The position numbers were made by a program, and so were the translations under genes. This document shows positions 1-30,561 of a stretch of 30,561 bases of DNA, in pieces (the stretch's first letter is position 1; each line of letters starts with the position of its first letter). Origin of the DNA: a virus; the IMG/VR virus record IMGVR_UViG_3300021326_000192; one strand, written 5' to 3'. The notes beneath the pieces are model-generated. The model had not been told where the DNA came from, ran no database searches, and worked only from the letters and a program-made list of their open reading frames with translations.

Positions 1-1128
1 ATGGATAACGAACTTTTAGATGAAATACACATGATGAGAAATCATGCGAAAAGGACACGAGAAGTATACAAGGATGCTGTAAACAAATACACTACTTTTT
101 GTTCAATGTCTTTGGAAGAACTGTTGAAAGAAGCAGAAGCTGAAGAAGATGCAGGCATCAAATGGAAAAAAAGAAAATTAAAAAGAAGATTGTTAACATT
201 CAGACAACACTTGTTGGAAAACTATGCATTGAATACAGTCAACACTCTTTTAAGACCTATTTTAACAATATACAAATATTTTGAGATTGAACTGTTCCCA
301 TTGCCTCCAGTCAACAAAAAGAATGTCACTACTTCAGAACCTATAAGATTCAGTGATTTGCCGGACAAAGAACTGTTAAGGAAAGCACTAAGTGTTGCCA
401 GTCCTTTAATGTCAGCTATCATTTGCTTTATGGTTTCCAGTGGTTGTGCTAAAAGAGAAGTGCTTAATTTAACAATCGGAGAGTATATTAAGGCCTTAAG
501 CGACTATACAGATAAGAAAGATATCTATGAAATAATTGAGGATTTGGGCGATGCAGAAAATGTAGTTCCTACATTCAATATCAGAAGACAAAAAACTGAT
601 AAGCATTACACTACCTACTGCAGTCCTGAAGCTGTCAATGCGATAAATTCATATCTGTTAAGCAGGAATGATCCTTTAACTAATGACAGACCTCTTTTTA
701 AGATAAATACAACATATCTTTCAGAAATGTTTGTTGCTATCAATGACGGATTGGGTTTTGGCAAAGTAGGATATTTCAACAGGCTGAGAAGTCATATGCT
801 CCGTAAGTTCCATGCATCTGCACTTTACAATGACGGCATGAGTCTGGATGATGTCAATGACTTGCAGGGAAAGGCTAAAAACAAAACCGATCAGTCTTAT
901 TTCATGACAAATCCTGAAGATTTGAAATATGAATACATCAAGCATCTCCATGCTGTAACTATAAGTAAGGAAGTTGAAAAGCTGTCTATCAAATCTCCTG
1001 AATTTATGCAAATGGAGAATGAAAAGAATAAGCTTGAATCCGAACTTGTTGACATTAGAAAAGAGATGGATGATGTTAGAGAAATGAAAAGAGAACTGGA
1101 AGGTCTCAAAGCAAAAGTTGGAAAATAA
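1..1128 (+). CDS. int: Tyrosine recombinase / integrase with C-terminal coiled-coil extension
   Basis: RSHMLRKFHAS (H-x-x-R), LQGK...DQSYF (catalytic Tyr), RRQKT (Lys), N-terminal helical core-binding region. Confidence 0.9.
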   Translation: MDNELLDEIHMMRNHAKRTREVYKDAVNKYTTFCSMSLEELLKEAEAEEDAGIKWKKRKLKRRLLTFRQHLLENYALNTVNTLLRPILTIYKYFEIELFPLPPVNKKNVTTSEPIRFSDLPDKELLRKALSVASPLMSAIICFMVSSGCAKREVLNLTIGEYIKALSDYTDKKDIYEIIEDLGDAENVVPTFNIRRQKTDKHYTTYCSPEAVNAINSYLLSRNDPLTNDRPLFKINTTYLSEMFVAINDGLGFGKVGYFNRLRSHMLRKFHASALYNDGMSLDDVNDLQGKAKNKTDQSYFMTNPEDLKYEYIKHLHAVTISKEVEKLSIKSPEFMQMENEKNKLESELVDIRKEMDDVREMKRELEGLKAKVGK

Positions 1129-1133
1129 GAATG

Positions 1134-1182
1134 ATGAATGTGGTGGCATCTTACTTGTGAGATGCTCCTACCAAACATTCAT
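1134..1182 (+). terminator. Stem-loop downstream of the integrase, probable terminator between convergent genes
   Basis: ATGAATGT/ACATTCAT outer stem, GCATCTTA/TGAGATGC inner stem with CTTG loop, followed by T-rich DNA. Confidence 0.5.
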
Positions 1183-1373
1183 TTATTTTAATTTTAATGT
1201 TGATATAACTAATAGCTACTTTTTTTCTTTTATTTTAATCAACTGGTTTTTACATTAACTGCCGTGATTTTGAAAATAATGTCTTGTTTTAAATTGCAGT
1301 ATATGAACTGGTTCTGGATTGTTGGTTTTGGATAGCTGATGGCGGGTGTTAATGTTGGTTGGTAACAGGTAAG

Positions 1374-1886
1374 CTATGATGATTCAAGTATTCTTTCGCC
1401 TTTTTCGGTTAATCTAAATATTTTGCCGGTTTTAACTTCGGGGTTGATGCATTCCATGACTCCCATGTCAAGCAGATGTTTTATGTTATTGTAAATAAAA
1501 TTATTACTTCTAATGCTGCCGATTTCAGGATGCAATACCTGATCAACATCTGACATGTCCCAGTTTTTACGTCCGACAGATTTGTTCCAGCGATAGATTA
1601 CAAGACTCATGTGCCTTGATATGAATCCTTTTTCCAAACCTTCTTTGATGTCATCAAATTCAGTTATTTCAATAAAATACATTCTGCAGGAATATATTCC
1701 ATACTTTTGAGCTTTTTCTTTTGGAGGAATGCTTCCCATGAACTTCAAGGCGTCTTCATGTGTGCTGTTCCAGGTTAATCCGGATTCATCATTCTCATCT
1801 TCGAAGTCAACTACATTTTCACAAATCCATTGCAATAAATTTCGGTCGTTTTTCCTAATCATTTTTTTACTTCTCCCTGTTTTCAT
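1374..1886 (-). CDS. Protein with C-terminal winged-helix domain, putative regulator; likely start at ATG 1862
   Basis: C-terminus ECINPEVKTGKIFRLTEKGE closely matches the wHTH wing of ORF 19953..20222. GGGAG lies upstream of ATG 1862. Confidence 0.65.
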   Translation of the reverse strand: MKTGRSKKMIRKNDRNLLQWICENVVDFEDENDESGLTWNSTHEDALKFMGSIPPKEKAQKYGIYSCRMYFIEITEFDDIKEGLEKGFISRHMSLVIYRWNKSVGRKNWDMSDVDQVLHPEIGSIRSNNFIYNNIKHLLDMGVMECINPEVKTGKIFRLTEKGERILESS

Positions 1887-2828
1887 GAGTGGTGATTATT
1901 ATTTTTTTTAACGAGCGTATTTATAGTGAATGAGAGAGCATTTGGTAAGTATTATTTCAATAATTTCACATGGGATAAATTAAACGAGATGCTTTTATTT
2001 TTGTTTAATTGACTGCATTGACATTAACGTTGGTGTTATTGAATCCATAATATTGTTTTGAATTGCATATGGAAAAGTAAGTTTTAAATTGGAAATTGCA
2101 GTCGTTAATGTCTGATTTATCAATTGAGTGAATTTTATCGTTTAAGATATTACTGCACTGCTATTGTAATTATTCATGATGTTAGATGGATAGCTGTATT
2201 GTTGAAATATTTAAATGATTATGAAATAATAATAGCTATGGTGAGTCTTTAAAAAAACTTAAATAGTGTTCTGCATCTGAATTTATATTTTCATTATTTT
2301 GATTTGAGATGAAATTTTATGGCCATGATTTTTTGGGTTTTCGAATTTTTGATTTTATACATTTCACTTTTCCCGTCGAATTTTAATATTGAATTGTTTA
2401 TACAAATTCTCAAAAACACTATGCTTAAAGTCAAGTATTACAATGTTATATTTAAACAGTTTCTAAAAATATGCCAAACAAAATGTTTATATACACAAAA
2501 TTATAGACCTTAAAATAGTCATTACTGACTGAAAGCAATTTTACGAAGTGGGGGCAATACTTCACACTCGTACAACTTTTCCTTGGTAATGTCTGTAAAT
2601 AAATATCTGGAGGTAAAATATCAAAAAAGCAGTGAGAAAAAAAGATCATAATAAAAGGATTATAAAAAAATAATTTTATTTTGGATAACGAACTATAAAA
2701 TATTTTTAATATAATCCTGTAATGGGTCAGTAAGAAAAATAAAAATAATTAGACATGTCCACAAAAACATAGTTAAAAATTAATACTTTTCAAAACTTAA
2801 CCCAATATCTAGTTTATTTTAAGCAATA

Positions 2829-2842
2829 TATAAATATTTATA
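2829..2842. promoter_or_regulatory. Palindromic TATA element (TATAAATATTTATA) upstream of the early operon
   Basis: Perfect 14-bp palindrome; identical copies at 9732..9745 and 29075..29088. Confidence 0.5.
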
Positions 2843-3013
2843 CATATTAAACCAGAGCCAACTTATATTATTCTAAATATTCGGTAAAGAATGGAAAATT
2901 GATTTTACAACATACTATTTTTATTTTCAAAGACTTCTGGCCCATAACAAGTTTTCAGACTGTTGATTATTAAACCCGTTCATGATTACGGGAAAAATAG
3001 GAGACAAAAGATC

Positions 3014-3172
3014 ATGTGTGAAGTAATAAAACAGCGGCCAAATGAAATAATTATCTTCAATAACTTCAGGGCACTTGAAGAATGCATTGCCGAAATTCAG
3101 GAAACAGAAAACATCCGCAATGAAAGGGAATTCTTCGAGTCATACAGAATCAAGATAATGAAACTGGACTAA
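3014..3172 (+). CDS. Small hypothetical early protein (52 aa)
   Basis: GGAGAC RBS before ATG 3014, in frame with ORF-track entry 2963..3172. Confidence 0.5.
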   Translation: MCEVIKQRPNEIIIFNNFRALEECIAEIQETENIRNEREFFESYRIKIMKLD

Positions 3173-3224
3173 ATACCAGAAGTGTAGAATTTAAATTTAA
3201 TATCATGACAGGAGTCTTTAAAAT

Positions 3225-3359
3225 ATGATGGAACAAGAAATTGACGGTAAAATCCACGTTGTGGTCCCAAAAGAAATGTGGGAAAAAATGTGGAATATTT
3301 TTGATAGAATTGACCAATTGGGCATTGACATAAATAGCTGTTCACAATTTGAAAGATAG
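3225..3359 (+). CDS. Small hypothetical protein (44 aa), possibly ribbon-helix-helix-like
   Basis: Not in the ORF track. AGGAG RBS at 3210; reads MMEQEIDGKIHVVVPKEMWEKMWNIFDRIDQLGIDINSCSQFER (strand then helix pattern). Confidence 0.5.
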   Translation: MMEQEIDGKIHVVVPKEMWEKMWNIFDRIDQLGIDINSCSQFER

Positions 3360-3373
3360 GAGGCTGAAAAATA

Positions 3374-3676
3374 ATGGCAACCTCAATCAATCAATTCGAA
3401 GACAATTTCCACGGCATCTTAACCCATAGCGGTGAGGTCAAAATTGCCAAAGGAGATATGGAACAGGAAATCCTCTACATTGACGATGACGGCATAGTAT
3501 TGATGGACGGAGGTAAACACGCATACCAGGCAGCAATACATGCCAAACTATTGTCATTAATCCAATATGCAACAGAGGGTGATATTGGATTTATCAAATT
3601 CATAAGAGGGGAACCTTTCATTGTCGGATTCAGGAAAAACAAAAGAGAGGGTAAATATGGAAAATGCAATCCTTGA
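3374..3676 (+). CDS. Hypothetical early protein (100 aa)
   Basis: GGAGG RBS at ~3359, compact operon position. Confidence 0.7.
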   Translation: MATSINQFEDNFHGILTHSGEVKIAKGDMEQEILYIDDDGIVLMDGGKHAYQAAIHAKLLSLIQYATEGDIGFIKFIRGEPFIVGFRKNKREGKYGKCNP

Positions 3677-3875
3677 AATGCAGCAAAACCTCAGAGACGG
3701 TTTCTTTGTCGCATTTGTATCTGCAAATAAAGATCACTACTTTCCAGTTACCAAATCAGATGACATTGCTTTCCTGAATGATAACAGAATATCCATCCAT
3801 AGAAAAAACGGATGGACTTCAATAATTAACTTGGATTTAATTGTTGAAATATGCATCAGGCGTGAGTTGAGTTAA
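3657..3875 (+). CDS. Hypothetical early protein (72 aa)
   Basis: GAGGG RBS before ATG 3657, overlaps the upstream gene; in frame with ORF-track entry 3621..3875. Confidence 0.65.
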   Translation: MENAILEMQQNLRDGFFVAFVSANKDHYFPVTKSDDIAFLNDNRISIHRKNGWTSIINLDLIVEICIRRELS

Positions 3876-3876
3876 A

Positions 3877-4014
3877 ATGTCCAAACCAGCAAGATTATAT
3901 CCAAAAGAAGAACCGATGAGGCCAAATCCAAAAATGATTTGGATTGGAAGCATTATATTTGCCATAGCTATCGGATGGTTTGGAATCACAACCGCAAGCT
4001 TCGGAGTATTATAA
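3877..4014 (+). CDS. Small single-pass membrane protein (45 aa)
   Basis: Not in the ORF track. MSKPARLYPKEEPMRPNPKMIWIGSIIFAIAIGWFGITTASFGVL exactly fills the gap between neighbours and has a hydrophobic C-half. Confidence 0.55.
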   Translation: MSKPARLYPKEEPMRPNPKMIWIGSIIFAIAIGWFGITTASFGVL

Positions 4015-4028
4015 AAAAGGTGATAATA

Positions 4029-4583
4029 ATGGTAAAAGCAGAACTGATAGAAAATCCACAAGAGACTGAAATAGTCACTGCTGTTGATAATGTCCCGGAC
4101 GTTGATGTAGCTATTGAACAGTGGGACGCTTATCAAAAACTCTGCAAAGGATTATTGAATGACAGTGACTATCAGGAAATAATTGTTAAAGAAAAAGATG
4201 AAGACGGAAACTACGTTAAAGTGAAAAGACACTTCAAGAAAAAGTCAGCATGGCAGAAGCTCTCAAGAGCATTCAATGTTGATACTGAAATTGTTGACCG
4301 TGACCTTGAAAGGACAAAAATGGGCAGAATCAGAGAAGCATACTACTGCGTGCGTGCAACATTGCCTAATGGTCGCAGCGTAGAATCTGATGCATTATGC
4401 TCAAGGTCTGAAAAAGGTAAAGACAAAGTGTCTGACCACACAATAATGTCAACTGCAAAGACACGTGCAACCAATCGTGCAATAGCTGAACTGATTGGAG
4501 CAGGTGAAGTGTCAGCAGAAGAGATGTCAGCAGAAAAGATTGTAAGTCAATCAAAATTTTTAAAAGAGGATAACTCCTCTTAA
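4029..4583 (+). CDS. Putative single-strand annealing (recombination) protein
   Basis: AAGGTGA RBS before ATG 4029. Motif TAKTRATNRAIAELIGAGEVSAEEM resembles phage SSAP-type proteins. Confidence 0.55.
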   Translation: MVKAELIENPQETEIVTAVDNVPDVDVAIEQWDAYQKLCKGLLNDSDYQEIIVKEKDEDGNYVKVKRHFKKKSAWQKLSRAFNVDTEIVDRDLERTKMGRIREAYYCVRATLPNGRSVESDALCSRSEKGKDKVSDHTIMSTAKTRATNRAIAELIGAGEVSAEEMSAEKIVSQSKFLKEDNSS

Positions 4584-4607
4584 ATAATTTTTTAGGAGAC
4601 AAATAAA

Positions 4608-5111
4608 ATGAGTTTTGAAAATACCAGACAAACAATATTTACAGGTACAGAATTGGACTTTGAAGAAATCGTGGAAATCCCGGAAGGATATGAAAAAGCC
4701 GAACTAAGGGACTTTGAAGATGGAACTTTAATAACTGGCAGGCCTGAAATGTCTTCAGTAACATCCTATACTTTCGATGATGACGGTGAGGAAAAAACCG
4801 TCAACCGTTTTAAATTATTCATTTTCAAAGATGATGAAAAAATATACGTTGAAATAAACGTTAACCTCAAAAACGATGGTGACCTTCACAAAAACATCAG
4901 AAAAGGAAGTGTACTCTTTGACTTCATAACCTCTATCTTAGAATTGGAAAATACAGGAAGTGTTGGCAGATCCAATATCTTAAGAAACGTCAACCTCGCT
5001 GAATACAGGGAATTCGTAAACAACTTAGGTGAAATGACAATACAGGTCAAAGAAAAGTCCGGAAGCTATATCTATTACAGTTTCATCGTACGTGACGTTC
5101 AGGTAAAATAA
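4608..5111 (+). CDS. Acidic 167-aa protein, possibly an ssDNA-binding protein
   Basis: AGGAG RBS, beta-rich pattern, position between SSAP and helicase genes. Function is inferred from context. Confidence 0.4.
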   Translation: MSFENTRQTIFTGTELDFEEIVEIPEGYEKAELRDFEDGTLITGRPEMSSVTSYTFDDDGEEKTVNRFKLFIFKDDEKIYVEINVNLKNDGDLHKNIRKGSVLFDFITSILELENTGSVGRSNILRNVNLAEYREFVNNLGEMTIQVKEKSGSYIYYSFIVRDVQVK

Positions 5112-5123
5112 GCGGGTGTATGA

Positions 5124-6818
5124 ATGAGTAATGTAGCTGAATTACCTACAAAGGATACAATAACTCTCATTATCAACAGGGACAATGTTGATAAGGTCAC
5201 ATATGTATTTAAAAACAGGTATGGTAATAAAATCGGAGAATATCTAAATAAATCTCCCGCTACATTATCTTCCCAAAGCAATGTCGCAAGACAGTTCAAA
5301 CAGATTATAAATCCTAACGGCGAGTTGAAACCGAGACAGGTCAACAACCAGTTTTCAGAACTTAAGCAATTGCTGCAGCTTCACTATGAAAATGAGCTAT
5401 CTGTTATCGAGCAGGAAATAGCTGACAAGAAACAGGCCGAGCAGGAAAAGGATTCCAATAAATTAAAGGAAGCTATCACCAAATTGCAATCTCTAAGCTG
5501 TCCTTTAGTTTATATCGGAAGTCTTGTTGAATGGTTTACTGCAGGTGAGCGCAACAACATAATGTATGCATTTACCGTATATGCAGGACAAGTTATCCTC
5601 AAAAATCCTGTTTCTGTAATATGTCTTGGCGAGGCAAGCAGCGGCAAATCACATATTCAGGAAACAGCATTAAGACTGATTCCCAAAAGGTTTGTTGTCA
5701 ATGAAAAAAAGATTACCGAGGCTGCACTCTTCAACCGTGCAAAAAAGGACAGATATTTCTATGACGGGATGATTGTCAACTATGGCGATATGGGAGGAAG
5801 CAATGACCATGAATTCATGGAGGAGTCCAAAAACCTCATGAAGGAACTTCAGTCTGACGGCTTTCTAAACAAGCCATTAAACATTCCGGACGGTGAAGGC
5901 GGATGGGATGTAAAAGACCTGGAACTTGAAGGCAAGCCATGCCTGACATATACTACCGTACCTAATCATTATTTTGATGATCAGGAAATGAGCAGAAGCA
6001 TTTTCATCACACCTAGAATGGACAATCAGAAAATCTTCAACAGAAGAAAAAGTGCACTGGAATTCAAGCACGGCAAAAGCTACAGGATTTTAAAGCAATA
6101 CGAAAAGGAAGCTGAACTGGTGCCATACATGCTATTGCATCTAAAGGAGGTATTTGAAAATACTGTAGTGATTAATCCGTATGTTCATTTTGTCATAGAC
6201 TTTTTAAAGAATTCTTCTTTTTACAAAAGGGATTTTGACAAGTTCAATGGGTTACTTAAAACAATAACTGCCCTGAACTATTATAATCATAAAGTCTATG
6301 ATGTTGACGGTAAAAAGGTGGTGCTCACAAATATTGCTGATGTGCAATTGTTCATGAGTCTTTTAAGACCATACAAGGAAAGCATATCTGCAAACCTTGC
6401 ACCAAAAGCTGTTGAAGTTCTAAACGATATCAGAAACAATATTGATGATTGGAAGGTAAGCAAGGACAGGGAAGTGCTGAACATGGGCATTACAACCAAT
6501 GATTACTTCACACTTCAAAGCCTCGGATTGAGCAAGGCATCAGCAAGGAAATATATGTATGAACTGGCTGACAAGGGATTTCTACAGATTACTGACAGGT
6601 CAGGAAGATCCAATGTATATGATCTTGCAAAAAGTGAAGTGGAATCAATCAGCTATGATTTAAAGCACATGGACGATTCAGTATATGATGATATCTGCTA
6701 TGAGATTGGGCAGTGGGTTGTAGACATTATGAAGGAAGATAAATTTGTTGAGGGGTTAAGTATAATGAACTTTGATTCAGATATAAGAAAGCCAATATGG
6801 ATTGGCAAAAAACCATAA
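5124..6818 (+). CDS. Replication P-loop ATPase (AAA+ helicase-like) with C-terminal wHTH
   Basis: Walker A GEASSGKS; downstream KELQSDG, LEGKPCLTYTT and DQEMSRSIF segments resemble primase-associated/MCM-like ATPases; C-terminal HTH LSKASARKYMYELADKGFLQI. Confidence 0.7.
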   Translation: MSNVAELPTKDTITLIINRDNVDKVTYVFKNRYGNKIGEYLNKSPATLSSQSNVARQFKQIINPNGELKPRQVNNQFSELKQLLQLHYENELSVIEQEIADKKQAEQEKDSNKLKEAITKLQSLSCPLVYIGSLVEWFTAGERNNIMYAFTVYAGQVILKNPVSVICLGEASSGKSHIQETALRLIPKRFVVNEKKITEAALFNRAKKDRYFYDGMIVNYGDMGGSNDHEFMEESKNLMKELQSDGFLNKPLNIPDGEGGWDVKDLELEGKPCLTYTTVPNHYFDDQEMSRSIFITPRMDNQKIFNRRKSALEFKHGKSYRILKQYEKEAELVPYMLLHLKEVFENTVVINPYVHFVIDFLKNSSFYKRDFDKFNGLLKTITALNYYNHKVYDVDGKKVVLTNIADVQLFMSLLRPYKESISANLAPKAVEVLNDIRNNIDDWKVSKDREVLNMGITTNDYFTLQSLGLSKASARKYMYELADKGFLQITDRSGRSNVYDLAKSEVESISYDLKHMDDSVYDDICYEIGQWVVDIMKEDKFVEGLSIMNFDSDIRKPIWIGKKP

Positions 6819-7164
6819 AAACTGAAAAACCATGAAAACCAAAAAACTAAAAAAACCATGTAAACTTATAAAAACTTTTGTAAAAGTTTTTTTTAAAAAT
6901 TGTTTATAATCGTTTTTAGATAAATTGGAGGATTTTGCTTTTGTTTTGGGGGGGTGGTTTACACAAAAAAACTTAAGGTCGGGGTATGAGCGGGAGCAGG
7001 TTTAACAAGTTGTCCCGTATACTCCGGCAAAATTTGGTTTTTTAAAAAATCATTTTCGTGAAACTTCTTATGGATTGTTATTATTTGATTTAACGGATTT
7101 TAAGGAGTTTTTAAAAAAACCATCAAAAAAGTTTACAATAGTTTTTATGGTTTTTATGGTTTTT
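6807..7164. repeat. Iteron-like AAAACCAT repeats in both orientations around a GC-rich hairpin; putative replication origin
   Basis: AAAACCAT at ~6809, ~6826, ~6852, ~7116; reverse copies at 7147..7155 and 7156..7164. 16-bp inverted repeat 6808..6823 / 7140..7155. Hairpin at 6980..7026. Confidence 0.6.
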
Positions 7165-7180
7165 ATAAAAATTGATTGTT

Positions 7181-7495
7181 ATGAAATCTATTAAGCAGCA
7201 GATAATCGAAGCTAAAAAAGAAAAACGAGAAAGAGAGGAAGAATTATGGTTTGTGGATTACTGTAACAACTGCAAAACAGGATTGGCTTCAGAACATGAT
7301 ATTCCCTGCCATCATCCATGGTACTGTTGGCATGAATGCGAATCAGCCATTGTACAATCAGGGATTGTCCGGATAGATGAGTTTAGAAAGCTGCATGGAT
7401 ACGTCACATCACAGATGTATTGGGAGTATAAGGAGTTGAGAAAAAGGCAGCGCCAATTGATATGGCAGGGTAGAAGAAAATTATTGAGAGATTAA
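7181..7495 (+). CDS. Small Cys/His-rich protein, putative Zn-binding
   Basis: CNNC...EHDIPCHHPWYCWHEC, basic C-terminus. Confidence 0.6.
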   Translation: MKSIKQQIIEAKKEKREREEELWFVDYCNNCKTGLASEHDIPCHHPWYCWHECESAIVQSGIVRIDEFRKLHGYVTSQMYWEYKELRKRQRQLIWQGRRKLLRD

Positions 7496-7576
7496 AACAA
7501 ATAAATTTATTACTAATTTTATATAAAAAATATAATAAACAATATAATAAAAAATTATAATTGGAAATGATATGTC

Positions 7577-8878
7577 ATGGGAATTACTGATTATATTAGA
7601 ACCAGATTATTGAATAATCGTGTGGAGCAGTACAACACCAAGCGCAGCTATTGGGGTGAAAGTGAAAGACAGCCTAGAGTCGATGGAATCAACACAGGTC
7701 TTGATCTTGTCGATGCACTTCCGCCAGTGATAAATAAAACAATAACCAATGCACGTTATGCTGTTAAGCTTGACGGTTATACTTCAGGAATTTTGAAAAA
7801 CAGAATTGATAAGGCCAATGTCAATATTGTTCTTGTGGATAAGGAAAACAAGCTGTCTCAGGAGCAAAAATTAACATTAATTCTTTGGGCCAGAAAAATT
7901 GATATTAGACAAGTGGCTAAGGAAATCCTGCAGGGTGGGATGGTTGACGGTGAAGGACTAATCAAACCTGTGCAGCGCTGGGATAAAAGTATTGGCAAAT
8001 ACATCAAGCCAATATTTCTTGAAATTGGTGCGCACGGTTACGGACTGAAAAAGGAATTCAATGACGATAATGAAGTCCAGCTGTACCTTCATGAGATGCC
8101 GAAAGATATAGTCAATGGTTCTCCCGAAGACTTTAACAACTATGTCAGTGTTGAGGAAGGGACATTAACGGTCAAATATGATGCTGATGAGGTCATTAAC
8201 TTCATGTACAATGAAATTTACGGTGAAGCCCAAAGCATCATCTTAAATTGCCTTGATGACATTTACCATAAATGCAATCTGGAGAGAAACCAGGTTGAAA
8301 GAATCAACAAGGACAACATCATTGAAGTAAAGCCGTCTCTTGACGCTAACGGCCAGCCTATAATAACCGAACTGTCATCAACCGCTAAAGAGAATCTTTA
8401 TGCAGATTATGGAACAACTGCCGATTCGAATGTAGCTATTGTGCCTCCTGGAATTGAAAGTAAAATCTTAGGTGGTAACAACTACCAGTCCGACTATACA
8501 AGACAGACTGAAATCTTCAGGAATAATATCTTAAGGACTTTCGTTACTCCACAATCACAGGCAGGTAACGAACGGTCTAACCAGAACGTTGCCGAATACA
8601 TTAACGATTCTGCCATTACAGGATTTATCGTTAATGTTGCCAATGACCAGAAATGGGTGTTAAAATATTGCAATCAACTATTGAATATGCAGCTGGAACT
8701 TATGGGTATTGACGAAACATTGAATATATATTTCAGCTATTCAAGAGATGATGTGCTCCGATACATTATGGAACTCTCCTCTGAAGGTGATGAAATCTAT
8801 AAGAACTACTTGTCTAACTTTGAAGAGGAACAGCCTGTCGGTGAGAGAATTTCATCTGAAAGCGGTGTTGAAGTATAA
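7577..8878 (+). CDS. Portal protein
   Basis: 433 aa with portal-like motif order: EILQGGMVDGEGLI, DADEVINF, VAIVPPGIESKIL, ILRTFVTPQSQAG, SNQNVAE; lies upstream of the protease. Confidence 0.75.
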   Translation: MGITDYIRTRLLNNRVEQYNTKRSYWGESERQPRVDGINTGLDLVDALPPVINKTITNARYAVKLDGYTSGILKNRIDKANVNIVLVDKENKLSQEQKLTLILWARKIDIRQVAKEILQGGMVDGEGLIKPVQRWDKSIGKYIKPIFLEIGAHGYGLKKEFNDDNEVQLYLHEMPKDIVNGSPEDFNNYVSVEEGTLTVKYDADEVINFMYNEIYGEAQSIILNCLDDIYHKCNLERNQVERINKDNIIEVKPSLDANGQPIITELSSTAKENLYADYGTTADSNVAIVPPGIESKILGGNNYQSDYTRQTEIFRNNILRTFVTPQSQAGNERSNQNVAEYINDSAITGFIVNVANDQKWVLKYCNQLLNMQLELMGIDETLNIYFSYSRDDVLRYIMELSSEGDEIYKNYLSNFEEEQPVGERISSESGVEV

Positions 8879-8955
8879 TGTTTTTTGCAAAATATTTATA
8901 TGCAATATCATACATAATTATAAATTGAATTTTATAGGAGGTAAAAACTTCATTT

Positions 8956-9018
8956 GAGGTTCAGCCTGTATATCCTTGTCTCGACGAGGGGCGAATTAGG
9001 TGGTATACGGGTTCTTCT
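8956..9018. terminator. Nested stem-loop between the convergent portal and DUF3800-like genes
   Basis: CCTGTATA/TATACGGG outer stem and CCTTGT/ACGAGG inner stem, both with G-T pairs. Confidence 0.35.
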
Positions 9019-9038
9019 ATCATTCATATAAATCAATT

Positions 9039-9647
9039 CTAATTTTCATATACAAACTTAATTACTTTATTTTTTATTAGATCAATGAATTCATGATTTT
9101 CATTTTCAAAATTCTGGAATGCAGACCATGAAATCAAATCCGCCATTTGCAAACCTTTATAGTGCATTGAATCCGCATGCTCGATTACAATAGGTTGCTT
9201 TTGAATATTATTTAAACTGTTTAAAAAGAGTTCATTGAAATTGTCAATTTCTTTCTGTTTGTTTTTTGACTTGTCAATGAATATGAAAGTGGGTTTATCG
9301 ATATTGATTAATTCAGCCAGTTTTGAAGCTAAAATGTCATATGTCTCTTTGTTGTCATATTCATAACCTATTTTATATCTGTTTGATTTGTCAAAAACTA
9401 TTATGAAAGCTTCATAGTCCAGGTTTTTCAACTTTTTGAGGATTTTGATTTTTAATTCATAAGGTAAGTTTCCGCCTTTGATTTCAGCTGAACTTAACAT
9501 TTTCTTTTTAGATTCTCTTCGGCTTTTCTTGATTGTCTTATCCAGCTTCTTTGAATCCTCAACTTTGATGGCAGCCATAATAAAATGCTTTGAACTGCTT
9601 TGTTTAGTTCCCAAATCTCCGCTTTCATCAATATAAATATAAGACAT
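9039..9647 (-). CDS. DUF3800-family protein (RNase H-like acidic motifs), moron-like insertion
   Basis: N-terminal YIYIDESGDLG and C-terminal DS...GLQMADLISW motifs. ATG 9647 preferred over the ORF-track start at 9677. Confidence 0.8.
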   Translation of the reverse strand: MSYIYIDESGDLGTKQSSSKHFIMAAIKVEDSKKLDKTIKKSRRESKKKMLSSAEIKGGNLPYELKIKILKKLKNLDYEAFIIVFDKSNRYKIGYEYDNKETYDILASKLAELINIDKPTFIFIDKSKNKQKEIDNFNELFLNSLNNIQKQPIVIEHADSMHYKGLQMADLISWSAFQNFENENHEFIDLIKNKVIKFVYEN

Positions 9648-9739
9648 GCTTAAAACCCGATTATAATTATTTAACAACGCATTATTAATCTATTTTTTAT
9701 CATTAATTAATCTTTTTAATGACAAATAGAATATAAATA

Positions 9740-9785
9740 TTTATATAAAATAAATAATAAAATATATAATAAATAATATAATAAA
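9740..9785 (+). promoter_or_regulatory. Late-promoter signature: TATA box plus (A)TATAATAAA repeats
   Basis: TTTATATAAAATAAATAATAAAATAT is identical at 9740..9765 and 11365..11390; near-identical at 13349; related copies at 7518 and 29083. Confidence 0.6.
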
Positions 9786-9794
9786 GTGATAATC

Positions 9795-10784
9795 ATGAAA
9801 CATGAACTTTTTGAAGTCGGATCATATGACTACTCCGATTTGGATAAACGTCTGACCAAACCTGTTGAATGGACTGCTGAAGATCTAAAGCTAATAGCTG
9901 AAAACTACCGTGGCGGAATTCCTTTAACATCAGAGCACGATAGGGTTTATATCGGCATCGGAAACAACATCGTATTCGAAGAGGATAAGGGAAAGCTATT
10001 CATAGACCTTCCGGATGAACTTGACATGAAAGGAAAAGGGCTGTCACCAAAAGTTGATGTTTTGCTGAAAGACAATGGAGATTCATTTGGAATTGATACT
10101 ATGAGCTTGATAGATGTTGGCGTAACCAAAAACCCGAGAAAGATAACTTTGTTGAATTCTGAAATAACCGGCGAGACTGGTGCAACCGGAGAGACAGGAG
10201 AAATCGGAGAAACTGGAAATCCAGAACCTGCACCACAACCTCCTGAACCGCAAAACCAGGACGCTAATGTGGCCACTAATCTGCTTTTGGAAAAACTTCA
10301 GGGCAAAGATGCTGAAATCGGAAAACTGCAGGATGAAATTGACAACCTGAAAAAGGAATCCAAAAAGTATGACAAGATTAAAAAGTCTATAGAGGAAAAC
10401 AAGGAATTCATAAACAATAAGGAAGATATCCTAAAGGAATTGTCTGAACTTAGAAAACATGAAAATGAAAGGAAAATAAAAGAGTACGAAGCCAAGTACA
10501 ACTTCAACTACAATGAAAACGCACAGGACAAGGAAATAATCGATAAGCTACTCACAGGTGATGTTGATATGGAGCTGATGGAAAAATTGGCTGAGAGAAG
10601 AATAAAGATTGAAGCTACAAATGACATTTCAGTTCCTGGAGGACGCAACCCTCAAAACTCAGGTGAAATAGGTGAAATTGGATCAACTGGAAAAACAGGA
10701 GATGAAAACGCTCCGTCATTTACAACCCGTGAAGAATATAACAAGATTCTAAAGGACATGGGATTCAACCGAACTAGAATATAG
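9795..10784 (+). CDS. Prohead protease / scaffold fusion (Mu gpI-like)
   Basis: IPLTSEH (His), GLSP (Ser) and VGVTKNP motifs in the N-terminal ~125 aa, then a Pro-rich linker and long coiled coil. Confidence 0.7.
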   Translation: MKHELFEVGSYDYSDLDKRLTKPVEWTAEDLKLIAENYRGGIPLTSEHDRVYIGIGNNIVFEEDKGKLFIDLPDELDMKGKGLSPKVDVLLKDNGDSFGIDTMSLIDVGVTKNPRKITLLNSEITGETGATGETGEIGETGNPEPAPQPPEPQNQDANVATNLLLEKLQGKDAEIGKLQDEIDNLKKESKKYDKIKKSIEENKEFINNKEDILKELSELRKHENERKIKEYEAKYNFNYNENAQDKEIIDKLLTGDVDMELMEKLAERRIKIEATNDISVPGGRNPQNSGEIGEIGSTGKTGDENAPSFTTREEYNKILKDMGFNRTRI

Positions 10785-10854
10785 CTATGATGGTGTTTTT
10801 CTAACTTTTCCACCGGAGCTATACTTTCATTGAATCGCTCGTTATTTATATTTT

Positions 10855-11023
10855 GGGAAAGTGTTTTCATGTGTTTTCACTTTCCCTTTTTAAATTTACA
10901 AAACTTAACCCTCGAACCGACCGGTAAACGGTCGGTTCTTAAATCTGACATGATTAATCATTTCTTCATATGGCTATTGCGACTCATTTCATTCGTCGCA
11001 ACCTGTCCATCATAGATGGACAG
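10855..11023. other. Array of four perfect hairpins and one palindrome in non-coding DNA
   Basis: Stems at 10855-63/10878-86, 10914-23/10929-38, 10977-83/10995-11001 and 11003-11/11015-23; palindrome ATGATTAATCAT at 10950..10961. Confidence 0.8.
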
Positions 11024-11364
11024 CTTATTTTTCTTGATTGGCCTTTACTGGAAAATAGCAAAAACAAATCAGTAATATTATTAAACATTAAAGTAATAAA
11101 TAATATTAGAGGAATGAATAAATGTTTTGTAAATGGTATTATCATGGCTGTTGTTTACTATTTGCGTGCCCCTGTGATTTGACTGGCTCATGCGGGCTCA
11201 AAGAATGAAACATACTTAAGGTCATATTTCATGAATTGTTTTTTGCATTAATGCCTGCGGTATTGATGTCTGTTTGTTGATGTAAACTATTTTTTCAAAG
11301 GTAATCCTATTGATAGTTTTTCCGTTAATGTAACTAATTTTTTATTACTATTTTTATTATATTA

Positions 11365-11390
11365 TTTATATAAAATAAATAATAAAATAT
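11365..11390 (+). promoter_or_regulatory. Late-promoter signature copy
   Basis: 26 bp identical to 9740..9765, directly upstream of ATG 11396. Confidence 0.6.
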
Positions 11391-11395
11391 TGATT

Positions 11396-12586
11396 ATGAC
11401 ATTGCAGGAAGAACTACAAATCAATATTGTAATGAGTAATTACAACCAGAGAAGCGGAAGCTATTCATCCGGCTATGATTACCTCTTTTTGGATAATCTA
11501 TCTGACAGCCCATATGTCAATCTTTTCAGAAATGACTTGAAAAATCTTAAAATCAAAACCAAAGACAAAACGGAATGCAAACTTCTATACATTCCAGCTT
11601 ATGAATCTCAAAGCTCAGCCATTCTAGTTAGAATTCCAACAGGTAAGATCTCTCAAACCACAAAGCTATTGCTGGATGTTCATGACAAATCAACAACATT
11701 TTCAAGCACTTTAACAATTGGAGGAGATGTGTTAATGTTTGATGCAAACTCTGATACATACTCACAATTTTTCATGAACTACTCAGGATTATCATCAAAC
11801 AATGACTCAACAGACGGTGGGAAATTTTTAAGAGTTAGATTTGTTCCAAGCATTGACGGAAGCTCTCCAACCGGATTAATCACAACCAGCGCTTCAGGTC
11901 AATCATTAGCAAATAATCGTGTCACCGTTGCAAGATTTAAAAGGATAAACGGTAATGTCAGCGTTAATGATAATGCAACATATCATGGAACAACAACCGG
12001 ATGTGTCATGATGCAGTCAGACTTTAATCTCACGATTTACCAGGAGGATTTGAAATCAACAAGCATAAACTTCGGAGGCAGTAAATCCTACTGCATGTTC
12101 ACTGGTGCTGAAACATTGCTTATGGCCAGTTCATTTGATGCATATTCATCAGGAAGCGATGACGAGGGAAACTGGAAAAAGTATCATATTCACGGCCGTG
12201 CAGGAACGGGAACATCAAACACTTCAGATTACTTGGAAGGATTCATGAGAGACAATCCAACCAAAATTTATCAAAATGATTACAATGAGGTTTCCATTTC
12301 TCCGGAATGGTATCTGACAGATGAATTTGAGGAATATAATTATGTTGACTTGAAGTGGCTTTTGATATTTCCATCGCCATTGTTTGCAGCCAATGGAATT
12401 CCGCAGGTAAGCGTAACGCAAAGGCAGACAAAAACCGGAATCAGATTATACAAAGGTGAACATGAGTATCCTAAGGCCTATAAAGGCAGTACATTATTGT
12501 GGGATGCCAATGACGAGTCATTGGAAAATACAGGCCTTTACATACCGGATAAGATAATCAACCATGATTGGGATTGGGTGTTTTAG
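11396..12586 (+). CDS. Putative virion adhesin/fibre-tip protein with DUF2341-like N-terminal domain
   Basis: LFRNDLKNLKI...AILVRIP...LLLDV pattern; Ser/Thr/Gly-rich beta region; C-terminal IRLYKGEHEYPKAYKGSTLLW resembles a motif in phage fibre proteins. Confidence 0.45.
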   Translation: MTLQEELQINIVMSNYNQRSGSYSSGYDYLFLDNLSDSPYVNLFRNDLKNLKIKTKDKTECKLLYIPAYESQSSAILVRIPTGKISQTTKLLLDVHDKSTTFSSTLTIGGDVLMFDANSDTYSQFFMNYSGLSSNNDSTDGGKFLRVRFVPSIDGSSPTGLITTSASGQSLANNRVTVARFKRINGNVSVNDNATYHGTTTGCVMMQSDFNLTIYQEDLKSTSINFGGSKSYCMFTGAETLLMASSFDAYSSGSDDEGNWKKYHIHGRAGTGTSNTSDYLEGFMRDNPTKIYQNDYNEVSISPEWYLTDEFEEYNYVDLKWLLIFPSPLFAANGIPQVSVTQRQTKTGIRLYKGEHEYPKAYKGSTLLWDANDESLENTGLYIPDKIINHDWDWVF

Positions 12587-13357
12587 ATGATTATCGATTA
12601 TGATGAAACAATAGGACATAATCGTGGCCATCCGACAGGATTAAGTCATGAAGAGAAAATGGATGTTATTGCATGTCTTCTGGATGAGGGCGAAAAGAGG
12701 TATGTTAATGAGGAGCATACTGCATGGATTTCAGCAAACCAGTGCCGTGTCGGTGAAATGGTAACGCTGGATGAGTCATCAACAATGGAGCATACAATAG
12801 TTAGAAAAGCTAATGAAGGCGATCTGGCCTTTGGTTATCTTCTGGCTAAAGTTCAGGTTCGCTCATCTGGATATACTCTCGTTACTGTAGCGGTATTGGG
12901 TGATGTCTTCAGATTGAAACTGAAAAGGCCTGCTCCTGCAGAGATATTGCCGAACACCAGAATATACATTGACAAGGACGGCGAATGCAATCCAATTGAA
13001 GGACATGACTTGAGGTTATTATCAATAGTTAATCTGACGGAAAATGAGGATGTGGAATACATCAGGGTCTATCGCCAAATGTCTGAAATCGAAATGTATC
13101 CAGAATCACAGAACTGTATAGATCTTGCCGATTGCAGTTTTGAACAGGACGAAATAACCCATGTTGTCAACATGATCGTACCAACGGAATCCAATATCAT
13201 GGCACAGGCCAATTATGTCAAGGATAATGACGGCGTTACATATTGCGAGCTTCCGGACGTAGCTATTGTCAATAATGTCAGATTTGTATGGGAAGACAAC
13301 AAGCTGTACATGGAATGGGAAGGCTGCAGTGAAGATGAAAAAGTATATTTTATATAA
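12587..13357 (+). CDS. Divergent capsid-decoration paralog with acidic C-terminal extension
   Basis: CLLDEGE, VAVLGDVFRLKL and EYIRVYR align with FLLDEGE, LVLGHLFRLKL and NYIEVFR of 29137..29622. Confidence 0.6.
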   Translation: MIIDYDETIGHNRGHPTGLSHEEKMDVIACLLDEGEKRYVNEEHTAWISANQCRVGEMVTLDESSTMEHTIVRKANEGDLAFGYLLAKVQVRSSGYTLVTVAVLGDVFRLKLKRPAPAEILPNTRIYIDKDGECNPIEGHDLRLLSIVNLTENEDVEYIRVYRQMSEIEMYPESQNCIDLADCSFEQDEITHVVNMIVPTESNIMAQANYVKDNDGVTYCELPDVAIVNNVRFVWEDNKLYMEWEGCSEDEKVYFI

Positions 13358-13394
13358 AAGAAATAATAAAATATATAATAAATTATATAATAAA
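13349..13394 (+). promoter_or_regulatory. Late-promoter signature copy
   Basis: 34 bp with one mismatch to 9740..9773; 13375..13394 is identical to 29097..29116. Confidence 0.6.
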
Positions 13395-13421
13395 AAATAT
13401 AATATTATAGTGAGGTTTAAG

Positions 13422-13613
13422 ATGACAATAAGGAAACTGGTGGGAACACTTGAAAACAAAGGACCATACATAGACCAGTCAACAGGCCACTGGTTTTACT
13501 GGAACGGCACCAAATACGTTGACTCCGGTTATCCTTATGCCGTCAAACCCATTATATCATTTAAAATCGAAGATGGTATTCTATATTATTCAATTACTTG
13601 GGAGGCACAATGA
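13422..13613 (+). CDS. Small protein (63 aa) with PYID-x-TGHWFYWNG motif, probably a fibre-associated module
   Basis: GAGGT RBS before ATG 13422. The motif resembles PYIG-x-NGNW modules of collagen-like phage proteins. Confidence 0.55.
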   Translation: MTIRKLVGTLENKGPYIDQSTGHWFYWNGTKYVDSGYPYAVKPIISFKIEDGILYYSITWEAQ

Positions 13614-13774
13614 AATACATCAAATACTTTGAAACTTTAGAAGAGTACGAATCCTGGATAAACATTGAAGAGAATGCTGAAGAAGTATACAGAAGCGAAG
13701 AAAAGATTTGCGTTGATGGCATAATCCTAAGCCATACAAACAAACCTTACACAGAAAAGGAGGAAAAACAATGA
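13610..13774 (+). CDS. Small acidic protein (54 aa)
   Basis: Not in the ORF track. GGAGG RBS; ATGA overlaps at both ends; MKYIKYFETLEEYESWINIEENAEEVYRSEEKICVDGIILSHTNKPYTEKEEKQ. Confidence 0.65.
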   Translation: MKYIKYFETLEEYESWINIEENAEEVYRSEEKICVDGIILSHTNKPYTEKEEKQ

Positions 13775-14019
13775 TTTACGAATGGTTGGAAAAAAACAGA
13801 AAGGACATTGACATTTTAACTTCATTTCTAGTCACAGCTATTCCAGTCGTCATGTTATACTCAGAGGCATTAGGCATTACCGAAAATACAGTTCCCTACT
13901 GTATCCTTATGATAGTGTTAGGCATAGCCAGCCATTATGCAAGTAGGATAAGAGGTCAAGGAGATGTTGAGAGCGCTAAAAAGAAAGCTAAAAGGGTTTT
14001 GGGTTATCCTGAAGAATGA
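13771..14019 (+). CDS. Small membrane protein with two hydrophobic segments, holin-like
   Basis: ILTSFLVTAIPVVMLY and YCILMIVLGIA segments, basic C-tail; GGAGG RBS. Confidence 0.5.
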   Translation: MIYEWLEKNRKDIDILTSFLVTAIPVVMLYSEALGITENTVPYCILMIVLGIASHYASRIRGQGDVESAKKKAKRVLGYPEE

Positions 14020-14046
14020 TAAGCTTCTTTGGAGGATATTGTTATC

Positions 14047-14304
14047 ATGAACAAAATAAAAAAGAAGATACTCATCTGCAACTTTACCAAAACAATTTCA
14101 AGTGCTGTTTTAACAGCAGTAGCTATCAACATTATCATGACCAACGCAACAAAGTATGCTTTAATTGAAGGACTATTGCCGTTTACATTAGCCATCATTA
14201 TTGTTGCATTAATCGACTTTTATGAGTATAGATGTGAGCGTGAAGACAAGGTGACTTTAGAGGATTTGGAGTCAAGAATCAAAAAACTGGAGGAAAGTGA
14301 ATGA
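14047..14304 (+). CDS. Small membrane protein with C-terminal coiled coil
   Basis: GGAGG RBS before ATG 14047; two hydrophobic segments; LEDLESRIKKLEE. Confidence 0.5.
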   Translation: MNKIKKKILICNFTKTISSAVLTAVAINIIMTNATKYALIEGLLPFTLAIIIVALIDFYEYRCEREDKVTLEDLESRIKKLEESE

Positions 14305-14890
14305 AGATATTGATTGCAGTTCCAACCTTTGAGACCATCAAACCCGAATGCTTCAAAAGCATATATGGTCTGACAAGGCCCGAAGGATATAGTCTCTACT
14401 TTGATTATGTAGCAGGATATGACTGTGCTAAAGCTAGAAACCAGATAGCCAAAAATGCAATGGCAGGAAACTATGACTATGTATTGATGGTAGATTCAGA
14501 CATTCAGCTTCCTTCAGATGCTTTAGTCAAGTTACTTGAATGTGAATCAGATATTGCACTTGGATGGTATTATCGCAAGAGAACAAAAACAGACCAGACA
14601 ATCATCTATACCTTCGGCAAGGACTTCAACGATGACAACTGCATCAAAGGAAAGACAATGATCCATGAAGTCCCAAGGCCAATTGAAGTCAAGGGTGGAG
14701 GACTTGGAGTTGCATTAATCAATGTTAATGTATTTAGCAAACTTCAATATCCATATTTCAAGTTTGTCACCTATCCAAATGATACAGTATTGTCTGAAGA
14801 TTTATATTTCTGCAATCTGGCCAGTGAAAATGGTTTTAACATTAAATGCAATCCGACTGTAAAAGGAAATCATATATTTGACGTGATGAT

Positions 14891-14894
<4 letters not shown>
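14301..14894 (+). CDS. GT-A fold (family 2-like) glycosyltransferase
   Basis: KILIAVPT, ARNQIA, YDYVLMVDSD (DxD), GGGLGVALI and SEDLYFC motifs. Confidence 0.8.
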
Positions 14895-16424
<1,530 letters not shown>

Positions 16425-16451
16425 AAAAACTAAATCCATAGATTCCCTATA

Positions 16452-16489
16452 GGAAGTGCCGGCCGTTAATGTTGGTGCTTCCTTTTTTT
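16452..16489 (+). terminator. Hairpin plus T7 tract, terminator or attenuator
   Basis: GGAAGTGCCGGC / GTTGGTGCTTCC stem followed by TTTTTTT. Confidence 0.65.
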
Positions 16490-16515
16490 ATAAAACAATT
16501 CAAGGTGATAATATG

Positions 16516-16854
16516 TCATGGGTAAACGTAGGAAATATTAAAGGAGATACAGGTTCTGATGGTGATAATGTAACAATAATAAAAGATTCTGCACACGGCT
16601 TTATCTATTTCGGTTCCGGTGAGGATGAAGTATTCCTGTATCTCAGCGAAATAAAAGGACCGAAAGGAGACACCGGAGCTACCGGTGCAACAGGTCCTGC
16701 AGGTCCGGTCAATCTTGTATCCGCTTTGGATACAACAGATACAACCAATGCCGTTATCAACAGTGCAGTGGCCACAGCCATTCAAAACATAAGCAGTCAG
16801 ATCGGAACAATAACCTCAGCACAAAGCGCCAATCTGACATTGCTTGGGAGCTGA
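16516..16854 (+). CDS. Short fibre adaptor with collagen triplets and C-terminal coiled coil (112 aa)
   Basis: AAGGTGA RBS before ATG 16516; begins [14 protein letters not shown]; ends AIQNISSQIGTITSAQSANLTLLGS. Confidence 0.7.
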   Translation, partial: SWVNVGNIKGDTGSDGDNVTIIKDSAHGFIYFGSGEDEVFLYLSEIKGPKGDTGATGATGPAGPVNLVSALDTTDTTNAVINSAVATAIQNISSQIGTITSAQSANLTLLGS

Positions 16855-16860
16855 TTGACC

Positions 16861-17700
16861 ATGGGTTTTACAGCTCCTGACCTTTCAGAAATCCTAGCAA
16901 ACGAACAGGAATTAAATGCAAGATTAACCAATTTAAGAGGATTGCTTAGAAATGAACTGGATGACTTGGCCACCAGCTATTCCAACAATGATTCAATAAA
17001 AAGACTGATTGAAAGAATCACTAATCCTCCGGCCTGGAAAATTGAGAGAAGCTCAACATATGACACTGACCAGCTGGGAACACGTGTTGCAGTAACGGGG
17101 TGTGATGTGTACTCCTGGAACAAATATAATCCGACAACATATGCTGACAGCGACTACTGGTACCTCCAGTCCCTAACAAAATCTTCAAATGCCACAGCAA
17201 CAGCATGGGGATTATTCAACACAGGAACCATTAATCCAACCGACATATATGATTTAATCGTTTATGGTAGGGGCATGGCTATTTTCAACAATAATGCTTT
17301 TTCAGGTGTCGGCTTCAGCTATGGCATACCGCAGGCAGGTTCGGGAATGACAGGATTTTACATTGGAATCACACTGGATTCAGGAACATATCGTCCTGCA
17401 TATGCAATATTCAACAACAGCACAACTCCAATAATAACAAAAATGGATTATGGAACCTATGATTCTTCAAATCAGAAATTCAGATTATACATGATGCACG
17501 ATGATGATTATCTGAAACTGTACTGGTTTAAGGATAATGACTTTTTATGGAATGACTGGTTTGATTTATCCGATTTGCCTCAAGGCTATGAAAGTGCTGA
17601 GCTTAAGTTCGGATATGTTAGTCATGGGACCGGCCTTGGAAGAATGTCATATGTTCCAAGATTATACCTGTCCTCACCATGCAGATTAAATGTACTATAA
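16861..17700 (+). CDS. Putative fibre-tip / receptor-binding protein A
   Basis: N-terminal amphipathic helices (LNARLTNLRGLLRNEL...IKRLIERI), then an aromatic beta-rich domain. Confidence 0.5.
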   Translation: MGFTAPDLSEILANEQELNARLTNLRGLLRNELDDLATSYSNNDSIKRLIERITNPPAWKIERSSTYDTDQLGTRVAVTGCDVYSWNKYNPTTYADSDYWYLQSLTKSSNATATAWGLFNTGTINPTDIYDLIVYGRGMAIFNNNAFSGVGFSYGIPQAGSGMTGFYIGITLDSGTYRPAYAIFNNSTTPIITKMDYGTYDSSNQKFRLYMMHDDDYLKLYWFKDNDFLWNDWFDLSDLPQGYESAELKFGYVSHGTGLGRMSYVPRLYLSSPCRLNVL

Positions 17701-17714
17701 AGGAGGAATCGTTA

Positions 17715-18797
17715 ATGTCAATTGCAAGTGATGTAATAAATACAAATACAAAACTGACAATTATAAGAGATTCATTAAGAGAATTGTTAACACAGCATGG
17801 GATTGTATATTATAGTGATGATGATGTTTTCACGCTGGCAAGAAGAGTCTGGTTTTTAGTCCATCCGACAAACGGATCTCCCGGTGGAACATATCAGGAT
17901 TATGCAGTGGTCGGACATCCTGTTGGTGTTAGTGTCAATAAGGATTCAGATGACGGCAATGAACTCCCGGACGGCAGTGTTGCAGACTTTTTCATAAGAG
18001 TCAACGGTGGAAATGAAATTCATGTAAAATCAGTGTTCAGTAATGGTGAAGCCAGCTGTTCATACATTCCTGAAAATGCCGGTGATGTTTTAACAATCAG
18101 GGCATTGGTCAATGATTTTCAGGGAGTATATCTTGAAACTGAAGTATTGTCGTTTAGATATGAAGATGAATATGAAGTAACTCCTGATTCATACACTTTA
18201 GTTAAATATCCATCCTCGGCCAGCATTACAGTCAGTGAAGTTGATGAATTCAACAGTGACTATGACTATGCCAATGGAGTTGAAGTTTCAAAAACATACG
18301 GGTCTCCTCAGGCGGCTTATATGATTCCAACCAGTTTGATTGATGGGGTTGACTTGTCAGATACTGGAATTCACTTTTCAGCTATTGTAAGTCCGATGTA
18401 TTCATCATCAAGCGGATGGGCAAGTGGAATCTGTCTTTTGAATTCCAATAATCTGAATCATTATCGTGACAATAGGATTCTTGAACTTGGAGCATATCCT
18501 GGAAAAAAGGGTCTGAAATATTCCGGAACAAATCATGCAATAAATGAGATAAATACAAGTAGCGGACAATTAACATTGAATGGTGCATTTAAATTTGAGT
18601 TATGGTATGACGGTTCATATGTTAAGGCAACTATCTCACATTATTGGAATGATACTGTTTATTATACATATGAAAGCTCATCACTTCCGGATGAGATAGC
18701 AAATATGGAAACGGTCTTTCCGGCATTCATGATTTATGATTACGGTGGAAAAATCAGATTCAGAGAATGTTTAATTGAACCATGGAGCAGTGATTAA
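17715..18797 (+). CDS. Putative fibre-tip / receptor-binding protein B
   Basis: AGGAGG RBS before ATG 17715; N-terminal helices (TKLTIIRDSLRELL...VFTLARRV), Ig-like middle and lectin-like beta C-terminal region by pattern. Confidence 0.5.
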   Translation: MSIASDVINTNTKLTIIRDSLRELLTQHGIVYYSDDDVFTLARRVWFLVHPTNGSPGGTYQDYAVVGHPVGVSVNKDSDDGNELPDGSVADFFIRVNGGNEIHVKSVFSNGEASCSYIPENAGDVLTIRALVNDFQGVYLETEVLSFRYEDEYEVTPDSYTLVKYPSSASITVSEVDEFNSDYDYANGVEVSKTYGSPQAAYMIPTSLIDGVDLSDTGIHFSAIVSPMYSSSSGWASGICLLNSNNLNHYRDNRILELGAYPGKKGLKYSGTNHAINEINTSSGQLTLNGAFKFELWYDGSYVKATISHYWNDTVYYTYESSSLPDEIANMETVFPAFMIYDYGGKIRFRECLIEPWSSD

Positions 18798-18798
18798 A

Positions 18799-19941
<1,143 letters not shown>

Positions 19942-19952
19942 TAAGTGATAAT

Positions 19953-20222
19953 ATGGAACTGTCAGATGAACTGTTAATAGAAATGAGTTATGTAAATATA
20001 TCAAAGTACAGAACTAAAGTAATGAAGTCTTTAGATGGAGAAGTGTTAATACCTTCCCAAATAGCTAAAAACTCAGGGATTAGAACAAATCACATTTCAA
20101 AGGTTCTGGGAGAATTAAAAGCACATGAACTTGTTGAATGCATTAATCCTGAAGTTAGAAAAGGTAGACTATATAGGCTGACTGAGAAAGGTGATGAGTT
20201 AATTAAAAATTTTAAAGAATAA
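19953..20222 (+). CDS. Winged-helix transcription regulator (MarR/ArsR-like)
   Basis: IPSQIAKNSGIRTNHISKVLGELKAHELVECINPEVRKGRLYRLTEKG helix-turn-helix-wing. Confidence 0.85.
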   Translation: MELSDELLIEMSYVNISKYRTKVMKSLDGEVLIPSQIAKNSGIRTNHISKVLGELKAHELVECINPEVRKGRLYRLTEKGDELIKNFKE

Positions 20223-20250
20223 TCATCTATAGTAACCAATTTAACTATTA

Positions 20251-21048
20251 TTATAAAACTTTATAATCTTCTTTTCTAATTTCTACGTCACGATCTCTTA
20301 AAATCAAATTTTCAATGGTATTATTAATTATTTCATTGAAAACATTTGTAAAATGATTAAACATATCTTCTTCAGTAATGTCATTAGATTCGAAATAACA
20401 TGAAAATACATGTTTGTTTTGAATGATGTGCTCTGATTCATTAAAGTTATCAATAGCTTGTTTATATTCAATATAATATGGGAAGGGGATATTTTGAATG
20501 TCATACGTAGGTGTATTTTCCATTATTGCCAAATATTTTAAAGAAGGAGCATATGTTGGATTGGTTATAACTATTTTTTCAAATTTTTTTTCAAAATCTC
20601 CTTTTAAAGTTATTGGTAAATCATCCATTAATTCTGGATTTGAAATGAGATTTACAAACTGCATAATAAGATATGCATGACCTGATAAACATTCTATCCC
20701 AACATCTTTATTTTCAACATTAGTTTTAATGTAATTATATACTAAAAGAGTAATTTGAATTTCTCTTTTTAAAAGATTAATAGCCTTTTTTGAATGAATG
20801 TATCTTAATTGTAAAAATCTTGAATTTAAATTTTCGTCAAATAATTCATTATTATATTTCATTAAATCCATATTAAATTTAAAATTAATTAAAATACCAA
20901 TCAATGTTATTGATCCCATAAACAAACTAGCAAACACAGTTTTTATTTCAATTGGAGTACAAACGAAAAAAATTATACCTATAGAAACAATTGCTAAAAT
21001 TCCCATTATACCTATTAAAAAATAAATCACGCTATTTTTAATATCCAT
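20251..21048 (-). CDS. Uncharacterised protein with two N-terminal transmembrane helices
   Basis: VIYFLIGIMGILAIVSIGIIFFVC and VFASLFMGSITLIGILI, followed by a soluble domain. Confidence 0.7.
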   Translation of the reverse strand: MDIKNSVIYFLIGIMGILAIVSIGIIFFVCTPIEIKTVFASLFMGSITLIGILINFKFNMDLMKYNNELFDENLNSRFLQLRYIHSKKAINLLKREIQITLLVYNYIKTNVENKDVGIECLSGHAYLIMQFVNLISNPELMDDLPITLKGDFEKKFEKIVITNPTYAPSLKYLAIMENTPTYDIQNIPFPYYIEYKQAIDNFNESEHIIQNKHVFSCYFESNDITEEDMFNHFTNVFNEIINNTIENLILRDRDVEIRKEDYKVL

Positions 21049-21077
21049 TTATATGCATCCCATATTAATTTCAATAT

Positions 21078-22064
21078 CTAATTAAAAATTAATATGGATT
21101 TTAAAGAATTAATATATTTCTCTTTAAGATTTTTAGGATTTTCCATGAAATAAGATGAATGAGTATTGTTCTTACCTCTTCCTTGAAGTGCATCAATTTC
21201 TTCTAAACTCAAACCATTTTCGTGATTATATAATGCTGAAGCATGAAATTTTCGTAACATATGACTTCTAAAACGATTATACTTTCTGACTTTACCTAAA
21301 TTTAAAGTTTCATTAATTTCGTTGAAATAATTATTCAAATAATCTAAATTAGTTTTAAATAACTTATCATCATTTTTTAATTTTCTTTTAGATATAATTA
21401 AATAATCTAAGATATAAGTAACGGCTTCTGGAGAACAGAAAGTAAAATAAAACTTATTAGTTTTTTGTCTTTTAAGTTTAAATGTTGGAACTACATCATT
21501 TCTCTTAATTAAAATAGTTATTATTTCATAAATATCATTACTATCATGATATTCTTTTGTGGAATCAATAAAATCTTGAATTGTAATATTCAATGTTTCT
21601 TGGCGAGCACAGCCACTACTGGAAATAAATAAAATAATTGCTTTCATAATAGGATTAGTGATGTTAATAGCATCTTTAATGATTTTTTTAGTAGGTAAAT
21701 CTTCAAACATTATTGGTTTTAATTTATTACTATTTTTAAGATTTAAAGGTGGCAAATTATGAATCTCAATTTCAAAATGCCTATAAATAGTTAAGATTCT
21801 TTGAAAATGAACTTTAACAGTGCTTATGAGGTATTGTTTTTGTAAATACGCTCTAAAATTTAATAATCTTTTTTTAATCCTACGATTTTTCCATCTAACT
21901 CCATTTTCCTCATCTTCTTCAGCTTCTTTAAGAAGTTCTGATAAAGACATGTTATTAAAATTTGTATAAAGTTTGATTGCATTGTTATAACCATAAACAG
22001 TTCTATTATTCAAATTTCGAATTTTAATGAACTCATTCATGATTTCTTTGTCTTCATGATTCAT
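21078..22064 (-). CDS. Tyrosine recombinase, candidate hsdS invertase and/or island integrase; paralog of 1..1128
   Basis: RSHMLRKFHASALYN identical to integrase 1; LQGR...THSSYF; directly abuts the hsdS cassettes. Confidence 0.9.
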   Translation of the reverse strand: MNHEDKEIMNEFIKIRNLNNRTVYGYNNAIKLYTNFNNMSLSELLKEAEEDEENGVRWKNRRIKKRLLNFRAYLQKQYLISTVKVHFQRILTIYRHFEIEIHNLPPLNLKNSNKLKPIMFEDLPTKKIIKDAINITNPIMKAIILFISSSGCARQETLNITIQDFIDSTKEYHDSNDIYEIITILIKRNDVVPTFKLKRQKTNKFYFTFCSPEAVTYILDYLIISKRKLKNDDKLFKTNLDYLNNYFNEINETLNLGKVRKYNRFRSHMLRKFHASALYNHENGLSLEEIDALQGRGKNNTHSSYFMENPKNLKEKYINSLKSILIFN

Positions 22065-22072
22065 AATAATAT

Positions 22073-23464
22073 TTGTTTACTTTCAGAAAAAATGGACATT
22101 TTTATGAGAAGATTGGTAAGAAAGGTGAACCTGTTTGTATTGATGATGAAATTCCTTTTGACATTCCAGATACTTGGGAATGGTGTAAGTTTGAAAATAT
22201 AATTGAGCTCATTTCAGGGAGGGATTTGAAAAAAACACAATATAATGATTTAAATAAAGGCATTCCATATGTTACTGGAGCTAGTAATATTATTAATAAT
22301 CAATTATTAATTAATAGGTGGACTGAGGAACCGGCAGTTATAGCTATAAAAAAGGATATTTTATTAAGTTGTAAGGGGACTATAGGTAAAATACTAATAT
22401 TAAATGAAGATAAAGTCCATATTGCTAGACAAATAATGAGTATTCGTTTAATAGATGAAACTTTAATTAATAGGGAGTATATTGTAATATTTTTAATGTA
22501 TTACGTTAATAATTTAATCAATATTGCTAAAAGTATGATTCCAGGAATATCTCGTGAAGATGTTTTAAAAATTAATATCCCATTACCTCCTTTAAATGAA
22601 CAAAAGAGAATGGTCAAAGAAATTAATAAGTTAAATCCATTAATTAATGAATATGGTATTAATAAAAAGAAATTAGATAAATTAAATTCTGAATTTCCAG
22701 ATAAACTTAAGAGTTCTATTTTACAGGAAGCTATTCAAGGTAAGTTGGTTCCTCAAGATTCTAATGATGAACCTGCATCAGTTTTATTGGAAAAAATTAG
22801 AGATGAAAAAGAAAGATTGATTAAAGAGAAAAAAATCAAAAGAAATAAAAATGAATCATATATTTTTAAAGAAAACAATCATTTTTATGAAAAAATTGGA
22901 AAAGAAGTAGTTGATATAACTAATGATTTACCTTTCGAAATTCCGGGCAATTGGATGTGGTGTAAACTAGAAAATATAACTTCAAATATCCATTATGGTT
23001 ATACTGCTTCAGCCCAAGAAGTAGGCGATGTAAGACTTCTGAGAATAACTGATATTCATGAAAATAATGTAAATTGGGATTCAGTACCATATTGTGTTAT
23101 TAGTGAAGATAAATTAGCAAATTACATTTTAAGAAATAGAGACATAGTCATGGCTCGTACTGGAGGAACAATTGGAAAATCCTATATAATTAATAATTTA
23201 AATAAAAAAGCTGTTTTTGCTTCTTATTTAATTAGAATTATTCCATTGAAAAATATTAATGAAAATTACTTGAAACAATTTTTTGAAAGTCCTTTATTTT
23301 GGAGTCAATTAAGAGATAACACTAAAGGAACAGGACAACCCAATGTCAATGCAAAATCTTTAAAAAATTTATTGATTCCCATACCTCCATTTATTGAACA
23401 GGAGATAATTGTTAATAAAATTGAAAAAATATTTAATGAAATTAATTTAAGATTAAAAGTTTAA
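22073..23464 (+). CDS. hsdS: Inverted, probably silent hsdS cassette: TRD-A, central conserved region, TRD-B
   Basis: Two TRDs each preceded by HFYEKIG and followed by P(L/I)PP..EQ; lacks the N-terminal conserved block; TTG start only 8 nt from the divergent recombinase start. Confidence 0.85.
   Translation: MFTFRKNGHFYEKIGKKGEPVCIDDEIPFDIPDTWEWCKFENIIELISGRDLKKTQYNDLNKGIPYVTGASNIINNQLLINRWTEEPAVIAIKKDILLSCKGTIGKILILNEDKVHIARQIMSIRLIDETLINREYIVIFLMYYVNNLINIAKSMIPGISREDVLKINIPLPPLNEQKRMVKEINKLNPLINEYGINKKKLDKLNSEFPDKLKSSILQEAIQGKLVPQDSNDEPASVLLEKIRDEKERLIKEKKIKRNKNESYIFKENNHFYEKIGKEVVDITNDLPFEIPGNWMWCKLENITSNIHYGYTASAQEVGDVRLLRITDIHENNVNWDSVPYCVISEDKLANYILRNRDIVMARTGGTIGKSYIINNLNKKAVFASYLIRIIPLKNINENYLKQFFESPLFWSQLRDNTKGTGQPNVNAKSLKNLLIPIPPFIEQEIIVNKIEKIFNEINLRLKV
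22126..22161 (+). repeat. Inverted repeat irA, pairs with 24567..24602
   Basis: 36-bp perfect match TGAACCTGTTTGTATTGATGATGAAATTCCTTTTGA in the same codon phase in both hsdS copies. Confidence 0.9.
22395..22503 (+). repeat. 109-bp perfect inverted repeat inside TRD-A, pairs with 23604..23712 in TRD-A'
   Basis: Base-by-base identity checked by eye, within ~450 bp of close inverted similarity. Confidence 0.9.
22866..22903 (+). repeat. Inverted repeat irB, pairs with 23984..24021
   Basis: 38-bp perfect match TTAAAGAAAACAATCATTTTTATGAAAAAATTGGAAAA in the same codon phase. Confidence 0.9.
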
Positions 23465-24028
23465 TTCTTCAAATAATAAATCTATTCTTTCAACAATTCT
23501 TTTTTGTTCTTCTAAAGAAGGTAATGGAATATTTATTTTTAAAACATCTTCACGAGATATGCCTGGGATCATACTTTTAGCAATATTGATTAAATTAGTA
23601 ACATAATACATTAAAAATATTACAATATACTCCCTATTAATTAAAGTTTCATCTATTAAACGAATACTCATTATTTGTCTAGCAATATGGACTTTATCTT
23701 CATTTAATATTAATATTTTGCCTATTGTTCCTTTACAACTTAATAAAATATCATTTTTTATAGCTATAACTGCAGGCTCATCAGTCCATCTATTAATTAA
23801 TAATTGGCCATTTATAATATTGCTTGCACCAGTAACATATGGAATTCCTTTTTTTAAATCATTATATTGTGTTTTTTTCAAATCTCTTCCAGAAATAAGT
23901 TCAATTATATTTTCTAATTTACACCATTCCCAGTTATCTGGAATATCAAAAGGAAGTTCATCATCAATGCAAATAGGATTGTTTTTTCCAATTTTTTCAT
24001 AAAAATGATTGTTTTCTTTAATAATAAA
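23453..24028 (-). pseudogene. hsdS: Start-less silent hsdS cassette TRD-A' (near-duplicate of TRD-A)
   Basis: The open frame extends upstream of the ORF-track start: FIIKENNHFYEKIGKNNPICIDDELPFDIPDNWEWCKLENIIELISGRDLKK... It follows TAA TAA of the expressed hsdS. Confidence 0.85.
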
Positions 24029-24031
24029 TTA

Positions 24032-24817
24032 TTACTCAAGTACTTTATTTAAATTATGTACTTTTTCGATTATCTTTTTTTGTTCATTATACGGAGCTAA
24101 AGGAATTAAATAATTTTTAATAGTTGATAAATTTAGTTCTTTTTGTTTTGTTGACCCGCCTGCTTTAGATTCTATTACTAACTGTACTGTTGGGCTTGCT
24201 AAAAATAAATAGATAAATTCTTGTAAAATATATTCTGCAAATGGTCTTATAATTGTAACATGACTATCTGCAACAGCCCATCCATATTTATTAACAGATT
24301 CATCATACAAACCAACCCTGCCTAATGTACCTAAACCTGTCGAATTCCACATTATATCTTTATTTTGTAATATACGTTCTTCATTATATGAATCAACAGT
24401 TTTTGGATCAATAAATTTTGCTTTTTCGAGTGAGAATCCCGACCATTGATTGCACTTTTGAGCAACAACAGGGAATTTCTTAATTTCAGAATACTTTGGT
24501 GATTTTCCTCTTTGTATATATTTACAAACACTATCTAATCTAACCCACGCCCAATTATCTGGAATTTCAAAAGGAATTTCATCATCAATACAAACAGGTT
24601 CATTATCACCAATCTTTTCATAGAAATGATTATCCCTTTTATAAATAAACGATTCGTTTTTGTTTCTTTTGATTTTTTTCTCCTTAATTAATTGTTCTTT
24701 TTCTTCACGAATTTTTTCTAATAAAACAGAAGCGGGTTCATCATTTGGATCTTGTGGAACTAATTTACCTTCCATTGCTAATTGAAGTATTGAGTTTTTT
24801 AAATCTTCAGCTTTCAT
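24032..24817 (-). CDS. hsdS: Type I specificity subunit in the expression site; single-TRD (TRD-C), 261 aa
   Basis: AGGTGA RBS, directly downstream of hsdM; begins with conserved block MKAEDLKNSILQLAMEGKLVPQDPNDEPASVLLEKI. Confidence 0.9.
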   Translation of the reverse strand: MKAEDLKNSILQLAMEGKLVPQDPNDEPASVLLEKIREEKEQLIKEKKIKRNKNESFIYKRDNHFYEKIGDNEPVCIDDEIPFEIPDNWAWVRLDSVCKYIQRGKSPKYSEIKKFPVVAQKCNQWSGFSLEKAKFIDPKTVDSYNEERILQNKDIMWNSTGLGTLGRVGLYDESVNKYGWAVADSHVTIIRPFAEYILQEFIYLFLASPTVQLVIESKAGGSTKQKELNLSTIKNYLIPLAPYNEQKKIIEKVHNLNKVLE

Positions 24818-24825
24818 AGACTCAC

Positions 24826-26295
24826 CTATTCAATATCCAATATTTTTTTAATTTCAGATAGTGTTTTATCTATTTTAGCTTCGAGTTCTGCTCTTTCTTT
24901 TTGATAATTTGCAATTAACTCATCTGGAGGTAAAATTATTTCTTCTTCATGTGGGAAGCCACATAAATCTAAATTATAGTTGTTATCTTTAATTTCATCA
25001 ATTGTATATAATCTAGCTTTATCAAAGCCGTCAATTTCTATAGGTTGTTTATCGTCCCACCATGATACACAATCATCAAAATGTTCTAATTTCATTGGTT
25101 TTGTTTTAGAAAAGTGTTTATAACCTTCAGGCATGTCAACTCTATAAAACCAAGTTTCTTTAGTTCCTTTACTTGATTTATCAAAAAACAGAATATTTGT
25201 AGTAATACTTGTATATGGTGCAAAAACGCTTCCTGGAAGTCTTATAACAGTATGCAAGTTAAATTCATCCAATAGTTTCTTTTTAATAGATACTTTTATA
25301 TTATCAGTTCCGAATAAAAATCCATCAGGTAAAATAACTGCAGCTCTACCATTTTCTTTTAATCGGTACATAATAACTGACATGAATAAATCTGCAGTTT
25401 CAGAACTTCTTAAATCTTTAGGGAAATTGTCTTGCACTGTTTTTTTCTCACTTCCACCATAAGGAGGATTCATTATTACAACATCAAATTTTTCATCTTC
25501 CGTATAATCCAATACATTCCTGTCAAATGAATTTCCATGAATAATGTTTGGATTATCAAGATCATGTAACAGCATATTAGTTGCACAAAGCATATAAGGT
25601 AAAGCTTTCTTTTCTATACCAAATACTGCATTCTTATATAATTCACGATCAGTGGTTGATGAAACCTTATCATCTAATATATTAAGTACTGAAGTTAAAA
25701 ATCCACCAGTTCCACATGCAAAATCAGCTATTTTTTCATTTAACTCTGGATGTAACATTAATGCCATGAAATCTGTTACTGCACGTGGAGTATAGAATTC
25801 TCCAGCATTTCCTGCACTTTGTAAATCTTTAAGTATTTTTTCATATATTTCACCAAATGCATGTTTGTCATTGTAGTCATCAAAATTTAATTCATCAATT
25901 ATGTTTATGACTTGCCTTAGAAGAACACCATCCTTCATATAATTATTATTGTCTTCAAAAACATCTTTAACGATTTTTTGACCCATTGGTGTGTCTTGAG
26001 ATATTTCTAAATTTTTAAGTGTTGGAAACAACTCTTGGTTGATAAAGTTAAGTAAGTCATCTCCAGTTTTAGCTTTACCATCTTTTTTATCAACAGCCCA
26101 ATTTCTCCATCTTAAATGTTCGGGGATGATGGATTTATAATTGTCTTCATAAATTTCCCATTCTTCTTCTTGAGCATCATATATTTTTAAAAATAGTGTC
26201 CAAGTCATCTGTTCAATTCTTTGTGCATCACCATTAACACCGGCATCATTGCGCATAATGTCTTGAATGCTTTTAACAAAATTATTTAATTCCAT
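24826..26295 (-). CDS. hsdM: Type I restriction-modification methyltransferase (m6A)
   Basis: Motif I DFACGTGGF, motif IV NPPY, GEFYTPR. Confidence 0.95.
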   Translation of the reverse strand: MELNNFVKSIQDIMRNDAGVNGDAQRIEQMTWTLFLKIYDAQEEEWEIYEDNYKSIIPEHLRWRNWAVDKKDGKAKTGDDLLNFINQELFPTLKNLEISQDTPMGQKIVKDVFEDNNNYMKDGVLLRQVINIIDELNFDDYNDKHAFGEIYEKILKDLQSAGNAGEFYTPRAVTDFMALMLHPELNEKIADFACGTGGFLTSVLNILDDKVSSTTDRELYKNAVFGIEKKALPYMLCATNMLLHDLDNPNIIHGNSFDRNVLDYTEDEKFDVVIMNPPYGGSEKKTVQDNFPKDLRSSETADLFMSVIMYRLKENGRAAVILPDGFLFGTDNIKVSIKKKLLDEFNLHTVIRLPGSVFAPYTSITTNILFFDKSSKGTKETWFYRVDMPEGYKHFSKTKPMKLEHFDDCVSWWDDKQPIEIDGFDKARLYTIDEIKDNNYNLDLCGFPHEEEIILPPDELIANYQKERAELEAKIDKTLSEIKKILDIE

Positions 26296-26309
26296 TCCAA
26301 CCCTCCTCC

Positions 26310-28601
26310 CTAATCAACATACAACTCTTTTTGTAAATCGTGTATAGCATTCAAAAAACCATCACGCCCACCAAACTCAGAAACGATCTTTTTAGTACTT
26401 GCAATTCTTCTAAAAGGGTCATTTTCAAGGATTCTAATATTTTCTATATCTGTTATTCCTTCACTAGAATACTTATCAAGTAATCCTTCAAGTACTTGGC
26501 GAGCAATACCTTCATATTTATTTAAGTAATCACGTTTTTTGACGTTGTTCGCTCTTTCTGAACGAGTAAGCGGTTCTTTATCGAATGCAATATGGCATAT
26601 TAAATCAAAGTCATCCATTTCATCATTACCAGACAATTCTCTTAATTCATCTAAAAAGATTTCATGTTGGTATAACTCATCAATAATAGCTTGTTTTTTA
26701 TCGTATGAATTCCATGTTTTAATAAATTCTTCTAATGTGGAATATTCTCTTAAGATATTGTTTCTAGTAAAATCAATGAAATTGTCTGTTTTTAATTTCC
26801 CATGTTCATCATAACATTGGTTTTGTTCTAAAATAACAGTAACTGGAACTCCATTAACTCTTGGAACAACTTTAGGTGGTTCAACGGGTGGGTCAACAGG
26901 ATCTGGAATAGGTTTAGGAGGTATATCTTCTAAAATAACAACTGGTTTTCCATCAAATGCTGGATCAGCGAATTTACGGGTATTATTTCTGAAGTCCATA
27001 ATTGTGAAGAAATTTTTTCCTAAGTCTTCACGTAATCTAGTACCTCTTCCTATAATTTGTTTAAATTCTGTCATGGATCCGATATTCTTATCTAAGACTA
27101 TTAATTTAGTTGTTTTTGAATCGACACCTGTTGACATTAACATAGATGTTGTTGCAATGACTGGATATTTTTCATGTGAATCTATGAAGTAATCTAATTG
27201 TGATTTGCCGAATTCATCATTGCCTGTTATTCTTACAACATATTTGGAATTCTCAGCAACCAAATCATTATTGGCATTGACCAGAGCTTGTCTCATTCTT
27301 TCTGCATGATTTGTATCTACACAGAATACAATTGTTTTATCAAACCTATTTGTTCTCTTTAGATATTCTGTTATTTTAGAAGCTACGATTTCTGTTCTTT
27401 CATCAATTATAATGTTTTTATCAAAATCTAGAGTATTGTAAATTCTATCTTCAACCGGGTTTCCATGTATATCCAGTTTATCTTTAGGTGGCCTATAGCC
27501 ATTTGCATCAATGTCAGTTAAAATTCTAATTACTTTGTAAGGTGCTAAAAATCCGTCTTGTATTCCTTGTTTTAAACTGTATGTGTAAACTGGTTCACCA
27601 AAGTAGGTAATGTTTGAAGCTTGTTTTGTTTCTTTTGGTGTAGCTGTCATACCAATTTGAGTTGCGGAACTAAAGTACTCTAAAATTTCTCTCCATTCTG
27701 AATCAGCTTTCGCACTGCCCCTATGACATTCATCAACAAAAATCAAATCAAAAAATTCAGGATCTAAATCTTCATAAGGTTGTTTATCTGCATCAGGAGT
27801 AACTAATTGTTGATAAAGTGCAAAAAATACTTCATAAGAACTGTCCAATTCATGTTTTTGGACTTTGGTCATGACTTTTTCGAATGGTTTGAAGTCTTGT
27901 GTCATAGTTTGGTCAATGAGAATATTTCTGTCTGCTAAATACAAAATTTTCTTTTTAGTTCCAGATTTCCATAATCTATGGGCAATTTGAAATGCTGTGA
28001 ATGTTTTTCCAGTACCAGTTGCCATTACTAATAAAATTCTATTTTTTCCATTAGCAATTGATTCAATTGTTCTATTAATTGCAATTCTTTGATAATAACG
28101 TGGAATTTTGGGTTTTTGTCCATTATCTATATGATAAGGTTCTCTTATTATATCTTCAACTTCATCAGAAATTTTCTTTTCATGAATCATTCTCTCCCAT
28201 AACTCTTCAGGAGAAGGAAATTCTTCTAAATAAAGTTCTCTTTCTTTTCCAGTTATCATATCGTGTTCTAAAAATCCACTACCATTGGAACTGTATACAA
28301 AAGGAACATCTAAAATTTCAGCATAATGTATTCCTTGTTGCATGCCATCACCAACAGCATGTTTTTGATCTTTAGCTTCAACAATAGCTAACGGTAAATT
28401 TGGTTTATATGAAAGAAGATAATCAGCTCTTTTTCTTGCACCTCTTTTAGCTTTCATGCCTTTGATTATCATTTGCCCATCGGTGAATGAATATTCAAAA
28501 CGAATTTGGGTTTTATCCCATCCGGCATTTTCAATTGAAGGTGTAATGAATTGATATTTTACATCTTCTTCAGAATAATTATTGTAACTCATTATTGACA
28601 C
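26310..28601 (-). CDS. hsdR: Type I restriction subunit, EcoAI/EcoEI (Type IB)-like; ATG 28592 is an alternative start
   Basis: ADYLL...AIVEAK nuclease motif, MATGTGKT, DECHRG, MTATP, QIIGRGTR, EcoEI-like C-terminal domain. Confidence 0.95.
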   Translation of the reverse strand: MSIMSYNNYSEEDVKYQFITPSIENAGWDKTQIRFEYSFTDGQMIIKGMKAKRGARKRADYLLSYKPNLPLAIVEAKDQKHAVGDGMQQGIHYAEILDVPFVYSSNGSGFLEHDMITGKERELYLEEFPSPEELWERMIHEKKISDEVEDIIREPYHIDNGQKPKIPRYYQRIAINRTIESIANGKNRILLVMATGTGKTFTAFQIAHRLWKSGTKKKILYLADRNILIDQTMTQDFKPFEKVMTKVQKHELDSSYEVFFALYQQLVTPDADKQPYEDLDPEFFDLIFVDECHRGSAKADSEWREILEYFSSATQIGMTATPKETKQASNITYFGEPVYTYSLKQGIQDGFLAPYKVIRILTDIDANGYRPPKDKLDIHGNPVEDRIYNTLDFDKNIIIDERTEIVASKITEYLKRTNRFDKTIVFCVDTNHAERMRQALVNANNDLVAENSKYVVRITGNDEFGKSQLDYFIDSHEKYPVIATTSMLMSTGVDSKTTKLIVLDKNIGSMTEFKQIIGRGTRLREDLGKNFFTIMDFRNNTRKFADPAFDGKPVVILEDIPPKPIPDPVDPPVEPPKVVPRVNGVPVTVILEQNQCYDEHGKLKTDNFIDFTRNNILREYSTLEEFIKTWNSYDKKQAIIDELYQHEIFLDELRELSGNDEMDDFDLICHIAFDKEPLTRSERANNVKKRDYLNKYEGIARQVLEGLLDKYSSEGITDIENIRILENDPFRRIASTKKIVSEFGGRDGFLNAIHDLQKELYVD

Positions 28602-28625
28602 AACATTATAATTCTATTAATATAT

Positions 28626-28675
28626 AGTTTATTTTTTGATAAAATAAACTTTTTTATATGAAAGCAATATTGCTT
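28626..28675. promoter_or_regulatory. Two palindromes upstream of hsdR, candidate operators
   Basis: AGTTTATTTT-N5-AAAATAAACT (28626..28650) and AAGCAATATTGCTT (28662..28675). Confidence 0.35.
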
Positions 28676-28701
28676 CAAGATAATCAAATAATAAGTTTTA
28701 A

Positions 28702-29002
28702 TCAATAATTTTTATTTATGATATTCATGATATGTTCTTTTGTAATTTCGTTAATATTGAATGCTAACTTGCCCCATAATAGGTATTCTTCCTCATCATA
28801 GCTTTCATGCCAATCCTCGAGGGAAATCTCATCATCAATGTTGTACTTATCGGCAATACTTTTTGTTTTGTTGTAATATTCCTTAGAATGTTCCAATAGA
28901 TTATATTCATTGGCCCAATTGATGTTATGTTCTCCTTGTATCACACCTAACTGATATAAATCATTAAGATAATCTTCGAGTGGTATTTTCGGATTTAATC
29001 AT
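28702..29002 (-). pseudogene. Acidic hypothetical gene with an apparent +1 frameshift near its 5' end
   Basis: ATG 29002 follows AAGTGAG. Removing one A from ATGATTAAATCCG joins it to ...PKIPLEDYLNDLYQLGVIQGEH; span 301 nt = 100 codons + 1. Confidence 0.5.
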
Positions 29003-29074
29003 TATTCTCACTTTTATTATTAGTTACTTCAGTTTTATGTTTATACATTTTTTCTATAAAAAGTAGCTATTATA

Positions 29075-29116
29075 TATAAATATTTATATATTATAAATAA
29101 TAAATTATATAATAAA
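29075..29116 (+). promoter_or_regulatory. Palindromic TATA plus late-promoter signature upstream of the capsid operon
   Basis: TATAAATATTTATA at 29075..29088; ATAATAAATTATATAATAAA at 29097..29116 is identical to 13375..13394. Confidence 0.6.
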
Positions 29117-29136
29117 TTAAGTGGAGGAAAAATTTA

Positions 29137-29622
29137 ATGGCAGATTCTATAATTTTACTTGAAGAGAGAAAAGAAGTCACAACTTTCCTTCTGGATGAAG
29201 GTGAAATCACTGCAACTACTGTAACAACCCCTACTGGTGAAACTCCAGGTTATGAATATGCAGGAGATAAAATCAAAGTTGATGATGCCGTAACATTATC
29301 AGCTAACTCAGATATTGGAAAACCAACAGTCAAAAAATACACTGCAGCAGATGGTGAAATCATTCTGGGCATTGCAGTAAACGATCCAATCACCATGACT
29401 GGTGGTAGAAGAAAAACTGCAATCTTAGTATTAGGTCATTTATTCAGATTAAAATTAGCTAGTGGATTGTCAAATATTAACGTTAAAGATAGAATTGCTT
29501 TAACAAGCACTGGAGCTATCAAATCAGATGACGGTGAATATATTGCAATGCACCCTGTAGCTAGCTCAGATGATTACAATTACATTGAAGTATTCAGACC
29601 ATATGATATAGGTGAGGCTTAA
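29137..29622 (+). CDS. Capsid decoration / cement protein
   Basis: 161 aa, beta-rich, immediately upstream of the capsid gene; ILGIAVND and RIALTSTGAI patterns resemble head-decoration proteins; GGAGG RBS. Confidence 0.7.
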   Translation: MADSIILLEERKEVTTFLLDEGEITATTVTTPTGETPGYEYAGDKIKVDDAVTLSANSDIGKPTVKKYTAADGEIILGIAVNDPITMTGGRRKTAILVLGHLFRLKLASGLSNINVKDRIALTSTGAIKSDDGEYIAMHPVASSDDYNYIEVFRPYDIGEA

Positions 29623-30561
29623 ATGATAACAAAAGGAAATGATACTAAAGTGCAAAATGAGGTAATAGCTCAAACTATTACTGATGAGTCAGCCAAAAGA
29701 TTAAGGCTAGCTAGACTCTTTCCAAAACAAGAAATCAAGGAGAACTCTGATTATTATACTTACTTTAGACAAAACATCAATCTTGATGAAGCAATAAAAC
29801 GTGGCCTTCTAGGTGAAGCAAAAGACCTTGCACCTGGTGCATCCTTACAAGAGTTAAACATAAGAAAACCTGTAACAGACACTATCAGTATTGACACTGT
29901 TGGTGGTGTCTTGAATGTCAATAAGGATGTCTTCGACAGTGACAGAATATCCTTTGAGGATTTATTGGCGGATGTGGCAACACTTATTGCCAATAAAATT
30001 GAGTCTAACATTTACAATACTCTTGTAAGCTCACCTAAGGTTCCAACATACAATACCACACAAACCGAGGATACCATGGAAGCATTCGGACAGTTTGTCA
30101 TCAAGGCACAGGAAGCATTTAAAGGCAGTTCCGGAGCAGGTGCTGATTTAACAGTAATGGTCGAGTCATACAGGACATTAAGCTATATTAAGCAATTGGC
30201 ATATATGAGTAATAAGTTAGTTCAGCCGATTGAGGAAATACAAAGCTATTACGGTGTGGATAATATTGACTTTTTGGGAACAACCCATGCAGACGGAGGG
30301 GCAATGCTTGGAGAAAAGGACTACATCGCATTTGACTTAAGGAATGCACCGTTGACAGTACTCTATTCCAAATCCTCTGGAACAACTGTAGCACCGATTA
30401 CTTCAGATGAAAACATTGCTGATTTCTATCCTATAATTGAAATCATGCGTAAAGACATATATGATGAGCTGCCGCAGTATACAAAACTCTTCATACAGTC
30501 TAAGGTTGGAATATTGTTGAACAAACCGCATCTTGCCCTTACAGGTACATGCAGGCCATAG
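29623..30561 (+). CDS. Major capsid protein, HK97-like fold
   Basis: 312 aa; LAPGASLQEL (E-loop-like), VGGVLNVNKD, long helix LLADVATLIANKIESNIYNTL; no N-terminal delta domain, consistent with a separate scaffold. Confidence 0.75.
   Translation: MITKGNDTKVQNEVIAQTITDESAKRLRLARLFPKQEIKENSDYYTYFRQNINLDEAIKRGLLGEAKDLAPGASLQELNIRKPVTDTISIDTVGGVLNVNKDVFDSDRISFEDLLADVATLIANKIESNIYNTLVSSPKVPTYNTTQTEDTMEAFGQFVIKAQEAFKGSSGAGADLTVMVESYRTLSYIKQLAYMSNKLVQPIEEIQSYYGVDNIDFLGTTHADGGAMLGEKDYIAFDLRNAPLTVLYSKSSGTTVAPITSDENIADFYPIIEIMRKDIYDELPQYTKLFIQSKVGILLNKPHLALTGTCRP

Follow-up and report, generated by a model that had tools for sequence, protein, structure and literature searches.

The DNA analysed here, called the window throughout, is the whole 30,561-nt stretch of the virus record IMGVR_UViG_3300021326_000192, and it carries a portable restriction-modification (R-M) cassette of 7.6 kb (21073-28672, minus strand) that consists of hsdR, hsdM, a shufflon and a recombinase gene. 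The cassette was delimited by blastn of the window against the Methanobrevibacter smithii loci L055 and L056, and it is about 90% identical at the nucleotide level to this M. smithii chromosomal locus. The first gene of the operon is hsdR (26310-28601, minus strand), whose product has the Pfam domains ResIII, EcoEI_R_C and HSDR_N; its likely start is the ATG at 28592 (sequence 28560-28620), which gives 760 aa and matches the calls in other assemblies. Because HsdR scores 1117 bits against the EcoAI/FtnUII equivalog NF046051 of NCBIfam (cut-off 550) and contains the EcoEI_R_C domain, the R-M system can be assigned on sequence to Type IB, the EcoAI family. It is followed by hsdM (24826-26295, minus strand) for the N6-adenine methyltransferase subunit (Pfam N6_Mtase, 2.9e-69, and HsdM_N) and by the hsdS expression site (24032-24817, minus strand), so that all three hsd genes are present in one operon according to the open reading frames and Pfam. 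Since the gaps between them are just 14 and 8 nt, a single promoter upstream of hsdR would be expected to drive hsdR-hsdM-hsdS.

In its current state, the expression site encodes a half-size, single-TRD allele of 261 aa (one Pfam Methylase_S domain), in which the N-terminal conserved region (24603-24817) is followed by a linker and then by TRD-C. This 261-aa unit can be aligned to either half of HsdS proteins of about 520 aa; modelling of two copies together (48-row alignment) gave a score of 0.07, which speaks neither for nor against a homodimer. Beyond the stop codon of the expressed gene lies a silent TRD-A' cassette (23453-23983, with an open reading frame at 23453-23881, minus strand; Pfam Methylase_S), which has no start codon of its own. 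On the plus strand, a silent 5'-truncated hsdS (22073-23464, two Methylase_S domains) runs from a linker through TRD-A and a central conserved region to TRD-B and is devoid of the N-terminal conserved region. The series ends with the gene of the tyrosine recombinase Rec2 (21078-22064, minus strand; 328 aa), a candidate invertase that adjoins the hsdS cassettes. An earlier sequence-only reading had described hsdR-hsdM-hsdS, followed by start-less or inverted hsdS cassettes and a tyrosine recombinase, and the open reading frames, Pfam and PHROG confirm that the locus is real.

The cassette is part of a provirus and is flanked on either side by viral genes. One flank holds collagen-like fibre genes, a Phage_tail_C domain and the provirus integrase Int1 (1-1128, plus strand; 375 aa), a paralogue of Rec2 that is located outside the switch and beside a host trkA-like gene; on the other flank, a Phage_capsid_4 gene begins at window position 30562. 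An mcrA gene on the same contig identifies the host as a methanogen, and the provirus belongs to a Methanobrevibacter of the rumen or gut. The R-M cassette is thus provirus cargo in Methanobrevibacter. The proposal that the locus sits in an archaeal mobile element therefore holds for the methanogen host and the provirus setting, but the cassette is not virus-specific, as it is also found in the M. smithii chromosome.

Inverted repeats and predicted products

An exact-match scan of the window located two perfect inverted repeat pairs at exactly the positions that had been claimed for them, and inversions were then computed in silico. The arms of the 36-bp pair irA lie at the expression site (24567-24602) and at the beginning of silent TRD-A (22126-22161), while the arms of the 38-bp pair irB lie ahead of silent TRD-A' (23984-24021) and between the central conserved region and TRD-B (22866-22903). 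The sequence adjoining these perfect repeats is only 72-87% identical, and we regard the repeats, judged on their sequence, as far beyond chance and as homologous coding linkers held identical amid these diverged surroundings. The sequence-only reading was right about irA and irB, but it lacked a third class in the conserved region that is used at least as often. This c-site is a 20-bp perfect inverted repeat with one arm in the coding sequence of the expressed conserved region (24663-24682) and the other in the silent central conserved region (22826-22845), the sequence of which also occurs within the 71-bp repeat used in L028/L029; both arms are inside a 171-nt repeat of 82% identity (24609-24779/22729-22899). 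In addition, TRD-A and TRD-A' form an inverted repeat of 494 nt with 90% identity and a 109-bp perfect core. There is no obvious common core among the three repeat classes, and given that some repeats reach 71-108 nt, homologous recombination may have a part in the inversions.

The repeats lie in hsdS coding sequence with matching frames, and the linker coding for HFYEKIG precedes all four TRDs, both as had been noted before. The two inversions that had been predicted could also be reproduced: inverting irA gives an in-frame N-A-CR-B protein of 517 aa, and inverting irB thereafter gives an in-frame N-A-CR-A' protein of 507 aa. Taken together, six DNA states are predicted for the window, with five products: N-C (261 aa, the current one), N-A-CR-B, N-A-CR-A', N-B and N-A'.

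These features suggest how the switch would work. The fixed part would be only the 5' end of hsdS, comprising the start codon and the N-terminal conserved region, and downstream of it the promoterless TRDs A, A', B and C would be held on both strands, each behind the same coding linker, together with one central conserved region. Recombination between inverted copies at three repeat classes, namely the TRD start (a), the HFYEKIG linker (b) and the conserved-region helix (c), would flip nested segments and place different TRDs in frame behind the fixed 5' end, most likely by the action of the adjacent Rec2. As expected from Type I enzymology, each full-length product would direct HsdM to a different bipartite site, so that the targets of methylation and restriction would both change. 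In the window copy, the half-subunit N-C would be the current product.

Flipped states in related contigs

The sequence-only reading had proposed comparing orientation in related assemblies, and this comparison was positive. Contigs from different samples with 100% identical HsdM and recombinase proteins carry the same TRDs (99-100% nucleotide identity) in other orders, in other positions and on other strands; alternative orientations thus occur between near-identical contigs of different samples. Two contig pairs could be resolved to clean inversions at the nucleotide level. L028 and L029 agree without a mismatch along 1,591 nt of left flank and 1,417 nt of right flank; the intervening 1,793 nt, which are enclosed by a 71-bp perfect inverted repeat, are an exact reverse complement except for a single indel. 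Between the window and L044, the flanks are again free of mismatches (window 26400-24670 and 22111-18068), and a 2.6-kb block (22081-24682) is inverted with 2 mismatches; here the left crossover took place within 13 nt of shared identity at the c-site (24670-24682). An outer inversion via a 106-nt repeat separates L033 from L028.

The predicted products have near-copies in nature, with lengths of 518, 508 and 522 aa. The natural alleles P0001, P0006 and P0010 all begin with the same N'-A-CR part, after which comes B, A' or C. Among them, P0001 (518 aa) is the near-copy of the predicted 517-aa allele, and the silent hsdS at 22073-23464 is 100% identical to its residues; P0006 is the near-copy of the predicted 507-aa allele, and TRD-A' is expressed as the second TRD both in P0006 and in L028. 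All rearranged states retain the open reading frame. We also considered the 517-aa HsdS of L038 as the predicted irA product, but it belongs to a different lineage (TRD W and a 95% copy of B).

The chromosomal cassette of M. smithii likewise occurs in several flipped states that are related by clean inversions. In L055/L061 the whole 3.4-kb shufflon is inverted at 99.9% identity, and in L056/L057 a block of 1,981 nt is inverted; M. smithii also has degenerate versions of the locus (L058, L060).

The window copy itself is a deletion derivative, having lost 807 nt, that is, TRD-D and one conserved region, relative to sister contigs with five TRDs. This deletion probably arose by recombination between linker copies that an earlier inversion had made direct. 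The window arrangement is not derived from the sister contigs by irA and irB inversions alone, as the breakpoints are at the c-site and in the linker ahead of TRD-A, and the 807-nt deletion has to be added. Its exact allele set has one orientation in all three assemblies that contain it (the window, L027/L034 and L036); being 100% identical, these assemblies are not independent and probably represent one strain. This single orientation indicates that the window copy may switch rarely or may be locked.

Recombinase and rival explanations

Rec2 was recognized as a tyrosine recombinase by its match to the PHROG integrase family (8.9e-13) and by the residues R154, H268-x-x-R271 and Y305; its Pfam Phage_integrase match is below the family cut-off, and no meaningful match among solved structures and no match in NCBIfam were found. 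It is of archaeal-virus type and 50% identical to Int1. In blastn against the phage collection, only the recombinase was matched, by the integrases of MSTV1 and vir080 (about 66% nucleotide identity), and none of the records held the hsdS shufflon. In M. olleyae, homologues of Rec2 (63-67% identity) adjoin another type of R-M specificity inverton, which has an MmeI-like MTase and a 531-nt inverted repeat of 98% identity. We rejected as the main reading that Rec2 is just the integrase of the provirus, since the end of the provirus has a second recombinase, Int1, and Rec2 travels together with the cassette. Rec2 is put forward, from its co-transfer with the cassette and the presence of its family beside a second inverton type, as the most likely inverting enzyme.

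In our opinion, with a probability of about 0.8, window positions 21073-28672 would be a portable Type IB R-M cassette in which the specificity gene is a multi-site invertible shufflon, and the interpretation of the locus as an invertible hsdS shufflon is accordingly supported. It is unlikely, by comparison, that rare accidents of homologous recombination were fixed in individual strains with no programmed switch, and that the window copy is a decayed, locked copy with a truncated and inactive HsdS. Such accidents would agree with crossovers at repeats of varied sequence and length (13-108 nt) that share no core, with the 807-nt deletion and half-size hsdS of the window, with the assembly of its exact allele set in one orientation only and with the degenerate M. 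smithii versions. However, the mismatch-free flanks of 1.4-4 kb beside inverted blocks indicate that inversions happen quickly compared with point mutations, one crossover needed no more than 13-20 nt of identity, and perfect 36-38-bp repeats have been kept within surroundings of 72-87% identity. The intact open reading frame in every rearranged state and the linkage of the recombinase to the cassette across species, as well as to a second type of R-M inverton, also argue against accidents.

It seems less likely still that Rec2 serves as the integrase for the movement of the 7.6-kb cassette, or of an element ending in it, and that the inversions are the work of a different enzyme, for example Int1, or of host recombination. 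Rec2 does sit right at the boundary of the shared cassette (21073), its similarity to Int1 and to the MSTV1 integrase would fit such a role, and the closest bacterial shufflon has an unrelated recombinase in a different place; nevertheless, Rec2 accompanies the cassette in the M. smithii chromosome as well as in the provirus, with no Int1-like partner nearby in M. smithii, and in two unrelated types of R-M system, genes of the Rec2 family are immediate neighbours of inverted copies of the specificity gene. That the arrangements are merely artefacts of assembly at inverted repeats is very improbable, although many contigs break within the shufflon (four contigs of the genus, G079:C15, G102:C1, G102:C2 and G052:C46, stop inside hsdS sequence) and L037 looks chimeric, with TRD-C on both strands at the contig end. 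At 36-108 nt, the repeats do not reach the k=141 word length of the MEGAHIT contigs spanning them, the same clean states were obtained by independent assemblers and studies, and the frames are intact in all states; a chimeric contig would in any case mean that one sample contained both states. The invertible shufflon may in turn explain the breaks in Methanobrevibacter assemblies at this locus, and these breaks also speak in its favour: in 7 of the 7 relatives among the genome contigs, a contig end is no more than 0.5 kb away from the recombinase.

Relation to known systems and possible origin

In bacterial pathogens and in symbionts of the gut, invertible hsdS loci change the defence against phages as well as methylation across the genome. 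In the SpnIII/cod locus of Streptococcus pneumoniae, hsdS inversions are made by the tyrosine recombinase PsrA/CreX (PMC4948785, PMC7672463). The window locus resembles SpnIII in its complete hsdRMS operon, its promoterless inverted hsdS cassettes and adjacent tyrosine recombinase, its three in-frame classes of inverted repeats that differ in length and sequence, and its several HsdS alleles for one expression site. However, SpnIII is bacterial and chromosomal, whereas the window locus is borne by a provirus in an archaeon and has a recombinase of a different lineage; moreover, HsdS begins here with a conserved region (the Type IB plan), and half-size alleles are among the products. Methylomes and recombinase dependence have been demonstrated for SpnIII, while the evidence for the window locus is at the sequence level. 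Phase-variable Type I R-M has also been described in Bacteroides fragilis (PMC7641763), and 'epigenetic invertons' in 16 bacterial phyla (PMC7672463); these are the same kind of switch and are likewise enriched in host-associated (gut) organisms, but the surveys cover bacterial phyla only.

The closest locus by sequence is a Type IB system of Akkermansia muciniphila (CP036293, L054), with HsdM 67% and HsdS about 51% identical. It shares the N-CR/TRD/CR/TRD plan, the inverted repeats at the same three places, the presence of silent hsdS genes in inverted orientation and that of a tyrosine recombinase, but it is bacterial and chromosomal, and its recombinase (269 aa), which is encoded between expressed and silent genes, has no BLAST similarity to Rec2. 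By this comparison, a transfer between domains appears to have preserved the R-M genes and the plan of the shufflon, while the recombinase was exchanged.

For archaea, the sequence-only reading knew of no characterised example. We also found no demonstrated case, but archaeal hsdS genes with inverted repeats had already been listed computationally in supplementary table 3 of Atack 2020 (PMC7394358), including Methanobrevibacter oralis, M. cuticularis and strains AbM4 and JH1, as well as Methanobacterium formicicum, Methanosphaera stadtmanae and others. The list is confined to the supplement, as the main text leaves archaea unmentioned (PMC7394358), and Chanin 2023 cites it as a hint of archaeal phase variation. 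Unlike the present analysis, it comes without orientation variants, recombinase analysis or viral context. Our literature search found no paper on invertons in Methanobrevibacter, and an archaeal hsdS switch is not described in the reviews of archaeal R-M, archaeal tyrosine recombinases and prokaryotic epigenetics. The window locus and its M. smithii counterpart thus provide sequence-level evidence for active switches in rumen and human-gut methanogens.

We tentatively speculate, with more doubt than confidence, that a family of Methanobrevibacter tyrosine recombinases derived from archaeal-virus integrases acts as general invertases of R-M specificity, serving both Type I hsdS shufflons and MmeI-like methyltransferase invertons. 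Gut and rumen methanogens, among them M. smithii as the dominant archaeon of the human gut, would thereby have methylomes that can be switched (archaeal 'phasevarions'). The Type I cassette would have come from gut bacteria, and its bacterial invertase would have been replaced by the archaeal one. If this is true, a provirus-borne cassette would also diversify the methylation of progeny virions and hedge against hosts that carry the same system in another state. The switch may also bear on possible differences in transformation or virus infection between methanogen subpopulations. As a system of 7.6 kb that has three classes of repeat, a single candidate invertase and alternative alleles already known, it lends itself to testing.

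Programmed inversion by a tyrosine recombinase has a parallel in the haloarchaeal virus phiCh1, where, as far as the citing paper relates, Int1 inverts a tail-fibre switch (cited in PMC8371274). On that account, the two share an archaeal-virus-borne inversion that swaps protein ends, but phiCh1 switches a virion adhesin, whereas an R-M specificity subunit is switched here.

Locus architecture and predicted HsdS products

The 30.5-kb window lies on contig C8, which also contains mcrA and comes from a 2.5-Mb genome at 34% G+C. For the genes examined here, the nearest relatives in public data were all MAGs of Methanobrevibacter, recovered from rumen, goat, and human gut. Three R-M genes on the minus strand, hsdR (26310-28601; EcoAI/FtnUII, or Type IB, family, scoring 1117 bits where the cut-off is 550), hsdM (24826-26295), and hsdS (24032-24817; 261 aa), are separated by gaps of only 14 and 8 nt. 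Downstream of the expressed hsdS are a start-less hsdS piece with TRD-A' (23453-23983, minus strand), a 463-aa open frame on the plus strand (22073-23464), and the gene of the 328-aa tyrosine recombinase Rec2 (21078-22064, minus strand). The open frame encodes two Methylase_S domains (TRD-A, CR, and TRD-B) without the N-terminal conserved region.

An exact-match scan found the two perfect inverted repeats described in the sequence-only reading, irA of 36 bp (22126/24567) and irB of 38 bp (22866/23984). It also detected a perfect core of 109 bp inside the 494-nt TRD A/A' repeat and, within the sequence encoding the conserved region, a perfect pair of 20 bp. In silico inversion at irA gave the N-A-CR-B frame predicted in that reading (517 aa), and subsequent inversion at irB gave the predicted N-A-CR-A' frame (507 aa); the structural observation of the locus is fully confirmed. 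When inversions were searched in silico over all three repeat classes, six DNA states encoding five products were obtained.

Alternative states in near-identical genomes

Contigs with a recombinase or HsdM protein identical to the window's showed several arrangements, in which the same TRDs recur at 99-100% nucleotide identity on either strand and in the first or second position. Besides A, A', B, and C, these contigs contain two modules that are absent from the window, D and X. The orientation comparison proposed earlier for related assemblies revealed inverted or moved segments in three cases that are clean at nucleotide level. L028 and L029 belong to separate ENA assemblies; they match perfectly across 1,591 nt at the left side and 1,417 nt at the right, and the middle 1,793 nt is an exact reverse complement except for one indel, with a perfect 71-bp inverted repeat, located in the sequence coding for the conserved region, at its borders. 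Between the window and L044, window 26400-24670 and 22111-18068 are free of mismatches, and window block 22081-24682 is inverted in L044 with two mismatches; L044 also has an additional 807 nt, comprising one conserved region and TRD-D. The left crossover falls within 24670-24682, inside the 20-bp repeat, and the right one is in the linker ahead of TRD-A. One crossover required at most 13-20 nt of identity. Between L033 and L028, TRD-X has shifted from the expression site to the recombinase side via a 106-nt repeat. Crossovers were seen in three repeat classes. Among natural alleles with a common N'-A-CR prefix, P0001 (518 aa) ends in B, P0006 (508 aa) in A', and P0010 (522 aa) in C; the first two are, except for the N-side linker, the two predicted products. 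These comparisons show that alternative states occur naturally between near-identical genomes.

The window's own copy is a reduced form. Inversion at the c-site, the 20-bp repeat, in a five-TRD version would place two linker copies in direct orientation, and deletion between them would then leave N-C in the expression site, as in the window. The N-C product is one HsdS repeat unit and aligns to either half of its relatives of about 520 aa; truncated HsdS proteins reportedly act as homodimers. The same reduced arrangement is present in L027/L034 and L036, but over 13-17 kb these contigs match the window at 100% identity and are therefore not independent support for a stable state. In L037 (11070-12308), TRD-C occurs on both strands and the contig stops 59 nt into the second copy, which looks like an assembly path mixing two shufflon states; both states would then be present in that sample (JGI 3300024303).

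The candidate invertase and the proposed switch

Rec2 has recognizable R154, H268-x-x-R271, and Y305 residues, shares 50% identity with Int1, the integrase of the provirus (1-1128, plus strand), and has about 66% nucleotide identity with the integrase of M. smithii virus MSTV1. Homologues of Rec2 with 63-67% amino acid identity occur in M. olleyae CP014265 (L063:145-5987) and a rumen contig (L065:246-5984), beside a gene for an MmeI-like methyltransferase (1135-1168 aa; Eco57I and TaqI_C domains) with an SNF2/PLD gene upstream. The 3' part of the methyltransferase gene recurs in inverted form (531 nt, 98% in L063) around alternative TaqI_C-type ends. This arrangement looks like a second kind of Methanobrevibacter R-M specificity inverton, so the Rec2 family would recur next to such invertons of two kinds; this recurrence is the best, albeit indirect, support for Rec2 as the invertase. 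We infer that one promoter would serve the whole operon, that Rec2 would catalyze the inversions, that each allele would have a different methylation and restriction specificity, and that switching would be stochastic within populations. At the longer repeats, homologous recombination may also play a part. An archaeal integrase (pTN3) has been noted to act on identical segments with little sequence specificity (PMC8371274), a precedent that leaves room here for both site-specific and homology-guided recombination. The Rec2 start codon is only 62 nt (22065-22125) away from the irA arm; the region upstream of Rec2 may therefore lie partly in invertible DNA, and Rec2 expression could depend on the shufflon state. 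An 88%-identical Rec2 was also found at the end of the 6-kb contig L046 (SVBA01000033.1), which was assigned to the bin 'Erysipelotrichaceae bacterium SIG216' but is probably a misplaced Methanobrevibacter contig.

Bacterial invertible hsdS loci are well characterized (PMC4948785, PMC7641763) and have been surveyed over 16 bacterial phyla (PMC7672463); one systematic survey of programmed inversions left out archaea and viruses (PMC9881135). The sequence-only reading was aware of no characterized archaeal example, and we likewise found no demonstrated archaeal hsdS switch, virus-borne or otherwise, in the literature searched. However, archaeal hsdS genes with inverted repeats, several from Methanobrevibacter, had already been listed, in a supplementary table only (Atack et al. 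2020), and Chanin et al. cite that list as a hint. Judged by sequence comparison, the locus appears to be a real, well-formed example of a known switch type, new in its domain and its carrier, and the comparisons between contigs provide evidence that it is active. The switch principle itself is not new; the relevance is to archaeal and gut-microbiome biology.

Carriers and proposed origin of the cassette

Viral genes flank the R-M genes on both sides. On one flank, an integrase sits at the element's edge adjoining a host trkA-like gene, and this side also has collagen-like fibre genes and a tail-tip domain; on the opposite flank, a capsid-like gene follows directly past the window end. A 91%-identical recombinase, named M. 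smithii at NCBI and present in 331 blocks of the collection, has a chromosomal neighborhood, in which it follows hsdR (760 aa), hsdM (489 aa), and an hsdS shufflon. The R-M genes are thus not tied to the virus. The stretch common to provirus and M. smithii corresponds to window 21073-28672, at about 90% nucleotide identity. Clean inversions are evident in M. smithii too, where the whole 3.4-kb shufflon is inverted between L055 and L061 (99.9% identity) and a 1,981-nt block between L056 and L057. The M. smithii contigs L055-L062 carry the cassette (about 90% nucleotide identity) among ordinary host genes in several flipped states, and L058 and L060 are two degenerate forms without intact R-M genes or an intact hsdS. 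Of the 103 genomes representing species of the genus, only 3 carry the window's HsdM type, which marks the cassette as accessory. A 265-aa ORF without a family match (20251-21048, minus strand) lies 30 nt past Rec2 in every provirus contig and is missing from the M. smithii cassette, indicating that it is viral and not part of the switch.

The Akkermansia muciniphila locus shares the subunit plan, contains silent hsdS genes in inverted orientation, and has its inverted repeats at the same three positions, but its recombinase has no BLAST similarity to Rec2. HsdM is 67% identical (24826-26295 against L054:5520-7001) and HsdS about 51%. The simplest reading of these similarities would be that the R-M genes and shufflon passed between domains and the recombinase was exchanged, and the HsdM identity points to transfer, in either direction, between gut bacteria and methanogens. 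The cassette G+C nevertheless resembles that of the archaeal host.

Past the capsid-paralogue block beside hsdR, sister proviruses (L038:1-2700, L040:1-2320) differ in their defence genes, among them either GmrSD together with an acetyltransferase and a pseudomurein endoisopeptidase-like gene, or a PstI-like R-M system; this region is a variable cargo island. In the window's genome, a gene for an M78 (IrrE-like) peptidase followed by a DUF4411 gene lies downstream of the viral genes (L042:4486-6156; C8:86197-87867), near the element's right end; the two may form a toxin-antitoxin or regulatory pair.
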